Shown here piece after piece: positions 1-64,000 of a stretch of DNA of 64,000 bases; the first letter of the stretch is position 1; every line of letters starts with the position of its first letter. Below the pieces are notes generated by a model. The model did no database searches and was not told the DNA's origin. It saw only the letters and a program-made list of their open reading frames with translations. The stretch covers positions 2,400,001 to 2,464,000 of the forward strand of contig CATQHZ020000001.1 of NCBI GenBank assembly GCA_958296135.2. The letters run 5' to 3'. The position numbers and the translations under genes were made by a program. Source of the stretch: an uncultured Poribacteria bacterium (GTDB lineage: Bacteria > Poribacteria > WGA-4E > WGA-3G).

Positions 1-118
1 CATTAATGACAGCGTCTCCGAGATACATCCCGTTAGCCCGCAGTTCCATCAAAAGGGGTTCAATGACATCAATCAACCCTTTTTGTTCGCCTTCACCAAA
101 ACTCCCATTGTCCCCGTA
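1..118 (-). pseudogene. C-terminal fragment of a DUF3368 (PIN-like) protein with one frameshift; runs off the window start
   Basis: Manual translation gives TGTMGVLVKA, then after a 1-nt shift QKGLIDVIEPLLMELRANGMYLGDAVIN. This resembles the DUF3368 GTLGVLxxAKxxGLI motif. No N-terminal half is present upstream. Confidence 0.55.
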
Positions 119-349
119 TCTGTGATGAGCCGTTGGATGAGCCGTCGGCTGGCGATGACGGGACATTTGCAATTCCGCACGGTGATGCAGGTCCCTTTGC
201 GCGTCTGTTCTCGGGCCAAATTGGTTGGAAGGCGTGTCTGACTTGGATCTTTCTGAAGTGGCGGTCTGACTGGAAAACAGGGAGAACCTATCCGTGCCGC
301 TTTCCATAAAAACTTATTTTGAGGCCATCTGGGACAATGTCCTAGATAA

Positions 350-571
350 CTATTTCCGTTGTCGGTTTAATTTTTGGCTGCAGTCGATGGGTTTGTCGGC
401 TCGGCGAATTGATTCTTCAAGCGAGATGTTTCCGGCATTGTAATCCTCGGAGATCTGGTTCCACGCCGCGGTCATTTTGTTTGGCGGCGGGCATGGTGGT
501 TCGGTTAAGATGGCGAGCGTGATGAGCGCGAGGATTGCGCCGATGAGGCATGCGATGAGGATGCGGTTCAT
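350..571 (-). CDS. Small protein with N-terminal hydrophobic helix (73 aa, MNRILIACL...)
   Basis: Lies within ORF 350..715. The internal ATG at 571 starts a TM/signal segment. Confidence 0.45.
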   Translation of the reverse strand: MNRILIACLIGAILALITLAILTEPPCPPPNKMTAAWNQISEDYNAGNISLEESIRRADKPIDCSQKLNRQRK

Positions 572-657
572 GGTAGGGAAAGTAATGAAAGGGAGACCCT
601 GCTGCGGGCAGAATCTCCGCGGCGGGGTTTGGGTGTTGCGCGTGCGGGACGCGCGGG

Positions 658-1803
658 TTAGCTGTGATAGGTGTAGATTCTGCGGTTGTGGCGACAAGGA
701 CCCCAATTTCCGCATCGGGTATACCGTCTGTTACAGCGCGAGCAGGTTCGCAAGACGTGCTTGGCTCGCTCGCCACTGATGCAGGAATAGAAATAGTGGT
801 TGCATCCTGAGTTGATGCGCGTTCTGTGCGCGTTGGTGGAACTGACGCGGCCGCCTCGTCTACAACTGCTGCCGGCGGGACAGGCGACCGAGGTGTCGGA
901 GCCGCCGCCGCCACCACCACCACCGTTATTGCTGACAGTGTTGCCGCCGCCGCCGCCGCCGTTAGTGGGGGTGCAGGTATGAGGCGATGCATTGCTACAG
1001 GTCCAGACCTCTGCATTACAAGTGGAACACCTGTCACGATGTGTGCCCTGTCCACTTCTCGCGCAGTGCCACTCGTTTTGCCTGCATCGGCTACAATCCA
1101 CTTGCCAGTGTAGCCCGTTGTTATCTTGCCACCCATCTGTTTCTCCGTAGGAGTTGGCGGCTATTAGTTTTCTGGCGGTACAAGTCCAGATGGTGCTGCC
1201 GCAGCCGGAGCAGGTCTTCGAGTGCTGGGTGAAGTAGCTGACCTCTTTTTTGCAGGAGGGACAGAGGGTGACGGTTTTGACCTCCCAGCTCCAAGTTTTC
1301 GGAACTGCGGTGTCAAAGGCACTGCCCGGATTGTGCATGGAGTCAAGACTACCGCTTGGGGAAAGGATTGTTCTTGACCCTATTGCTGTGACCCGACCTG
1401 AGGCATTTGCAGAGTAGTTTCCATCACTCTTATTGAAGAGGACTTCTGCTTCCACTTTAATCCTTCCTATCCAGGTGCCAAACGGAGTTATTCCGAGCCG
1501 AGCCTCTTTTTGTCGGTTGAAGGGTGTGCCGTCAATGGTTGCAGTCAGATGTGCGTAAACCCATCCGTTGCCTCTGGCGGTACCATGGAGTGTCACCTTG
1601 GCTTTATGCGGTGGCGTGCCGGGCAGAAACGTGGAGAGCACTCTCGGATTCTGGTCTCTCGCCTTTTTATAGACGTTCCCATCGTAAATGTTCGGGACAA
1701 GATAGACGTTGGTTACCGACATCGCGCGGCCCCATGCTTGCCCCAGTCCTGTGAGGCAGAAGAGTGCAAGGAGCACGGTGGTGGTTATCGATTTGAAGAA
1801 CAT
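658..1803 (-). CDS. Secreted protein with beta-rich N-domain and Cys/His-rich CxxC-repeat C-terminus (cassette 1 gene B)
   Basis: AAGGAGG SD at ~1811-1819 precedes ATG 1803. Signal peptide MFFKSITTTVLLALFCLTGLGQAWG, many CxxC motifs and poly-Gly linkers. Confidence 0.8.
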   Translation of the reverse strand: MFFKSITTTVLLALFCLTGLGQAWGRAMSVTNVYLVPNIYDGNVYKKARDQNPRVLSTFLPGTPPHKAKVTLHGTARGNGWVYAHLTATIDGTPFNRQKEARLGITPFGTWIGRIKVEAEVLFNKSDGNYSANASGRVTAIGSRTILSPSGSLDSMHNPGSAFDTAVPKTWSWEVKTVTLCPSCKKEVSYFTQHSKTCSGCGSTIWTCTARKLIAANSYGETDGWQDNNGLHWQVDCSRCRQNEWHCARSGQGTHRDRCSTCNAEVWTCSNASPHTCTPTNGGGGGGNTVSNNGGGGGGGGSDTSVACPAGSSCRRGGRVSSTNAHRTRINSGCNHYFYSCISGERAKHVLRTCSRCNRRYTRCGNWGPCRHNRRIYTYHS

Positions 1804-1819
1804 AAGGGTTAACCTCCTT

Positions 1820-2578
1820 TTAGGGTATGTGTGGCAGGAGATGGCCGAGGCCGAGCTCCTGATACGCCTTTTTACGGGCCTCATTAACGTATCTCTGATT
1901 GATGGCCTCGATTTCTGCCTCAGACATCTCCACGGGGTACATTCCCCATGCAGAAATGATAGGGAGTCTGCCTTGTGAGGCGCTTTCGAGTTCGTTGAAT
2001 TCATCTTCAAGCCTTCTTACCAGGCTTGTGTCGCCGTTGGCTCTGGCATCGGCGAGTTGTCCCCAAAGTTGGAGATGTCGTTCCCATTGCTCCAGCGTTG
2101 GGGCGAATCCGGTTTGGTATTCAATCTCTATGAAGGGTTGGCCGATTTCAAAGAGAATGGGGTTACCGGATTCATCGCGCATTAGCTCCTCTTCGTCTTC
2201 AAACCGGTACTCGTATCCGTCGGGTGGAGGTTCGACACCGATGCTTTTATAGAACTCGTTGAGAATTCTCAGCCCTTTCCCTGAATAGGGAGAGAGCACG
2301 TTTTCTGCATTCTTTGCAGAAGGTGTGCCTTGTTCGCGTCTAGCTTCCTTATGTTCTGCTGCGTGTGCGACGACTTGTACCTCATGCGGATCGGCGTGCC
2401 ATTCTCCGTTGTGCCAGTGGCCGGCGGTATCGGTTTCCGCTCGGGTCTGCTGTTGCACGACGGGTGGTTTCGGTAGCGATGCATCGAACTTCTGCTTCTG
2501 CCATTCTCCCCAAAAGTAGAGGCCGGTGCAGAAAGCGACAAGGAGTATCGCGCCGGTGGTGAGTTGTCTCAGAGACAT
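1820..2578 (-). CDS. Membrane-anchored GHWHxxEWH-motif protein, copy 1 (cassette 1 gene A)
   Basis: 252-aa ORF with AGGAG SD, an N-terminal TM helix, and a first ~70 aa shared with the 3267..3926 and 4358..5029 proteins. Confidence 0.85.
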   Translation of the reverse strand: MSLRQLTTGAILLVAFCTGLYFWGEWQKQKFDASLPKPPVVQQQTRAETDTAGHWHNGEWHADPHEVQVVAHAAEHKEARREQGTPSAKNAENVLSPYSGKGLRILNEFYKSIGVEPPPDGYEYRFEDEEELMRDESGNPILFEIGQPFIEIEYQTGFAPTLEQWERHLQLWGQLADARANGDTSLVRRLEDEFNELESASQGRLPIISAWGMYPVEMSEAEIEAINQRYVNEARKKAYQELGLGHLLPHIP

Positions 2579-2878
2579 GAGGGTTCTCCTTTTGCGCGCT
2601 TGTGGCGCGCGGTTGGTAAACGTTATCTAATCTGATTTTATTGGAAGACGCTTTTTTTTGTCAAGTTTTTTTAAGACAGTTTCGTGTGAGTGTCTTAAAA
2701 ACACTTTCGCAACTGCATATCAAACTTTCAGGGTGCATCGAGACCGGGAGGTCTCTCCTACCGACGTTGTTGAGGTAACTGCGTCAAATTGCGCAGTTAA
2801 AAACAGCGAAAGAACATAGCACGCAACAACGGCGCATGCGGGGCTCTGGCGATAAGCGTCCCTGCCCAGACCACGGTT
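2364..2878. repeat. Long direct repeat copy 1 (gene A 5' end, promoter, inverted repeat, REP and upstream DNA)
   Basis: Near-identical to 3712..4113 and ~4913..5325 by direct comparison. Confidence 0.9.
2635..2701 (-). promoter_or_regulatory. Sigma70-type promoter TTGACA-N18-TAAAAT with adjacent inverted repeat TTTTTAAGACA-N12-TGTCTTAAAAA
   Basis: -35 at 2659-2664, -10 at 2635-2640, inverted repeat arms at 2668-2678 and 2691-2701. Also present in copies 2 and 3. Confidence 0.7.
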
Positions 2879-3267
2879 TTCCTGCCGAGGGTCCAGTGAG
2901 GATATAGCCCGACGGTAAGCCAGTTGCCGAGGCGTTCCCCTCTTTTGGACTTCGGGACACTGGTGCCGCCAGATCCGTTAACCAGGCCTACCGTTCCGGA
3001 TACGAGTTTGATAGAGGCTTTCCCCAGTCCTTCGGCGGTGGTGGACGCATGGATGGTAGCGGAACTTGGCTTGTTGGGCGACCAGGTGGTGCTGCCATCT
3101 TGGTGCAGCTCGCGGGTAAAGGTGCCACTGAGGCTGCAACTGATAGAGGTGTTGCTGAATGTCACATCGACTTTTATTCGGCTATATGCGACAAGAGCGA
3201 CGGAAGTAAGGAGGATACAAACGAGGCAGGTAATGAGAATGCCTCGAATGGGTTTGTTTAAAAGCAT
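2797..3267 (-). pseudogene. Secreted protein (cassette 2 gene B), 3'-truncated at ~2879 by repeat copy 1
   Basis: Signal-peptide-like start MLLNKPIRGILITCLVCILLTSVALVAYS and TAATG overlap with gene A. The last ~27 codons are read from the non-coding repeat. Confidence 0.65.
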
Positions 3268-3926
3268 TAGAGTCCTCCTTTACGAGAGCTGCGAGTCCGG
3301 ATGGCGGATTGTGAGACCTTTTTTCCTGTTTTCCTGTCCCGCAATAAGGGTTCGCCGTTTTCGTCCAAGTTCAGGATGCCTTTGCTCGCGTCTTTGAAAC
3401 TGTAGCGGTATCCTTCGGGTGGTAGTTCGAGCCCAAATTGTGCGTAAAACTCTCTATCGAGTTCCTCGATGAATTGCTGTCGCTGTTTGGGCGGCAACAT
3501 ATCCAGGTTAATCCCAACGACGCTTAGATAGTCTAGTTGTCGTTGTGAGAGTTTTTCGGGGTGGAATCCGTCTCTCTTCAGCGTCTGGTTGAGTTCCTCG
3601 ATTTCGCTATCGGTGAGGCGCTCGGAGATATCCACATCGGTGGTTGTGATTCCTGTGGACATATCGCCACTGGTGAGCCATTCGTCACCGTTTGAGGTGT
3701 TGCTTTCGTCTTGTGCGACGACTTGTACCTCATGCGGATCGGCGTGCCATTCTCCGTTGTGCCAGTGGCCGGCGGTATCGGTTTCCGCTCGGGTCTGCTG
3801 TTGCACGGCGGGTGGTTTCGGTAGCGATGCATCGAACTTGCGTTTCTGCCATTCTCCCCAAAAGTAGAGGCCGGTGCAGAAAGCGACAAGGAGTATCGCG
3901 CCGGTGGCCATTTGTCTCAGAGACAT
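3267..3926 (-). CDS. Membrane-anchored GHWHxxEWH-motif protein, copy 2
   Basis: 219 aa. N-terminus nearly identical to copy 1; the C-terminus diverges but keeps a PPxGYxYxF motif. Confidence 0.85.
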   Translation of the reverse strand: MSLRQMATGAILLVAFCTGLYFWGEWQKRKFDASLPKPPAVQQQTRAETDTAGHWHNGEWHADPHEVQVVAQDESNTSNGDEWLTSGDMSTGITTTDVDISERLTDSEIEELNQTLKRDGFHPEKLSQRQLDYLSVVGINLDMLPPKQRQQFIEELDREFYAQFGLELPPEGYRYSFKDASKGILNLDENGEPLLRDRKTGKKVSQSAIRTRSSRKGGL

Positions 3927-4113
3927 GAGTTCTCCTTGTGCGCGCTCGTGGCGCGCGGTTGGTAAACGTTATCTAATCTGATTTTATTAGCACACGCTTT
4001 TTTGTCAAGTTTTTTAAGACAGTTTCGTGTGAGTCTTAAAAACACTTTCGCAACTGCATATCAAACTTTCAGGGTGCATCGAGACGCGGGAGGTCTCTCC
4101 TACCGACGTTGTT
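3712..4113. repeat. Long direct repeat copy 2 (promoter spacer 16 bp)
   Basis: Matches copies 1 and 3 and ends abruptly after CCGACGTTGTT at 4113. Confidence 0.9.
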
Positions 4114-4361
4114 CAGGTAGCGCAGGTAACACTCGTGCTACCGCTTGCTGAGACCAGGAAGTGGTCTAACCAAAAATGAGCACTCTGCGTTTTTTTTGCA
4201 ACATCTAAAGCTGTCTCCGCTCGAGTTAATTGCGGTTCCGTAGTACGGAGCGTAGTCTGGAGCGTAGTGTGTTGCGAATCACAAGGCGCGGTGAATGCGT
4301 CACCGGTTGCAAGCGCGAGGAGCGCGAGAATGAAGATGGGGAGATACAAGGTGTTTTTCAT
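4113..4361 (-). pseudogene. Secreted protein (cassette 3 gene B), probably 3'-truncated by repeat copy 2
   Basis: Signal peptide MKNTLYLPIFILALLALATGDAFT and ATGA overlap with gene A. The stop falls exactly at the repeat junction. Confidence 0.6.
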
Positions 4362-5029
4362 TGTTCCTCCCACCTGACTTCGTCCTGTGGTGGGCCTGGG
4401 TATGCTTTCCAGTGTGCTTTTCTCCTTTCATCCCAATCTTCCCGCTTTTGCATGTGTGCCTTTAGTATTTCAGCGGCGGCTAGCCGTTCTTCGTGCGTCA
4501 TGTTGGCGATGCGTTGGTTCCTCTCTGCGATTTGCTTTTTCATCGCTTCGATACCGTATTCATCGCTTATCAGCGGATATGGATCCTCTTGGTCCATTAA
4601 CTCCTCTTCGGCTTCAAGCCTGCATTTTTTTTCGGCCCATGCGCCGTATTTTGGCGCGTGGCGCGCGATGCTTCGGATGACCCGCAACCGTTCGACGTAT
4701 TCCGGTGTTGCGAGGAGTTCCTCTATGGCTGCATCGGTTATTGGCTCAAAGAGTCTCGGCCCGCGCAGCATGGCGAAGTGAACGCCTTCGTCGAGGCCTG
4801 CATTGGCGGGTTGGTGCGTTTCGGTGTGCCATTCGTCACCGTGCCAGTGGCCGGCGGCGGTATCCTCGGTGACATCGCCGGCGGTATCGGTGTCCTGCTG
4901 TTGTTCAACAGCGGGTGGTTTCGGTAGCGATGCATCGAACTTGCGCTTCTGCCATTCTCCCCAAAAGTAGAGGCCGGTGCAGAAAGCGACAAGGAGTATC
5001 GCGCCGGTGGTGAGTTGTCTCAGAGACAT
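4358..5029 (-). CDS. Membrane-anchored GHWHxxEWH-motif protein, copy 3
   Basis: 223 aa with the same TM N-terminus, GHWHGDEWH, and an unrelated helical C-terminus. Confidence 0.85.
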   Translation of the reverse strand: MSLRQLTTGAILLVAFCTGLYFWGEWQKRKFDASLPKPPAVEQQQDTDTAGDVTEDTAAGHWHGDEWHTETHQPANAGLDEGVHFAMLRGPRLFEPITDAAIEELLATPEYVERLRVIRSIARHAPKYGAWAEKKCRLEAEEELMDQEDPYPLISDEYGIEAMKKQIAERNQRIANMTHEERLAAAEILKAHMQKREDWDERRKAHWKAYPGPPQDEVRWEEQ

Positions 5030-5325
5030 GAGTTCTCCTTGTGCGCGCTTGTGGCGCGCGGTTGGTAAACGTTATCTAATCTGATTTTATTGGAAGACGC
5101 TTTTTTGTCAAGTTTTTTTAAGACAGTTTCGTGTGAGTGTCTTAAAAACACTTTCGCAACTGCATATCAAACTTTCAGGGTGCATCGAGACCGGGAGGTC
5201 TCTCCTACCGACGTTGTTGAGGTAACTGCGTCAAATTGCGCAGTTAAAAACAGCGAAAGAACATAGCACACAACAACGGTGCATGCGGGGTTACGGCGAT
5301 AAGCGTCCCTGCCCAGACCACGGTT
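4913..5325. repeat. Long direct repeat copy 3 (promoter spacer 16 bp)
   Basis: Matches copy 1 through ...GCCCAGACCACGGTT. Confidence 0.9.
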
Positions 5326-6193
5326 AGCGAACGCTTTGCGCCAGGACAAAAAACTTGATGCGAGTGAGTGCCTTAAAAGCAGCGATGGCCCGTTCCGTCT
5401 CGCCGAATTCGCCAGCAATCTGACCAATGTATATAAAATCGGAACTTGACATTCCCGCGAGTCGTGCCGAAAGCCCAGTGCTGAGCTCGCAGGTGTCGTA
5501 GGCTTTCAACGCCAATTTCAGACGGAGCTCCCGCTGCTGTTTCCTAAAAGCGACATTTAACCGGCTATGCTCTGTGCAACATGCGGTGCTTGTCAATTGT
5601 GCATGAAAGAGGCAGTGCAGTTCTTCGCCGGAGATACCATTGCTCCTGATGCCCTCGAGTGCCTTTTCGGGGTCCAACATCGCGACGATGTGTGCCGGCA
5701 TCTGGATTCCCACCATTTGCTCAAAATCGGCGATGCTTTCATATCGGGTATGAAACAACGCACGGATGTCCACTCGCAAGAGTGTCGCAACAGTCCAATC
5801 GGCTTTGACTTTCGTCCAATGTCCGAGCTCACACCACGCAACACCACACTGCCCATACGCCAATCCTGCATCTGCATCCAGTTGAATCGCTGCGTAGAAA
5901 TCTTGGGTAGCCTTGTGAACTTCACCTTGGGCGAGGTAAGTACTGCCCCGCTCGGTGTAAACCTCCGCTAGGGCGGGACTTGAACCTAATGCAGGCTGAT
6001 AGTCTTGGAGAGTGTAAATGTCCTCGCCGCGCTGCCGATAAACGGTGCCACGGCGGTAATGCTCCCCGACATAATTCGGTGCCAACCGGAGCACTCTCTG
6101 AGCGTCTTCAAGTGCCTGCTCGTAGTTATCCTTGACGTAGTAATGGTGACTGCGGTGGTAATATGCATCGGCACCATAGGTAGCGAGGGACAT
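5324..6193 (-). CDS. Degenerate TPR protein with a C-terminal UPF0175-like domain, truncated at ~5430
   Basis: TPR-like motifs (AEVYTERGSTYLAQGEVHKATQDFYAAIQLD). RELRLKLALKAYDTCELSTGLSARLAGMSSSDFI resembles UPF0175. Confidence 0.55.
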   Translation of the reverse strand: MSLATYGADAYYHRSHHYYVKDNYEQALEDAQRVLRLAPNYVGEHYRRGTVYRQRGEDIYTLQDYQPALGSSPALAEVYTERGSTYLAQGEVHKATQDFYAAIQLDADAGLAYGQCGVAWCELGHWTKVKADWTVATLLRVDIRALFHTRYESIADFEQMVGIQMPAHIVAMLDPEKALEGIRSNGISGEELHCLFHAQLTSTACCTEHSRLNVAFRKQQRELRLKLALKAYDTCELSTGLSARLAGMSSSDFIYIGQIAGEFGETERAIAAFKALTRIKFFVLAQSVR

Positions 6194-6224
6194 GTTTCCC
6201 CTCGCCCCACGCGTAGTGCTACGG

Positions 6225-6833
6225 CTAAAGCGGCTTCACCTTAATATGCCGGCACCAAATCTTCCCACCGTGGTCTTGGATACCGATATGTCCACGCCGT
6301 GGGAAATCCTTGAGTGCAATACCGAATTTGTTGCGGCTGCCATCAGGATTCTGGTGCGGCGTGTCCCACAACTCCAAGTCCGCGCGCACAATCTCCTCGC
6401 CGTTTAGCGCCACCGCGACGATGCTGCCATCACATGTGATAGTCATCGCGTTCCACTCGCCTGCCGGTTTGCAGGTATTCCGCGTCGGGCCAAGCGCATC
6501 GTAGAGCGCACCGCAATCGTGGTTACTCGTCGGCGACTTGCCGTGCGTGTCCAAAATCTGGAGTTCAAGCCCTGACTGAACCGCATCCTCCAAATCTGCC
6601 CATCGGACGAAGATGCCGCTATTCACATTCGGCCCGGTCTTGAAATCCAAAGTCAAGACGAAATTATCAAACTGTTCCTCCGTATAGAGGTACTTTCCGC
6701 CTTGGACGGTGCAAAGGATGCAGCCATCCTCAACCACCCAGCCATCGGCATCGCCGGTGGTTCCCCAGCCGGTTAACGTTTCCCCATCAAATAGGGATAT
6801 CCATCCATCAGTCTGTTCTTTTGCTGTAGCCAT
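6225..6833 (-). CDS. DUF1080 / 3-keto-disaccharide hydrolase domain protein
   Basis: Motifs WISLFDGETLTGW, NSGIF, ELQILD, GEWN and GHIGIQDHG. Confidence 0.9.
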   Translation of the reverse strand: MATAKEQTDGWISLFDGETLTGWGTTGDADGWVVEDGCILCTVQGGKYLYTEEQFDNFVLTLDFKTGPNVNSGIFVRWADLEDAVQSGLELQILDTHGKSPTSNHDCGALYDALGPTRNTCKPAGEWNAMTITCDGSIVAVALNGEEIVRADLELWDTPHQNPDGSRNKFGIALKDFPRRGHIGIQDHGGKIWCRHIKVKPL

Positions 6834-6889
6834 CTTTTCTCCTTAAGTTGCCGGTAGGCACGGTTTGAAACCGCGCTGTGCGGGCGCGC

Positions 6890-8020
6890 CTACGGTGCTG
6901 TCAAGGGGAGACTCGCTAAAAAAAGCCGCCCAACATCAACGTTATATTCAAAATCTGCTGCCGCCCAAGGGCTGTTATAGCCGATGACCGGCACGTAACT
7001 TTCGTGGCGTGAGCCGTGTGAGCGCACAGAAACGGACTCCTCCGCCACGTCCAATTCGCCGAAGACGGTATCTCTATCCGCCAACACAAAGATGTCACCG
7101 ATGCGTTCAGGATGAAGCCGGAACTCGCGCGCCGCCTCTTCAACAGGATAGACTTCTTCAACGCCGTTCGCTTGCAGCAGCATCTGCACGGCGCGTTCGG
7201 TATCCGTGCGGTTTTCCAGAAAAACGTAGGCTGCACCTCCCAAATTGCCGTGGTGCGCAACATACCTGTCCTTAATAATCGGAATGGAACTCGCGGGAAT
7301 TCCCTGTTGCGTTAACCAACGGCCCGGGTCTAGCGCAGCGGTTTTCGGCAACATACCGTGGTCTGCCGTGATATAAATCTCGCGTGCCGGGTTATCATCA
7401 ACAATATCACCGATGATGCGGTCCAACCCGGCGAAATGCCGTTGAGATAACTCCGCTTCGGGTGGATAGGTGTGTTGCACCCAATCGGTTGTCGTGCAGT
7501 AGACTAAGTCTGCATCGTGCTGCCGCAGTGTGTGGCGCACGGCACGGAGCAACCACCAATTGATTTCAACCGAGTAGATAGGTTCAACGGGGCCAGCGAC
7601 TTCAATGAACGCAGGCGGCGGTGCCTCAGCGGCAACAGCGATATCTGCCCCAGCACAAAGCATCCGCAACAATTTTCTCTTCGTTACAAAGAGTGCCGTT
7701 TTCTCGGCGAAACCGGCGGCTTTGGCAACCTCAAACAGCGTCGGCGCAAGCAGAAAACGCCCATCTCTGCATAAGTCCTCAATAAACGTCCCGATACCGG
7801 TGTCCCTATCCACGTGGTAATTCGTGGTAATGCCGTGGGTCTCGGGAAACGTCCCCGTCGCAATGCTCACGTTATTGACGTTCGTGACAGACGGGACCAC
7901 GGCAGCAGCGTGCCGATAGAAGCCGGCTGCCCCCAACTTTCGGATATTGGGGATGTCGCTCGCAGCCAAATAGTCATGACTCCCCGCATCAATACAAAGA
8001 ATGAGAATTTTCCGTTTCAT
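6890..8020 (-). CDS. Alkaline phosphatase superfamily protein, phosphonoacetate hydrolase (PhnA)-like
   Basis: Motifs CIDAG, PSVTNVNNVSIATG, YCTTTDWVQH, ITADHGM and RSHGS. Confidence 0.8.
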   Translation of the reverse strand: MKRKILILCIDAGSHDYLAASDIPNIRKLGAAGFYRHAAAVVPSVTNVNNVSIATGTFPETHGITTNYHVDRDTGIGTFIEDLCRDGRFLLAPTLFEVAKAAGFAEKTALFVTKRKLLRMLCAGADIAVAAEAPPPAFIEVAGPVEPIYSVEINWWLLRAVRHTLRQHDADLVYCTTTDWVQHTYPPEAELSQRHFAGLDRIIGDIVDDNPAREIYITADHGMLPKTAALDPGRWLTQQGIPASSIPIIKDRYVAHHGNLGGAAYVFLENRTDTERAVQMLLQANGVEEVYPVEEAAREFRLHPERIGDIFVLADRDTVFGELDVAEESVSVRSHGSRHESYVPVIGYNSPWAAADFEYNVDVGRLFLASLPLTAP

Positions 8021-8119
8021 GTTGTGTGTTCACCTATCGATTCTCTCTGCAAAAATTATAGCATATTTCTATTTCCGTTGCCAGAATATTTTAAGTTGTT
8101 CCCAGTGCAATTCAGTTCG

Positions 8120-9155
8120 CCCCGTAGGGCGCGGGCCTGTGCCGCGCCCTGCCGCGGTGAAAAGGCCCTTAGTCCGTAGGGCGTGGTCCTGTGTCGCGCC
8201 ATGCATCGGTCTATCAAGGGGCTTCGCGAGGGGAACCCTCGGCGATTCGCGATCGCCGGGTTTTCCCTCGCGCTACGGTGAAAAGGGGCCTCTTTCGCGC
8301 TACGGTGAAATGCTCCCTCGTCCGTAGGGCGCGGTCCTGTGCCGCGCCGTGCATCGGTCTGTAGAGAAGAGTGCCGCAGTCCTGGGGTTTCGGGTGTTTT
8401 TGGTTCGGTCGGGAGATCGCGAGGGACAGGCCCTCGCGCTACGGTGAAAGGGGCCTCTTTCGCGCGATAGTGAAAAGGGCCCCTTAGTCCGTAGGGCGCG
8501 GTCCTGTGCCGCGCCATGCTGCGGTCTATCAAGAGGGCTCGCGAGGGACAGGCCCTCGCGCTACGGTAGAAGGGGCCTTTCTTGTCGCGTGAACGATCGC
8601 GAGGCACAAGACCTCGCGCTACGGTAGAAGGGGCCCCTTAGTCCGTAGGGCGCGGTCCTGTGCCGCGCCGTGCATCGGTCTGTAGAGAAGAGTGCCGCAG
8701 TCCTGGGGTTTCGGGTGTTTTTGGTTCGGTCGGGAGATCGCGAGGGACAGGCCCTCGCGCTACGGTGAAAAGGGGCCTCTTTCGCGCTACGGTGAAATGC
8801 TCCCTCGTCCGTAGGGCGAGTCCTGTGCCGCGCCGTACGGCGGTCTGTAGAGAAGTCCCGAACATCGAGACCGGGAGGTCTCTCCTACCGGGGGACAGGT
8901 TTTCGCACGACGGTAGAAGGGGTCCTTCGTCCGTAGGGCGCGGGCCTGTGCCGCGCCGTGCATCGGTCTATCAAGGGGCTTCGCGAGGGACAGGCCCTCG
9001 CGCTACGGTGAAAGGGGCCTTTCTTGTCGCGTGGAAGATCGCGAGGGACAGGCCCTCGCGCTACGGTGAAAGGGGCCGTTTTGAGGGATCGGGGCTTCGC
9101 GAGGGACAGGCCCTCGTGCTACGGTAAAACAAGCAGTATCACCGTAGCGCGGGGG
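8120..9155. repeat. Large REP mosaic (GTAGGGCGCGGTCCTGTGCCGCGCC / GTAGCGCGAGGGCCTGTCCCTCGCGA units) with internal duplications
   Basis: Many alternating palindromic GTAG units. Block 8321-8460 recurs at 8642-8780. Confidence 0.9.
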
Positions 9156-9304
9156 ATTGAGAAATAAATTAGATTTATTTCGTGGGATGTGGTATCATGT
9201 TTATAGCGTCATAGTATTTTCGCATGAAACGAATGCGTCTCTATTTTATCGCAAAAATTTGGATTGGAACCGATGAAGATATCTGGAGGAATTCACAGAG
9301 TAGC

Positions 9305-10183
9305 ATGGACAGAACAGCCGAAGTGCTGATAGAAGCACTCCCTTATATCCGCCGGTTTTATGGCAAGAAAATCGTGATTAAATACGGCGGAGCGGCGATG
9401 GAGGAAGACGCGCTCATCCACTCCGTGATGGAAGATATCGTGCTGATGAAATATGTCGGTATGCGCCCGATTGTCGTGCATGGCGGCGGACCGCGCATCA
9501 GCACATGGATGGAGAAAATGGGCAAAAAGGCACAATTTGTGCAAGGATTGCGCGTCACCGATGCCGAAACCATTGAAATCGCCGAGATGGTCCTCGCGGG
9601 TTCCATTAACAAAAGTATCGTCGCCCGGCTTAACCAACACGGCGGAAAAGCCATCGGACTCTCCGGAAAAGACGCAAACCTCGTCGTAGCCGAAAAACAG
9701 CAGATGCACGTCACCGACGAAGAGGGAAACCAGACCGCGCTAGACCTAGGCTTCGTCGGAAAGATTATCGGTATCAACACCGAGCCGATCATCACGCTGG
9801 ACACAGCCGGATACATCCCTGTCATCGCGCCAAACGGTGTTGGCGTTGACGGGCAAACCTATAACATTAACGCCGATACCATGGCCGGCGAAATCGCATC
9901 CGCACTCCAAGCCGAGAAACTCATCATGCTGACAGACACGCGCGGCATCTTGCGCAATGTGGAGGATACCGCATCCCTGATCCCCACTATCCATCTCAAG
10001 CAACTCGATGCCTTAATTGACGAAGGGCTCATCGCCGGGGGGATGCTCCCCAAGGTAGAAGCATGCGCCACCGCCCTCATCGGCGGCGTGTATAAGACAC
10101 ACATTATTGACGGTAGGATGCCGCATTCGCTCTTGCTGGAAGTCTTCACGGAAGGCGGCATCGGCACCGAAATCGTGAGGTAA
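9305..10183 (+). CDS. argB: Acetylglutamate kinase
   Basis: LIEALPYI, IVIKYGGAAM, VVHGGGP, NINAD and GGMLPKV motifs. Probable start at MDRTAEV. Confidence 0.95.
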   Translation: MDRTAEVLIEALPYIRRFYGKKIVIKYGGAAMEEDALIHSVMEDIVLMKYVGMRPIVVHGGGPRISTWMEKMGKKAQFVQGLRVTDAETIEIAEMVLAGSINKSIVARLNQHGGKAIGLSGKDANLVVAEKQQMHVTDEEGNQTALDLGFVGKIIGINTEPIITLDTAGYIPVIAPNGVGVDGQTYNINADTMAGEIASALQAEKLIMLTDTRGILRNVEDTASLIPTIHLKQLDALIDEGLIAGGMLPKVEACATALIGGVYKTHIIDGRMPHSLLLEVFTEGGIGTEIVR

Positions 10184-10241
10184 GACAAACCGACCTGGGT
10201 AGACGCGGTTTGATCCGGAGACCCTCTCAAGAGGACAACAC

Positions 10242-11408
10242 ATGGCAACCCTAAAGAAAATCGCTGCAATCATCACAACCTATTTTCCACACTCGCACGC
10301 CGACGTGATTGCCACGAAATATATGAAAGGTTTCCCTACAGATGCAGGCCACCAGATGCCGCGCGTGGCACTAGCTTCTATCTATCTAGATCAGGTAGAT
10401 TCGCGAGATATTGGTGTCGGCATGGCGGCAGCGCATAACGTCCCCATCTACCCAAGCATTCGGCAGGCGTTGACACTCGGCGGCGACGAACTCGCGGTAG
10501 ACGGTATCCTACTCATCGGCGAACACGGCGATTACCCACATAACGAACTCGGGCAGCATCTCTATCCGCGCCGCTACATGTTCGAGCAAATCTGCGGCGT
10601 GTTTGCCTCAAGCGGACGCGCAGTACCTGTCTTCTGTGACAAACACCTCTCCTATAATTGGGACGATGCAAAGTGGATGTATCAACGCGCCACCGCGCTG
10701 AACGTCCCCTTCATGGCAGGTTCTTCGTTGCCGCTTTGCTGGCGGAAGCCGTTCCTTGAACATCCTTTGAATACACCTTTGGAAGCCGCCCTCAGCATCG
10801 GTTACGGCGGCATAGAGTCTTACGGTTTCCACGCGCTTGAGACAGTGCAGTGCATGAGCGAACGCCGACGAGGCGGGGAATCCGGGGTTGTTGCAGTGCA
10901 ATGCTTAGAAGGCACCGCAGTCTGGGAGGCAGAACATCCAGCCCTAGCCTTAGCCGCAACAGCCTGCGCGCAAATTGAAAACATCCCCGATAGCACCATG
11001 CAAGACAGTTGTCCCAACCCCGCGGCGTTTCTCTTATCGCACCGCGACGGGCTCCAGTCAGCCGTGCTGATGCTCAACGGCTACGTCACCGATTTCGCTT
11101 ACGCCGGAAAAACCGCCGATAAAATCTACGCCACCGAATTCTACCTGCAAAAAGGAACGCCGCATGCCCATTTCAGTTATCTCAGTCTCAACATTGAAGA
11201 GATGTTTGTCACAGGCGAACCCCAATATCCCGTGGAACGCACGTTGCTCACCACAGGCGTTTTAGATGCCGTGATGCGCTCGCGGCACGAGGGACATATC
11301 AGACTTGAAACGCCGCACTTGGCAGACATTGCGTATCGTTCCCACGAAAAACCGCTCATTCGGCCGACGGCCCCGCGTCCGGAAGGCGCGACATTAACCA
11401 CGTCGTAA
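10242..11408 (+). CDS. Conserved hypothetical protein, Gfo/Idh/MocA-like fold
   Basis: VDGILLIGEHGDYP, FCDKHLSY, FMAGSSLP and YGFHALE motifs. Confidence 0.7.
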   Translation: MATLKKIAAIITTYFPHSHADVIATKYMKGFPTDAGHQMPRVALASIYLDQVDSRDIGVGMAAAHNVPIYPSIRQALTLGGDELAVDGILLIGEHGDYPHNELGQHLYPRRYMFEQICGVFASSGRAVPVFCDKHLSYNWDDAKWMYQRATALNVPFMAGSSLPLCWRKPFLEHPLNTPLEAALSIGYGGIESYGFHALETVQCMSERRRGGESGVVAVQCLEGTAVWEAEHPALALAATACAQIENIPDSTMQDSCPNPAAFLLSHRDGLQSAVLMLNGYVTDFAYAGKTADKIYATEFYLQKGTPHAHFSYLSLNIEEMFVTGEPQYPVERTLLTTGVLDAVMRSRHEGHIRLETPHLADIAYRSHEKPLIRPTAPRPEGATLTTS

Positions 11409-11447
11409 ACATCCGGCCCGTAGGCGCGGTTTCAAACCGCGCACGCG

Positions 11448-11939
11448 CTACCTTTTCTCTGCAAACGCCCGCGCCAGTTTCGCCTGCGTCGCGCCCGGGT
11501 CTTCGATGATAATCCGCGCACCGCCAATAACGTCAACGAACCCCAACTCGCGCGGATAACGAGGAACGACATGCACGTGCAAATGCGCGATGCTCGCACC
11601 AGATGCCTCGCCCATATTATACCCGACGTTATAGCCGCGCGGTTGATATACCCCATCAAGCACCTCAACGCTGAGGCACTGCAGTTCGTGAAGCGCGGTT
11701 ACCTCTGCCGCCTTCAATTCGCGCACATCAAGCACATGCCGATTCGGGAAGATTAAGAGGTGCCCCGGACTATACGGATAGAGATTGAGCGAGATTGTCC
11801 AGAGGGCAGCGCGATGCACCTCAAGCCGCTCAACTTTCTCATCGTTTTGGACAATTGCACAGAGAATACATGGGACATCCGGGCGGTTCTTTCCTCTGGC
11901 ATAGCCCATTTTGTTCGGAACAAACAGGTTTTGTCGCAT
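11448..11939 (-). CDS. HIT family hydrolase (Ap4A phosphorylase-like)
   Basis: CILC, LNLYPYSPGHLL and AHLHVHVVPR histidine triad. Start taken at MRQNL. Confidence 0.9.
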   Translation of the reverse strand: MRQNLFVPNKMGYARGKNRPDVPCILCAIVQNDEKVERLEVHRAALWTISLNLYPYSPGHLLIFPNRHVLDVRELKAAEVTALHELQCLSVEVLDGVYQPRGYNVGYNMGEASGASIAHLHVHVVPRYPRELGFVDVIGGARIIIEDPGATQAKLARAFAEKR

Positions 11940-12227
11940 AACCAGGTCCTTTCTAAACAACACTTACTTACGCAAAATCCACACGTCCCGTAGGCGCGGT
12001 CTCAAACCGCGTCTACGGGGACGTTCTGTGGAAGTCCTATAAAAATATTTTGATTTTCGCTAGGAATATGATATACTATTTCCTGCGGATTTGCAAGCAT
12101 CCATTACGTAGAACCCAGAGCGATTCAGTTTTCCCCATCTGTAGTTCGGGCTCGTCCTGCTTTGCAGGAACTCGAACGGGCAGGCTCAGGGCCCGTTGTG
12201 GGTTTTCACTGTGGCCATCAAACACCT

Positions 12228-14114
12228 ATGAAGCAAAACCAAAAACTAGCACCTACAACAGACTTAACCACATGGGCATTACCGGAAGGCGCGCTCGCCC
12301 GGTTAGGACGCGGCGATATAGGCGGGATGGCATTATCGCCAGATGAGAAGTATCTAGCCGTCTCAACCCGCTGGACAGGAGTGTGCTGGCTGTATGAACT
12401 CCCAACGCTAGCCCCCATCGCGTTTTGGAAAGCAAGTGGCGGTGGCACTTTTTCACCGAATGGCCGATTATGGCTGAGGAACGCCGGAAATTGGGAGATA
12501 TGGGACGTGCAACAACGCGTTTGCATTGCCTCAATCGAAAACGTCCCGCGCGGCACCTTTTCTCCAGACGGCCAACGGATAGTGACAGACGATGACACAA
12601 AAATCTCCGTCTGGTGCGTGCAGAACGGCAAGCTGCTTCGCGAAACGAAACTGCATCCAACGAACTTAATCCGTCCCGGTAGCGTCTTCTCCCCAGACCT
12701 CGGGCTCTTAGCACGTAAGGATTACGACATTGAACGTCTGAGGGATACCTCCTTTTCAGTCTACGATGTTGAAACGGGGAACCGACTTGTCTGCATTACA
12801 GAAGTTCCCCAGACTATCATGCACTTCAACTTTTCGCCGTGTGGAAAGTTTCTCGCTGTTGGCGGGACGAAGGGCACACTTCAGGTGTGGGAGTGGGAAA
12901 GCGAACGCCTACACCTGACTACCGAATATGGAAATGGACATATCTACCCCTATTATCCGCCGACCGGGGAACTGCTTGTAGCGGCTTTATCCTGGTCCCG
13001 GCGGACAGTCGAAGTGTGGCATGTAGAGACAAACGAGCAGATTGACACGTTTGCATGCCGCGGGAAAGGCCACGCGGTTTTCTCTGAAAGCGGGGCACTC
13101 TTGGTAGTTGAGAACCCCGGTGAGCTCTACGTCTGGAGGAAAGGCGACGCGGAGGCGCACACGCTCTCAACCCTTCACGGGCATCTTTCTACCGTGGATT
13201 CGTTAGCCTTTTCATCGGACGGGATGACTTTAGCATCCGCGATTTGGGGTGGTAACGTTCTCTTATGGAATGTTTCCAGCAGGCGTTCGCAACGGCCAAA
13301 GGCAGCAGAAATTCCCGGAAGGAATCAGATTGTGCATCCATCTGCCACCGGCAAAATCCTTGTGACTGCTAGAGATGGCGAAAATGTCAAAATATGGGAA
13401 CTCGGTAAGAGTGAGCCGATTGCACAGTTTGCCGAACCGGATATCGGTTTGCACAAATCGCGCTACCGCAGACTGCGCGACGAAGCCTTATCGCCTAGCG
13501 GACAACAATTTGCCATGGGCGATAGCGAGGGCAACTTCCATGTGTGGGACTGGGCCCCACACCAAACGCCAAAACACACCCTATTCAAAGGGCCCGGAAA
13601 GGACGGCGCGTACGCGTTAGCCTTTAGTCCAGATGGAAAACGCCTCGCAAGTATAGCACACGACTGGACCGGGCGTTTGTGGGATGTTGACGCAGAGACA
13701 GAGGTAGCCAAATTGCCTTTCACGTTACCCTCAAAACCGGGAGTATTGGGCATGGCCTTTTCGCCGCGCGGAGATGTGATTGCCGGCGCACAGTGGGGCG
13801 AAATCGTCTTGTGGGATGCCACAGATGGTAAAACGCTCAGGACACTCCCCCAACGCGATGGGAATCAAAAGCAGCCGACACTCTGTTTCTCTCCATGCGG
13901 ACGCTACTTAGTGTCAGGTTCGTGGTGGCAAGAAGGGCTAAAACAGATGCCCATCCGTTTATGGGACGTTGCAAGCGGCGCGAATATCGCCACCTTCTAC
14001 GGGCATACTACCGATGTGCAGTGCATCGCCTTTTCACCCGATGGCACGTTGATGGCGACAGGTGGGCATGATGGCATTATCTTGCTCTGGGACTTGAGTC
14101 CCTATATTCAATAG
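12228..14114 (+). CDS. WD40 repeat protein
   Basis: Repeated FSPDG/FSPCG...LWD units and N-terminal TTWALPEGALARLGRG. Confidence 0.9.
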   Translation: MKQNQKLAPTTDLTTWALPEGALARLGRGDIGGMALSPDEKYLAVSTRWTGVCWLYELPTLAPIAFWKASGGGTFSPNGRLWLRNAGNWEIWDVQQRVCIASIENVPRGTFSPDGQRIVTDDDTKISVWCVQNGKLLRETKLHPTNLIRPGSVFSPDLGLLARKDYDIERLRDTSFSVYDVETGNRLVCITEVPQTIMHFNFSPCGKFLAVGGTKGTLQVWEWESERLHLTTEYGNGHIYPYYPPTGELLVAALSWSRRTVEVWHVETNEQIDTFACRGKGHAVFSESGALLVVENPGELYVWRKGDAEAHTLSTLHGHLSTVDSLAFSSDGMTLASAIWGGNVLLWNVSSRRSQRPKAAEIPGRNQIVHPSATGKILVTARDGENVKIWELGKSEPIAQFAEPDIGLHKSRYRRLRDEALSPSGQQFAMGDSEGNFHVWDWAPHQTPKHTLFKGPGKDGAYALAFSPDGKRLASIAHDWTGRLWDVDAETEVAKLPFTLPSKPGVLGMAFSPRGDVIAGAQWGEIVLWDATDGKTLRTLPQRDGNQKQPTLCFSPCGRYLVSGSWWQEGLKQMPIRLWDVASGANIATFYGHTTDVQCIAFSPDGTLMATGGHDGIILLWDLSPYIQ

Positions 14115-14125
14115 GAGTTCGCAAA

Positions 14126-16159
14126 ATGAACAGCGACACGACTACGTGGGCATTACCGGAAGACGCGCTCGCCCGGTTGGGCCGCGGTGACGCGTCAGCC
14201 CTCGCTTTTTCTCCAGACAGAACACATCTCGCTGTCGGAAGCGGGCTCGGGCTCTGGTTGTATGAACTGTCAACGCAGGAGCCTATCGCGCTTTGGGATA
14301 CGGAACGCGGACTGAGCCGCGATATAGCCTTTTCATCCGACAGAAAATGGATTGCAACTCGCAATTGGGATGATGTCATCAACGTCTGGGATATTCAGCG
14401 AGGTGAGTGCGTAACACGCCTAAAACTAGAGGACAGGATTTCAAATATCGTTTTTTCGCCGGATAGCCAAGGACTCGCCATCGCTTATTATCGCCAGTCG
14501 ATAGTCGAAATCCGCCATCCGGAAACCGGCGAATTGCGCGCAAAATTCTCGGATGAAACTGAAGAGATTGGCTACTCTTGTATCACCTTTGCACCTGATG
14601 CTCGCCTCTTAGCTACTACGAGAAAAACCAACAAGGACAGCGATACTGAGCTCATAGAGCTCTGGGATATGGCACGCCTGCAAAAAATTGCCTGCCTCAC
14701 CGGACACGCAAGCGGCGTGCGAGGAATCTCCTTTTCGCCGTGCAGTCGGTTCCTAGCCTCCGGCGGTAATAGAGATGGCACGGTGAAAGTGTGGGATGTA
14801 GAAAGTGGACAGCCAAGCCAGACATACGCCGATTACGGCCCCGGTTCAATGCTACCGTCCTACTCGTCGGAGGGTGTCCTCCGCGTTGTCGTAGATGCTA
14901 CCAATGCCGCGTCCATGAACCCGTGGGATGCTGCCACCGTCACTGTGTGGGATGTAGAAAGTGGAGAAAAACGCTGGACTTCAAGGTGCGCACAAAACGG
15001 TGCCATCACGTTTTCAAACGGTTCGCATCTGGCTTATGAGGGCGGCCGCGAATCTATTGATGTCTGGCACTTAGGAAAAACTCACACATGCGCCACCATC
15101 CTTTCGCATTTCCCGTTTCCGAATTCGGTGCGGTTTTCGGCCGATGGGAAGACCTTGGCGGCTGAACATCGCGCGGACGGTAGAATGTACACGCACGGCA
15201 ACGTCCTTTTATGGGATATCGCTACTCACCGCGCCCGAAAGGCAGTTGCAGCGGCGTGGACAATCCAGTACCTGCACGCGACGCTTGACGGAAAACGCTA
15301 TGTTTCAAGCATGGACAGAAACACCATTGCACTCTGGGAGGTTAGCGATGGAGAATCGAAGCACGTGATGGCATCAACCGGACACGAGAAAAATTGGGTT
15401 TGTGCGGTACTAGCACCGACAGGCACACGGCTGGCATGCGCCGATGAAGAAGGCGGACTAACCGTCTGGGACGTTCAAAGTCAGGATATCCGATGCCAAT
15501 TCGCACATCCACGCGAGTATTTGATTGACGAACATCAAATTCGGACATTGGCATATAGCCCAGATGGAAGAATCCTTTTGAGTGAAGCGGATATCTGGCC
15601 AAGTGCCCGGCTCTGGGATGTAGAACACGGAGAAGCGGTAGATGCGTTTCCCGGCAATGAAATGGATGGGACCGGCGGGTTTTCGCCGTGCGGCCGATAC
15701 CTGGTTGGCTGTTGCAGAGGACGGACAGAAATTATGGTGTGGAATATCAATCGTCGTGAAGCCCTCACGAAGATTCCTTTTCTGCGAGCACGTCGGTTCG
15801 CCTATTCGCCGTGTGGACAGTATATCGCCTGCGGCGGTGATGAAGGCGAGGCCGCTGTCCTCTTGTGGGACAGTGAACGTTGCGAAACCTACATGCGGCT
15901 GCCGCTCCCCCATGAAGGAGATTGGACACACGCACTAGCGTTCTCTCTATGCGGGAAGTATCTCGCCTGGGGCAGCGGATGGAATCGTAAAACGAAGCAG
16001 GTTACCATACAGTTATGGGAAGTTGTAACCGGTAAGAACTTCGCCACTTTCAGAGGGCATACTAGCGACATTCAGGGGCTCGCCTTTTCGCCCGATAGCA
16101 CGCTTTTAGCAAGTGCCAGTTTTGACAGCACCATTCTGCTGTGGAACACCGGCCTGTAA
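14126..16159 (+). CDS. WD40 repeat protein, tandem paralog
   Basis: Same TTWALPEDALARLGRG start and the same GHTxD...FSPD...LLW ending. Confidence 0.9.
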   Translation: MNSDTTTWALPEDALARLGRGDASALAFSPDRTHLAVGSGLGLWLYELSTQEPIALWDTERGLSRDIAFSSDRKWIATRNWDDVINVWDIQRGECVTRLKLEDRISNIVFSPDSQGLAIAYYRQSIVEIRHPETGELRAKFSDETEEIGYSCITFAPDARLLATTRKTNKDSDTELIELWDMARLQKIACLTGHASGVRGISFSPCSRFLASGGNRDGTVKVWDVESGQPSQTYADYGPGSMLPSYSSEGVLRVVVDATNAASMNPWDAATVTVWDVESGEKRWTSRCAQNGAITFSNGSHLAYEGGRESIDVWHLGKTHTCATILSHFPFPNSVRFSADGKTLAAEHRADGRMYTHGNVLLWDIATHRARKAVAAAWTIQYLHATLDGKRYVSSMDRNTIALWEVSDGESKHVMASTGHEKNWVCAVLAPTGTRLACADEEGGLTVWDVQSQDIRCQFAHPREYLIDEHQIRTLAYSPDGRILLSEADIWPSARLWDVEHGEAVDAFPGNEMDGTGGFSPCGRYLVGCCRGRTEIMVWNINRREALTKIPFLRARRFAYSPCGQYIACGGDEGEAAVLLWDSERCETYMRLPLPHEGDWTHALAFSLCGKYLAWGSGWNRKTKQVTIQLWEVVTGKNFATFRGHTSDIQGLAFSPDSTLLASASFDSTILLWNTGL

Positions 16160-16345
16160 GCACAGATTTCTATAGCTGCCCGTTTTCGCCAAGGGAAAGG
16201 TTAGATATCTGCACGAATCCACCATTACCAACGAATTGTGGAAAACCGAATGCCTCGCGGGGGAAAAAGCAATAAAAAACGTGACTTTTTTGCAATTTTG
16301 TTATATACTATTCTAAAATACCGAGCGAAGCAGGAGAAAAACGCG

Positions 16346-17158
16346 ATGCCCGCACAAAATGCGCTGCTGGAAATTGCGCAAATTGACACCGATATCGCAT
16401 CTTATCTCGCCAGCATTGGCAAGATAACCCATCTGTTTCCACCGCATGACTCCGGATGCCAGTCGTTTGGCGTAACAATAGGCGGACAGCAGTGGTTCGT
16501 CAAATATAGCGACGTTCCCCAGGCAATCACGTGGCTCAAACAAGCAGTGCGTTTCCACGCAGCAATACAGCACGAAGCACTCCCTCGGTTGCATAACGTC
16601 TTCTCCACCCTTGACGGCCTCACCCTCGTCTACGACTGGGTAGATGGCGAAACGCTTCGGCCCGAACGTGAACTGAAACCCGGTGAGATGCACCCACGCG
16701 ACCGGTTTTGTGCATTGCCAACCCACGAAATCGTCGCCGCAATCAATGTCATCTATGACATGCATCTCATCGTCGAAGAAAAAGGCTTCATCGCCGAAGA
16801 CTTTTACGATGGATGCATCATCTACAACTTCAAGGAGAAGCGAATACACCTGTTCGACTTCGATCACTATCATCCGCAGCCCTTCATCAACCAGCGGGGG
16901 CGGTTATACGGCTCAACCCGCTTTATGGCACCCGAAGAATTCCAGAAAGGTGAGCGCATTGATGAGACGACGAACGTCTTCATGCTCGGACGAACAGCGT
17001 TCGTGCTGCTTGCCAACAGCAGTAACTCACCGCAGGATTGGAAAGGCACCGAAGCTACACGGCAGGTAGCCAAGAAAGCGACAAACCCCGACAGACACCT
17101 GCGGTACCCATCCGTGAGAGCTCTCGTCACCGCATGGCACACCGCACTGCAAAAGTAG
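16346..17158 (+). CDS. Ser/Thr protein kinase-like protein
   Basis: WFVK, EDFYDG (catalytic loop variant), FDFD, GSTRFMAPEE and NVFMLG. AGGAG SD. Confidence 0.75.
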   Translation: MPAQNALLEIAQIDTDIASYLASIGKITHLFPPHDSGCQSFGVTIGGQQWFVKYSDVPQAITWLKQAVRFHAAIQHEALPRLHNVFSTLDGLTLVYDWVDGETLRPERELKPGEMHPRDRFCALPTHEIVAAINVIYDMHLIVEEKGFIAEDFYDGCIIYNFKEKRIHLFDFDHYHPQPFINQRGRLYGSTRFMAPEEFQKGERIDETTNVFMLGRTAFVLLANSSNSPQDWKGTEATRQVAKKATNPDRHLRYPSVRALVTAWHTALQK

Positions 17159-17173
17159 GAAACCAATATCACA

Positions 17174-18031
17174 ATGCGAAAAATTACAGATAACGAAATT
17201 CAGTTTTTCAACGACAACGGGTACCTTATCCTGAAACAGGTCATCCAGCCGGATGAACTCGCCGTAATCCAGAGTGAAAGCCAACGGCTCATCGACGAGA
17301 TTGTGTCGGGCGGCCCAGCCGATGCATGGTGCAACCGCGGCCCCGAAGGCATCCCCTACTATCTCACCTATCTGCACTCGCATCCGAACCAGTTTTCGTT
17401 GCGATTGCTCGCTCACCCGTCCATCGGCGACCTGCTGTATCGCATCATCGGCCCGGATTTCATCCCGTGTTACGAATCTCTCGTCTTCAAGCTGCCCAAG
17501 CACGGTTCCTCGGTGCGATGGCATCGCGATGGCAACGCTATTCGCGAGAATCATCCCATCTTCAACATCGACATCTACGTGGACGACTCCACCGTGGACA
17601 ACGGATGTGTTTGGGTAATTCCCGGCAGCCACCTCTGGGGCATTGAGGAAGCGCAAGAAGTTATCGACAGAGGCGACGTGAACTTCAAGCGCGCCGATGC
17701 AGTACCAGCCGAAGTTGAACCCGGCGATATCCTCCTCCACCACACGAAAGTGCTGCACGGGAGTAAGATTAACACGAGCGATACACTGCGCCGCGTCATC
17801 TACTTCGACCAGCGGACACCGCGCTGGAACAAGACGTATCAGTGGTGGAAACCCGAATTTTTGACGCAGCGGTGCAAACTCTATCAGCGCGCACTCCATG
17901 AACGCCGCACCCATCCATACCCATCGGATACCGAGCAGTTTGATTATGAAGTGCCACCGGATATGCCGGTTTGGGAGACAGACGACAACTTCGATTTGCG
18001 CATCCAGCACCGTGCCCACGCGGCGCAATAA
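17174..18031 (+). CDS. Phytanoyl-CoA dioxygenase (PhyH) family 2OG-Fe(II) oxygenase
   Basis: FFNDNGYL, WHRD, NGCVWVIPGSH and LHGSKIN...RR. Confidence 0.9.
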   Translation: MRKITDNEIQFFNDNGYLILKQVIQPDELAVIQSESQRLIDEIVSGGPADAWCNRGPEGIPYYLTYLHSHPNQFSLRLLAHPSIGDLLYRIIGPDFIPCYESLVFKLPKHGSSVRWHRDGNAIRENHPIFNIDIYVDDSTVDNGCVWVIPGSHLWGIEEAQEVIDRGDVNFKRADAVPAEVEPGDILLHHTKVLHGSKINTSDTLRRVIYFDQRTPRWNKTYQWWKPEFLTQRCKLYQRALHERRTHPYPSDTEQFDYEVPPDMPVWETDDNFDLRIQHRAHAAQ

Positions 18032-18064
18032 CCGCCACCACACCGCAGAGACAGGAGGACAACC

Positions 18065-18829
18065 ATGAAGGTTCTACTCGTCGGAGGTTCAGGACACGTC
18101 GGAACAATGACGCTCCCCTATATGAAACAGCATCACGAATTTCGCGTGCTAGACATGTCGCCGCCGAAAGATGCCTCTGTAGAATATATCCAAGGCTCAG
18201 TCACCGACCCGGGGATTGTCCAAGAGGCTATGAAGGGGATGGACACGTTCGTCTACATGGTAATGCAACGTCCGACAAGCGACCGGTCATCCCTCGCGAA
18301 TTTTGACGATATCGTTGCCAACTACGATGTCAACGCTAAGGGACTTCATCTCGTCTTACACGCCGCGAAGGAAGCCGGGATGCGGCACGCTGTCTATACG
18401 AGCACCTTCACCGTCCACGAACGCACACGCAACAATTTTCCTGACGAAGCTGTCGTGCCGCGGGATAATCCGGGTGTTTACGGCTTAACGAAAAGTTTTG
18501 GCGAGCAAATATGCGAATACTTTGCGCGAGAACACGAGATGTCGCTTATCGCCATGCGCATTACGGGACCGTCTACGCGCGAGCAGTGGTTGGAACGCCG
18601 CCCGCAAATCCTCGCGCGCTTGCAAGGCACCTCCACCGAGGAGTCTGTTCACATCTGGTGGACAGATGAGGCAGACCTGGCGCGTGCCTACCTCGCCGCC
18701 ATCTCGGTCGAACACCGAGGGTTTGATGCCGTCTTCATCGCCGGCGATTACGAACAGCGGGAGATTAATCTCTCCAAAGCGAAAAACCTGCTCGGTTGGG
18801 AGCCGCTGACGCATAAACAGATGGAATAA
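18065..18829 (+). CDS. NAD-dependent epimerase/dehydratase
   Basis: GGSGHVG, YGLTK and AKNLLGWEP. Confidence 0.9.
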   Translation: MKVLLVGGSGHVGTMTLPYMKQHHEFRVLDMSPPKDASVEYIQGSVTDPGIVQEAMKGMDTFVYMVMQRPTSDRSSLANFDDIVANYDVNAKGLHLVLHAAKEAGMRHAVYTSTFTVHERTRNNFPDEAVVPRDNPGVYGLTKSFGEQICEYFAREHEMSLIAMRITGPSTREQWLERRPQILARLQGTSTEESVHIWWTDEADLARAYLAAISVEHRGFDAVFIAGDYEQREINLSKAKNLLGWEPLTHKQME

Positions 18830-19012
18830 AGTTGATTTCTATATCTGTCAACGCATCTCCCTGTAAAGGCGGATGTCTCTATCCGCCCGTTTCACGCGAG
18901 GATAAGGGAGAATATGGAAATTCTCCGTTACAAAACGCTACCGGGAATCTATCTAAAAAAACTTGCTTTTAATTTCAATTAATGGTATTTTTAAAATAGA
19001 AGGAATTCGCCT

Positions 19013-19795
19013 ATGACACATCCAGAATTAACATTCGTCGAAAACCGCCCTTTCCAGACTCGCCGCCAAGACACGTGGTGGGTGCAACCTTTAGCTGTCT
19101 TCATCGGGTTGGGGGCTTTCATCGTCTACGCGACCTTCCGCGTTTTGGAAGGTAACCATTACCTCGCGGAGCCTTACCTATCGCCGTTTTACTCGCCACT
19201 CCTTTTCAGTGCAGACGGTTCACACAGCTGGTTCGGGACGATGCCGGCGTGGTTACCCGCGTGGGTCTCGCCCGCAGCGTTGATTCTCTGGGCACCGGCG
19301 GGGTTTCGGTTCACGTGCTACTATTACCGCGGCGCATACTACAAGGCGTTTTGGGCAGATCCGCCGTCTTGCACCGTCTCAGAACCGCGCAAAGGCTATC
19401 GGGGAGAGCACTCCTTCCCGCTGATTATCCAGAACGTCCACCGATACTTCCTTTACCTCGCGCTCATCTTCATCGTTATCCTCGCATACGATGTGTGGAA
19501 AGCGATGTGGTTTGAAGGGACATTTGGCATCGGGATAGGCACGCTTGTTTTAGCAGGCAACGTCATCTTTTTGGGCGGCTATACATTCGGCTGTCACTCT
19601 TTACGGCACCTCGTTGGCGGCCGGGTCGATTTGCTCTCTAAGGCCCCTGTGCGTCGGAACGCGTATAACTGCGTCAGCTGCCTCAACAGCCGGCACATGC
19701 TGTGGGCATGGATGAGCCTCTCGTGGGTGGCACTGTCTGATATTTACGTTCGCGTCGTAGCAACGACCGGTTGGAAGGATTGGATTACGTTTTAA
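19013..19795 (+). CDS. Succinate dehydrogenase/fumarate reductase membrane anchor (actinobacterial Sdh1-like type)
   Basis: YLSPFYSP, FRFTCYYYRGAYY, QNVHRYF and YTFGCHSLRH motifs. Upstream of the flavoprotein and Fe-S genes. Confidence 0.85.
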   Translation: MTHPELTFVENRPFQTRRQDTWWVQPLAVFIGLGAFIVYATFRVLEGNHYLAEPYLSPFYSPLLFSADGSHSWFGTMPAWLPAWVSPAALILWAPAGFRFTCYYYRGAYYKAFWADPPSCTVSEPRKGYRGEHSFPLIIQNVHRYFLYLALIFIVILAYDVWKAMWFEGTFGIGIGTLVLAGNVIFLGGYTFGCHSLRHLVGGRVDLLSKAPVRRNAYNCVSCLNSRHMLWAWMSLSWVALSDIYVRVVATTGWKDWITF

Positions 19796-19822
19796 CATGA
19801 AACGCGGAATTTTTGCGGGGCC

Positions 19823-19852
19823 TTGACACGAAATCGCAATTTATGATAAACT
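19823..19852 (+). promoter_or_regulatory. Sigma70-type promoter TTGACA-N18-TAAACT upstream of the ART-like gene
   Basis: Read directly. AAGGAG SD precedes TTG at 19905. Confidence 0.6.
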
Positions 19853-19904
19853 AAATATCGTAAGGCGCAGATTCGCACGTTGCCACCAAAAAAGGAGACC
19901 GGTC

Positions 19905-20480
19905 TTGATAGTCTATCGCGGGGCAGGCATTAGCAGTCACTGGTATGTCAACAATCCGGCAGAGACAGGGTTTACTGCTAGAGCACCTCACACATCTCCT
20001 ACCCCGGAACGGCTGATGCAACATATTTCTCGCGGCACCGGCAACAGTCCATTTATATCGCTCACGCGTTCATACGCTGTTGCGCGGCACTACGCAGTGC
20101 TCAGCAGCGCGCGCATTCCTACGCCTCGCGATCCGGCCTACGTTTACGAAGTAGAGATGGAGTTCCCGCTACTCTCGGGGTTCCAACTTTTGGATCCTGT
20201 CAAAGAAGTCGCGCGGATCCTACCGGACCTGGCGAGTCAGGGGCCGCCTTATCAACACGATGGGATACCCAATTTCTTGCTCGGTGTCATCGATCCGGAG
20301 AACATGACAGAGTTTCTGGAAAAACATGCGCCGCAGCCCCCATCTAGCGAAGGCACCCCGCGCCCGCCAAATCTGTCAATTGAATTAGAGACGCTGGTGC
20401 GGGCCCTACGCGACGCGGAAATTCTGGCACTCGGCATCATCCCAGGTATTTGCGTTAAGAACTGTTTTAGAGTCTCTTAG
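19905..20480 (+). CDS. Enterotoxin/pierisin-like (R-S-E clade) ADP-ribosyltransferase domain protein
   Basis: VYRG (R5), LMQHISRG (H40), FISLT (S52-T54), YVYEV and D170-A-E172 in DAEILALGIIP. Order and spacing are collinear with cholera toxin A1 motifs as recalled. Confidence 0.7.
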   Translation: MIVYRGAGISSHWYVNNPAETGFTARAPHTSPTPERLMQHISRGTGNSPFISLTRSYAVARHYAVLSSARIPTPRDPAYVYEVEMEFPLLSGFQLLDPVKEVARILPDLASQGPPYQHDGIPNFLLGVIDPENMTEFLEKHAPQPPSSEGTPRPPNLSIELETLVRALRDAEILALGIIPGICVKNCFRVS

Positions 20481-20528
20481 ATTCCTAGGTAAGCCAACCA
20501 GCGAGCACATAAGAATAGGAGCATACTG

Positions 20529-20882
20529 ATGAACTACATAGACGATCACGCCAACCACGTCGATTATACGCTGAAGATAATTGACATAGACGGACGCGTG
20601 CCCAACATCGATGCCATTGAATTCCTGTGGATAGAACGTCCTTATTGGCAGGGGCACCGATACGGCCCCTTTGCACGGGTGCGCTATGCTCTCAACGGTG
20701 TTGAACAAATCAACGGCTTCCCCATGGACGTGGACAAAGGCATCTTCCTCCACGTTTACGATGATGAATTGGCCGAAAAACTCCGAAAAATCGCACCGAA
20801 AATCGTTGAAATCCTTCAAGAGGATCTCAGAAAAACGCCCACCGGAGCCGAGCGCTTTGTCTCTCCTTTCGCGGAAAACTAG
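20529..20882 (+). CDS. Acidic hypothetical protein, candidate immunity/antitoxin partner
   Basis: 117 aa with AGGAG SD, directly downstream of the ART-like gene. Confidence 0.7.
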   Translation: MNYIDDHANHVDYTLKIIDIDGRVPNIDAIEFLWIERPYWQGHRYGPFARVRYALNGVEQINGFPMDVDKGIFLHVYDDELAEKLRKIAPKIVEILQEDLRKTPTGAERFVSPFAEN

Positions 20883-21054
20883 CCCGGATCTGGAAACCCG
20901 ACGCGGGAATTCTTTCGGAACCTTAACGCAAAGTCGCACCGTCATCAATGGCGGAACACGCCAAATTCTTCAAGAGGATGCCGAGCGCAGCCGCAAGAAA
21001 ATCTAAATTCCGTGCGCGGAACGCGCACAGACCTAACTACCTGAGGGGAAAATT

Positions 21055-22872
21055 TTGAGTGCTTATGAAACTTACGACTACGACATATTAATAATCGGAG
21101 CAGGAGGTGCCGGCCTTCGCGCCGCGATTGAAGCCGCCGCTAGTAATCTCTCCGTCGGATTGATTTGCAAATCCTTACTCGGCAAAGCGCATACTGTCAT
21201 GGCGGAAGGCGGAGTCGCCGCCGCCCTCGCCAACGTGGACGAAAGAGACAACTGGCGGGTCCACTTCGCCGATACAATGCGCGGCGGGCAATATCTCTCC
21301 AATGCACGAATGGCTGAACTCCACGCCAAGGAGGCACCAGAACAGGTGCGCGAATTAGAAGCATGGGGCGCGCTCTTCGACCGGACAGCAGACGGCAGCA
21401 TCCTCCAACGCAACTTCGGCGGGCATCAATACCCGCGCCTCGCACACGTTGGCGACCGGACGGGATTAGAGATGATCCGTGCCTTGCAAGACCACGGTAT
21501 CCATCAAGGCATTGAGGTGCACATGGAACACACCATCGTATCCCTCCTCAAAAACGGCGAACGCATCGCCGGTGCCTTCGGATATGAACGCGAAAAAGGT
21601 AGGTTCAAAATCTTCTCGGCGAAGGCGGTTGTCCTCGCAACAGGCGGCATTGGAAAGGCATACAAAGTTACCAGCAACAGTTGGGAATACACCGGCGACG
21701 GACATTCCCTCGCTTACCACGCAGGCGCGGAACTCATTGATATGGAGTTCGTCCAATTCCATCCGACCGGGATGGTATGGCCACCGAGCGTGCGCGGCAT
21801 CTTGGTGACAGAAGGCGTTCGCGGCGAAGGCGGTATCCTTACAAATAGTGAAGGACGACGCTTTATGTTTGACGATATCCCCGAACTCTACAAAAACCAA
21901 ACCGCCGATAACCCCGAAGAAGGATGGCGATACACGCAAGGCGACAGAGACGCACGACGGCCACCAGAACTGCTCACCCGCGACCATGTCGCACGATGCA
22001 TCGTGCGGGAGGTGGAAGAAGGACGCGGCAGTCCACACGGCGGTGTCTTCTTGGATATCGCTTGGATAAAGGAGAAACTGCCGAACGCCGCAGAACACAT
22101 CCGCAGAAAACTGCCGAGCATGTATCACCAATTCAAGGAACTCGCCGATATCGACATCACGGTGGAACCGATGGAAGTGGGACCGACAACACACTACATC
22201 ATGGGAGGCATTCGTGTCGATGCCGACACCCAGATGACGGCGGTACCCGGGCTCTTCGCCGCAGGCGAATGCGCAGCCGGATTACACGGCGCAAACCGAC
22301 TCGGCGGGAATTCCCTCTCCGACCTGCTCGTTTTTGGAAAGCGCGCAGGCGAATACGCCGCACAATTTGCAGCGGAAAACGGAAACGCTCAGATTGACAC
22401 GGCGCAGGTAGACGCTATAGCCGCCGAAGTACTGAAACCTTTTGAGAATAGCCCAGAGGGAGACAACCCCTACCAAATTCAGGCGCAACTTCAAGAGATG
22501 ATGCAGGAACTTGTCGGAATCGCGCGAAGCCAAGAAAGCCTGACGCAGGCGTTGGAAGAAATCCAGGGACTCGCCGAAAAAGCGCGCGCCGTTCACGCCA
22601 TCGGCAATCGCGAATATAACGCCGGATGGCACACCGCGCTCGATCTGGACAACCTCCTCACCGTATCCGAGGCAATCGCACTCGCCGCGCTAGAACGAAG
22701 AGCCAGCATCGGCGCGCATTCACGCGACGATTATCCGGAGAAGGAAGAGCCCAGGGCCGGCAAATATAACACCGTTATCCAGAAGACACCCGATGGCACG
22801 ATGACAATTCGACGGAATCTTATCCCCGAACTGCGGGAAGATTTACAAACAATCATCGCGGAAATGGGGTAA
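21055..22872 (+). CDS. sdhA: Succinate dehydrogenase/fumarate reductase flavoprotein subunit
   Basis: IIGAGGAGL, AHTVMAEGG, QFHPTG and HGANRLGGNSL. Confidence 0.95.
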   Translation: MSAYETYDYDILIIGAGGAGLRAAIEAAASNLSVGLICKSLLGKAHTVMAEGGVAAALANVDERDNWRVHFADTMRGGQYLSNARMAELHAKEAPEQVRELEAWGALFDRTADGSILQRNFGGHQYPRLAHVGDRTGLEMIRALQDHGIHQGIEVHMEHTIVSLLKNGERIAGAFGYEREKGRFKIFSAKAVVLATGGIGKAYKVTSNSWEYTGDGHSLAYHAGAELIDMEFVQFHPTGMVWPPSVRGILVTEGVRGEGGILTNSEGRRFMFDDIPELYKNQTADNPEEGWRYTQGDRDARRPPELLTRDHVARCIVREVEEGRGSPHGGVFLDIAWIKEKLPNAAEHIRRKLPSMYHQFKELADIDITVEPMEVGPTTHYIMGGIRVDADTQMTAVPGLFAAGECAAGLHGANRLGGNSLSDLLVFGKRAGEYAAQFAAENGNAQIDTAQVDAIAAEVLKPFENSPEGDNPYQIQAQLQEMMQELVGIARSQESLTQALEEIQGLAEKARAVHAIGNREYNAGWHTALDLDNLLTVSEAIALAALERRASIGAHSRDDYPEKEEPRAGKYNTVIQKTPDGTMTIRRNLIPELREDLQTIIAEMG

Positions 22873-22934
22873 CACCACATTAACCTTCGTCGTTCGGGCT
22901 CACCAGAGCCCAAACACGCGCAAAGGGACGAAAC

Positions 22935-23675
22935 ATGGCGAAAACAACGTTTAGAATCTGGCGCGGAGACGCTAACCATGCCAAATTTGTCGAGTATGAA
23001 ACCGATATCTCCGAAGGCATGGTAGTCCTTGATGCCATCCACCGAATCCAAGCGGAACAGGCAAATGACCTGGCTGTTCGATGGAACTGCAAGGCGGGAA
23101 AATGCGGCTCCTGTTCCGCCGAAATCAACGGCAATCCCAAATTGATGTGCATGACGCGCATGAGCGATTTGCCCGAAGACCAGCCGATAACGGTAGAACC
23201 GATGCGCGCCTTCCCACTTATCAAAGACCTGGTTACGGACGTATCCTGGAACTTCAAGGTCAAAGAAAAAATGAAGCCGTTTACGCCGCGCCCACCGGAT
23301 GCCGAAGATGGAACATGGCGCATGGAACAAGAGGACATCGATCACGTCCAAGAGTTCCGGAAGTGCATCGAGTGCTTTCTGTGCCAAGATGTCTGCCATG
23401 TCCTCCGAGAACATGAACTCCATGAGGAATTTATCGGACCGCGCCTCTTCGTCTACGCGGCATCGTTAGAGATGCACCCAATCGACACCGAAAACCGACT
23501 CGCCGAGTTGAAAGACACGGATGGCATCGGGTATTGCAACATCACGAAGTGTTGCACGAAGGTCTGCCCGGAGCATATCACGATTACGGATAATGCGATT
23601 ATCCCGCTGAAAGAGCGCGTCGTTGATGAATTCTACGATCCGGTGAAAAAACTCTTCCGCATTTTTAGTTCATAG
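22935..23675 (+). CDS. sdhB: Succinate dehydrogenase/fumarate reductase iron-sulfur subunit
   Basis: CKAGKCGSC, CIECFLCQDVC and CNITKCCTKVCP cysteine clusters. Confidence 0.95.
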   Translation: MAKTTFRIWRGDANHAKFVEYETDISEGMVVLDAIHRIQAEQANDLAVRWNCKAGKCGSCSAEINGNPKLMCMTRMSDLPEDQPITVEPMRAFPLIKDLVTDVSWNFKVKEKMKPFTPRPPDAEDGTWRMEQEDIDHVQEFRKCIECFLCQDVCHVLREHELHEEFIGPRLFVYAASLEMHPIDTENRLAELKDTDGIGYCNITKCCTKVCPEHITITDNAIIPLKERVVDEFYDPVKKLFRIFSS

Positions 23676-23811
23676 TTAGGATAGACAGACAATTCATAAG
23701 GACCGGCAGGCGCGCTTTCCACGCGCGCACCTCTATTGAGCGCGCGGTTGCAAGCCACGCCTACTGGGCCCATTCTCGTCTATCCCGTAAGAAAACAAGG
23801 AGGAAAAATAA

Positions 23812-25764
23812 ATGAAACTTACAAGACACATTCCTTCGCTTTTCTGCCTCGTGCTGCTCGCGTTGGCACACGCGGGGTGCCTCGGCGGCGGCGCGGCTCG
23901 CAACGCCGAGAAACTCGTTGAGGCGAAGGATTACCGCGGCGCACTGGAGGTTTATCAAAGCATCGTTGATACGAAACCCGGCACGCCGGAAGCACATCAG
24001 GCACAGCTCGCCATCGGCAAACTGTCGATTGAGCGGATGAACCAACCTGCAGCTGGCCTCAACGCATACCAAACCGTTGTTTCGGAAGCACCGGAGAGCG
24101 ATGAAGCAGCCGAAGCGCACTACCAACTCGGCATGCACTACTACCGTCAAAAGGAATTTGAGGCCGCGCAGAACGAGTTTGACACGATTGTCAACCAATT
24201 TCCGCAGCTGGAATTGAGTCACAACGCGCAACTGATGTTGGCAAAAAGCTACGAGGAAGCGCAGAACTTTGAACAAGCCGTAGAAGTTTTCGATAACTTC
24301 GCCAATCGCAACCCGCGGAGTGAGCGCGCAGCGCAAGCGATCGCGAATAAAGCGCGTATCCAGCGCACGCACCTTAAAAACGAGGATGAAGCGAAGCGCA
24401 CGTATCAGTCTCTTGTGAAGCGGTACGGCAAAGTTGAAGGCACTGAAAAAGAAATTGAGAAGGCGAAGCAAGAACTGACCGCGCTCGGCGCAAGCATCCC
24501 CAAACCCGATGACCCGCTGGCAACGCAGCATGGTAGAGCCCTCGCGCAACAGGAGGCACGCCGCGAACGCGACCGGCCCCGCGGGGGTGTTGAGAAGAGC
24601 CGTGCCATGGGCAACATGGGACTCCAAATTGCGGACTCAGGATTCGGTGTGAGCGCGTCAGAGGTGATGCGCAACTTCGGCGGCCAGACCGCCATCGCCG
24701 GGGATGAACAAGGCAGCTTCCACGACGCGGAGCTCATGATTGCCAACTTCTTCTACGGCGATGAAAATTATCGCGACGCAGGCGCGCTCTACTTCGATGC
24801 AGTCGCGCGTGCAGAGGCAAACAAAGAGAAAATCGATCCTTACAGTTACCTCAAGTTATCTGTCTGCTACCGAAAAGTCGGGATGCATCAACGCGCCAAA
24901 GAAGTGTTGAAAAAAGCCGCCAGCCGAGATAGCAAGGTCGTTGAAGCAGTCGTCAGCACAGGACGAAATCAGTATACCAACGAAGAATACGAAAAGGCGA
25001 TAGAAACCTACAACTCCGTCGTCGGGCTCAATCGCAATCGAGATTCAGAGGTATATTGGCTCATCTCGCTTGCCTACAAAAAGTTAGGCGAACCGGAGAA
25101 GGAGCGGGAAGTGCTTGAACGTTCGGTTGCCGCGAATACGATGAACGCTGATGCGCTGCAAAGCCTCGCCGAAGTGCTTCACTACCGATTGAAAGACCGG
25201 AAAACCGCCGCGATTTACCAAGACCTGGTTGATGAAAAGGGCGATTCTTACCTCGCCTCAAAAACCCTCGGAAATCTCTGCTATCAGCACGAGAACTACG
25301 TGCAAGCCAGATCGAAGTATCGTGCCGCCGCGCGGACAGCGAAGCGCATCCTCAACAAATCGGAAAGCGATGCAGAGAAGCGGGAACTCCGCAACCAGGT
25401 GGTATACGCCACTATCCTCGCCGCACGCGCAACGTTCCAATTGAAGGGGGTAGAAGCCGCGCAGGAGATGATTGACGAATTGGCAGCCGAATACCCGGAA
25501 CACGCCTTGATTCCGTATGGCAGAGGCGAAATCGCGATGCTCAATAGCGACGCGGAAACGGCCGTCGCCGCTTTCAAAGAATCAATTGAGAAGGCCCCGC
25601 TCTCGGACATCCCGCTGATAGCCCTCGGCGACTACTACGTCTCACAAGGCTACAACGACGACGCGATTGCCCTCTGGGAAGAGTTCTTGAAAACGAACCA
25701 GTATAACCAGAAGGTCCAGCGTCGGTTGAAAACGTTGCAGGCATCCCTTGAAGACGGGGAATAG
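23812..25764 (+). CDS. TPR-repeat lipoprotein
   Basis: Lipobox-like LAHAGC, many TPR helices and GGAGG SD. Confidence 0.85.
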   Translation: MKLTRHIPSLFCLVLLALAHAGCLGGGAARNAEKLVEAKDYRGALEVYQSIVDTKPGTPEAHQAQLAIGKLSIERMNQPAAGLNAYQTVVSEAPESDEAAEAHYQLGMHYYRQKEFEAAQNEFDTIVNQFPQLELSHNAQLMLAKSYEEAQNFEQAVEVFDNFANRNPRSERAAQAIANKARIQRTHLKNEDEAKRTYQSLVKRYGKVEGTEKEIEKAKQELTALGASIPKPDDPLATQHGRALAQQEARRERDRPRGGVEKSRAMGNMGLQIADSGFGVSASEVMRNFGGQTAIAGDEQGSFHDAELMIANFFYGDENYRDAGALYFDAVARAEANKEKIDPYSYLKLSVCYRKVGMHQRAKEVLKKAASRDSKVVEAVVSTGRNQYTNEEYEKAIETYNSVVGLNRNRDSEVYWLISLAYKKLGEPEKEREVLERSVAANTMNADALQSLAEVLHYRLKDRKTAAIYQDLVDEKGDSYLASKTLGNLCYQHENYVQARSKYRAAARTAKRILNKSESDAEKRELRNQVVYATILAARATFQLKGVEAAQEMIDELAAEYPEHALIPYGRGEIAMLNSDAETAVAAFKESIEKAPLSDIPLIALGDYYVSQGYNDDAIALWEEFLKTNQYNQKVQRRLKTLQASLEDGE

Positions 25765-25850
25765 TGAGCTGATTCTGTTTGGACAGCAAGGGCGGATGTC
25801 TATATCCGCCCCTACAATCAAACAAGACGATGAGGCTTTTTTGAAAAAAC

Positions 25851-25879
25851 TTGACATTTCTCAGTTAATAAGGTATAAT
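25851..25879 (+). promoter_or_regulatory. Consensus sigma70 promoter TTGACA-N17-TATAAT for rho
   Basis: Exact consensus read from the sequence. Confidence 0.85.
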
Positions 25880-26058
25880 TACGTTAATGGCGAAGTTTGC
25901 AAGCCCATCTTGACTTGAATTTCGTCGGGCTTCTGCGAGCAGCGCGTTAGACATTCCCGCAGGCACCATCGCCTACACCGCTTGCGAACGCATTTCGCCC
26001 AGACCCAGATTACATAATCGTCTGCCATGTGCGGACTTTTAGAGGAGTATTAGAAATT

Positions 26059-27390
26059 ATGGAGAGCTTGGACATTCGCAAGCTCCAAGAGATGGAGTTA
26101 TCAGAACTCCAAACCCTTGCACTCGAATCCGGAGTTGAGGAGTATACCGGGCTTCGGAAAGAAGATTTGATAGACCAGATGATAGAGGCGAAAGCGGACG
26201 GGGAGACACAGTTTTACGGTGGCGGCGTTCTCGAAATCCTGGATGACCGGGAGCAAAACTACGGGTTTCTCCGCTCTTCGCGCTCCAATTATTTGCAGAG
26301 CAACGAGGACATCTATGTCTCATCGTCTCAAATCCGGCGGTTTGATTTGCGGACAGGGCATGTCGTTGAGGGCGTCGTCCGTCCACCCAAGCGGGCGGAA
26401 AACAAGGCGGAACGTTATTTCGCTATGTTGCAGATCGAGAAGGTGAATAGCGAATCGCCAGAACTCGCCAAGCGGAAACCCCTTTTCAAGAATCTCGTGC
26501 CTATCCACCCCTATCAACAACTGAAATTGGAGCACAAACCATCGGAATTCGCGACGCGCATGGTAGATTTGCTCTCACCCATCGGGAAGGGGCAGCGCGG
26601 CTTGATTGTCGCACCACCTTACAGCGGGAAAACCACGCTGTTGAAGAACATCGCCGCCGGCATTGAGGCAAACCATCCGGAAGTCTCACTCATTTTTCTA
26701 CTGATTGATGAACGCCCGGAAGAGGTGACAGATGTCGCGCGCTCTGTCAAAGGTGAAGTGATTAGCTCGACCTTTGATGAACATCCTGAACGGCACATCC
26801 AAGTCGCGGAAATGGCGATCGAGAAAGCCAAACGGTGGGCCGAATACGGAAAGGATGTCGTCATCCTCTTAGACAGTATGACACGGCTCGCGAGAGCCCA
26901 CAACGTGATGGCACCGCACAGCGGCAAAACGCTGAGCGGCGGACTTGATGCCATGGCGTTCGTCAAACCGCGGCAATTCTGCGGGGCAGCACGGAAGTTT
27001 GAAGAGGGCGGCAGCATCACCGTCATCGCATCCGTACTCGTGGATACGGAAAGCCGCGCCGATGAATACATCTATGAGGAATTCAAAGGCACGGCGAACA
27101 TGGAAATCCACTTGGAGCGTTCGCTGTTAGACCGGCGCATTTTCCCATCGATTAACATCGAAAAGTCAAAAACACGGCGGGAAGAACTCCTGCTCGCACC
27201 CGATGTGCTGAACAAAGTCTGGGTGCTCCGGAAGTTCACCAGTCAGATGGATACCGCCGAATCCATGGAACTGCTCGTTGAACAGTTCAGCCGGACCCGC
27301 ACGAACGAAGAGTTTCTGGAGATGATGGTAGACAACACGAGGCGCAGTGCCCCCTCACGGGCGCGAACCCGGCAGAAGTCTACCTTATAG
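26059..27390 (+). CDS. rho: Transcription termination factor Rho
   Basis: YGFLRS, DIYVSSSQIRRF, PIGKGQRGLIVAPPYSGKT and EEFKGTANME. Confidence 0.97.
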   Translation: MESLDIRKLQEMELSELQTLALESGVEEYTGLRKEDLIDQMIEAKADGETQFYGGGVLEILDDREQNYGFLRSSRSNYLQSNEDIYVSSSQIRRFDLRTGHVVEGVVRPPKRAENKAERYFAMLQIEKVNSESPELAKRKPLFKNLVPIHPYQQLKLEHKPSEFATRMVDLLSPIGKGQRGLIVAPPYSGKTTLLKNIAAGIEANHPEVSLIFLLIDERPEEVTDVARSVKGEVISSTFDEHPERHIQVAEMAIEKAKRWAEYGKDVVILLDSMTRLARAHNVMAPHSGKTLSGGLDAMAFVKPRQFCGAARKFEEGGSITVIASVLVDTESRADEYIYEEFKGTANMEIHLERSLLDRRIFPSINIEKSKTRREELLLAPDVLNKVWVLRKFTSQMDTAESMELLVEQFSRTRTNEEFLEMMVDNTRRSAPSRARTRQKSTL

Positions 27391-27540
27391 ACGCGCCTCC
27401 TCGGCGCACATCCGACGCGCTGGTTCATACACCATTAACCTCTGTAGCTTGAGCTCGCCTGAACTCAAACACAACGAGAATACGCACCCTCGTCCTACAG
27501 AATGCATTTGGGATAAGCGCGCACGAAAGGAGAATCCAAC

Positions 27541-27753
27541 ATGAAAACTGACATTCACCCTGAATTGGTGGAAGCCGTTATCACCTGTGTCTGTGGTGAA
27601 ACGCATAACACGCTGGCTCTCCAGCCACAGATGCGGGTAGATATTTGCAGCAAATGCCACCCATTTTACACAGGGCAGCAAGCTCGGTTTATCGATACAG
27701 CCGGGCGCGTTGAGAGCTTCCGTCGCCGCTACGGCCTCACCGCTGATAAGTAG
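27541..27753 (+). CDS. rpmE: 50S ribosomal protein L31, zinc-binding type
   Basis: MKTDIHP, CVCG and [10 protein letters not shown]...GRVESF. Confidence 0.95.
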
Positions 27754-27910
27754 CCCACCTCGGTTACCGTAGAGCGAGGGACACCGTTACCCCTTAGGAA
27801 AGCCAGCCTGCGTCGCCCCGCGTCAGCAGGCTGACCGGCTCCCTCGCCGCGCCACCCGAAATTTAATCCGGACCGCCCGACGCGGCGGGCCGCGCGATGG
27901 AAATAGAAAC

Positions 27911-28978
27911 ATGTTTGAAAAACTGAAGGATATCGAATCCAAATACGCCGAAGTGGAGAAGGCCCTCGGAGATGCAACCCAGGTCTCGAACCAACAGCGG
28001 TTAATGGAGCTCTCTAAGATGCACGCGGAGCTCTCCCCAATCGTATCCACTTACCAAGAATACCAACAACTCGAATCGGAGATTGAGGAAACGCACGCCC
28101 TGAGCGAAACGGAAACCGACGACGAGATGGTAGAATTGGCGCAGGAAGAATTGGAGAGCCTCACCGCGCAAAAAGAGGAACTGACAGAGGCACTGAAACT
28201 CCTCCTCATCCCGAAGGACCCCAACGATGAAAAGAACGTCATCATCGAAATCCGGGCTGGCACCGGCGGTGAGGAGGCGAGTCTCTTCGCCGCAGAACTG
28301 TTCCGGATGTACGCCCGATTCGCCGAACGCCAGAATTGGAAAATCGAGCTGCTGAACTCCAACGCGACCGGGTTAAAAGGGTTCAAGGAAGTCGTCTTCT
28401 CCATCACCGGAGCAGGCGCGTACAGCCGCCTCAAGTATGAGGGCGGCATCCACCGCGTCCAGCGCATCCCTGCAACCGAGGCAAGCGGCCGCATCCACAC
28501 CTCCGCCGCAACCGTGGCGGTTCTCCCTGAAGCAGAAGAACTCGATATGGCAATCGACGAAGCAACCGAACTGCGCATCGATACCTACCGTTCCTCCGGC
28601 CCCGGCGGACAAAGCGTTAATACGACAGACTCGGCGATTCGGATTACACATCTGCCAACAGGCTTGATTGTAACGTGCCAAGACGAAAAGTCTCAACACA
28701 AAAACCGCTCCAAGGCGATGAAAATCCTCCGCGCGCGCCTGCAAGAAAGAAAACAGGCGGAACTCAACAAGGAACGCGCCCAAACGCGCCGCTCCATGGT
28801 AGGAAGTGGGGACAGGAGCGAGAAAATTCGCACCTATAACTTCCCACAATCCCGCGTAACCGATCATCGCATCCAATTCAGCTCCTATCAACTGGACGCA
28901 GTTTTAGACGGCGACCTCGGGGCGTTCATTGATAGGCTAACCACCGTAGATCAGGCAGAAAAACTGAAAGAGAGTTAG
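27911..28978 (+). CDS. prfA: Peptide chain release factor 1
   Basis: EIRAGTGG, PAT motif, GPGGQSVN and IRTYNFPQ. Confidence 0.97.
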   Translation: MFEKLKDIESKYAEVEKALGDATQVSNQQRLMELSKMHAELSPIVSTYQEYQQLESEIEETHALSETETDDEMVELAQEELESLTAQKEELTEALKLLLIPKDPNDEKNVIIEIRAGTGGEEASLFAAELFRMYARFAERQNWKIELLNSNATGLKGFKEVVFSITGAGAYSRLKYEGGIHRVQRIPATEASGRIHTSAATVAVLPEAEELDMAIDEATELRIDTYRSSGPGGQSVNTTDSAIRITHLPTGLIVTCQDEKSQHKNRSKAMKILRARLQERKQAELNKERAQTRRSMVGSGDRSEKIRTYNFPQSRVTDHRIQFSSYQLDAVLDGDLGAFIDRLTTVDQAEKLKES

Positions 28979-28986
28979 CACCGAAA

Positions 28987-29862
28987 ATGCCTACCCAAAT
29001 CTGGACTGTGAAGAAGTTGCTCCTTTGGACGACAGGATATTTTACGCAGCACGGCATCCCGAATCCACGTTTAGACGCAGAAGTCCTCCTCTCGCACCTG
29101 CTAGAGAAAAGCAGGTTGCAGCTCTATCTCGATTTTGATATGCCGATTTTTCAGGAACACCTCACGCCATTTCGCGAGTTCATCAAGAAACGCATCGCTC
29201 GGACACCTGTCAGTTATCTCACGAACCGGAAGGAATTCATGTCGTTAGATTTCTACGTCGATGAACGCGTCCTAATTCCGCGGCCAGAGACAGAACAGTT
29301 AGTTGAAACGGCTCTCACAGCGGGCTCGGAGGTGTCCTTGGAAGGCGCGTCTACCTTGCGAGCACTAGACCTCGGTACTGGCAGCGGCGTTATTGCCATC
29401 AGCCTCGCGGTGCAGCGGCCCGAATCGGACATCATCGCGACAGATATCTCTGAAGAGGCATTAGCCGTGGCACAGAAAAACGCCGAGACGCACAACTGCA
29501 CCGAGCACATCACCTTTCTCAAGGGCGACTTATTTGAACCAGTTACCGCGCGACATTTCGATTGGATACTCTGCAATCCGCCCTATATCAAATCAGCGGA
29601 ACGGGATACGCTCAGTGCCGATGTCCGCGACCGCGAGCCTGAAATCGCGCTCTTCGCGGGCGACGAAGGCTTAGCAGTCATCCGCCGTTTAATTGCGGAG
29701 GCACCCGACTACCTCGTGCCGAACGGGAAACTCATCTTTGAAATCGGCGACACGCAGGCGGCCGAGGTCTGCTCCTTGCTTGAAGCACAGCCTGCATATC
29801 GCACGTATGAGTTGCTAAAGGATTACGCGCAGAAAGAGCGCATCGTCCTCGCAAGCATATAG
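28987..29862 (+). CDS. prmC: Release factor glutamine methyltransferase
   Basis: LIPRPETE, LDLGTGSG and NPPY. Follows prfA. Confidence 0.95.
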   Translation: MPTQIWTVKKLLLWTTGYFTQHGIPNPRLDAEVLLSHLLEKSRLQLYLDFDMPIFQEHLTPFREFIKKRIARTPVSYLTNRKEFMSLDFYVDERVLIPRPETEQLVETALTAGSEVSLEGASTLRALDLGTGSGVIAISLAVQRPESDIIATDISEEALAVAQKNAETHNCTEHITFLKGDLFEPVTARHFDWILCNPPYIKSAERDTLSADVRDREPEIALFAGDEGLAVIRRLIAEAPDYLVPNGKLIFEIGDTQAAEVCSLLEAQPAYRTYELLKDYAQKERIVLASI

Positions 29863-29936
29863 CGGTTTCCAAGAAATCACCGCGATGTCCGTAGCGCGAG
29901 GGCCCGTTCCTCGCCGTTCCGCTAGTGCACCCTAAA

Positions 29937-30225
29937 TTATCCTAACTTGTACCGATTTGTCTCCAGCGGCCACTCACGAATCAGTCCCGTTTCAAGTTCC
30001 AGCGTCTGCTCAGGCTCCTCGGTGAATGCCACGGAGAAATAGACGAACTCTCCAAACATGCGAAGTTCAGTCCTAAGCTTCGAGTTCTCCTCATCGGAGA
30101 GATGCTGTAGCAAGCACCGGCGAATGCAGGTGGTAGAAATCCGCGCGTAGAGACGTTCGTAAGTTGCATCCTAATATTTGACGTTAAAGAGGCCTGTATA
30201 GGGGATTGGGATTCGCGCATCAGTG
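29937..30225 (-). pseudogene. Degenerate GIY-YIG-like nuclease remnant
   Basis: Manual translation: PYTGLFNVKY*DATYERLYARISTTCIRRCLLQHLSDEENSKL...LELETGLIREW...TNRYKLG*. Confidence 0.4.
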
Positions 30226-30281
30226 GCTCCTGAAAATGAAAAACGTTGGCATTCCTGCACAAATTGGTGTATACTATTGAT

Positions 30282-31334
30282 ATGACACAACAAAACATCA
30301 TTCAACCGGCAGTTGACTGGGCAGCCATCCCCGGTCAGAAATATGACATTACCTCAAAAAGTGTGTTTCGCGCTTTTCCGCAAGATGTCGCGCGATATTT
30401 CATGAATGAGCCAACGCTTAAGTTTGTTGAATTCATTGAGAGTCAGCTCCCCCTCGTGGAAACACGAGAGATGGACATCTTAATGAAAGTCGAAATCCAC
30501 GGCAGACTCACCTTGGTGCACTTTGAAATTCAGGCAGGCGATAGCACGCATCGCCGCATGGTGCGCCGAACCGTCGGATATATCGGCAGAGGCTACGAAG
30601 CACACGGACTGCCCATCCGCTCGCATGTTATTTACTTGCGACCAGGGGCTGGGCGCAATGACCCGGGGGTATATACCCAACCGGACCCGGGGTATCAAAT
30701 CCACATTGAGTATCAGGTGATTCGTCTGTATGAGCTCGATGGGCAATCGGTATTAGATGCGGCGAACGTTGGCTTAATCCCGTTTGCGCCGCTGATGCAG
30801 CCGCCGGCAGGCTCGGAAGGCATCGCTTGGGTACAGCAGTGCATCGAAGCCACGCGGGAGTTACCGCTCGCGCCGCTGAGCCGGCCGGATTACTTGACAT
30901 CGCTTGGAATCCTGAGCGGACTCGCGCACGATGCTAACACTGTTGGTGCTCTCATTCCAAAGGAGGTTAGAATGGAATCAGGTTTTTATCGACTGATGCA
31001 AGAAGAAGCAAGGCAATCAGTCGAGGAAGAAACCCGGGCAAGAGTCGAGGAAGAAACCCGGGCAAAACTTGTCGCAGAAATGGAAGAAACCCGGGCAAAA
31101 CTTGTCGCAGAAGCCACCGCAAAGGTGCGCCAGCAAGTTGCCCACGAAGCCGCTGTCAAGAGCATCCTTACTGCCCTAGACGCGCGGTTCCAGTCAATCC
31201 TAGTGCAAGGCTTAAAACCAGCGATTGAGCAGATCGAGGATTTGCAAAACCTCGATCTGTTGCATCGCGCCGCGATAGTGGCACCCAGCCTTGAAGCGTT
31301 CACCGAAACGTTGGTGCAAAACGGCAACCCCTAA
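30282..31334 (+). CDS. Rpn family recombination-promoting nuclease / PD-(D/E)XK protein
   Basis: YDITSKSVF, EMDILMKV, VHFEIQ, VIYL and IPFAPLM, plus a C-terminal EEETRA repeat tail. Confidence 0.8.
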   Translation: MTQQNIIQPAVDWAAIPGQKYDITSKSVFRAFPQDVARYFMNEPTLKFVEFIESQLPLVETREMDILMKVEIHGRLTLVHFEIQAGDSTHRRMVRRTVGYIGRGYEAHGLPIRSHVIYLRPGAGRNDPGVYTQPDPGYQIHIEYQVIRLYELDGQSVLDAANVGLIPFAPLMQPPAGSEGIAWVQQCIEATRELPLAPLSRPDYLTSLGILSGLAHDANTVGALIPKEVRMESGFYRLMQEEARQSVEEETRARVEEETRAKLVAEMEETRAKLVAEATAKVRQQVAHEAAVKSILTALDARFQSILVQGLKPAIEQIEDLQNLDLLHRAAIVAPSLEAFTETLVQNGNP

Positions 31335-31612
31335 ACCAGACAGAAGCGCGGGCAACTGCCCGCGCCTGCCTCCTAAAAATTCATTTCCTCCTGCTCATCC
31401 TCACACGCCCGGGTCTCAATCGCCCCCCCAAGAAGTCTTGCCCTATAGTGCGGGGCCCGTTGTTGATTTTCATCGGTGACATCAAAAACCGAAAACTGAA
31501 TGCCGCGGATCTTGCCCTCACACGCTCCTTACATTATATCCCCAAAGTGTGCAATAATGTCAAACAAAAAAAATGATTTGCATTTCAAGACAAATTCTGT
31601 TATATTTTAACT

Positions 31613-32368
31613 ATGCTCATATTTTATTTGGCGATTGCGGTTTTGACGGTTCCCCTCGGCACCGGAATTGCCTTCATCTCGCGAACGCAGCAAAGACATT
31701 TTGGGACTATCTTCGGGTTCATGGCAGGCGCAGTACTCGGCATCGTCTTGATGCTCATGATGCACCTTTACACCGAACAAGGCACTGCCACCATATTCGT
31801 GATGTGGGGCGGATTTCTGCTCATCTCAGTGGTGGAACATCTCTCCCGGCGACGGGAAAATGCACCCCGCAACCATACAAAAAACTTGAGCCTCGACTTA
31901 ACACTCCTCGGGCTGTCCATTCATTCACTCGCAGATGGACTCAATTTGGTCATCGCTGCAAAAGAGGCGGAACTCGGCGGCATGCTAGGTTTGGCGGTAT
32001 TACTCCACCGATTGCCTATCGCCACCGTGATGGCGGCCGCACTCTACCAACAGGCTAGTGAAAAACCGGCAGGAAACACTTTCATGCGGATATTAGGGCG
32101 ACTGACTCCGCTGACAGCGGGACCGCTGGTAGGCGCAATCCTCGGAGAACAACTGCTCCACGGAATATTCAAAGAATTCACCGAATATCTGACCGCGTTC
32201 GCCGCCGGCACCTTGCTGCACGTCGTGATGGACGCATTCCGAACGCGCAAGACTGCCGATGCCACGCGCGCAAACCGCGCCGCGAAAGTCGTGTTTATCA
32301 TCGGATTTATCCTCACTTTTTGCGCTATCTACTTCTTTCAGGGGTTCGACCTTGAGCATCATCACTGA
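31613..32368 (+). CDS. ZIP-like divalent metal transporter
   Basis: GLSIHSLADG, AVLLHRLP and AFAAGTLLHV in a multi-TM protein. Confidence 0.8.
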   Translation: MLIFYLAIAVLTVPLGTGIAFISRTQQRHFGTIFGFMAGAVLGIVLMLMMHLYTEQGTATIFVMWGGFLLISVVEHLSRRRENAPRNHTKNLSLDLTLLGLSIHSLADGLNLVIAAKEAELGGMLGLAVLLHRLPIATVMAAALYQQASEKPAGNTFMRILGRLTPLTAGPLVGAILGEQLLHGIFKEFTEYLTAFAAGTLLHVVMDAFRTRKTADATRANRAAKVVFIIGFILTFCAIYFFQGFDLEHHH

Positions 32369-34847
32369 CATCAAGAATACCGGTGCTGTCCTCTTTTGCC
32401 TATTGATACTCATCACACCCGTCCAAGGGGCTGACGTGCCACTCGTCGTAGCAGGGCAACCGCGTGCAACCTTGCAAATCGGATCCGATGCATCAGAACA
32501 AGAACAGTTCGCCGCAGCCGAAATCCAAACCTTTATTGCACAATTCACCGAGGCTGAACTAGACATCCTCACGAATCGAGAACAGACAACAACACTGGCG
32601 GTAATTGTGCTAGGCACACCTGAGTCAAATCCCACGGTCGCCGGGTTACAAGCAAACGCGGGCTTGACGTTAGCCGAAACCCTCGGTGACGAGGGATACC
32701 GGCTGAAGACGATTGAATTCGGAACAGAAATCCTTTTCGTTATCACGGCGCACACGCCGCGCGGCGTGCTTTACGGCGCATACGGCTTCATTGAAGCGTG
32801 CATCACTGCACTTACAGGGTTATCCCCTGTGCATTCGGAGGTGTCTGTCCCTCGTTCGCCCGCGTTACTCGTGCCGTTTTTGGATGAGACATCGCAACCT
32901 TTCTATCCCGTGCGTGCTGTGCTAGAGATAGCCGAACCCAATTGGCTCGCGCGGCACCGGGTCAATATGAGCGGCGGCGAAGGTGTCTGGACCGGCACCG
33001 GAATCGAAGACGGATTTGGCACAGCGTTCAAATATGTGGACACCCCCGCGTTTGAAGCGTTGCAAGATGAACCGCGCGCGCAAAGGTTAGAACGCATCGA
33101 AACGCTACAAAATCGGTTCAAGGCACTCAAACAGCGCGGCATTGATGCATATCTGTTTATGTATGTCACCGGGGAACCGACAGAAGCACTCATTCGACAA
33201 AGACCGGAGGTGCTAGGCCCCGCCGTGCTTTACGGCTCAGCACGGAACGAGGTCTCATATCGGCCCTTCTGCTGGACAAAACCAGAATTCCATGTCCTCG
33301 CGAGGCAGTTAATTCAAGAGATTGTGAGAACCTATCCCGCGCTAGCAGGCTTCCACCTCCGTTCATGGGGACATGAAACACGCGCCTGCCATTGCCCCGA
33401 TTGCGGAGATCGGACAGAGCAGGGACAGGCGAAGTTGTGGCAGGTTTACTTTACAATCATTAACGCCGCACGGGAGGTGAGACCGGATTTCAAATTCTAC
33501 ATTTCGGGATACGATAGCAGCTGGCTGAAGGATGCCGCCGGAGTTTATGCGCAGCAACTGCCGAAAGGCACGATTTTCTCCCGAAAGTGGGGCGCGGACG
33601 GCGAACCGGTCGCCGATGCCGGCGTGCCGATTCCCCTGATGAACGCCCTCGGCGAAATGGGACACCGCTTCATCGTCCTCTCCCATGATGTCGAAGAGGT
33701 GATGCCGTTTTGGATGCTGGAGAGTGATCTGTTTGTGCAAGGCGTGCGGCAACTTGCCAACAACCCGAATGCCATCGGTTTAAGCGGGTTCACCGTGCAA
33801 GGCGCAACGCAGGGGTTAGGATACCTCGACAGACTCGTCAGCGCACGACTGAATTGGGATATTGAACTTGATCACTTTCAACTCCTCCGCAACGAACTGG
33901 TGGCGAGATACGGGACCGAAGCGGCCCCCCTTATTCTGAACGCGCTGCGCGTCAATGGCTGGAACATGGCGAGTTACTTTTCAGACTACGCAGGTTCACT
34001 CACCGTGGGAGGCACTTATGGCAGCGGTTCCGCAGCATTTGCAACGCGATTTTGGGCCCTCATCGGACCGCGGGTTGTAGAGGATACCCTCGCAATGCCG
34101 GACTTGGAGACAGCGAAAACTTCGGTGAACCGATTCACGTCACTCTTGGCACCGCAACAGCAGGCGGCAAACGAGATGCGCGCCGCAAGTGAGGTGGCAA
34201 ACTCGTTCAACCAGGAAGCCGCGGAAGATTTGCAAGACGCGGTTCACTTGATGGAATTGTGGGTGCAATTTTTTGAAAGCCGCGCGAAACTGGTCGAAGC
34301 AATAGCCCTCGGCTACGAGCCCGGCACCGACAGTGCTATCCGTGCTAAACTGACAAGCGCGCTTGAATTCTCAAAATCAATACAGCCGCACATCAGAGGA
34401 ATTAAGGAGTTTATACCGCTGTTCGGATATTCGCATCGGACCATTGAGGCAGAATTGCTGAGCACCTTAAACAGCGAAGCCGCGTGGCTGACCAGTTTTG
34501 ATTACCAGGTCTTGCGGAAGCACGAGGATAGTTTCTCACCGGAGGAAACGCCGCTCCGCCTATCGGCAGTGCATAACTATCCGAACCCCATGAAGCGGAA
34601 GACTACTTTCACTTATCAGTTGTCGGTGGACGCAGCCCAGGTTTCCATCGCCATCTACACCACATCGGGACGCAGAGTCGCTGTTTTGACCGGACTTCCT
34701 GTCAACGAAGGTTACAATGAGTTTTTGTGGGACGCACGAGATGCGGACGGCATGCCGCTTGCCAACGGTGTCTATTTCTACCGAATCCGCGCCCGCACCG
34801 AGGAAGAGCGAGTGGAGGCACTTCGCAGACTAGCGGTGTTAAGATAA
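32352..34847 (+). CDS. Secreted glycoside-hydrolase-like protein with a C-terminal FlgD/T9SS-like Ig domain; start uncertain
   Basis: GH20/GH67-type N-domain (LGDEGYRL...RGVLYGAYGF) and C-terminal NYPNP...WDARDADG..LANGVYFYRI. Confidence 0.7.
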   Translation: MSIITDIKNTGAVLFCLLILITPVQGADVPLVVAGQPRATLQIGSDASEQEQFAAAEIQTFIAQFTEAELDILTNREQTTTLAVIVLGTPESNPTVAGLQANAGLTLAETLGDEGYRLKTIEFGTEILFVITAHTPRGVLYGAYGFIEACITALTGLSPVHSEVSVPRSPALLVPFLDETSQPFYPVRAVLEIAEPNWLARHRVNMSGGEGVWTGTGIEDGFGTAFKYVDTPAFEALQDEPRAQRLERIETLQNRFKALKQRGIDAYLFMYVTGEPTEALIRQRPEVLGPAVLYGSARNEVSYRPFCWTKPEFHVLARQLIQEIVRTYPALAGFHLRSWGHETRACHCPDCGDRTEQGQAKLWQVYFTIINAAREVRPDFKFYISGYDSSWLKDAAGVYAQQLPKGTIFSRKWGADGEPVADAGVPIPLMNALGEMGHRFIVLSHDVEEVMPFWMLESDLFVQGVRQLANNPNAIGLSGFTVQGATQGLGYLDRLVSARLNWDIELDHFQLLRNELVARYGTEAAPLILNALRVNGWNMASYFSDYAGSLTVGGTYGSGSAAFATRFWALIGPRVVEDTLAMPDLETAKTSVNRFTSLLAPQQQAANEMRAASEVANSFNQEAAEDLQDAVHLMELWVQFFESRAKLVEAIALGYEPGTDSAIRAKLTSALEFSKSIQPHIRGIKEFIPLFGYSHRTIEAELLSTLNSEAAWLTSFDYQVLRKHEDSFSPEETPLRLSAVHNYPNPMKRKTTFTYQLSVDAAQVSIAIYTTSGRRVAVLTGLPVNEGYNEFLWDARDADGMPLANGVYFYRIRARTEEERVEALRRLAVLR

Positions 34848-34989
34848 CTGTTATTCAGATGCCTTCCGGCAGTTCGTAGATCAAGCAAACAGGTAGGAAT
34901 CGGGCGAGCCCTACCTACGAAGACAGGGAAACTGTAAGGGCGGATTGCTATATCCACCCGTAGAACCAAAAACAGAAGAACTCATAACA

Positions 34990-35214
34990 ATGGAACACCA
35001 AATCACGCTTGATATTCCACACGCTATTTACCAACGCGCTGAGCACCTTGCCAAGACGCAAGGGATACCGATTGAAAATGTCCTTGTCAATGTGTTGAAT
35101 GCACACTTGCCTATTGAAGATGAGGACAGACTTGCCTGTGTCACCGCAAGCGTTGAATCAACAACATGGTGGGATACCGAAGGCGATAAGGAGTGGGATG
35201 AATGGACCCCTTAA
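34990..35214 (+). CDS. Small putative antitoxin (ribbon-helix-helix-like N-terminus)
   Basis: MEHQITLDIPHAIYQRAEHLAK...acidic WD tail. Overlaps the toxin start. Confidence 0.6.
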   Translation: MEHQITLDIPHAIYQRAEHLAKTQGIPIENVLVNVLNAHLPIEDEDRLACVTASVESTTWWDTEGDKEWDEWTP

Positions 35215-35475
35215 AACCGGCGGATGTGGTTATCGTCTGAAGATGCGATCCTCGGTGCAGTGACAACTAACCTGAGTCTTGCAACCACTCCCACGGATTA
35301 TTTGCTTGTCAATTGGAGAGCAGCCGGACTCCGACGGCCAAGCGCGTTTAGGGCTTTCCTTGTGACACTCCCACAACGGGAAATACGGGCAGTTATCGGA
35401 CACTTATCGGATGCAGGCCGCGAAGCAGTGGAAGAATGCGTCCGAAAAGCGATTGCCGTAACGCCTAGAAACTAG
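35202..35475 (+). pseudogene. PemK/MazF-like toxin with an internal deletion and frameshift
   Basis: ATG 35202 reads MDPLKPADVVIV*. Another frame gives DAILGAVTTN...WRAAGLRRPSAFR...IGHLS. The KxRP segment is missing. Confidence 0.65.
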
Positions 35476-35494
35476 CACTTAAAGGAGGCTAACA

Positions 35495-36598
35495 ATGCAC
35501 CGCGCATATCTATTCCTCATGCTATCACTCTTCCTCATCGGTTGTCAATCGCAAACGTTACAGGAACACCTCTTAGAACCGCCCCCGCCGCTTATCAATT
35601 TCGCCTTGAGCCGCAACGGCGCAACCGCGGTCGCCTCACAATCCGTATCCAATCATCGGCCGGAGGAGGTAATCGATGGCGACACCAATTCCGAGACATG
35701 GGACGAAGGCAGCGGCTGGGGATGCAGCTTGGCACATCTCCGCACCTCAGATCTGAACAAGCGTCCTTATGTGTTAGTGGAACTCGCTAAACCCGTTGAC
35801 ATCCGCCGCATCGTCGTCTGGACGATTGATGCGGAGCAATACCCGGCGACGCAGTTCGGGTTGAAAGACTACCGCATCGAGTATTGGCATGGCACCGGGT
35901 GGGGGTTAATTCCGTCCGGCGATACGAAAGATAAGCAGTATACGGCACGGAATAACACCAAAGGCACGCGCGTTCATGAAATTCAGCAACGTCTCATCGC
36001 ACAGAAGGTGCGGCTTGTCCCGGTTTCTTCAAACGATACCGTCCGCAATTATCAGCACATGGCGGGCAAACGTCCCGTTTACGAGGTGGAAGGCACTGCG
36101 CGGGTAATGGAACTAGAGATTTGGGGGTATGCCGCGCCGATAGTGCATACCCTCAGACAAATCGCGCAAGGCACGCCGCCAGAGGCCATCGGACAATCTG
36201 TGCCGATGGAAGAAGCGCGCGCGGGACAACAAACCGGCGAACCGACGATTGAGGATGCGATCCGCAGCGTGCTAAACCGATACGAATTCGGATATGATTC
36301 CGCAGACCTTGCGCAGGTGATGTCCTGTTTCTCGAATACGTATCTGTCCAATGGACGCACGTATCAGGATGTTCAAGCCAAGGCATCGCACTTTTTTGAG
36401 GCGCATCACCAGATCGACATGACGCTGTCAAACCTCGACATCCACCCCAATATCGCCGATGACACGGCAATCGTGACCGGCATTTACACATTGCAGCGCA
36501 CCCCGAAAGCGAACGGACAGGTTGAACAGACATCGGGGAAATTGACGTTAGTCTTGGCAAATGAGGATGAGACGTGGCGGATTATTCGCGCGGAGTAG
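35495..36598 (+). CDS. Lipoprotein with a discoidin/F5-8-like domain and a C-terminal NTF2/SnoaL-like domain
   Basis: Lipobox LIGC, NFALSRNGA...VIDGD, ELEIWG and terminal WRIIRAE. Confidence 0.75.
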   Translation: MHRAYLFLMLSLFLIGCQSQTLQEHLLEPPPPLINFALSRNGATAVASQSVSNHRPEEVIDGDTNSETWDEGSGWGCSLAHLRTSDLNKRPYVLVELAKPVDIRRIVVWTIDAEQYPATQFGLKDYRIEYWHGTGWGLIPSGDTKDKQYTARNNTKGTRVHEIQQRLIAQKVRLVPVSSNDTVRNYQHMAGKRPVYEVEGTARVMELEIWGYAAPIVHTLRQIAQGTPPEAIGQSVPMEEARAGQQTGEPTIEDAIRSVLNRYEFGYDSADLAQVMSCFSNTYLSNGRTYQDVQAKASHFFEAHHQIDMTLSNLDIHPNIADDTAIVTGIYTLQRTPKANGQVEQTSGKLTLVLANEDETWRIIRAE

Positions 36599-36634
36599 AG
36601 ACAAGGTTTGAGAGTGTGAAAGGCTGTCGTTTGC

Positions 36635-37180
36635 ACCGTAGCGCGGGGGCCCGGCGAGCACGAATCGCCGAGGGTTACCCCCGCGAGCTTTCAACGACAC
36701 GGAAAACGCCCCTTTTACCGTAGCGCGAGGGCCGTCACGCCGAAACGCTATCATCTCTGCCGCCTCGCTGCAGAGATGTCCACTGTCCCTCGCGATCCCC
36801 CGACCGAAACCAAAACCGTCCGGGCCCTGGGCTTCGGCTGTTTTTTGATGCGACCGGTGCATGGCGAGGCACAAGACCGCGCCCTACGGTTTGAGCGGCA
36901 TTTTTAGTCCCCGTAGCGCGGGGGCCCGGCGATCACTAATCGCCGAGGGTTCCCCTCGCGATCCCCCGACCGACACGAAAACCGTCCGCAGCCCCGAGGC
37001 CGCGAACGTTTTTTGATGCGATCGGTGCATGGCGAGGCACAGGACCGCGCCCTACGGGCTGTGGGGCCGATTTGCTTCCGCTCATCGACACGAAAACCGT
37101 CCGGGCCCTGGGCTTCGGCTGTTTTTTGATGCGATCGAGCACGGCGAGGCACAGGACCGCGCCCTACGGGCCGCGGGGCG
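36635..37180. repeat. REP mosaic between convergent genes
   Basis: Repeated GTAGCGCG.../GGCGAGGCACAGGACCGCGCCCTAC units. Confidence 0.85.
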
Positions 37181-37185
37181 TTTTC

Positions 37186-39723
37186 CTATTTCCGAATTAC
37201 CATCTTCCGCGTCCCCGAGAAATCACCCGCGGACAGCGTGTAGAAATAGACACCGCTCGCCACGGGCTCTCCCTGCGCATTCCGGCCACCCCAATACGCG
37301 GCGCGGGCCTGAGCCTGATACACACCTGCAGGCATCTGTCCTAACGCCAGCGTGCAGACTAACTTTCCATCTGCCGCGTAGATGGAGAGCGTCACTTCCG
37401 CAGCCTTCGCCAACTGATACGGTATCCACGTTTCTGGGTTAAACGGATTCGGATAGTTGGCAAGCAACGCGGTTTGTTTCGGGACAGGGATGTCCCTCCT
37501 ATTGAGCGTGGCCAACAGCCGCTCCAGCACGGCGATGCCGCGTTGATACGCAGGGTTTGCGCGGTCCAGCCGTTGCGCCTGCCCGAGCCACTGTTGCACA
37601 TCCGCCGCCCGTAGGAGAGACCTCCCGGTCTCGATGCTCCCGGTCCCGATATGCCCCCGTGCGAACGCCGGCGCGCCGGCAGCCTCCCCAAACGCCGCTG
37701 CCACCAACACCAGATCCTGAATGTTGACAACGCCATCGCCGTTGACATCGGCCGGATTGTCTTCACTTGTCTGTCCGAACTGCGCGGCGACGCGCGTTAA
37801 ATCCAGAATGTCCACCACGCCATCGCCATTGAGATCTTCGGCGATGTGTTCCGGTGTGGGTGCAGACGGTGCGATGTCCCAGAGGAGCACGGTACCATCC
37901 CTACCCCCACTGGCAAGGGTGGTGCCATCCGGGCTAAACGCAATGCTAAAGACATAGCCGGTATGCCCGGCGAGGGTGTGCCGTGTCTCGCCGGTAGCAA
38001 CATCCCACAGACGGAGTGTGCCGTCCTCACTCCCACTGACAAGAGTGTGTCCATCCGGGCTGAACGCAACGCTAAAGACATAGCCGGTATGCCCAGCGAG
38101 GGTGCTTTGAAGTTCGCTGGTGGCGACATCCCACAGACGGAGTGTGCCGTCCTCACTCCCACTGACGAGGGTGGTGCCATCCGGGCTGAAAGCAAAACTC
38201 CTGGCAGCATTGAGGTCGGTGAGAGTGTTTTTGAGCGTGCCGGTGGCAACATCCCACAGACGGATGGTTTTGTCACCCAAACCCCCACCACTGGCGAGGG
38301 TGGTGCCATCCGGGTTGAACGCAACGCTATTGACACCGCTGGTATGCCCGGTGAGGGTGTGGCGTGTCTCGCCGGTGACGACATCCCACAGACGGATGGT
38401 TTTGTCATAACTCCCACTGGCGAGAGTGTGTCCCTCGGGGCTGAACGCAACGCTAGAGACACGCTCGGTATGCCCAGTGAGGGTGTGGCGTGTCTCGCCG
38501 GTGACGACATCCCACAAGCGGATTTCTGCCCAACTCCCACTGGCGAGGGTGGTGCCATCCGGGTTGAACGCAACGCTATAGACAGCACTGGTATGCCCGG
38601 TGAGGGTGTGGCGTGTCTCGCCGGTGGCGACATCCCACAAGCGGATGGTTTTGTCCCAACTCCCACTGGCGAGGGTGGTGCCATCCGGGCTGAAAGCAAC
38701 GCTCTCGACATCGACGGTATGCCCGGAGAAGGTGTGGTGTGTCTCGCCGGTGGCAACATCCCACAGACGGATGGTCCCGTCCCCCCAACTCTCACTGGCG
38801 AGGGTGCGGCCATCCGGGCTGAACGCAACGCTAAAGACCCAGTCGGTATGGCCGGTGAGGGTGTGGCGTGTGTCGCCGGTGGCGACATCCCACAAGCGGA
38901 TGGTTTTGTCCCCACTTCCACTGGCGAGGGTGCGGCCATCCGGGCTGAAAGCAACGCTAAAGACATCGCGGGTATGGCCGGTGAGGGTGTGGCGTGTGTC
39001 GCCGGTGGCGACATCCCACAGCCTGATGATGCCATCCCCACTTCCACTAGCGAGGGTGCGGCCATCCGGGCTGAAAGCAACGCTCCAGACCCAGCGGGTA
39101 TGGCCGGTGAGGGTGTGGCGTGTGTCGCCGGTGGCGACATCCCACAGCCTGATGATGCCATCTCCACTTCCACTGGCGAGGGTGGTGCCATCCGGGCTGA
39201 AAGCAACGCTAGAGACACCGCGGATATGTCCAGTGAGGATGTTTAGTGTGTCGCCGGTGGCGACATCCCACAGACGGAGGGTGTCATCCCGACTCCCACT
39301 GGCGAGGGTGCGGCCATCCGGGCTGAACGCAACGCTAAAGACATCGACGGTATGCCCAGTGAGGGTGTTTTTGAGCGTGCCGGTGTTGACATCCCACAGC
39401 CTGATGATGCCGCCCCAACTCCCACTGGCGAGGGTGGTGCCATCCGGGTTGAACGCAACGCTCCTGACAGAGCCGGTATGCCCAGTGAGCAGTGCCATTT
39501 CTTGGTAAGTTGCAGTATCGTAGAGCCAAATCCCGATGGAACTTGCAACCGCAAGCAGGGTGCCATCGGGAGAATACGCAATCTCATTAATGTAGCCTTT
39601 GCCGAGGCGCATTGTGGCACCTTCGGGTAATTCCCACCGCTGGTAATCTTGGGCGGTGGCGGGTGTCAACGCCATCGTGGCAGTTAATAATAGGGTTAAG
39701 GTTAAAAGCGTTAGTGTTTTCAT
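37186..39723 (-). CDS. Secreted WD40 protein with near-identical repeats, a dockerin-like domain and a FlgD-like C-terminal domain
   Basis: Signal peptide, about 13 units of GHT..V.SVAFSPDG.TLASGS.D.TIRLWD, DLNGDGVVDILD and NYPNPFNPETWIPYQLA. Confidence 0.92.
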   Translation of the reverse strand: MKTLTLLTLTLLLTATMALTPATAQDYQRWELPEGATMRLGKGYINEIAYSPDGTLLAVASSIGIWLYDTATYQEMALLTGHTGSVRSVAFNPDGTTLASGSWGGIIRLWDVNTGTLKNTLTGHTVDVFSVAFSPDGRTLASGSRDDTLRLWDVATGDTLNILTGHIRGVSSVAFSPDGTTLASGSGDGIIRLWDVATGDTRHTLTGHTRWVWSVAFSPDGRTLASGSGDGIIRLWDVATGDTRHTLTGHTRDVFSVAFSPDGRTLASGSGDKTIRLWDVATGDTRHTLTGHTDWVFSVAFSPDGRTLASESWGDGTIRLWDVATGETHHTFSGHTVDVESVAFSPDGTTLASGSWDKTIRLWDVATGETRHTLTGHTSAVYSVAFNPDGTTLASGSWAEIRLWDVVTGETRHTLTGHTERVSSVAFSPEGHTLASGSYDKTIRLWDVVTGETRHTLTGHTSGVNSVAFNPDGTTLASGGGLGDKTIRLWDVATGTLKNTLTDLNAARSFAFSPDGTTLVSGSEDGTLRLWDVATSELQSTLAGHTGYVFSVAFSPDGHTLVSGSEDGTLRLWDVATGETRHTLAGHTGYVFSIAFSPDGTTLASGGRDGTVLLWDIAPSAPTPEHIAEDLNGDGVVDILDLTRVAAQFGQTSEDNPADVNGDGVVNIQDLVLVAAAFGEAAGAPAFARGHIGTGSIETGRSLLRAADVQQWLGQAQRLDRANPAYQRGIAVLERLLATLNRRDIPVPKQTALLANYPNPFNPETWIPYQLAKAAEVTLSIYAADGKLVCTLALGQMPAGVYQAQARAAYWGGRNAQGEPVASGVYFYTLSAGDFSGTRKMVIRK

Positions 39724-39740
39724 CGGAATTCTCCTGTTGC

Positions 39741-39835
39741 GTATCGGGATAGGGATGTTCCTCGTACTGAAGAGTATCGGGACAGGGATGTCCCTCCTAC
39801 TGAAGAGTATCGGGACAGGGATGTCCCTCCTACTG
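39741..39835. repeat. Three tandem 33-bp REP-like units (GTAGGAGGGACATCCCTGTCCCGATAC on the minus strand)
   Basis: Direct tandem repeats with no unique spacers. Confidence 0.85.
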
Positions 39836-39952
39836 AGTTGTGGGCGGGCTTGTGTGTCTGTCCGTGTGTTCGTCTCATATTAGAAATATTGTAGCAAATG
39901 CCGCGTTCTCTGTCAACGTATTTTCCAGAAAAATCGAAAACCGCCACTTCCA

Positions 39953-40475
39953 CCGTAGCGCGAGGGCCCGGCGAGCGCGAATCGCCGAGCGTTCCCCTCG
40001 CGATCTCCCAACCTGAACGGAAAACCCCCGCAACCCCGAGGCCGCGAACGCTTTCTGATGCGATCGATGCCCGGCGAGGGACAGGACCGCGCCCTACGGG
40101 CCGCGGAACCGATTTGCCTCTCACTACCGTAGCGCGAGGGAAAACCCGGCGAGCGCGAATCGCCGAGCGTTCCCCTCGCGATCTCCCAACGAAACGAAAA
40201 ACAGCCGCAACCCAGAAGCCGCGAACGCTTTCTGATGCGATCGATGCCCGGCGAGGGACAGGACCGCGCCCTACGGGCCGCGGGGCCGATTTGCCACTTA
40301 TTACCGTAGCGCGGGGGCCGTTACGGTCACGTCTACAGCAAACGTGCGTGTGTCGCCTCGCGAAAGCACGCTACCTTACTTTAACTTTGTCATCTCTGAA
40401 GCCTCGCTGCAGAGATGTCCACTGTCCCCCGCGATCGACCCAACTCGGCGAGGCACAAGACCGCGCCCTACGGTA
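39953..40475. repeat. REP mosaic with a ~175-bp period
   Basis: GTAGCGCGAGGG...TCCCCTCGCGA paired with GGCGAGGGACAGGACCGCGCCCTAC, repeated. Confidence 0.85.
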
Positions 40476-40571
40476 AGGGAAAGCAATATCGGAAAAAATC
40501 AAACGGTTTGACAACATTTCCACAATCGGCTATAATTCTGCATACCATAACGCCTGAAAGGAAAGTGAGCG

Positions 40572-41399
40572 ATGCAAACCCACGAACACCCAAACCCCTG
40601 GGTCCAATCATACATCAACAACGGCTACCTGATGCTACCAGATATCGTCACACCCGAAGAATGTGACGAACTTAAGGCAGAAATGCTGAAGATTTTTCGC
40701 GGCGACTACGCATGCGAAGCGATTCCGCCAATGCCAGAAACCGCCAGCGAAACCCAAGTCCTCGACAGGATTATGTGCGTCGGCGAACCGCACGCGTTCA
40801 GCCCCCTCGTGCGCAGTTACGTTGAGCACCCTAAAATTTGTGAGGTGCTCCGAGAAATCGTCGGCGCGCACATCCCGTTCTGGGACAGCGGCGTGAAGTG
40901 CATGCAATCGATGATGCTCAGCAAAGTGCCGGGACACACCGGCAACCCATGGCATCAAGACGAACACCCCATCCCGACACGCGACCGGTCACTCATCGGG
41001 GTCTGGATTACGCTGGACGATGCCACGCTCGAGAACGGCTGCCTCTGGGTGCTACCGAATAGCCATCGCGCCGGGATAATTTACGACCGGTTCCCGCACA
41101 ACAAACGCGACGAATTTGATAGTTGTCACGAGGCTCGCGGTTTCGATGACAGCCCCGAGATTCCAATTGAGATGAAGGCAGGAAGTGTCCTCTTCTTCAA
41201 CGGCTACCTTTTACACAGGTCCAAAAAGAATCGGAGCAACACATTTCGCCGTATTCTGGTGAGCCATTACTGCTCAACGGCCTCGTGGTTAGGATGGAAG
41301 GGGCAGCGGAATTATCGCGGTATCGTCACCGTCGCGGGCGAAGATCCGTATGCGGACGAGGGAACTGTTACGCCGAACGTTTGGGCACGCTGGGAGTGA
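40572..41399 (+). CDS. Phytanoyl-CoA dioxygenase (PhyH) family protein
   Basis: WHQDE, ENGCLWVLPNSH and LLHRSKKN...RR. Confidence 0.9.
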   Translation: MQTHEHPNPWVQSYINNGYLMLPDIVTPEECDELKAEMLKIFRGDYACEAIPPMPETASETQVLDRIMCVGEPHAFSPLVRSYVEHPKICEVLREIVGAHIPFWDSGVKCMQSMMLSKVPGHTGNPWHQDEHPIPTRDRSLIGVWITLDDATLENGCLWVLPNSHRAGIIYDRFPHNKRDEFDSCHEARGFDDSPEIPIEMKAGSVLFFNGYLLHRSKKNRSNTFRRILVSHYCSTASWLGWKGQRNYRGIVTVAGEDPYADEGTVTPNVWARWE

Positions 41400-41444
41400 G
41401 GAAGATGAGGTCGAGCTCGGGCGAGCTCGACCTACGTAACCTGA

Positions 41445-44237
41445 CTACTTCAAAATCACCATGCGGCGCGTGGTTTGGAAATCGCCAGCGGTAAAGGTGT
41501 AAAAATAGATACCGCTCGCGACGCGGTTCCCGGATTCATCTTTGCCATCCCAATAGGCCGCCTTCTCGCGGCTCCGATAGCTGCCCGGCACCTGTAACCC
41601 GATATCCAAGTGGCGCACCAGCCGCCCATGAACATCGTAGATATGCACCGTCACCGCCGCCGGTTCTGCCAAATGGTAGGGGAGCCACGTTTCAGGGTTG
41701 AAAGGATTCGGATAATTTTGGAAAATGGTAGTCTGTTTGATGCGGCCGAGGGTGGTGAGCGTCCGATCGGCGGCATCGACAGAAAAAGGAATCTCCTCGG
41801 AACGGAACCCGAGGTCGATCGGGTTATAGATGAAGGCGGAACCAGCATTATCGCCCGCGCTATCGTTGCCAGCAGAACCAACGATAGCAAACGCGCCGCG
41901 GATAGCGACCGAGGCACCGAACCGATCTGACCGGTGCGTCCCACTCGCAACGATGCGCCGTTTCTGCACCCACGACAAGTCTTCCCGTAAAAAGGAGTAA
42001 GCGGAGCCTTTGTCAACCTCAACACTCGGGTCAATCCCTTCGCCAAGTGGATGGTCATCCTTCCACGCGCCGACAAGGGCGGTGCCTTCATGAATGGCAA
42101 CAGCGGAGCCGAATTCATCCCCCGCTTCGCCATCAACCGCGGCAAGTTTCGCCTGTTGCACCCACGTGGTGTTCGTTTTGACAAAAATGTAGGCGGCACC
42201 CATGTCCTCTTCACGCCGGTCCTCTTTGGGAGCACCGATGATGGCGGCATCTTCTGTCAAAGCCACCGCATAGCCGAATGCATCGCCGACACCAATATCG
42301 TTTGGAATGAGGACGAGCTCTTCTCCCCATGAATTGCCGCTGCGGGTAAAGAGATACACCACGCCGGAATCGGGGCCCGTCGCATCGCTCAAAGGCACGC
42401 CGGCGAGGACGGTATCGCCATGGACAGCAACAGAGAAACCAAACAGGTCACCTTGCAAGGCATTTCGATGCGTCAGTTTCGCCTGTTGCGCCCAGTTCGT
42501 GCCGTTTCGGACAAAAACGTAGACAGCACCGGCATCAGGACCCGCATCACCTTTCCCATACGCGCCAATGACGACGGTGTTTTCATGCACGGCGACGCTT
42601 GAACCGAACCGGTCGAAAATGCCGATATCTGCGCCGATTAACTTTGCTTGTTGAATCCACTCGTCGCCCGCGCGGACGAAAACGTAGGCTGCACCAGCAT
42701 CCGGGCCTGCATCATCAACACCGATGGCACCGATAACGACGGTGTCCGCATCAAGCGCGATGGCACTCCCAAACAGATCCCCCGGCTGCGCATCGTCAGC
42801 GGTGAGTTTCGCGCGTTGGAGCCACAGCGAACTGCTCCGCTCAAAAACATAAGCAGCCCCAGCGTTCGGCGCGACATCGTCATCTTGCTGCGCCCCAGAA
42901 ATGGCGATATTGCCGCTGATTGCAACAGCTATCCCAAACTGGTCTTCGGAGGCAGTTTCGCCATCGCTCAACTTAGTCGTTTCTACCCACGCCGCGTCCT
43001 CCCGCTGTTGAAAAATATAGGCAGCACCGGAGGCGAGGCCCCCCGCGCTGTGCTTCGGCGCGCCTGTGATGACTTCGCCACCACTAATGGCTACCGAAAA
43101 TCCCACCTGGTCGCCAGCACGTCTATCACCAACGGTGAGTTTCGTGTGTTGGTTCCAAAACGGAGGCGCATTGCGCGTGAAGATGTAGGCTGCACCGACC
43201 GGTTCCTCGCCGACAATGCCGCCGGTCGCACCGATGACAACTACCTCCCCCTCAATCGCAACGGAAGCACCGAAGCCGGTCGCGCCTTCCGGATCGATGG
43301 GAATCATGCGGATGCGGACGTTGTTTCTCTGCTGCACCCATCGCTCCCCATTGCGCTGAAAAATATAAACCGCACCGCTACTTTGAAAGCCCCGACTCTT
43401 ATTATACGGCGAACTCACAATCACAAAATCGCCATCAACGTCCACTGCATATCCGAACCTATCATCCTCTCTGGTATTGTTGCCGATGAGTTTTGCTTGG
43501 TGTATCCACCCGAATCCAGTCCGAATAAAAACGTGGGCGGCACCTGCATCGATGCCCTCCTCTTTATCACGAATCGCCCCGACGATGGCCGTATCAGCAT
43601 CTAGCCCAACAGAAAAGCCGAAGAATAAGAAATGGGCTGCATCAGGGGCAGTGAGTTTCGCTGTCTGATTCCAGACAGCACCGGTGCGTTCAAAAACGTA
43701 GACAGCACCGGAATCGGCAAACTTCGCAGAATTCGCGCGATGCGCACCGACGAGGACGGTATTATCATCTATCGCGACAGAGATACCAAAATAGTCACCG
43801 CGCGTCTCATCGGATGCGAGGAGCTTCGCCTGCTCCACCCACTCCGTGCCTTGACGGACAAAAATGTAGACAGCACCGGAACGTCTCCCAACTCCCGATT
43901 TCTTCGGAGCACCTACGACAGCGTAATTGCGACTCATCGAAAGAGTCGCGCCAAATTCATCGTTATCCAACGCATCACTGGCATGCAGTTTCTGATGCTG
44001 CACCCACCCAGTCTCGCTTCGGAAGAAGACTTGGACTGAACCCGCGTTTCTGCCGTTATCGGTATCATCTTTCGGCACGCCGACAAGCGCGTAATCGCCG
44101 CTGATACCGACGCTCGCGCCGAGATTGTCGTGGATGACAGCCGCGCTAGTGTTGAGTTGCACCCGGTCCGCGCCGCTGTGCGTCGCGAAACCGATGCCTA
44201 AAAAAACGATAAGTATCGCCGTTTGCAGTCTATTCAC
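41445..44237 (-). CDS. Secreted FG-GAP (integrin-alpha-like) repeat protein with a FlgD-like C-terminal domain
   Basis: GTG start with GGAGG SD, a signal peptide, ~14 D.FG.SVAI.G...VGA...GA.Y.F repeats and NYPNPFNPETW. Confidence 0.9.
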   Translation of the reverse strand: MNRLQTAILIVFLGIGFATHSGADRVQLNTSAAVIHDNLGASVGISGDYALVGVPKDDTDNGRNAGSVQVFFRSETGWVQHQKLHASDALDNDEFGATLSMSRNYAVVGAPKKSGVGRRSGAVYIFVRQGTEWVEQAKLLASDETRGDYFGISVAIDDNTVLVGAHRANSAKFADSGAVYVFERTGAVWNQTAKLTAPDAAHFLFFGFSVGLDADTAIVGAIRDKEEGIDAGAAHVFIRTGFGWIHQAKLIGNNTREDDRFGYAVDVDGDFVIVSSPYNKSRGFQSSGAVYIFQRNGERWVQQRNNVRIRMIPIDPEGATGFGASVAIEGEVVVIGATGGIVGEEPVGAAYIFTRNAPPFWNQHTKLTVGDRRAGDQVGFSVAISGGEVITGAPKHSAGGLASGAAYIFQQREDAAWVETTKLSDGETASEDQFGIAVAISGNIAISGAQQDDDVAPNAGAAYVFERSSSLWLQRAKLTADDAQPGDLFGSAIALDADTVVIGAIGVDDAGPDAGAAYVFVRAGDEWIQQAKLIGADIGIFDRFGSSVAVHENTVVIGAYGKGDAGPDAGAVYVFVRNGTNWAQQAKLTHRNALQGDLFGFSVAVHGDTVLAGVPLSDATGPDSGVVYLFTRSGNSWGEELVLIPNDIGVGDAFGYAVALTEDAAIIGAPKEDRREEDMGAAYIFVKTNTTWVQQAKLAAVDGEAGDEFGSAVAIHEGTALVGAWKDDHPLGEGIDPSVEVDKGSAYSFLREDLSWVQKRRIVASGTHRSDRFGASVAIRGAFAIVGSAGNDSAGDNAGSAFIYNPIDLGFRSEEIPFSVDAADRTLTTLGRIKQTTIFQNYPNPFNPETWLPYHLAEPAAVTVHIYDVHGRLVRHLDIGLQVPGSYRSREKAAYWDGKDESGNRVASGIYFYTFTAGDFQTTRRMVILK

Positions 44238-44859
44238 GTTCGCCTCCTGCCGTGAGTTGACAAATCTTCTGTCCCTTATCATCGCCATACCACAAGTGGG
44301 TGCCATCCCATGTGAGCCCGTGCGGTTCAGTAGGACAGGAGACTGCGTCCAAAACTTCGCCGGTATCCGGATGGACGCGGTAAATTGCCCAATCATTGGT
44401 ATCCACGTTCCAGAGTGCTTCGCCATCCCAAGCGAGGCCATGCGCGCGGCCACCGGGGGTCGCGAGTTCCGCGAGGATTTCTCCGGTTTTTGGACACTGC
44501 TTCACGAAACGGCTCGTGTTCATGTCCACACTCCAAAGATGCTCGCCATCCCACGCTAATCCGTGCGGCCCCTCCCCAGGCGATGGAAAGGTGGTGACGA
44601 CTTCTAAGGCCGGCACCGATAATTTGTAAAAAGTCTGTTGCCAGATGCTATTATACCAGAGATGTTCACCATCCGATTCCAACCCCGAACTGCCCGGATA
44701 CGGCGGCGTAAGCGTCAGTAAAACTTCCCCGGTTTCCGGTTCGATTTTGTGGATGGGGCCAACTCCCTCAACACTCCATAGGACTTCCCCTTGCCATGCG
44801 AGCCCGTTAGTGCCGGCACCGGGAGCAGCAAATTGATGTGCAACGATTCCTTTCCGCAT
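44230..44859 (-). CDS. Beta-propeller protein with GLAWDG repeats (glutaminyl cyclase-like)
   Basis: Five GL(A/E/T)(W/S)(D/Q)G..LW repeats. Confidence 0.75.
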   Translation of the reverse strand: MRKGIVAHQFAAPGAGTNGLAWQGEVLWSVEGVGPIHKIEPETGEVLLTLTPPYPGSSGLESDGEHLWYNSIWQQTFYKLSVPALEVVTTFPSPGEGPHGLAWDGEHLWSVDMNTSRFVKQCPKTGEILAELATPGGRAHGLAWDGEALWNVDTNDWAIYRVHPDTGEVLDAVSCPTEPHGLTWDGTHLWYGDDKGQKICQLTAGGERE

Positions 44860-44877
44860 TTTTTTATCCTCCGCGTC

Positions 44878-46098
44878 CTATAAACGAGCCAATGCCTCCT
44901 GAATTTCCGTGATAACCCCCGGTTCGTCTTCAACGGCTAACCGAGTCTTTAATAGCCGCACGGCAGTCTCACCACCAATCTGCCCGACTGCCCACGCTGC
45001 GTGCCCTCGAATGAGGGGTTCATCGTCAGCTAACGCTATTTTAAGTGCAGGCAGCGCGGCACGCGCACCCCAATTGCCGATAGCCACCAGCACATTCCGC
45101 AGAAATCCCCGGCGCTTGGCACGCTTGATAGGACTCCCCTTAAACCGACTGCTGAACTCCACCTGTGTCATGTTGACAAGCGAAAGCAGCTCCGGCGCGA
45201 GATTACCCGCGCGCGGATAAAACGCCTGTTCAGTTGTAGGCATCGCCTTGCTGTTCCACGGGCAAACCTCTTGGCAGATGTCGCATCCAAAAATGAGGTT
45301 GCCCATCTTCGGGCGAAGTTCCATCGGGACGCTCTCCTTCAGTTCTATCGTAAGATAGGAGATGCACAACCGTGAATCCAAGACGTTCGGTGCAACAATA
45401 GCGTCTGTCGGGCAGGCCTCGATGCATCGCGTGCAGGTACCGCAGCTGCCTCGTGGCAGCGTGGCATGGCGAGGCACAGTCCCTCGCCCTACGGGAAAAT
45501 CGGGTACCTCTGTCGATTCTAACGGGACATTGACAAGCACCTCCGCGAGGAAATACCATGAACCGGAACGCCAATTGATAAGATTCGTATTCTTGCCTAT
45601 CCAACCGAGCCCAGCTTTTTGTGCGTATTCTCTCTCCAGAATCGGGGCAGTATCCACGCAAACCCGCGATGTGTATCCCGTTTCAGACAGCGTGCATCTC
45701 ATAAATTCGACAAGGTGTCGAAGGCGTTCCCGGATAACGTCGTGATAGTCGTCGCCCCATGCATAGCGTGAAATTTGCCCGCACCCCGGGTCTGTCGCGA
45801 GGGACTCGGGGGTATCCAGCGTGTAATAGTTCATCGCGAGACTAATGACAGACTTCGCCTCTGCGAGGAGCCGCCTCGGGTCTTCCTTGAGCGGCAAATG
45901 CTTTTCAAGGTAGTCCATTTTTCCGGCGTATCCGTTTTCAATCCAATCGCGATAACGCTGGAGCGTTTGACTTTGTGCCGCCGGTGTAACTCCGACGAGT
46001 GCGAAACCGAGTTCGTGGGCGCGCGTCTGGATCTGTTGAGTCAACGAGATTTTTTGTTGCAATCTGATTTCCCCCAGCTTTTTGTGCAACTGCAACAT
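44878..46098 (-). CDS. queG: tRNA epoxyqueuosine reductase; start uncertain
   Basis: ISRYAWGDDYH, VDTAPILER, GLGWIGKN, CGTCTRCIEACPT, GCDICQEVCPWN and a HEAT tail. Confidence 0.95.
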   Translation of the reverse strand: MLQLHKKLGEIRLQQKISLTQQIQTRAHELGFALVGVTPAAQSQTLQRYRDWIENGYAGKMDYLEKHLPLKEDPRRLLAEAKSVISLAMNYYTLDTPESLATDPGCGQISRYAWGDDYHDVIRERLRHLVEFMRCTLSETGYTSRVCVDTAPILEREYAQKAGLGWIGKNTNLINWRSGSWYFLAEVLVNVPLESTEVPDFPVGRGTVPRHATLPRGSCGTCTRCIEACPTDAIVAPNVLDSRLCISYLTIELKESVPMELRPKMGNLIFGCDICQEVCPWNSKAMPTTEQAFYPRAGNLAPELLSLVNMTQVEFSSRFKGSPIKRAKRRGFLRNVLVAIGNWGARAALPALKIALADDEPLIRGHAAWAVGQIGGETAVRLLKTRLAVEDEPGVITEIQEALARL

Positions 46099-46121
46099 GG
46101 CGAGGGGGGCAGGCCCTCACC

Positions 46122-47222
46122 CTACGAACCACGGAAAGAACCGCGCGGATATGAACCCAGAATCTTGACACTCCGACACAAACCTTCAAGTTGCTCTAAT
46201 GCGGAGCAGACCTTTGGCTCGGCGACATGTCCATCCATCTCCACAAAGAAAATATACTCCCACGGTTCGGCGCGCGAAGGCAAAGACGCTAGGTAACTCA
46301 TATTGAGTCCATGTTTCTTTAAAATGCCGAGGACCTGATACAGCGCGCCGACTTTATCGCGAATCGCGAAGAAGAGCGATGTCCGGTCTGCCCCGCTTGG
46401 CTGCGCCTCACACTCGCCGATAACGAAGAACCGGGTGGTATTGTTCGGCTCATCCATGATGGAATCGGCGACGATTGGCACCTGATAAATGTCGCTAGCC
46501 AGGCTGCTGGCGATGGCACCCGCCATCGGTTCCGCCGCCGCACGCTGCGCCGCCACAGAAGTGCTGACAACCTCTACCTGCTCCACCGCTGTCATAAACC
46601 GGTTTAACCAGATGCGGCATTGCGCGAACGGCTGCCGATGCGAGTAAAGCCGCCGGATTTCCGCCAACGGTGACATGGAAAGCAGATGCTGTTTGACCGG
46701 TTGATAAACCTCGGCGCAAATTTTCAACGGAGTGCGTTGGAAACGTTCCAACACATCGCGCACCGTGCCCTGAACGGAGTTTTCAATCGCCACTACGCCA
46801 AAGTCCGCACGCCCAGCTTCGACCTCGGTGAAGATGTCGGCTTGCGGCTGCACCGGTATGAGCGCAACCGAGGAACCGAAATGGCATAAACTCGCGAGAT
46901 GTCCAAAACTACCGACGGGGCCAAGGAACGCCACCCGTTCCGGTGCTTGCAGCGCACGTGAAGCGGACAAAATCTCTGTCCAGACTGCCTCCACCGCGGC
47001 ATCTGAAAATGTCCCGTGGGCACCGTGGCTTCGGTTGCGCGCTTTCAAGCGTTCAATTACTTCCCGGTGGCGATGGGGGACGTAGACATTTGACGTACCG
47101 GTTTCTGTTTTAAAGGCACCTACCTGCTTAGAAATCTCCGCGCGTTTTTGCAACAGAGATAAAATCCGGTCGTCGATGTCGTTAATTGCATCGCGATAAT
47201 TTTCGAGTTCGGAATTTTTCAT
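46122..47222 (-). CDS. pheA: Chorismate mutase / prephenate dehydratase
   Basis: N-terminal CM domain, AFLGPVGSF, IENSVQG, NTTRFFVIG and an ACT domain. Confidence 0.95.
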   Translation of the reverse strand: MKNSELENYRDAINDIDDRILSLLQKRAEISKQVGAFKTETGTSNVYVPHRHREVIERLKARNRSHGAHGTFSDAAVEAVWTEILSASRALQAPERVAFLGPVGSFGHLASLCHFGSSVALIPVQPQADIFTEVEAGRADFGVVAIENSVQGTVRDVLERFQRTPLKICAEVYQPVKQHLLSMSPLAEIRRLYSHRQPFAQCRIWLNRFMTAVEQVEVVSTSVAAQRAAAEPMAGAIASSLASDIYQVPIVADSIMDEPNNTTRFFVIGECEAQPSGADRTSLFFAIRDKVGALYQVLGILKKHGLNMSYLASLPSRAEPWEYIFFVEMDGHVAEPKVCSALEQLEGLCRSVKILGSYPRGSFRGS

Positions 47223-47340
47223 CGTGCTCGCAGTATGACGAGGGACAACTTCCCCTCGCCCAACGATTCAGTGCGGCACGGCGAGGGACAGGTGCTCCCT
47301 CGCCCTACCGATAACAGGCGGATATGAACGACATCCACCT

Positions 47341-47586
47341 CTACGAGTTGAGTTGCCGCATAGCGGCAATCATCTCATCGTCTGAGGGGTTGTTTTGCAC
47401 CATATCAACGAACGCCTCAGCAGTTAACTTGTGTTCCTCCAGGAACATCTTGTCCTGTGGTCACGGGTAGATATAATCGCCGATGATGCCCTGCAGCCTG
47501 GCGTTGGCTTTATCGGCGATTCGGGCTAACCACGGGATGTTCCCGATGATCATATCCCGGTGCCTCGGTTTCCAATCAAGTGCCAT
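47341..47586 (-). CDS. DUF5069-like protein with in-frame UGA at codon 42 (putative selenocysteine)
   Basis: AGGAGG SD 8 nt before ATG. Translation: MALDWKPRHRDMIIGNIPWLARIADKANARLQGIIGDYIYP-UGA-PQDKMFLEEHKLTAEAFVDMVQNNPSDDEMIAAMRQLNS*. Absent from the ORF track. Confidence 0.75.
47432..47447 (-). promoter_or_regulatory. Candidate bacterial SECIS hairpin UGUUCC-UGGA-GGAACA
   Basis: Perfect stem starting 14 nt after the UGA, with a G-containing loop about 21 nt downstream. Confidence 0.55.
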
Positions 47587-47695
47587 AGTTTGCACCTCCT
47601 ATAAGGTAGGCGGATTATAGACTCTGCCTACCGGGTATTCCGTAGGCGCGGTTTCCAACCGCGCACGGATAACTCAGAAATTCCATAAGCGTGGT

Positions 47696-50600
47696 TTATT
47701 GTGCGTTTTCCTCAAGCCGCCTCAAAGTTTGCTCTAAAAGCCTGAGGTAGCGGCCGTATTCTGCCCACTTCCCGGCCCGCTGCGCGGTTTGCGCCTGCTT
47801 CAAATAGGTATTCGCCTGCTCAACGAGGCCACGCGCAGACGTTTCGCCAATAGGCTCTCCGGCACCCTCTGCCGCAGGCAGCATCGCGTCGGAAGCAGCC
47901 GGGGTATCCACGCCGAACATCTTGATGAGTGCCGCGTCAAAACTTTCACCCCAGACAACATTCTCTTTGTAACCGACAACAACGCGCCGCAACTCAGGAA
48001 TCGCTGTCTTCTCATCTTCCGACTGGATATAGATGGGTTCGACGTAAAGGAGCGAGTTGTTCATCGGCAGAATCAGCAGATTGCCGCGGAGAACACGTGA
48101 ACCTTGCGTATTCCATAGGCTGATCTGCTGCGAGATGTCGGGCTCCTGGCTAATGAAGTTTTCCACCTGCATCGGCCCCGGCACCAATTTCCCTTTCGGA
48201 AAGCGGTAGACAAGAAGCTGCCCGTATTGCGGCAGATCGCACCGCGCCGCCAACCATGCAGTCAGGTTCGGTTTGTTCCGCGGCGTAAACGGCAACATCA
48301 ACATGAATTCCGCCTTCTCCTGCCCTGGCAGCCGGATAACCACATAGTAGGGTTCAACGTCCTGAACGTTTGAGGGTGAACTTTGAACCACCGGGCGTTG
48401 CGGCGCAAACGGACCCGCTTGCTGCTGCGGCGCAATTTGCCGAGATTGCGAATCAGTGTTGTCATACAACTCTCTACCGATTTCCCACTGGTCCTCGCCC
48501 GCATAGAACGTGACCGGGTCTTTCATGTGGTAGTCTCGATAGACGTTGGCCTGGATAAGGAACATCCCCATCGGATAACGGATATGCGCTTTTAACTCCG
48601 AAGGCATTTCCTCAAACGATTTGAATAGATTCGGAAAGATTCTGTCGTAGCATGCCGCAATCGGGTCCTGCTCCTGCTCAACCCGGTAAAAATCAACCGT
48701 GCCATCATACGCATCAACGACGACTTTCACCGAATTTCGGATGTAGTTCCCCCACGGCTCACCGTCCCGCCGTGTCGGCGGCACAGGCCCTACAGTCCGC
48801 CGACGCGGCGTAAGTTCTCTCATCGAGAGCGAATAGGGATACCGGTGCGTGACAGTGTAGGCATCAATCATCCAAACCAGCCTGCCATTGTGTAGAATGA
48901 TATAAGGGTCTCCATCATAGCGTAAGAAGGGCGCGATTTTATGGACGCGCCTCTTGATATGCCGTTCATAGAGAACCCGACTCGTCGGCGTAATCTCGCC
49001 CGGCAGGATAAAGTTGATCTGCGTATCAAACTTCAACATGTAGACGAATTTGCGCCAGAACGACGTGAGCGGCACGCCGCCTTTGCCCTGATACGCGTTC
49101 ATGGCGTATCGCTGTCCCTCTTGCGGGTAATCAAATTCTAATGCCTCCGCCCGGTCCGGATGCACGATGACATACCGGTCGGTGCGTTCACCGTAGTAGA
49201 TACGCGGACCGGGCTCATCGTTGAAGCGGTGCGGCCAGTCCGGTGCATAGTCAATCGGCGGCAAGCCTTGAATGGACATGTTCGGTTTGCCGTTATCGAT
49301 CTCATTGACAGGACTCAAGACCGCGCCATACCCATGCGTATAGGTGTAAGTCTGCTTATACCAATCATTTCTTATCTCCGTAGGGAGTTCGTTGATGTTG
49401 AGCTCGCGCGCAGACAACATCACCTGCCGAATTTCATCGTCAATAGGATACCGGTCGATATCCACATCGTAGAAGTCATACTGCGAACGTAACTCTTGCA
49501 ACTGCCGGAAGGTTCTGCGCAACGGCCGCCAATCCCAAAGGCGAATGCTGTTAATAACCGGGGCGTTCTCAGGGCCCGTGATGTCGCTATAAGCGAGCTC
49601 CTCTGTGAGCGGATATTCCTTTTCGGTTACGGTGCTCCCCTCTAAGCCGTAAGCTTGGAGCGTCGCCTTGATGTTATAGTTGATAAACTCGGGCTCCAAC
49701 TCCTGTTTTCTCGGTTCAACCTGCCATGTCTGGACAAGCGTCGGGTAGAGCTGGCCGAGGACACCCGCAACGATAAAGACAGCAAACGCGCCGAAGGCAA
49801 CCCTGGTCCGCCGCAAGAAGATGCTAATGAAGAACACCAAGGCGCACAGCACTGTGAGCCCAAGCAACAGGTATAAAATCGGCAGGCGCGCGTGCATCGC
49901 CGCATATCCACCACCGGCACGCACCACATCGTTTGACGTATAGAGCAGATCGAACATGGCGAAGCGGTAGTTCCAGGCGCGAAATAGCAGCGTGACAGCA
50001 ACAAGGACGAACAGATGCGCTTTCACCGCAGGCGGCGGACGAAACCGGAGTTGGTTCGTATCGCCGGTGATGAGCCCGTGGAAAAAGTAGATGACGACAG
50101 AAAATATCGTCACTAACAAAAACATCCCGAAGAACGTCCCGCAAATGTACCGCTCCAACGGCATTTTAAAGACGTAGTAGGCGACATCCTTGTTGAAAAT
50201 CGGGTCGCGAGCGACTGACGTGAACGATGCTTCTTGCCCGGCCTCTACCTGGATAGTCGTATTCAGACGGAGCCCGTTTTCTAGCAACGCTTCCACGCGC
50301 GCTGTCTGGTTGTTTCCATCAACTCGAACGTTGATTTCATCGCCGACCTGGAGGTTCTTCGCTTGTAGTTCCAGTGGAGCAACTGGCACCTCAGCGGAAT
50401 TGAGAGAATCGGGTCCAGAGCTCCCCCCTACAAGGATAGGTGTAGCTGTTTGGAACTCAAGTCCATCGGCGTTCCGATAACGCAGCCAGAGCTCCCACCG
50501 GTCGCTGGCGGCATAACCCATGAAGATACTGAAGAGAACGGCGAGTAGTGCCAGCCCGCCGTAAATGAGTTTGCGCGTGTCGCCTCCACTTCCAAGCGAA

Positions 50601-50881
50601 CCGCCGGTGAATTCTGTGCCGCCCATAAAAGCGGGGCTCAGATGCGCCGGTGTGAACCGATAGAGGAGCGCGAGGTTCACCAACAGAATTATCGCATAGA
50701 CAAGCCCGACAAGCACCCCCATGCCGATTTGAGTCCACAGAATTTTGGCGTAAACCTCAAAGTAGTTCACCATCTCAAACCAGAGGAAATCGGGATAGAT
50801 GTTAATCCACGCGGCGAGACTACCGACGAGCACCGCGAGAATAATGATTGTGATAAAAGAACGTTTCATGCGTGAGTCCAT
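47696..50881 (-). CDS. UPF0182 family membrane protein
   Basis: DFLWF, DPIFNKDVAYYVF, IRLWD, YTHGYG, PRIYYGE, YIRNSVKVVVDAYDG and LLYVEPIY. Confidence 0.93.
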   Translation of the reverse strand: MDSRMKRSFITIIILAVLVGSLAAWINIYPDFLWFEMVNYFEVYAKILWTQIGMGVLVGLVYAIILLVNLALLYRFTPAHLSPAFMGGTEFTGGSLGSGGDTRKLIYGGLALLAVLFSIFMGYAASDRWELWLRYRNADGLEFQTATPILVGGSSGPDSLNSAEVPVAPLELQAKNLQVGDEINVRVDGNNQTARVEALLENGLRLNTTIQVEAGQEASFTSVARDPIFNKDVAYYVFKMPLERYICGTFFGMFLLVTIFSVVIYFFHGLITGDTNQLRFRPPPAVKAHLFVLVAVTLLFRAWNYRFAMFDLLYTSNDVVRAGGGYAAMHARLPILYLLLGLTVLCALVFFISIFLRRTRVAFGAFAVFIVAGVLGQLYPTLVQTWQVEPRKQELEPEFINYNIKATLQAYGLEGSTVTEKEYPLTEELAYSDITGPENAPVINSIRLWDWRPLRRTFRQLQELRSQYDFYDVDIDRYPIDDEIRQVMLSARELNINELPTEIRNDWYKQTYTYTHGYGAVLSPVNEIDNGKPNMSIQGLPPIDYAPDWPHRFNDEPGPRIYYGERTDRYVIVHPDRAEALEFDYPQEGQRYAMNAYQGKGGVPLTSFWRKFVYMLKFDTQINFILPGEITPTSRVLYERHIKRRVHKIAPFLRYDGDPYIILHNGRLVWMIDAYTVTHRYPYSLSMRELTPRRRTVGPVPPTRRDGEPWGNYIRNSVKVVVDAYDGTVDFYRVEQEQDPIAACYDRIFPNLFKSFEEMPSELKAHIRYPMGMFLIQANVYRDYHMKDPVTFYAGEDQWEIGRELYDNTDSQSRQIAPQQQAGPFAPQRPVVQSSPSNVQDVEPYYVVIRLPGQEKAEFMLMLPFTPRNKPNLTAWLAARCDLPQYGQLLVYRFPKGKLVPGPMQVENFISQEPDISQQISLWNTQGSRVLRGNLLILPMNNSLLYVEPIYIQSEDEKTAIPELRRVVVGYKENVVWGESFDAALIKMFGVDTPAASDAMLPAAEGAGEPIGETSARGLVEQANTYLKQAQTAQRAGKWAEYGRYLRLLEQTLRRLEENAQ

Positions 50882-51018
50882 ATTTCTCCTATAAGCATTT
50901 TTAACACAGACGCAGAACGAACCCGGTAGGTGCGGCTTGCAACCGCGCAGGCTTCAGGCAAGCACGCAGACAACGCGCGCCTACCGGCACTTATGCATCT
51001 TGCCTCTGCCTCCTGCAT

Positions 51019-54003
51019 TCAAAAAGCTTGCCCTAACCCTAAATGGTATTTAAAACCGGGCTCCAAGCCCGTTAAATCGGTGTTTCGCGCCGCGGCGAAG
51101 TCAATGGAAAACAGCCCAAGCTGCAGGCGAAGCCCGAAGCCAATCGACGCTTTCACATCGTCAAGCCGGATGCGGTTGTTCTCCCAATGAAAAATGTCAA
51201 ACGGATTCTCAGGTCCGAATTGCGAATCCGACCAGGCACCGCCGACATCGGCGAAGACAATCCCTCGGATGCCCCCAATCGTCCACTGGACGGGCCATCC
51301 AAAATGGAGAATGTCTATAAACGGGATGCGCACTTCGGCGTTGAGTAAACCGATGCGTGTGCCGACAAACTCTTCATACCGATAGCCGCGAATCGTATCA
51401 ATACCGCCGAGGTAGAAGTAGGACTTCGCCTCGCCGAAGCTGCCGCCGAATAACAGCCGCAACGCGACGGTGGAGCGTCGTCCGAGGCTGAAATAGCGGC
51501 GCGCGTCAAAAACGACGTTCGTGAACGATAACTCGCTGCCGAGTGTCGTGAAAGACCTCTCCAATTCCAACCGATAGCGCGCGCCAGTATACGGATAGAA
51601 CTCGCGCCACATCGTCGTATCCCCAACGAACGCCACTGAACCTACGGAAAGCAACCCTCTGTTGTCGTAGGGATCGAGCGGTTCGTTCGTCTGGAAGTTG
51701 AACAGAAACGGCTTCGTAAACATGGAGAACCCAAAGTCGATCCGACGATACCGGTTAAACGGATAGGAGAGATAGCCGCCCATCCCGGTAATACGTTGTA
51801 AAATGCCGCGCCGGCTCCGAATCGCGCCCAAGACATGGTACTCATGATAGTTGTAGACACTCGCGCCCAGATCGGCACGGTGTGTCAAGAATCCGTAATG
51901 CGCGATAAAATTCGGCGCGAGATAGGCGGACTGATTCATCACCTGAACGCCGATGCGATGGTTACCCAACATATCGCTCCCGATGATTTGCACGGTACTT
52001 CGCAGAAGGCCGTCTGCGCCGAAACTAAAATCCGGAAAGATGGCATCTAAAGCGAAGGAGGACTTTGTGCTATATTTCCGCTTGGAAACCCGATAGATAG
52101 GTTCTTCGTCGCGTGCAATCACCTCCGTTACAGGCATCTGCACCTCAACCTTTTCATCAACAGCTTTCGACATCTCCATCACACAGACATCGTATTTGCC
52201 AGCCTGATATGCAGTAAACAGCAGGGACTTGCCATCAGGCGACAGACTCGGATTGAAACACCCGGTCATCAGATTCGTGAGCCGCTTGAGATGGTGCCCA
52301 CCGTCCGAAAGTGCCAACTCATAGACATCGTAAACGCCCTGCCGGTCTGAGCAGTAGAGGAGCGCGTCGCCGCCATGAGCCCAGGTCGGACTGATAGCGT
52401 TGAATTTACCGTCGGTTAGCAACCGTTCGGTGCTACGAACCGGGGACTCGGTAACATCGATCAGAACAAGCCGATTTTTTGGCCCGCGCTCGGAGGCATA
52501 GACGACCTGGGCATTTTCCGGATGCCATGACGGATGCGTATCGTTAAACACGTCGTCCGTCAGCGGCGCGACCGCCCCGGTGGCCAAGTCAATAATAAAA
52601 AGGTCGGTTTGTCCCTCTTTCAAGGCGGAAAAGACAATCCGTTCGCCTGCCCCATCGTAATCCGGCGAAGAAATGCTATCAAACGCCACATTCTCATAGG
52701 CAAGTTTGAAATAGTGAGTCATCTCCTGCGTCAGAATGTTGACCTCAATCAAATAATTAGCGTGGTGATGCTTCGCGACAAAGGCGATTCTGTCACCATC
52801 GGGCGCCCACGCGAGGCTCCTGCCGAACCCACTGAAATCAGTCCGGATTTCCTCGTATTTACTGCGGAAAAACTTCTTGGTTATCCGATGCAGCCGTTCT
52901 CCCGTTTTCGCGGACATCAGAACAATCTCAAGAAAACCGTCGTTGCCCGTGACGTAAGCGATGATGTCGCCGCTCGGGGACCAGACCGGCTTGATATTAT
53001 GCGAATATTTCGCCTCTTCTGTCAAATTCTTCGCGACAAGATCCGGCAACTCCCGGTCTTGGATGAGGGGCCAATAGCGTTTGCGCACCGTCTGCCGCCA
53101 CGCCTTATCAAAATCTTCAAGAGAAATACCGAGAACTTCCCGGAAAACCCGGTCCAAGTTTTTCGTGCGGCTTTGGCGAAGCCCCTGCAAGATATCGGCG
53201 ATTTTCTCGCGACCGTATGTCTCACACAGATACGCAACCGCCAATTGCCCAAGTTTATACCCAACGAAAGGGGAACGGAGACGATTAAAATTGTGCAGCT
53301 GCGGCAGCGGAACGATGTTGTTATTAATGCTAGCATCCCGAAGCACCATTTCACCGATTGCGTCGTTATCCTCGGCGAAGTAGTCCGCCATTCCCTCGAT
53401 AAACCAGACCGGCGCGGAGTAGAGGAACTCGCCGCTATAGATACGCATGTGCGGCTTCTGATAGATAATATCGTATTGAAAGACATGGATGAGCTCGTGA
53501 AAAATCACCTCGCGAAAAGCCGCTATCGAACCGGTAAACGGGATAACAACACGGTGTTTGAAGAGTTCGGCAAACCCACCAATGCCTTCGTGGAGCTCCT
53601 GCAGGATGATATTTGTCTCCTGAAAATCCTTATGCGATTTGTAAAGGATGAGCGGTGTCCTGTCCTGCAACTCGTGGTCAAAATCTTCGCTGTGTTTTTC
53701 GTAAGCCTCCTCGGCGATGGCAGCCATGAGCGGGACCAGCTTCGCTTCACTCGGATAGTAGTGGATATCAAAGTGCTCGGTGCGGTGGACGTGCCAATCG
53801 AAGCGTTGCCCGGTAATCTTGTTTTTGCCGAAGCCTTGGCCCCACACCGTAGCCGCCTGCATCAGGATTAACAGCCCGAAAATCAGGCCGGGGAGGCACG
53901 CTTTCCACGCGCGCACCTCGTGACAGGCGCGGCTGCAAAACGCGCCTACGGGGCCCGTGCTGCGTCCGACCTCGGCGTGTTGCGTTCTCATCAAATGTTT
54001 CAT
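51019..54003 (-). CDS. Outer-membrane protein: peptidase MA-like domain, PD40/TolB propeller and Omp85 (BamA/TamA) barrel
   Basis: FGKNKI, HELIH...WFIEGMADY, PD40 repeats, LGG.DTIRGY and terminal GQAF. Confidence 0.85.
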   Translation of the reverse strand: MKHLMRTQHAEVGRSTGPVGAFCSRACHEVRAWKACLPGLIFGLLILMQAATVWGQGFGKNKITGQRFDWHVHRTEHFDIHYYPSEAKLVPLMAAIAEEAYEKHSEDFDHELQDRTPLILYKSHKDFQETNIILQELHEGIGGFAELFKHRVVIPFTGSIAAFREVIFHELIHVFQYDIIYQKPHMRIYSGEFLYSAPVWFIEGMADYFAEDNDAIGEMVLRDASINNNIVPLPQLHNFNRLRSPFVGYKLGQLAVAYLCETYGREKIADILQGLRQSRTKNLDRVFREVLGISLEDFDKAWRQTVRKRYWPLIQDRELPDLVAKNLTEEAKYSHNIKPVWSPSGDIIAYVTGNDGFLEIVLMSAKTGERLHRITKKFFRSKYEEIRTDFSGFGRSLAWAPDGDRIAFVAKHHHANYLIEVNILTQEMTHYFKLAYENVAFDSISSPDYDGAGERIVFSALKEGQTDLFIIDLATGAVAPLTDDVFNDTHPSWHPENAQVVYASERGPKNRLVLIDVTESPVRSTERLLTDGKFNAISPTWAHGGDALLYCSDRQGVYDVYELALSDGGHHLKRLTNLMTGCFNPSLSPDGKSLLFTAYQAGKYDVCVMEMSKAVDEKVEVQMPVTEVIARDEEPIYRVSKRKYSTKSSFALDAIFPDFSFGADGLLRSTVQIIGSDMLGNHRIGVQVMNQSAYLAPNFIAHYGFLTHRADLGASVYNYHEYHVLGAIRSRRGILQRITGMGGYLSYPFNRYRRIDFGFSMFTKPFLFNFQTNEPLDPYDNRGLLSVGSVAFVGDTTMWREFYPYTGARYRLELERSFTTLGSELSFTNVVFDARRYFSLGRRSTVALRLLFGGSFGEAKSYFYLGGIDTIRGYRYEEFVGTRIGLLNAEVRIPFIDILHFGWPVQWTIGGIRGIVFADVGGAWSDSQFGPENPFDIFHWENNRIRLDDVKASIGFGLRLQLGLFSIDFAAARNTDLTGLEPGFKYHLGLGQAF

Positions 54004-54779
54004 TGGACTAGATACCTATCTTCGCGTTCATAATGCGGCGAAATTCTGCGTGTAAATTCAGCAATTGCACGCCGACTGAGCTCTCTCAAGGTGTTCTCCT
54101 GTGGGCCCGCCTGTGAAAAGATGAACGAACCGAGGGTATGCGCCTCCGCCGTGCTGCGCCGATACGATTCATCCCAAATAACCTGTTCGTTCTCCACATC
54201 AATAATCAGAACACGAAGCGTCAAAAAATAGGTTTTCTGCATATAGTCCTGATAATTCATCACATACCGTTGCCGTTGGATGGAATAGCGTTCCCCATAA
54301 TAGCGTCTCGGGCGGCTATCGGTGTCAAACCGGTAGTTCCCGACGATAACTGCCTTTACGTCAAAATAGCTGCCGAGTTCGCTGAGGTGTTCAATGTCGG
54401 TGAGCCACTCTTCGGCGACAGTTTCGCCGGTGAGAATGCGCGATGTCTCCTGCGTGCTAACGACATCAAAGTGCTTTTGGCGCGCGAGCCCTCGGCGGAG
54501 GATAGAAGCGATCTCCTCGCCGACACGCTGCGGCATTGCCTCGTCACGCGAAGAGCGTTTTTCACGCGCAAAAGGCAAAACGGCGAAGTTGGAATATCGG
54601 TTAATATCGATTTCGGATTGCACCTTCACTGGAATAGAGACGCGCGTAGCTGCGCGACCGCACCCACATAAAGTCAGTGCAGCAAAGACTATTCCGAGCG
54701 CGCTTACCGGGAAGGTTTCACTCCAACCGTTCCTCTGCTTGAACATCTTCATCTTCGGTAGCCCCTTTTCGGCGGACAT
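54000..54779 (-). CDS. Putative lipoprotein (CsgG/TolB-N-like fold)
   Basis: LCGC lipobox, FAVLPF and LRVLIIDVENEQVIW. Confidence 0.65.
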   Translation of the reverse strand: MSAEKGLPKMKMFKQRNGWSETFPVSALGIVFAALTLCGCGRAATRVSIPVKVQSEIDINRYSNFAVLPFAREKRSSRDEAMPQRVGEEIASILRRGLARQKHFDVVSTQETSRILTGETVAEEWLTDIEHLSELGSYFDVKAVIVGNYRFDTDSRPRRYYGERYSIQRQRYVMNYQDYMQKTYFLTLRVLIIDVENEQVIWDESYRRSTAEAHTLGSFIFSQAGPQENTLRELSRRAIAEFTRRISPHYEREDRYLVQ

Positions 54780-55116
54780 GTATACGGCACCGCCGGTAGT
54801 TCAGGCGATAGTATTTATTATCGGGCGCGAGTGCCGTTGCGCGCTCATAGGCGGCAATCGCCTCATCGGTTTTGCCGAGGGCTTCATAAGCCACACCGAG
54901 GTTGTTGAGGGCCTTGGCGTTACCCGGCTCCATCGCAACAACCTGCCGCCAGCGGAAGATTGCCTCGTTCCATAATTCCGCCTGCGCGGCTTTTACCGCA
55001 AACTGGTTGTAGTCTGAGACGCGCACGGTATCGCGCGCTGTCGCGCAACCAAGCAACGTCAGCAATGTGAAGGCAGATATGAGCACAGATACGTTCTGTT
55101 TTAACAATTTTATCAC
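54718..55116 (-). CDS. TPR lipoprotein
   Basis: LLGC lipobox, LWNEAIFRW and ALNNLGVAYEALG. Confidence 0.8.
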   Translation of the reverse strand: MIKLLKQNVSVLISAFTLLTLLGCATARDTVRVSDYNQFAVKAAQAELWNEAIFRWRQVVAMEPGNAKALNNLGVAYEALGKTDEAIAAYERATALAPDNKYYRLNYRRCRIHVRRKGATEDEDVQAEERLE

Positions 55117-55615
55117 CTCATAAAGATATTTTACACGAAAATCACGTTTTTTGTCAAGAAAAATGATTTTTCATTTTTCACTGGAATCATCTGATACCAA
55201 ATTGACTTGACGCGAGAATAACAAGGACAGAGGTATTTCCCAGCACATCAACGGAAAACACCGCAGCGCCACAGAGTCTGTTCCTCTGTAGTAACGCGGT
55301 GTTTCTTGAAAGCACTGAGCTCAGGGGAGCCTGAACGCTGGTGATTTGATTGATATCCTATCAAAACAGTGGACATCGATTCAGGAAGACGGAAGAGCTG
55401 TTCCATATCTGTAGTTTGAGCTCGCCTGAACTCAAACAGGACAGGACTGGGCGAATCCCCACCTACAAGGAGGGGGCCCGTTGTTGACTTTTACGGAGAA
55501 TATCAAAAACGGAAAACTGAATGCCCAGACTCGGTGGTTTTTTTGCCTGCCAAGAAAAATGTTTTTATGCTAAAATTATCCCAAAGCGCAAGTCACATCT
55601 AAGGAGCACACAACA

Positions 55616-56716
55616 ATGTCGAACACAACACCAGTTCGCACCGTGATTGTCGGCTGTGGTATGATTGCCGCGGGCGGCTATCAGCCCCGGTGCCGGGCGT
55701 ATCCGCACCGCATCGAACTCGTTGGCTACTATGACCAGGATGAAGCGCGGGCCTCAGCTTTGGCAGAGAAAAACGGCGGCCGCGTCTACAAATCCTTTGA
55801 AGAAGTGCTGAACGATGCAAACGTAGAGGCAATTGTCAACCTGACTATCCACATAGCCCATTATCCGGTCACTTTGGCGGCACTCAAAGCCGGCAAACAT
55901 GTCTATTCCGAGAAACCCATTTCTATCCGAACCGACGAAGCGAACGAGCTCGTCGAAACTGCGGAGGCCATGGGATTAAAACTCGCGTGCGCACCATCGG
56001 CGATTCTGGGTTACGTGCAGCAGAACGTCTGGAAACGGGTTCGCGAAGGCGAGATTGGCGAAGTAATTTCTGCCATCGGTAACTTCGGCGGGCCGCTGGA
56101 GCATTGGCACCCGAACGCGGACGCGTTTCTGATGCACGCCGGGCCCTTCCGCGATGTCGCACCGTATCCCTTAACGGCGATGACGACGATGATTGCACCT
56201 ATCAAAACCGTTCACGGATTCGCCAGAGTCGCTGTGCCAAAGCGGATGTTGCACCAAGGCCCACGCAAAGGCACCGAGTTTGAGGTAACCGAGAAGGACC
56301 ACGGCTTCGCCGTGCTGGAATTTGAAAACGGCGCACACGGACTCATCTATCATAGCTTCACCGTCGCTTCGGGGATTCCGCCTTATGAAATCCACGGCAC
56401 AGCAGGTGGGTTCTCCCTTCAGGCACACGATGACGGCCGCGGCATCCAAAAATTCACGCCGGAAAATCGGTGGACAGCCGAGGACTCGCCGCCAAAAGCA
56501 TACACAGGGCTGGACTGGGGCAAAGGTGTCGCCGATTTCGCCGATGCAATTCGGCACGACCGCGCACCACGGTGCAACGGCGCGCAAGCTCGCCACGCCC
56601 TAGAAATATGCGAACGAGTCATCGAATCCTCCGATTTAGGCAGACCGGTTGATATTGTCAGCCGTTTTCCTAAACCTCCTCCAGTCAACGAAGTCGCGCC
56701 GTGGGATGAGAGTTAG
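55616..56716 (+). CDS. Gfo/Idh/MocA family oxidoreductase
   Basis: IVGCGMIA and AGKHVYSEKP. Confidence 0.9.
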   Translation: MSNTTPVRTVIVGCGMIAAGGYQPRCRAYPHRIELVGYYDQDEARASALAEKNGGRVYKSFEEVLNDANVEAIVNLTIHIAHYPVTLAALKAGKHVYSEKPISIRTDEANELVETAEAMGLKLACAPSAILGYVQQNVWKRVREGEIGEVISAIGNFGGPLEHWHPNADAFLMHAGPFRDVAPYPLTAMTTMIAPIKTVHGFARVAVPKRMLHQGPRKGTEFEVTEKDHGFAVLEFENGAHGLIYHSFTVASGIPPYEIHGTAGGFSLQAHDDGRGIQKFTPENRWTAEDSPPKAYTGLDWGKGVADFADAIRHDRAPRCNGAQARHALEICERVIESSDLGRPVDIVSRFPKPPPVNEVAPWDES

Positions 56717-56803
56717 AAAGGATGCTTGCACCTCCCGCCCCGGTCGGGCTCGCCCGAGCCCGACCGGCTTGTTATCAACACCTTCGCGACCGGAAGGGCG
56801 CGC

Positions 56804-59500
56804 CTACCGCGCTGTCTTCCCCAGACTCACTAGGTTAAGGAACAGACAATACGCGCCTGCCACACCCGCCGGCAACTGCCGATAAAAAGCATACGCAGCA
56901 TAGGTGTAAGTGCCTTGGCCGTATCGCGCATGGAGCAGACCGCCGCGCTGCGGCTCCTGCCCCCGGTCGTTGCATGAGAGGAGTGCCTGATAGTTTGCAT
57001 CCCACTCGGTTAAGAATTTTGAACCGCGCTCCTCTACCCACCCTTCAAAATCGGCTTCCGTAATCCGATGGGGAGCCCGAAATATCTGATGTCCCGGTTC
57101 CAAGATTCGCACCGGCGCATCCTCTTCCGAGACCTCCTCTGGCCGCCTCCCCATCGTATAAGGATAAGGACCGAAGGGTGCCGCGTCGAATTCCGGTGTC
57201 TGATACTGGACGATAAGATTGCCGCCGTTCTGCACGTAATCAAGGAGCCGGCCGTTATAGGCACCGAGGTCTCGGCGTACGGCATACGCCCGAATGCCGA
57301 CGAGAATCGTATCAAATCGGCTCAAATCGCCGGTGCGGAGTTCATCCCGGTCCAGCAGCTGCACGTCAACCCCGAGTTGTTGCAGTGCCCCCGGCACCTT
57401 ATCTCCCACCCCCATGATGTATCCGACGCGCAAATCTTCTGGGACGACAACGTCAACGGCATGGAGCGTCATTGTGGCAGGCCGATAGAGGTGGCGCGGT
57501 GCTAAGTCCCGATGCGCGATCGCCTGATAGCCAGTGGTATATTCCTTACCGTTGCACGTGGCAACAGCCTGAATTGCGTGACTTTTGCCTGCCGCCACCT
57601 GCTGCGCCGCGACGCGGAACGTAAATGTCTGGCTCGCGCCTTCGTGCGTAAAAGCGAAAGGCATGGAGGCTGGTTCGGCACTCCATCCCGCCGGCAGCTT
57701 CAGCGTGACAACCCCTTCTGCCTCGCCTTTGACGTTATTGAGCACCTCCACTTCCACAGGTATTTGTAAGGGCGAGTTTCCAGAGATGTCTGCCGGCATA
57801 ACGCCGATGCGCGGCGACACCGACACGCTAATCGCCGGCGCAACCGTTAGTAACCGCCTCTTCTCGCCCCAGGGTCTGTCAATGGAGACTGTCTGTGCAG
57901 GTTGCCACAATTCAAATGCCACACCATCCACGCGATAGGTTAAGACTCCATAAACTTCGGGCGGCGCGAAGGGTAAAAAGCGGAATTCTGGGTTCTCAAG
58001 CGTGTAGACAGCGTCGTGATATTCAGAAGCGCGCGTCCAATAAGGCCGCGTATAGGCAGCATCCTGAGGCACTTCCACCTCAAATCGGACAGAGACTACC
58101 TCGTTCTGTGGGAGGGACATCGCGTTCAGAGGCTCGTTTCTACGGAATTGCCAGCCTTCAGGCACGCGGAGGGAGGCGTTGATAGTCCCAGGGTCGACCG
58201 CGGTAGGATTCACCATCCGCATCGCAATGTCAAATGTTTGTCCCGGAATAGCAACGGCGAAGGTCTCGGGGGAACTGTAAGGCCGTTGCTCTGTACCTGC
58301 CTGATGCGGTTGAACCAGCACTTCCAACGAGAGCCCTAGTGCGGCGTTTGCTGCTGTCATAAATTCTAACTGCTTGTTGAAAAGGAGGAACTGCAGATGC
58401 GAACGCGCCGCCTCATCAATATTATCTGCCGCTCCGACACTGTCCATTAAACTGCGCGTCGTTTTTAACCCCTTTGCAAGATGCGGGACAACTTTCCACG
58501 GCGCGCGTGCATCGAACGCCTTCAGCGCGGTATCCACACTCTCATGAAGTCGCGCAAAATCAGCGGCCAACTCCGGCAGGTGGGCAATCTCCGCCATACC
58601 TATAAGCGTCGTATCCAGGCCATCAAAGAGCCCTTGTTCGGCTGGCGGGGTTTGCACTCCCGCCGCTGTCTCCACTAAGCGCAATTCCGAGATGGATGCC
58701 CCTTTAGATGCAAGCGTCTGGCCCGCGCCTTGTGAACGTTGATAACTCAGTCCTTTGCGCGCGATTTGATAGTAGGAGAGCCCAAGCAACGGGTTGTATT
58801 CTCCCGTATCAATTTTGAGGAGCGGCGTATCCGCATCTTCAGTTTCGCTGCGCCGCCATCTCGAACGCGTGACGTAGAGTTTCTTCGGTTGCCACGGACG
58901 CAAACCTGCCTCAAAGTGCTCAGGAAACCGATTTGCATCGCCCGCCGCATGAAACGCCTCCAACGTGACAACCCCGGAAGCCTGATGGTGCCCGTGTCCA
59001 TCTTGGCGGTTCCCCTGAAACCGAGCGATGATGACATCAGGACGGTATTGCCGAATGAGCCGCACCATATCCTCCAGCAACATCTCCTTATCCCACTTTT
59101 CCAACGTCTCGTCTAACCGTTTGGAATAGCCGAAGTCTACGGCACTGCTGTAAAAGAGCTCAACCCCGTAATAGCGCGCCGAGGTGAGATGTTCTTCGGT
59201 GCGGACAATCCCTAACGCGTCGAACAACTCCGAACCGATGAGGTTCGCACCGCCTTCTCCGCGCGTCGTGGAATATAACCCCGTTCTGACTCCCTGACCG
59301 CGGCTGAGCCATGTCAACAACGCGCCATTTTCATCGTCTGGGTGCGCGACGGTGTGAAGGACGGTGGCAGTCGTCTGTAAGCGTTGCAACGCGCGCCAGA
59401 CTTCCGCGGCGTTCGTCATCCCAACCATTTCGCCGGTGTCTGCCATTGCTAAAGTGCCCCCTATTGCGAACGTTAAGATTAAGATAGTGATGTATTTCAT
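56804..59500 (-). CDS. PIG-L/LmbE family deacetylase with NEW3-like and glutamine-amidotransferase-like domains
   Basis: AHPDDE, TRGEGG, DFGYSK and HGHH. Start MKYITIL; the upstream ORF extension is REP-derived. Confidence 0.9.
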   Translation of the reverse strand: MKYITILILTFAIGGTLAMADTGEMVGMTNAAEVWRALQRLQTTATVLHTVAHPDDENGALLTWLSRGQGVRTGLYSTTRGEGGANLIGSELFDALGIVRTEEHLTSARYYGVELFYSSAVDFGYSKRLDETLEKWDKEMLLEDMVRLIRQYRPDVIIARFQGNRQDGHGHHQASGVVTLEAFHAAGDANRFPEHFEAGLRPWQPKKLYVTRSRWRRSETEDADTPLLKIDTGEYNPLLGLSYYQIARKGLSYQRSQGAGQTLASKGASISELRLVETAAGVQTPPAEQGLFDGLDTTLIGMAEIAHLPELAADFARLHESVDTALKAFDARAPWKVVPHLAKGLKTTRSLMDSVGAADNIDEAARSHLQFLLFNKQLEFMTAANAALGLSLEVLVQPHQAGTEQRPYSSPETFAVAIPGQTFDIAMRMVNPTAVDPGTINASLRVPEGWQFRRNEPLNAMSLPQNEVVSVRFEVEVPQDAAYTRPYWTRASEYHDAVYTLENPEFRFLPFAPPEVYGVLTYRVDGVAFELWQPAQTVSIDRPWGEKRRLLTVAPAISVSVSPRIGVMPADISGNSPLQIPVEVEVLNNVKGEAEGVVTLKLPAGWSAEPASMPFAFTHEGASQTFTFRVAAQQVAAGKSHAIQAVATCNGKEYTTGYQAIAHRDLAPRHLYRPATMTLHAVDVVVPEDLRVGYIMGVGDKVPGALQQLGVDVQLLDRDELRTGDLSRFDTILVGIRAYAVRRDLGAYNGRLLDYVQNGGNLIVQYQTPEFDAAPFGPYPYTMGRRPEEVSEEDAPVRILEPGHQIFRAPHRITEADFEGWVEERGSKFLTEWDANYQALLSCNDRGQEPQRGGLLHARYGQGTYTYAAYAFYRQLPAGVAGAYCLFLNLVSLGKTAR

Positions 59501-59519
59501 GTGTCGTCTTCCTTTTCCC

Positions 59520-59700
59520 CTATAGGAGAACCCTCCCAGTCTCAACACCTTGTAGGAGAGACCTCCCGGTCTCGATGCACCGGCGGAGAACCCTCCCAGT
59601 CTTAACACCCAGTAGGAGAGACCTCCTGGTCTCGATGCTGCCTTGTAGGAGAGACCTCCCGGTCTTGATGCACCGGCGGAGAACCCTCCCAGTCTCGATT
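59520..59700. repeat. REP array of GTAGGAGAGACCTCCCGGTCTCGA-type units
   Basis: About six ~30-bp palindromic units. Confidence 0.85.
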
Positions 59701-59734
59701 TTTCCACGCCTCCGAACCAGCAGAGGTTTTACCA

Positions 59735-60703
59735 TTATCCGAGCACGCCACGGAGCATCTCCACGCTTTGTGGCACTCCCGTGTACGCATCCGCCTTCCC
59801 TTCAAATTCAATGGATACATACCCCTGAAATCCTACCGACTTCAGAATCTGCCCAATTTTCGCATAATCCAGCTCCAATGTATACCATTCCCCGCCGCCG
59901 TAATAGGTCTTGGCGTGGACCAGCACCGCTTCAGGGGCGATCTGCGCTAGCTTTTCATACGGAACAGTAGGAGAGACCTCTAGTCCCGATGCACCCGTAG
60001 GAGAGACCTCCCGGTCTCGACTCCCTATAGGAGCAACCTCTAGTCCCGATGCACCCGTAGGAGAGACCTCCCGGTCTCGACTCCCTATAGGAGAAATCTC
60101 TGCGCTTGAATGCGAGAGAAAATTCCCACAATCCATCGTCACTTTCAACCACTCCGAGTCAATGGCAGACACGATGCGGTTCACACCTTCCGGCGTGCAT
60201 GTCAACCCCCAGTGGTTCTCCAAAGCGAGGATGACACCGTATTTCTCTGCATCCGGCAGGCACTCCTCAATAGCGGCGATGACCCAGGTGAACGCCTCAT
60301 CCTCGGTGTGCCCGGGGAGCGTCGGTTCCTGTCCCTCCATTTCCATCAATTCATCAAAAGAGCCAGTGGTGCCCCATCGCCCAGAATTGAGCCGAATCGC
60401 GGGGATGCCGAGTTCGTGCGCGAGTCGGATGCAGTGAACCGTGTGGTTGATGTTTTTTTGCCGTGTCTCCGCATCCGGCGAAACGAAGCCTTGATGAATG
60501 GAGAGCGCGTAGAGATCGAGCCCGTGAATGAAGGCGACCCGCTTCAGTTTCTGCAGATACGGATTCGCCTCAGATGCCATCTGTTGATGGAGGATTTCAA
60601 CGCCATCTAATTCCAGACGCGCGGCCTCCTCAATGACATGCTCAATCGGGACGCGCTCCGGGGTAAAATGCCAATATGAATACGTGGATACGCCGAGTTT
60701 CAT
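59735..60703 (-). CDS. Sugar phosphate isomerase/epimerase (TIM barrel) with an in-frame REP insertion
   Basis: LALENHWG, MDCGNF, VHAK and VSIEFEG. A repeat peptide lies between GNF and PYEKL. Confidence 0.9.
   Translation of the reverse strand: MKLGVSTYSYWHFTPERVPIEHVIEEAARLELDGVEILHQQMASEANPYLQKLKRVAFIHGLDLYALSIHQGFVSPDAETRQKNINHTVHCIRLAHELGIPAIRLNSGRWGTTGSFDELMEMEGQEPTLPGHTEDEAFTWVIAAIEECLPDAEKYGVILALENHWGLTCTPEGVNRIVSAIDSEWLKVTMDCGNFLSHSSAEISPIGSRDREVSPTGASGLEVAPIGSRDREVSPTGASGLEVSPTVPYEKLAQIAPEAVLVHAKTYYGGGEWYTLELDYAKIGQILKSVGFQGYVSIEFEGKADAYTGVPQSVEMLRGVLG
59967..60100. repeat. Intragenic 30-bp-period REP array (a 60-bp dimer repeated twice plus a partial unit)
   Basis: (G/A)TAG at 59967, 59997, 60027, 60057 and 60087. 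Confidence 0.9.
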
Positions 60704-60916
60704 CGATCACCTCTGATTGGTTATTGACATTATGATAACATAATTCGCGTTATGAAATCCACAGTTTTTTAGCACGTCCCATTTCCAAACAACCTCTCCG
60801 CACACCGTAGGGCGCGGGAACTTCCCTTCGTTTGGCCCTCGCCGTGCCCCGATTTCATAAAGAAAACCGCCGCGTGCCTCTATGACACACAGCGGTTTGG
60901 GAAAATAAATTGATTT

Positions 60917-61180
60917 CTACCTACCCTTTCTCTTCTTCCGTTTTTTTCGTTCCGATTGCTGAGTTTCTGCCTCTAGTTCCAATTCCCTGATTTCCTTTTT
61001 TGTCGCTAGTTCTAATTTTCTGATTTCACGCTTAAAGTGCCAGCCAAAACCAATACAAAATATGCCAAGTATCACTAAACCAATAAACACAACATTAAAG
61101 TCTGCCTTTTCAACAATTTTCAGCATTGCTAATGCTGTTCCAAGAAGCCTTTTTTTTGAAACCATTTTTCTAAAGTTCAT
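60917..61180 (-). CDS. Small basic single-TM protein in an AT-rich islet
   Basis: AGGAG SD, a TM helix and a Lys/Arg-rich tail. Confidence 0.5.
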   Translation of the reverse strand: MNFRKMVSKKRLLGTALAMLKIVEKADFNVVFIGLVILGIFCIGFGWHFKREIRKLELATKKEIRELELEAETQQSERKKRKKRKGR

Positions 61181-61685
61181 AATTTCTCCTTTTATTTTTT
61201 CTTATGTAGAGCCGAGTCTGCGCCTTGTCACTATTTATAATAAATTCTAAAGTTGTTTTAAACTTGCTGGTATGAAGTCCGTAGACTTTAATGTCAATCA
61301 TCGTAAATCCTCCTGATTACGTTATGCCAACTCTAATTTTGATACTATCTATGCATAGTGCTATGGAAAGAACGTCTTTTTAACATGTTTGACGAAAAAA
61401 GCGCGGATTAGTTTAAAGTTTTCATGAAATTCCCTCTTTTTTTCTCAGTAATACCAAATTATGTTGATTTATATCGTCTTTGTTATGTCCAATCCTCCTG
61501 CGTCAGTTATTTCGGAGGCGCGTCCAACCCCAATCGGTGCCCGAGCATTTTTCTTTTCACTTCAGGAAGGGACAGATATTGAAAGCTGTCCTTACGAACC
61601 GAAGAAACGCGACTTGCAGCGCGCCTACCGGCATTTTAAAAGAAAAAGGGCGGATATGGACATCCGCCCTTACACCATTCAAATC

Positions 61686-63164
61686 TTACTCAAAACCGCC
61701 AACCTTGGCAGCTTCAGGCGCCCGCGTCGGCAGCTCCTTCTTCGCTAATGTGTCTTCAGGCACATAGCCGGAGTAGTCTGAAATCTTGCCGTGCGTCAAC
61801 GCATACACAACAACGTTTGTCATGAAACGATACACACCCGGCGAATAGTGCACACTCCGCGTCGGAAGACTCACCGACTCCATCGCGCACATATAGTCAC
61901 GACGGACGACGATGACAGACAACTTCTCGCCGACAGAGATACCTTCAAGGTAGTTCCGTTTCGGCGGACGCGTCCCCCACCAGAAGATGTCAAAGCCTAC
62001 CGGCGGGCCACCCATTTCGTAGAAATTGTCGTAGACCTCGTGCTCATTGTCAATCCGCTCGATCTGGAATTCGGGCATGACGTAACGCATCTGTGCGAGG
62101 AAGAGACGAATCATCGCCTGCGCAGGCGCGTTCACCCCGCAGTCGTCAAAGACGAGGAATCCGCCTTTTTCAACGAGGTAGCGGCGCATGCCAGAGGCTT
62201 CAGTTTCGGTGAGACGGCTATCCATCTTACCACCGCCATACTGTCTGCCGAGCAGGTTACGGGACCGGACGAGTGAAGGATCGTGCCCTGTCATGAAGAC
62301 GAAGGGTGTTTTGAAGAGGTTCGCATCGGTGAGTTTCAATGCACCGCCTTCAACGTTCATGTCTGTCTTAATCTTCGTCCGCTCGTTGAGCCATTTCGTC
62401 AAGGCGTTCAGCGAGGATGCATCAGCCCACCAGTCAGAGAGGCTGTGACGGATGCGTGTGAACCGGAAGACACCACGAATGTCGCGGCCTTTACCGATGA
62501 CGCGGCCACCGGGTTCGCCTCTGGGCAGCGGCGGCACTTCAACGTTACCGAGGGTGATGTTTTCAACGACATCGCCGAGGGCATCGCGCGCCGCACCAAC
62601 GTGTTCAACCATCGCGAGGCCGGGCGGCCGTTCAAACGCCACCTTCACCTGCACTGCACCGCCTGCCACGCCGCGGCCGATGTTCGCCGGGCCAGCGGAA
62701 GGTGCTGTTGCAACGGGTGCAGAAAATGCCAGCGCGCCGGGCGCATCGGATACCGGCAGGTCTGTGTGTGTAACCACCTGCGGCACAGGCGCGTTCGGCG
62801 TGACAACCTTCGGCACGTTCGGGTTAATCGGCGCATCTACCTTCACCGCTTGGTTGGAAAATTCCAACACCGTCTGCGGTTGGAAGTTGGACTTTGCAAC
62901 AAACGCAGTAGTCACACGCGGCTGCACTTGGACTTGTTCAACGACAACAGTGTTCTGCGTCGGAACGGTCGGTTTGATAACAGGCTTGACAACGGGCTTA
63001 CGTACCTTCGGCTTCGGCGGTTCCTTCGGCTGAAGGACTTCGGCACCAACGAGGTCTTTGAATTGTTCCGTCTGGGTAACGAGATAGATACCCGCGATGA
63101 AAGCGATGACCACGTGTAGCACGACCGAAGTCATGAAGGCACCGGAAGTTCTTTTGGCACTCAT
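61686..63164 (-). CDS. DUF4159 domain protein with an N-terminal membrane anchor and Pro/Val-rich linker
   Basis: SVVLH anchor, PFVFMTGH, RRYLVEKGGFLVFDDC and NVVVYALTH. Confidence 0.85.
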   Translation of the reverse strand: MSAKRTSGAFMTSVVLHVVIAFIAGIYLVTQTEQFKDLVGAEVLQPKEPPKPKVRKPVVKPVIKPTVPTQNTVVVEQVQVQPRVTTAFVAKSNFQPQTVLEFSNQAVKVDAPINPNVPKVVTPNAPVPQVVTHTDLPVSDAPGALAFSAPVATAPSAGPANIGRGVAGGAVQVKVAFERPPGLAMVEHVGAARDALGDVVENITLGNVEVPPLPRGEPGGRVIGKGRDIRGVFRFTRIRHSLSDWWADASSLNALTKWLNERTKIKTDMNVEGGALKLTDANLFKTPFVFMTGHDPSLVRSRNLLGRQYGGGKMDSRLTETEASGMRRYLVEKGGFLVFDDCGVNAPAQAMIRLFLAQMRYVMPEFQIERIDNEHEVYDNFYEMGGPPVGFDIFWWGTRPPKRNYLEGISVGEKLSVIVVRRDYMCAMESVSLPTRSVHYSPGVYRFMTNVVVYALTHGKISDYSGYVPEDTLAKKELPTRAPEAAKVGGFE

Positions 63165-63514
63165 GTTTTTACCTCCAAGGGATAGTGGTTTCGCGGAACG
63201 TATCCGTGTAGGCGTGCTTTATAGGAGCGCGCCTGCCGCAACGCGCACTCAGCGCGCCTACGGGAGTCCGCGGAAATCCTTACACAAAAAATAAAATTGT
63301 TGATGCAAAGAGACTTGCAATTTCTATGCCAATCAATATGCAGGTATCGTGGCATCAAAACGGACAAAATTGCACGAAAAGGGGCAATTCTCTCTCCATG
63401 CTGCACAAAAAGGGGCAATGCCCGATTTATCCAGCAGTCGGCAGATGCCCTGGACAGCAGACCGCGGCGCGTCGGGGTGGATAAATCCACCCTGACGAAA
63501 CACCGAGAAGGCTG

Positions 63515-64000
63515 TTACGGCGCCTTATCCGCCGATGTGGAGAAGAATTTATCGATACGCGGCTTCTGTTTCTTCCAGCTGAAGATAGTCAGATTGTTCT
63601 GCGTGGCGCTATCTAGTTGCTGAATCAACCACTCATCGCCTTTCTTCACCAGATAGAGGTGCGTCTCGCCCGGATACGCGCCTTTGTAGCAGTTGTAGCC
63701 GACTGCGCTAGCCTCCTTCCGGCGAATCCAGAAGTCGGTTAACTGGGGGGACGTGCCCCATTTGGCACCTTTCGTCCCGATACCAATCCACAATCCTTCG
63801 ATACCGATTTTGACATCGTTCCAGCCTTCAGCAACGGGAACCGGTTCGTTTCCCGCGAAGATAGTGCCGAAAACAATGGAACCGGTATCAAAAGTCTCGG
63901 CGATTGCCCTAATGTCGTTATCGTTAAATGCCTCATAGAAGGCAGTGAAAACCTTTTGAATCGCGGCTTTCTCCACCTCAAAATCGATAGGCCTACTCGC
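63515..64000 (-). CDS. Partial protein ending in an NTF2/SnoaL-like domain; 5' end lies outside the window
   Basis: EKAAIQKVFTAFYEAFN...YLVKKGDEWLIQQLD. Confidence 0.6.
   Translation of the reverse strand, partial: ASRPIDFEVEKAAIQKVFTAFYEAFNDNDIRAIAETFDTGSIVFGTIFAGNEPVPVAEGWNDVKIGIEGLWIGIGTKGAKWGTSPQLTDFWIRRKEASAVGYNCYKGAYPGETHLYLVKKGDEWLIQQLDSATQNNLTIFSWKKQKPRIDKFFSTSADKAP

Follow-up and report, generated by a model that had tools for sequence, protein, structure and literature searches.

Organization of the locus

The window, meaning the whole 64,000-nucleotide stretch of Poribacteria DNA that was analyzed, contains on its minus strand a UPF0182 family gene and pheA separated by a gap. This gap looks intergenic, since an open reading frame listing with translation table 11 shows just two short pieces of 44 and 35 amino acids. 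The original prediction was that it holds an AGGAGG Shine-Dalgarno sequence, an ATG and 81 codons interrupted by TGA at 47461-47463, and these were confirmed on the minus strand at the same coordinates. The genes and features of the locus are as follows.

47696..50881, minus strand: UPF0182 family gene, the upstream neighbor (Pfam PF03699, E 5e-242)
47595..47600, minus strand: Shine-Dalgarno sequence AGGAGG, read from the sequence, 8 nt before the ATG
47341..47586, minus strand: coding sequence of a predicted 81-residue DUF5069-family selenoprotein (ATG 47586..47584, TAG 47343..47341; translated with TGA as U)
47461..47463, minus strand: UGA codon 42, putatively read as selenocysteine (Sec), in the context GDYIYP-*-PQD
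46122..47222, minus strand: pheA, encoding chorismate mutase, prephenate dehydratase and ACT domains (Pfam CM_2, PDT, ACT)

The TGA at codon 42 is the sole internal stop of the 81-codon frame, and AGGAGGTGA-like sites stand ahead of the ATG in most of 50 orthologous loci. A scan of 47000-47900 for promoter and terminator consensus sequences found nothing on the minus strand. When sequencing runs were searched for the locus, four holders were found, all from one sample and with no RNA run among them. Contigs from these four runs showed no alternative letter over 47200-47700, an agreement which does not amount to independent support because the single sample is probably the source of the assembly.

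The read-through product was expected to resemble DUF5069, and it matched Pfam DUF5069 (PF16798) over residues 7-77 with a score of 48.8 bits (cut-off 27, E 9.9e-13). Because this match extends across the TGA, the 81-codon frame cannot be put down to chance. The match covers positions 4-74 of the 133 positions of the profile rather than the whole domain, and the 81-residue protein is a short form corresponding to the N-terminal helical half of DUF5069.

Conservation of the UGA codon and of the sequence behind it

An ortholog with exactly one TGA was present in 61 of 61 genomes, comprising the genome itself and 60 relatives from 13 genera. In a search of the whole phylum an ortholog was matched in 168 of 176 genomes, and among the matches listed 150 of 150 carry one TGA. 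The original prediction had also called for a conserved TGA/Cys pairing among relatives, and this was borne out at codon 42 of 144 Poribacteria-type loci, where TGA was found 136 times, TGC 7 times and TGT once. In a sister family (f8) all eight genomes carry Cys (TGC or TGT), with selB above cut-off in seven of the eight. In another family (f5) the gene was found in 0/3 genomes, selB in 0/3 and tRNA-Sec in 0/2; this is the only family in which selB and tRNA-Sec are both missing, and the gene is missing there too.

Marine metagenome contigs contributed at least two further clades with the gene (clades A and B); sequences of the clade A or B type were absent from the 176 genomes of the phylum that were searched. 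Of the metagenome loci showing the motif, 48/56 have TGA, with further Cys forms among the rest. Across the wider DUF5069 family, the Sec column is most often occupied by Cys (110 of 155 filled cells), in agreement with the proposal that the TGA sits where Cys is usual. Ser occupies 29 of the same 155 cells, so the position is not indispensable everywhere in DUF5069, which weakens the inference of a catalytic residue.

The segment behind the TGA is under purifying selection, as pN/pS is 0.123 for the codons upstream of the UGA and 0.188 for those downstream, while the two alternative frames give 1.8 and 2.4; the expected conservation past the TGA is thereby confirmed. The gene has an in-frame UGA with selected coding sequence on both sides. 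Elsewhere in the genome TGA is an ordinary stop, ending 316 of 1461 long frames.

A conserved hairpin downstream of the UGA codon

Two RNA features were considered downstream of the UGA.

47432..47447, minus strand: putative SECIS upper stem-loop UGUUCC-UGGA-GGAACA (core GUUCC/GGAAC, 47446..47433)
47420..47458, minus strand: possible weak lower SECIS stem (47458..47455 with 47423..47420), uncertain

The hairpin is made up of TGTTCC (47447..47442), TGGA (47441..47438) and GGAACA (47437..47432), and begins 13 nt after the TGA. Its core stem GUUCC/GGAAC, in a stem of 5-7 bp, begins 14 nt after the UGA, and about 19 nt lie between the UGA and the loop UGGA. It is thus a stem-loop close behind the UGA that carries G in its apical loop, as expected of a bacterial SECIS element.

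Comparison of orthologs showed that synonymous sites in the hairpin are frozen. In codons 48-51, which encode FLEE, the minor synonymous codon fractions were 0, 0.01, 0 and 0.01, compared with 0.3-0.5 in the flanking codons, and TTC, CTG, GAG and GAA each occurred in 105-106 of 106 unique sequences. In the hairpin codons pS was 0.02, versus 0.62-0.70 elsewhere. All changes observed in the hairpin among 100 unique sequences kept the pairing. In 64 diverse sequences the covariation score was 0.220, while shuffles averaged 0.087 and 0/500 of them reached the observed value; controls slid along the alignment gave at most 0.095. In the wider set, pair 27-40 was G-C in 51 sequences, C-G in 9, A-U in 1 and G-U in 1, and pair 26-41 was A-U in 17, U-A in 17 and G-U in 13. 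Compensatory G-C to C-G and U-A to A-U changes were seen in the two marine metagenome clades. The strong covariation comes from these clades, while within Poribacteria covariation is thin (two pairs with double changes) because the hairpin hardly varies there.

In all Cys forms the hairpin is broken and FLEE is relaxed to FLEK, FLER, FLQR, WLQK and similar motifs, whereas FLEE is invariant among the Sec forms of Poribacteria. The SECIS-like hairpin originally noted 3' of the TGA therefore has frozen synonymous sites, covaries and is lost in Cys forms.

With respect to folding energy, the hairpin was not unusually stable in single-sequence folding (z 0.19 and -0.87). In the window's own sequence it was predicted at -6.4 kcal/mol versus -8.2 for a competing fold, which is 1.8 better, and it was part of the minimum free energy (MFE) structure in 50 of 86 unique orthologous segments. 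As folding energy gives no signal, the case for the hairpin is built on ortholog comparison. In the 66 nt analyzed with RNAalifold the hairpin was the sole conserved structure, and a search of 47200-47700 with Rfam at a permissive threshold returned four matches at chance level, none of them on the hairpin, an expected result that lends the hairpin no support.

A lower SECIS stem is not claimed for Poribacteria, where just 64.8% of cells pair; the sequence of the window itself can form just three of the four pairs proposed. When clade A and clade B sequences are folded, their MFE structures include a lower stem of 5-6 bp at the equivalent place.

Selenium machinery and other UGA-containing genes

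The genome was anticipated to encode selA, selB, selC and selD, and all four were found above curated cut-offs. The tRNA-Sec scored 78 bits, has the anticodon TCA and adjoins selB; ARAGORN also calls a tRNA-SeC (tca). Two further genes contain an in-frame TGA, namely selD, which is itself Sec-containing, and an FdhA-like frame, each with one TGA. These are followed by the hairpins GCUCC-GGG-GGAGC (selD) and UUGCC-GGGCU-GGCAG (FdhA-like), both 12-13 nt after the UGA. Among the sampled genomes of the phylum, 142/151 have a tRNA-Sec.

Predicted structure and family of the protein

The AlphaFold model of the protein (pLDDT 90.6) is all-helical with four helices, and Sec42 lies directly before helix 2 (residues 43-51). 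Foldseek against the PDB gave 3OMD as the sole match (TM 0.85, rmsd 1.1 Å, 73 columns) and hence no functional lead. A profile match to 3OMD was also obtained (E 1.6e-15), with a Cys of 3OMD aligned to the Sec. Among 106 single-domain family members there is one conserved Cys column only, and Sec42 lies within G-[DE]-Y-x-Y-P-U/C-P-x-D, the motif with the strongest conservation. The UxxC or CxxU motif of thioredoxin-fold proteins was not found in this protein, which is predicted to be all-helical, has no second conserved Cys and carries the motif YPUPxD.

The original proposal was of a putative redox or metal-binding protein. A lone conserved Sec/Cys at the N-terminus of a modeled helix suggests a redox or nucleophilic role. 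Sec42 may act as a nucleophilic or redox-active residue and, because there is no resolving Cys, would work with an external partner or small molecule. Elsewhere DUF5069 is fused to heterogeneous partners, including an AI-2E transporter, a SAM methyltransferase, two cupins, a dienelactone hydrolase, DUF2249 and the C-terminal domain of a CO dehydrogenase flavoprotein. No match to the protein was found in NCBIfam (E up to 1), PADLOC or PHROGs.

Digestion of the protein with trypsin is predicted to yield MFLEEHK and LTAEAFVDMVQNNPSDDEMIAAMR from the part past the UGA, and LQGIIGDYIYPUPQDK as the Sec peptide.

Interpretation of the in-frame UGA

These data indicate that the locus is a real gene for an 81-residue DUF5069 protein in which UGA codon 42 is very probably decoded as Sec by means of the SECIS hairpin. 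The original proposal of a Sec-containing protein is thus supported, at the level of sequence comparison, by the conservation of the UGA, the Sec/Cys pair, the hairpin and the machinery. If decoding follows the standard bacterial route, the stem-loop inside the coding sequence would recruit SelB loaded with Sec-tRNA(Sec), presumably through binding of SelB to the GUUCC-UGGA-GGAAC hairpin, and selenium would be inserted at codon 42. The peptide motif FLEE would then be fixed in all Sec forms because the RNA structure is required.

Gene callers treat the TGA as a true stop and public records end in ...YIYP, as would be the case if the locus were a gene for a 41-residue peptide followed by untranslated sequence, or a decaying DUF5069 pseudogene. 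This we consider extremely improbable, as 168/176 genomes preserve the TGA together with the 39 codons that follow, pN/pS for the part past the TGA is 0.19 whereas the shifted frames give 1.8-2.4, and the Cys orthologs are uninterrupted; decay is further opposed by the lack of frameshifts or additional stops in the 136 TGA-bearing loci. Translation could also continue without Sec, with the UGA read as Trp, Cys or Arg through near-cognate suppression or local reassignment of the codon, and the hairpin merely stimulating read-through. A UGA followed by C is a leaky context, and such a context is present here; databases moreover hold full-length versions with W. These versions were probably translated with a code in which TGA is Trp and so are not observations. 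Non-Sec read-through is also difficult to reconcile with the use of TGA as a regular stop in the genome, with homologs that carry Cys and not Trp (Cys 110, Ser 29 of 155), with the complete Sec machinery of the genome, with the joint absence of the gene, selB and tRNA-Sec in f5, and with the similar hairpins that follow the UGA at this distance in other Sec genes of the same genome. It is accordingly judged very improbable.

It is very improbable that the gene encodes a selenoprotein but owes the conservation of its hairpin to a need of the protein for FLEE, with the true SECIS lying elsewhere. While FLEE is invariant in the Poribacteria Sec forms and the hairpin is short and absent from the MFE fold of many sequences, constraint on the protein would not freeze the synonymous sites of TTC, CTG, GAG and GAA, nor would it explain why flanking positions outside FLEE covary so as to keep pairing. 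Cys forms alter FLEE freely, and no other conserved structure was shown by RNAalifold in the 66 nt.

Neighboring genes

The gene for the predicted selenoprotein lies 118 nt upstream of pheA on the same strand. Among the 144 Poribacteria-type loci, pheA was found at 136, including Cys forms, and the UPF0182 gene at 125. In clade A an RsmD-like methyltransferase is upstream in two loci, and in clade B the upstream neighbor is an APH-like or unknown protein; no pheA was found at the clade A or B loci examined. As the neighborhood is inconsistent outside Poribacteria, it gives no function.

Across the class, Sec forms and Cys forms both retain the pairing of the gene with pheA. One might speculate that the selenoprotein acts as a partner of PheA that responds to redox state or selenium, with phenylalanine synthesis tuned by one selenol, and that DUF5069 is a new class of non-thioredoxin redox modules with one Sec or one Cys. 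We regard this as unlikely. If true, such a module would explain why cupins, methyltransferases, hydrolases and a transporter occur fused to DUF5069.

Annotation, novelty and significance

None of the public protein records retrieved gives the full-length gene with Sec. NCBI/ENA records consist of N-terminal pieces ending ...YIYP (P0014-P0017), and the full-length ENA versions, from short contigs, carry W at codon 42 (P0002-P0009). In the Pfam scan only PF16798 passed the cut-off, and no published selenoprotein family was matched in Pfam or NCBIfam. Table 1 of a 2026 review gives 119 prokaryotic selenoprotein families, among which DUF5069/PF16798 is absent (PMC13188914). Literature searches returned no paper on DUF5069 or PF16798 and only unrelated matches for 3OMD, and, judged by title and the start of the abstract, nothing related to selenoproteins or selenocysteine in Poribacteria. 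This agrees with the earlier remark that DUF5069 is not an established selenoprotein family. We conclude that this is a new selenoprotein family, which could stand under another name in BSepDB Table S2 or the GOS lists. As new bacterial selenoprotein families are still found regularly, it is a well-founded addition to a growing list but introduces no new principle.

The predicted family has been overlooked by standard annotation across a candidate phylum, appearing as an intergenic gap or a 41-residue stub in 168/176 genomes. It offers a first functional handle on DUF5069, a family with a solved structure (3OMD), since a Sec/Cys pair usually marks a chemically active residue. It also presents a natural experiment in which the putative SECIS freezes four codons (FLEE) in Sec forms and the motif drifts once Cys replaces Sec. 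The Poribacteria, important sponge symbionts, emerge as consistent users of selenium, as seen from the tRNA-Sec in 142/151 sampled genomes.

Comparison with known systems

Zhang and Gladyshev (2008) described GOS_A, GOS_B and GOS_C as small selenoproteins from marine metagenomes; these resemble the present family in being short, marine and discovered by computation only, with Sec/Cys pairs and a SECIS-like hairpin (PMC2398784). GOS_B and GOS_C now have the NCBIfam models NF041374 and NF045500 (PMC13188914 Table 1), whereas a search of NCBIfam at E up to 1 gave no match for the Poribacteria protein. For GOS_A the 2008 paper reports 2 Sec sequences, 155 Cys homologs and no domain (PMC2398784), and the Poribacteria family may be GOS_A.

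The closest known structure is 3OMD from Leptospirillum rubarum, a DUF5069 protein which is similar in sequence and fold and has a Cys aligned to the Sec. It differs, as does DUF5069 in general, in that the Poribacteria protein comprises the N-terminal half and has Sec in place of Cys.

MsrA and 1-Cys peroxiredoxin are redox proteins with a single Cys or Sec and have the reactive residue at the N-terminus of a helix. The Poribacteria protein may work like these in having one Sec/Cys before a helix and no resolving Cys, but it differs from MsrA and thioredoxin-like proteins in its all-helical fold, with no match to them in sequence or fold.

The type case of an in-frame UGA with an intragenic SECIS read by SelB is E. 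coli fdhF. As in fdhF-type genes, the in-frame UGA is followed by an intragenic stem-loop with G's in a small apical loop, selA-selD are present in the genome and Cys homologs exist. Unlike those genes, the protein belongs to a family undescribed as a selenoprotein, and its upper stem, to which SelB is predicted to bind, is just 5-7 bp long. In both distance and size the hairpin is similar to its counterparts in selD and the FdhA-like gene of the same genome.

The locus and its reading frame

The original prediction described a Shine-Dalgarno sequence, an ATG, an 81-codon frame with a single TGA and a hairpin, and every detail of these was re-found in the sequence. The elements and the flanking genes are as follows.

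47696-50881, minus strand: UPF0182 gene, upstream neighbour
47600..47595, minus strand: Shine-Dalgarno sequence AGGAGG, with an 8 nt spacer to the ATG
47586..47584, minus strand: ATG start of the candidate selenoprotein gene
47463..47461, minus strand: TGA after 41 sense codons
47447..47432, minus strand: hairpin UGUUCC-UGGA-GGAACA, 13 nt past the UGA
47343..47341, minus strand: TAG stop after 39 further sense codons
46122-47222, minus strand: pheA, downstream neighbour (Pfam CM_2, PDT, ACT)

The locus appears intergenic because translation with table 11 lists just two short ORFs there. When the TGA was read as a residue, the 81-residue product bore out the proposed likeness to Pfam DUF5069 (PF16798), with a score of 48.8 bits against a cut-off of 27; the match runs from residue 7 to residue 77 and takes in both sides of the TGA. 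No NCBIfam model matched this product, and PADLOC and PHROGs gave no match. With respect to gene order, 136 of 144 Poribacteria-type loci, including those with a Cys codon in place of the TGA (Cys forms), had pheA as the next gene in the same orientation, an order kept class-wide, and the UPF0182 neighbour was kept upstream in 125 of the 144 (L021-L164). Fusion partners of DUF5069 elsewhere were diverse.

Several repeats were also observed around the gene. Between the UPF0182 stop and the Shine-Dalgarno sequence, directly next to the latter, lies a 10-bp inverted repeat (GGTAGGCGGA / TCTGCCTACC, 90% complementary; 47605-47632), a possible terminator or regulatory hairpin. An inverted repeat of 16 nt (47475-47521), its arms 88% complementary and separated by 15 nt, falls inside the reading frame ahead of the UGA, at approximately codons 23-27 and 33-38, and may be a chance product of the like peptides IADKA and IIGDY. 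In the 118-nt spacer before pheA there are two palindromic units, CGAGGGA...TCCCTCGCC, spaced about 44 nt from each other (47233-47310; inverted repeats I2-I4, direct repeats D2 and D3), which look like a dispersed REP-like element and, because no T-run follows them, not a classic terminator. Pieces of these units (47280-47297, 47317-47337), and a further piece at 47642-47664, recur on other contigs from the same sample.

Conservation of the TGA and translation beyond it

Exactly one TGA was present in the best match of each of 61 genomes (the window's own and 60 relatives, from four families and 13 genera; identity 63-99%), and in 50 extracted loci it was always codon 42. Orthologs were matched at E 1e-10 or better in 168 of 176 genomes of the phylum, with one TGA in all 150 matches listed (28 more lie beyond those listed). 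Of the eight genomes without a match, two were incomplete main-family genomes of 81% completeness, and families f5, f10 and f11 supplied the other six; for f5, selB was above cut-off in 0/3 genomes and tRNA-Sec was found in 0/2. Family f8 belongs to the same class but to another order, and in all eight of its genomes the ortholog has an unbroken frame whose codon 42 encodes Cys. As selB was above cut-off in seven of these eight, the Cys forms live in selenium users.

The TGA/Cys pairing anticipated by the original prediction was conserved among relatives, codon 42 being TGA in 136, TGC in 7 and TGT in 1 of the 144 loci, which were drawn from two collections in which the same genomes may occur twice (101 of 135 N-free 66-nt segments were unique). 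A tree built from 145 unique proteins (133 with Sec and 12 with Cys), in which the Sec/Cys column was masked, placed Cys forms inside each of three clades and called for at least four state changes, three of them forced by well-supported branches. The protein is short, the tree is unrooted and many forks are unresolved; the sole conclusion drawn is that Sec and Cys have been exchanged several times.

Selection on the coding sequence was measured as pN/pS over 800 random pairs from 106 unique Sec-form sequences. The ratio was 0.123 for codons 2-41, before the UGA, and 0.188 for codons 43-80, after it, as against 1.8 and 2.4 when the latter stretch was read in frames +1 and +2. The sequence after the TGA is thus conserved, in agreement with the original prediction, and invariant residues beyond the UGA in a 19-sequence alignment include F59, P67, S68, D69, M72, I73 and A75. 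These patterns argue for translation of the stretch beyond the TGA.

Selenocysteine machinery

The selA, selB, selC and selD genes were all present in the window's genome (5.19 Mb). The tRNA-Sec scored 78 bits, was called by ARAGORN as tRNA-SeC with anticodon tca, and directly adjoins selB approximately 51 kb from the candidate gene; a phylum-wide sample gave a tRNA-Sec in 142 of 151 genomes. The selD frame and an FdhA-like frame of 920 codons, both outside the window, lie at G000:C1:2864299-2865270 and G000:C1:3624236-3624967. selD has one in-frame TGA after ...VKCAG and is itself a selenoprotein gene; the FdhA-like frame also has one TGA, in the context NCSRA-U-HAP. Genome-wide reassignment of TGA was excluded, since 316 of the 1461 stop-to-stop frames with at least 400 codons close with TGA, which is otherwise an ordinary stop in this genome.

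The hairpin as a probable SECIS element

Codons 48-51 (Phe-Leu-Glu-Glu), which encode the hairpin region, were nearly invariant at the nucleotide level (TTC 106/106, CTG 105/106, GAG 106/106, GAA 105/106), while neighbouring two- to six-fold degenerate codons had minor-codon fractions of 0.3-0.5; pS was 0.02 here and 0.62-0.70 elsewhere. No core pair was broken in 100 unique Poribacteria sequences (G-C 98/A-U 1/G-U 1, U-A 99/U-G 1, U-A 100, C-G 100, C-G 99/U-G 1). Further Sec forms came from marine metagenomes, a scan of which yielded 58 loci, with TGA in 48, Cys in 8 and the motif absent from 2; these were Poribacteria-like loci beside pheA and two further clades, A and B, beside which pheA was not found. 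Clade A (L181-L200) has an identical GUUCC-UGGA-GGAAC with the stem lengthened by A-U pairs, and clade B (12 loci) has C-UUCC-UGGA-GGAA-G, the outer G-C pair being inverted to C-G. In 64 diverse sequences, pair 27-40 was G-C in 51, C-G in 9, A-U in 1, G-U in 1 and unpaired in 2, and pair 26-41 was A-U in 17, U-A in 17, G-U in 13 and unpaired in 17. The proposed covariation was confirmed in this wider set, with a score of 0.220; shuffled alignments averaged 0.087 and reached the observed score in 0/500 shuffles, and the slid-partner control gave at most 0.095. A divergent locus, L199, has re-formed the hairpin in a shifted place, as GCUUC-CUUGA-GAAGC.

In every Cys form, hairpin complementarity and FLEE were both gone, the latter replaced by FLEK, FLER, FLQR, WLQK, WLRK, FLKQ, FLQD, FLQE or VLER. 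Remnants such as GTTCCTGGAG were still recognisable in some, which would be the expected look of decay after a Sec-to-Cys change, although the unrooted tree gives no direction.

Taken alone, the folding energy of the hairpin was nothing exceptional. The window's own sequence gave -6.4 kcal/mol versus -8.2 for a competing fold, and the hairpin was within the MFE structure of just 50 of 86 unique orthologous segments. A lower stem was predicted for clades A and B and was just 64.8% paired in Poribacteria; no Rfam family matched the hairpin. The hairpins of selD (GCUCC-GGG-GGAGC, 12 nt past the UGA) and of the FdhA-like gene (UUGCC-GGGCU-GGCAG, 13 nt) resemble that of the DUF5069 gene in lying 12-13 nt past the UGA; their loops are G-rich. 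In this comparison, the expected spacing and loop features of a bacterial SECIS were taken from general background rather than from bSECISearch. On comparative sequence evidence, the UGUUCC-UGGA-GGAACA hairpin appears to behave as a SECIS.

In two of four sequencing runs, 31-letter contigs (depths 27-75) matched only positions 47431-47461 with 0-1 differences; they are probably from co-resident Poribacteria relatives having the same invariant SECIS region.

Protein structure and possible role

The AlphaFold model, a confident one (pLDDT 90.6, pTM 0.79), has four helices, at 20-32, 43-51, 56-65 and 69-80, with Sec42 directly preceding the second. Its sole structural relative in the PDB was 3OMD from Leptospirillum rubarum, a protein of unknown function (TM 0.85, rmsd 1.1 Å), in which a Cys aligned with the Sec. 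Of the 133 positions of the Pfam domain, the Poribacteria protein spans 4-74, which is only the N-terminal half. Among 106 single-domain family members the one conserved Cys column was the Sec position; across 166 domains taken from the best representatives, 155 cells of this column were filled, 110 of them by Cys and 29 by Ser, and R22, D25, K26, R28, D45 and D69 were close to invariant. The Sec/Cys is a lone residue at a helix N-terminus within the most conserved motif of the family, as expected of a nucleophilic or redox residue with an external partner. Sec42 may be such a residue, although the Ser variants caution against this, and our confidence in any specific biochemical role is far below that in the gene and its Sec decoding.

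Other DUF5069 proteins were also seen in Poribacteria. Proteins of about 420-460 residues carry two or three tandem DUF5069-like repeats and no TGA; they were seen at G000:C1:3928225-3928419, which lies outside the window, and in many relatives. P0026, the single repeat protein that was read, has some repeats without Cys. Some genomes have DUF5069 proteins of about 140-160 residues.

Database records and comparison with known selenoproteins

In a collection of 5.8 billion proteins, full-length versions had only W at position 42 and came from short ENA contigs; we infer that they arose from a TGA=Trp translation table. Four records were N-terminal pieces ending ...YIYP, many with spurious upstream extensions, and two of them were also in NCBI. 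Cys forms were named at best 'hypothetical protein' (P0010) or were nameless (P0013). A search of 1.84 billion representatives gave a like pattern, with further truncated pieces stopping at profile position 41 and a few beginning beyond it. Trp-translated or N-terminal-stub records were P0002-P0009, P0011, P0012 and P0014-P0017. Such forms are an artefact that annotation produces systematically for small selenoproteins.

The locus is very probably a genuine, conserved, unannotated selenoprotein gene with Sec decoding, and it is a new Sec-containing branch of DUF5069. No mention of 'DUF5069' or 'PF16798' was found in the literature searched by these names, and the family is absent from the 119 families and subfamilies listed with domain identifiers in Table 1 of a 2026 review of the prokaryotic selenoproteome (PMC13188914). 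In the portions available of the other sources, which include a 2022 review (PMC9312934), deep-Sep gives nine new families, DUF5069 not among them (PMC12013277), and BSepDB has 111 families, with the list placed in its supplement (PMC13326102). The available part of the GOS study describes a 'hypothetical protein GOS_A' with 2 Sec sequences, 155 Cys homologs and no domain (PMC2398784); it comes without accession or model there. Should GOS_A be the same family, the present work would have found that family again, in a far broader distribution. The gene is of interest to selenoprotein and sponge-symbiont researchers and to DUF5069 curators, and is not a new principle; the decoding mechanism is the same as the standard bacterial one, and the new part is the protein family.
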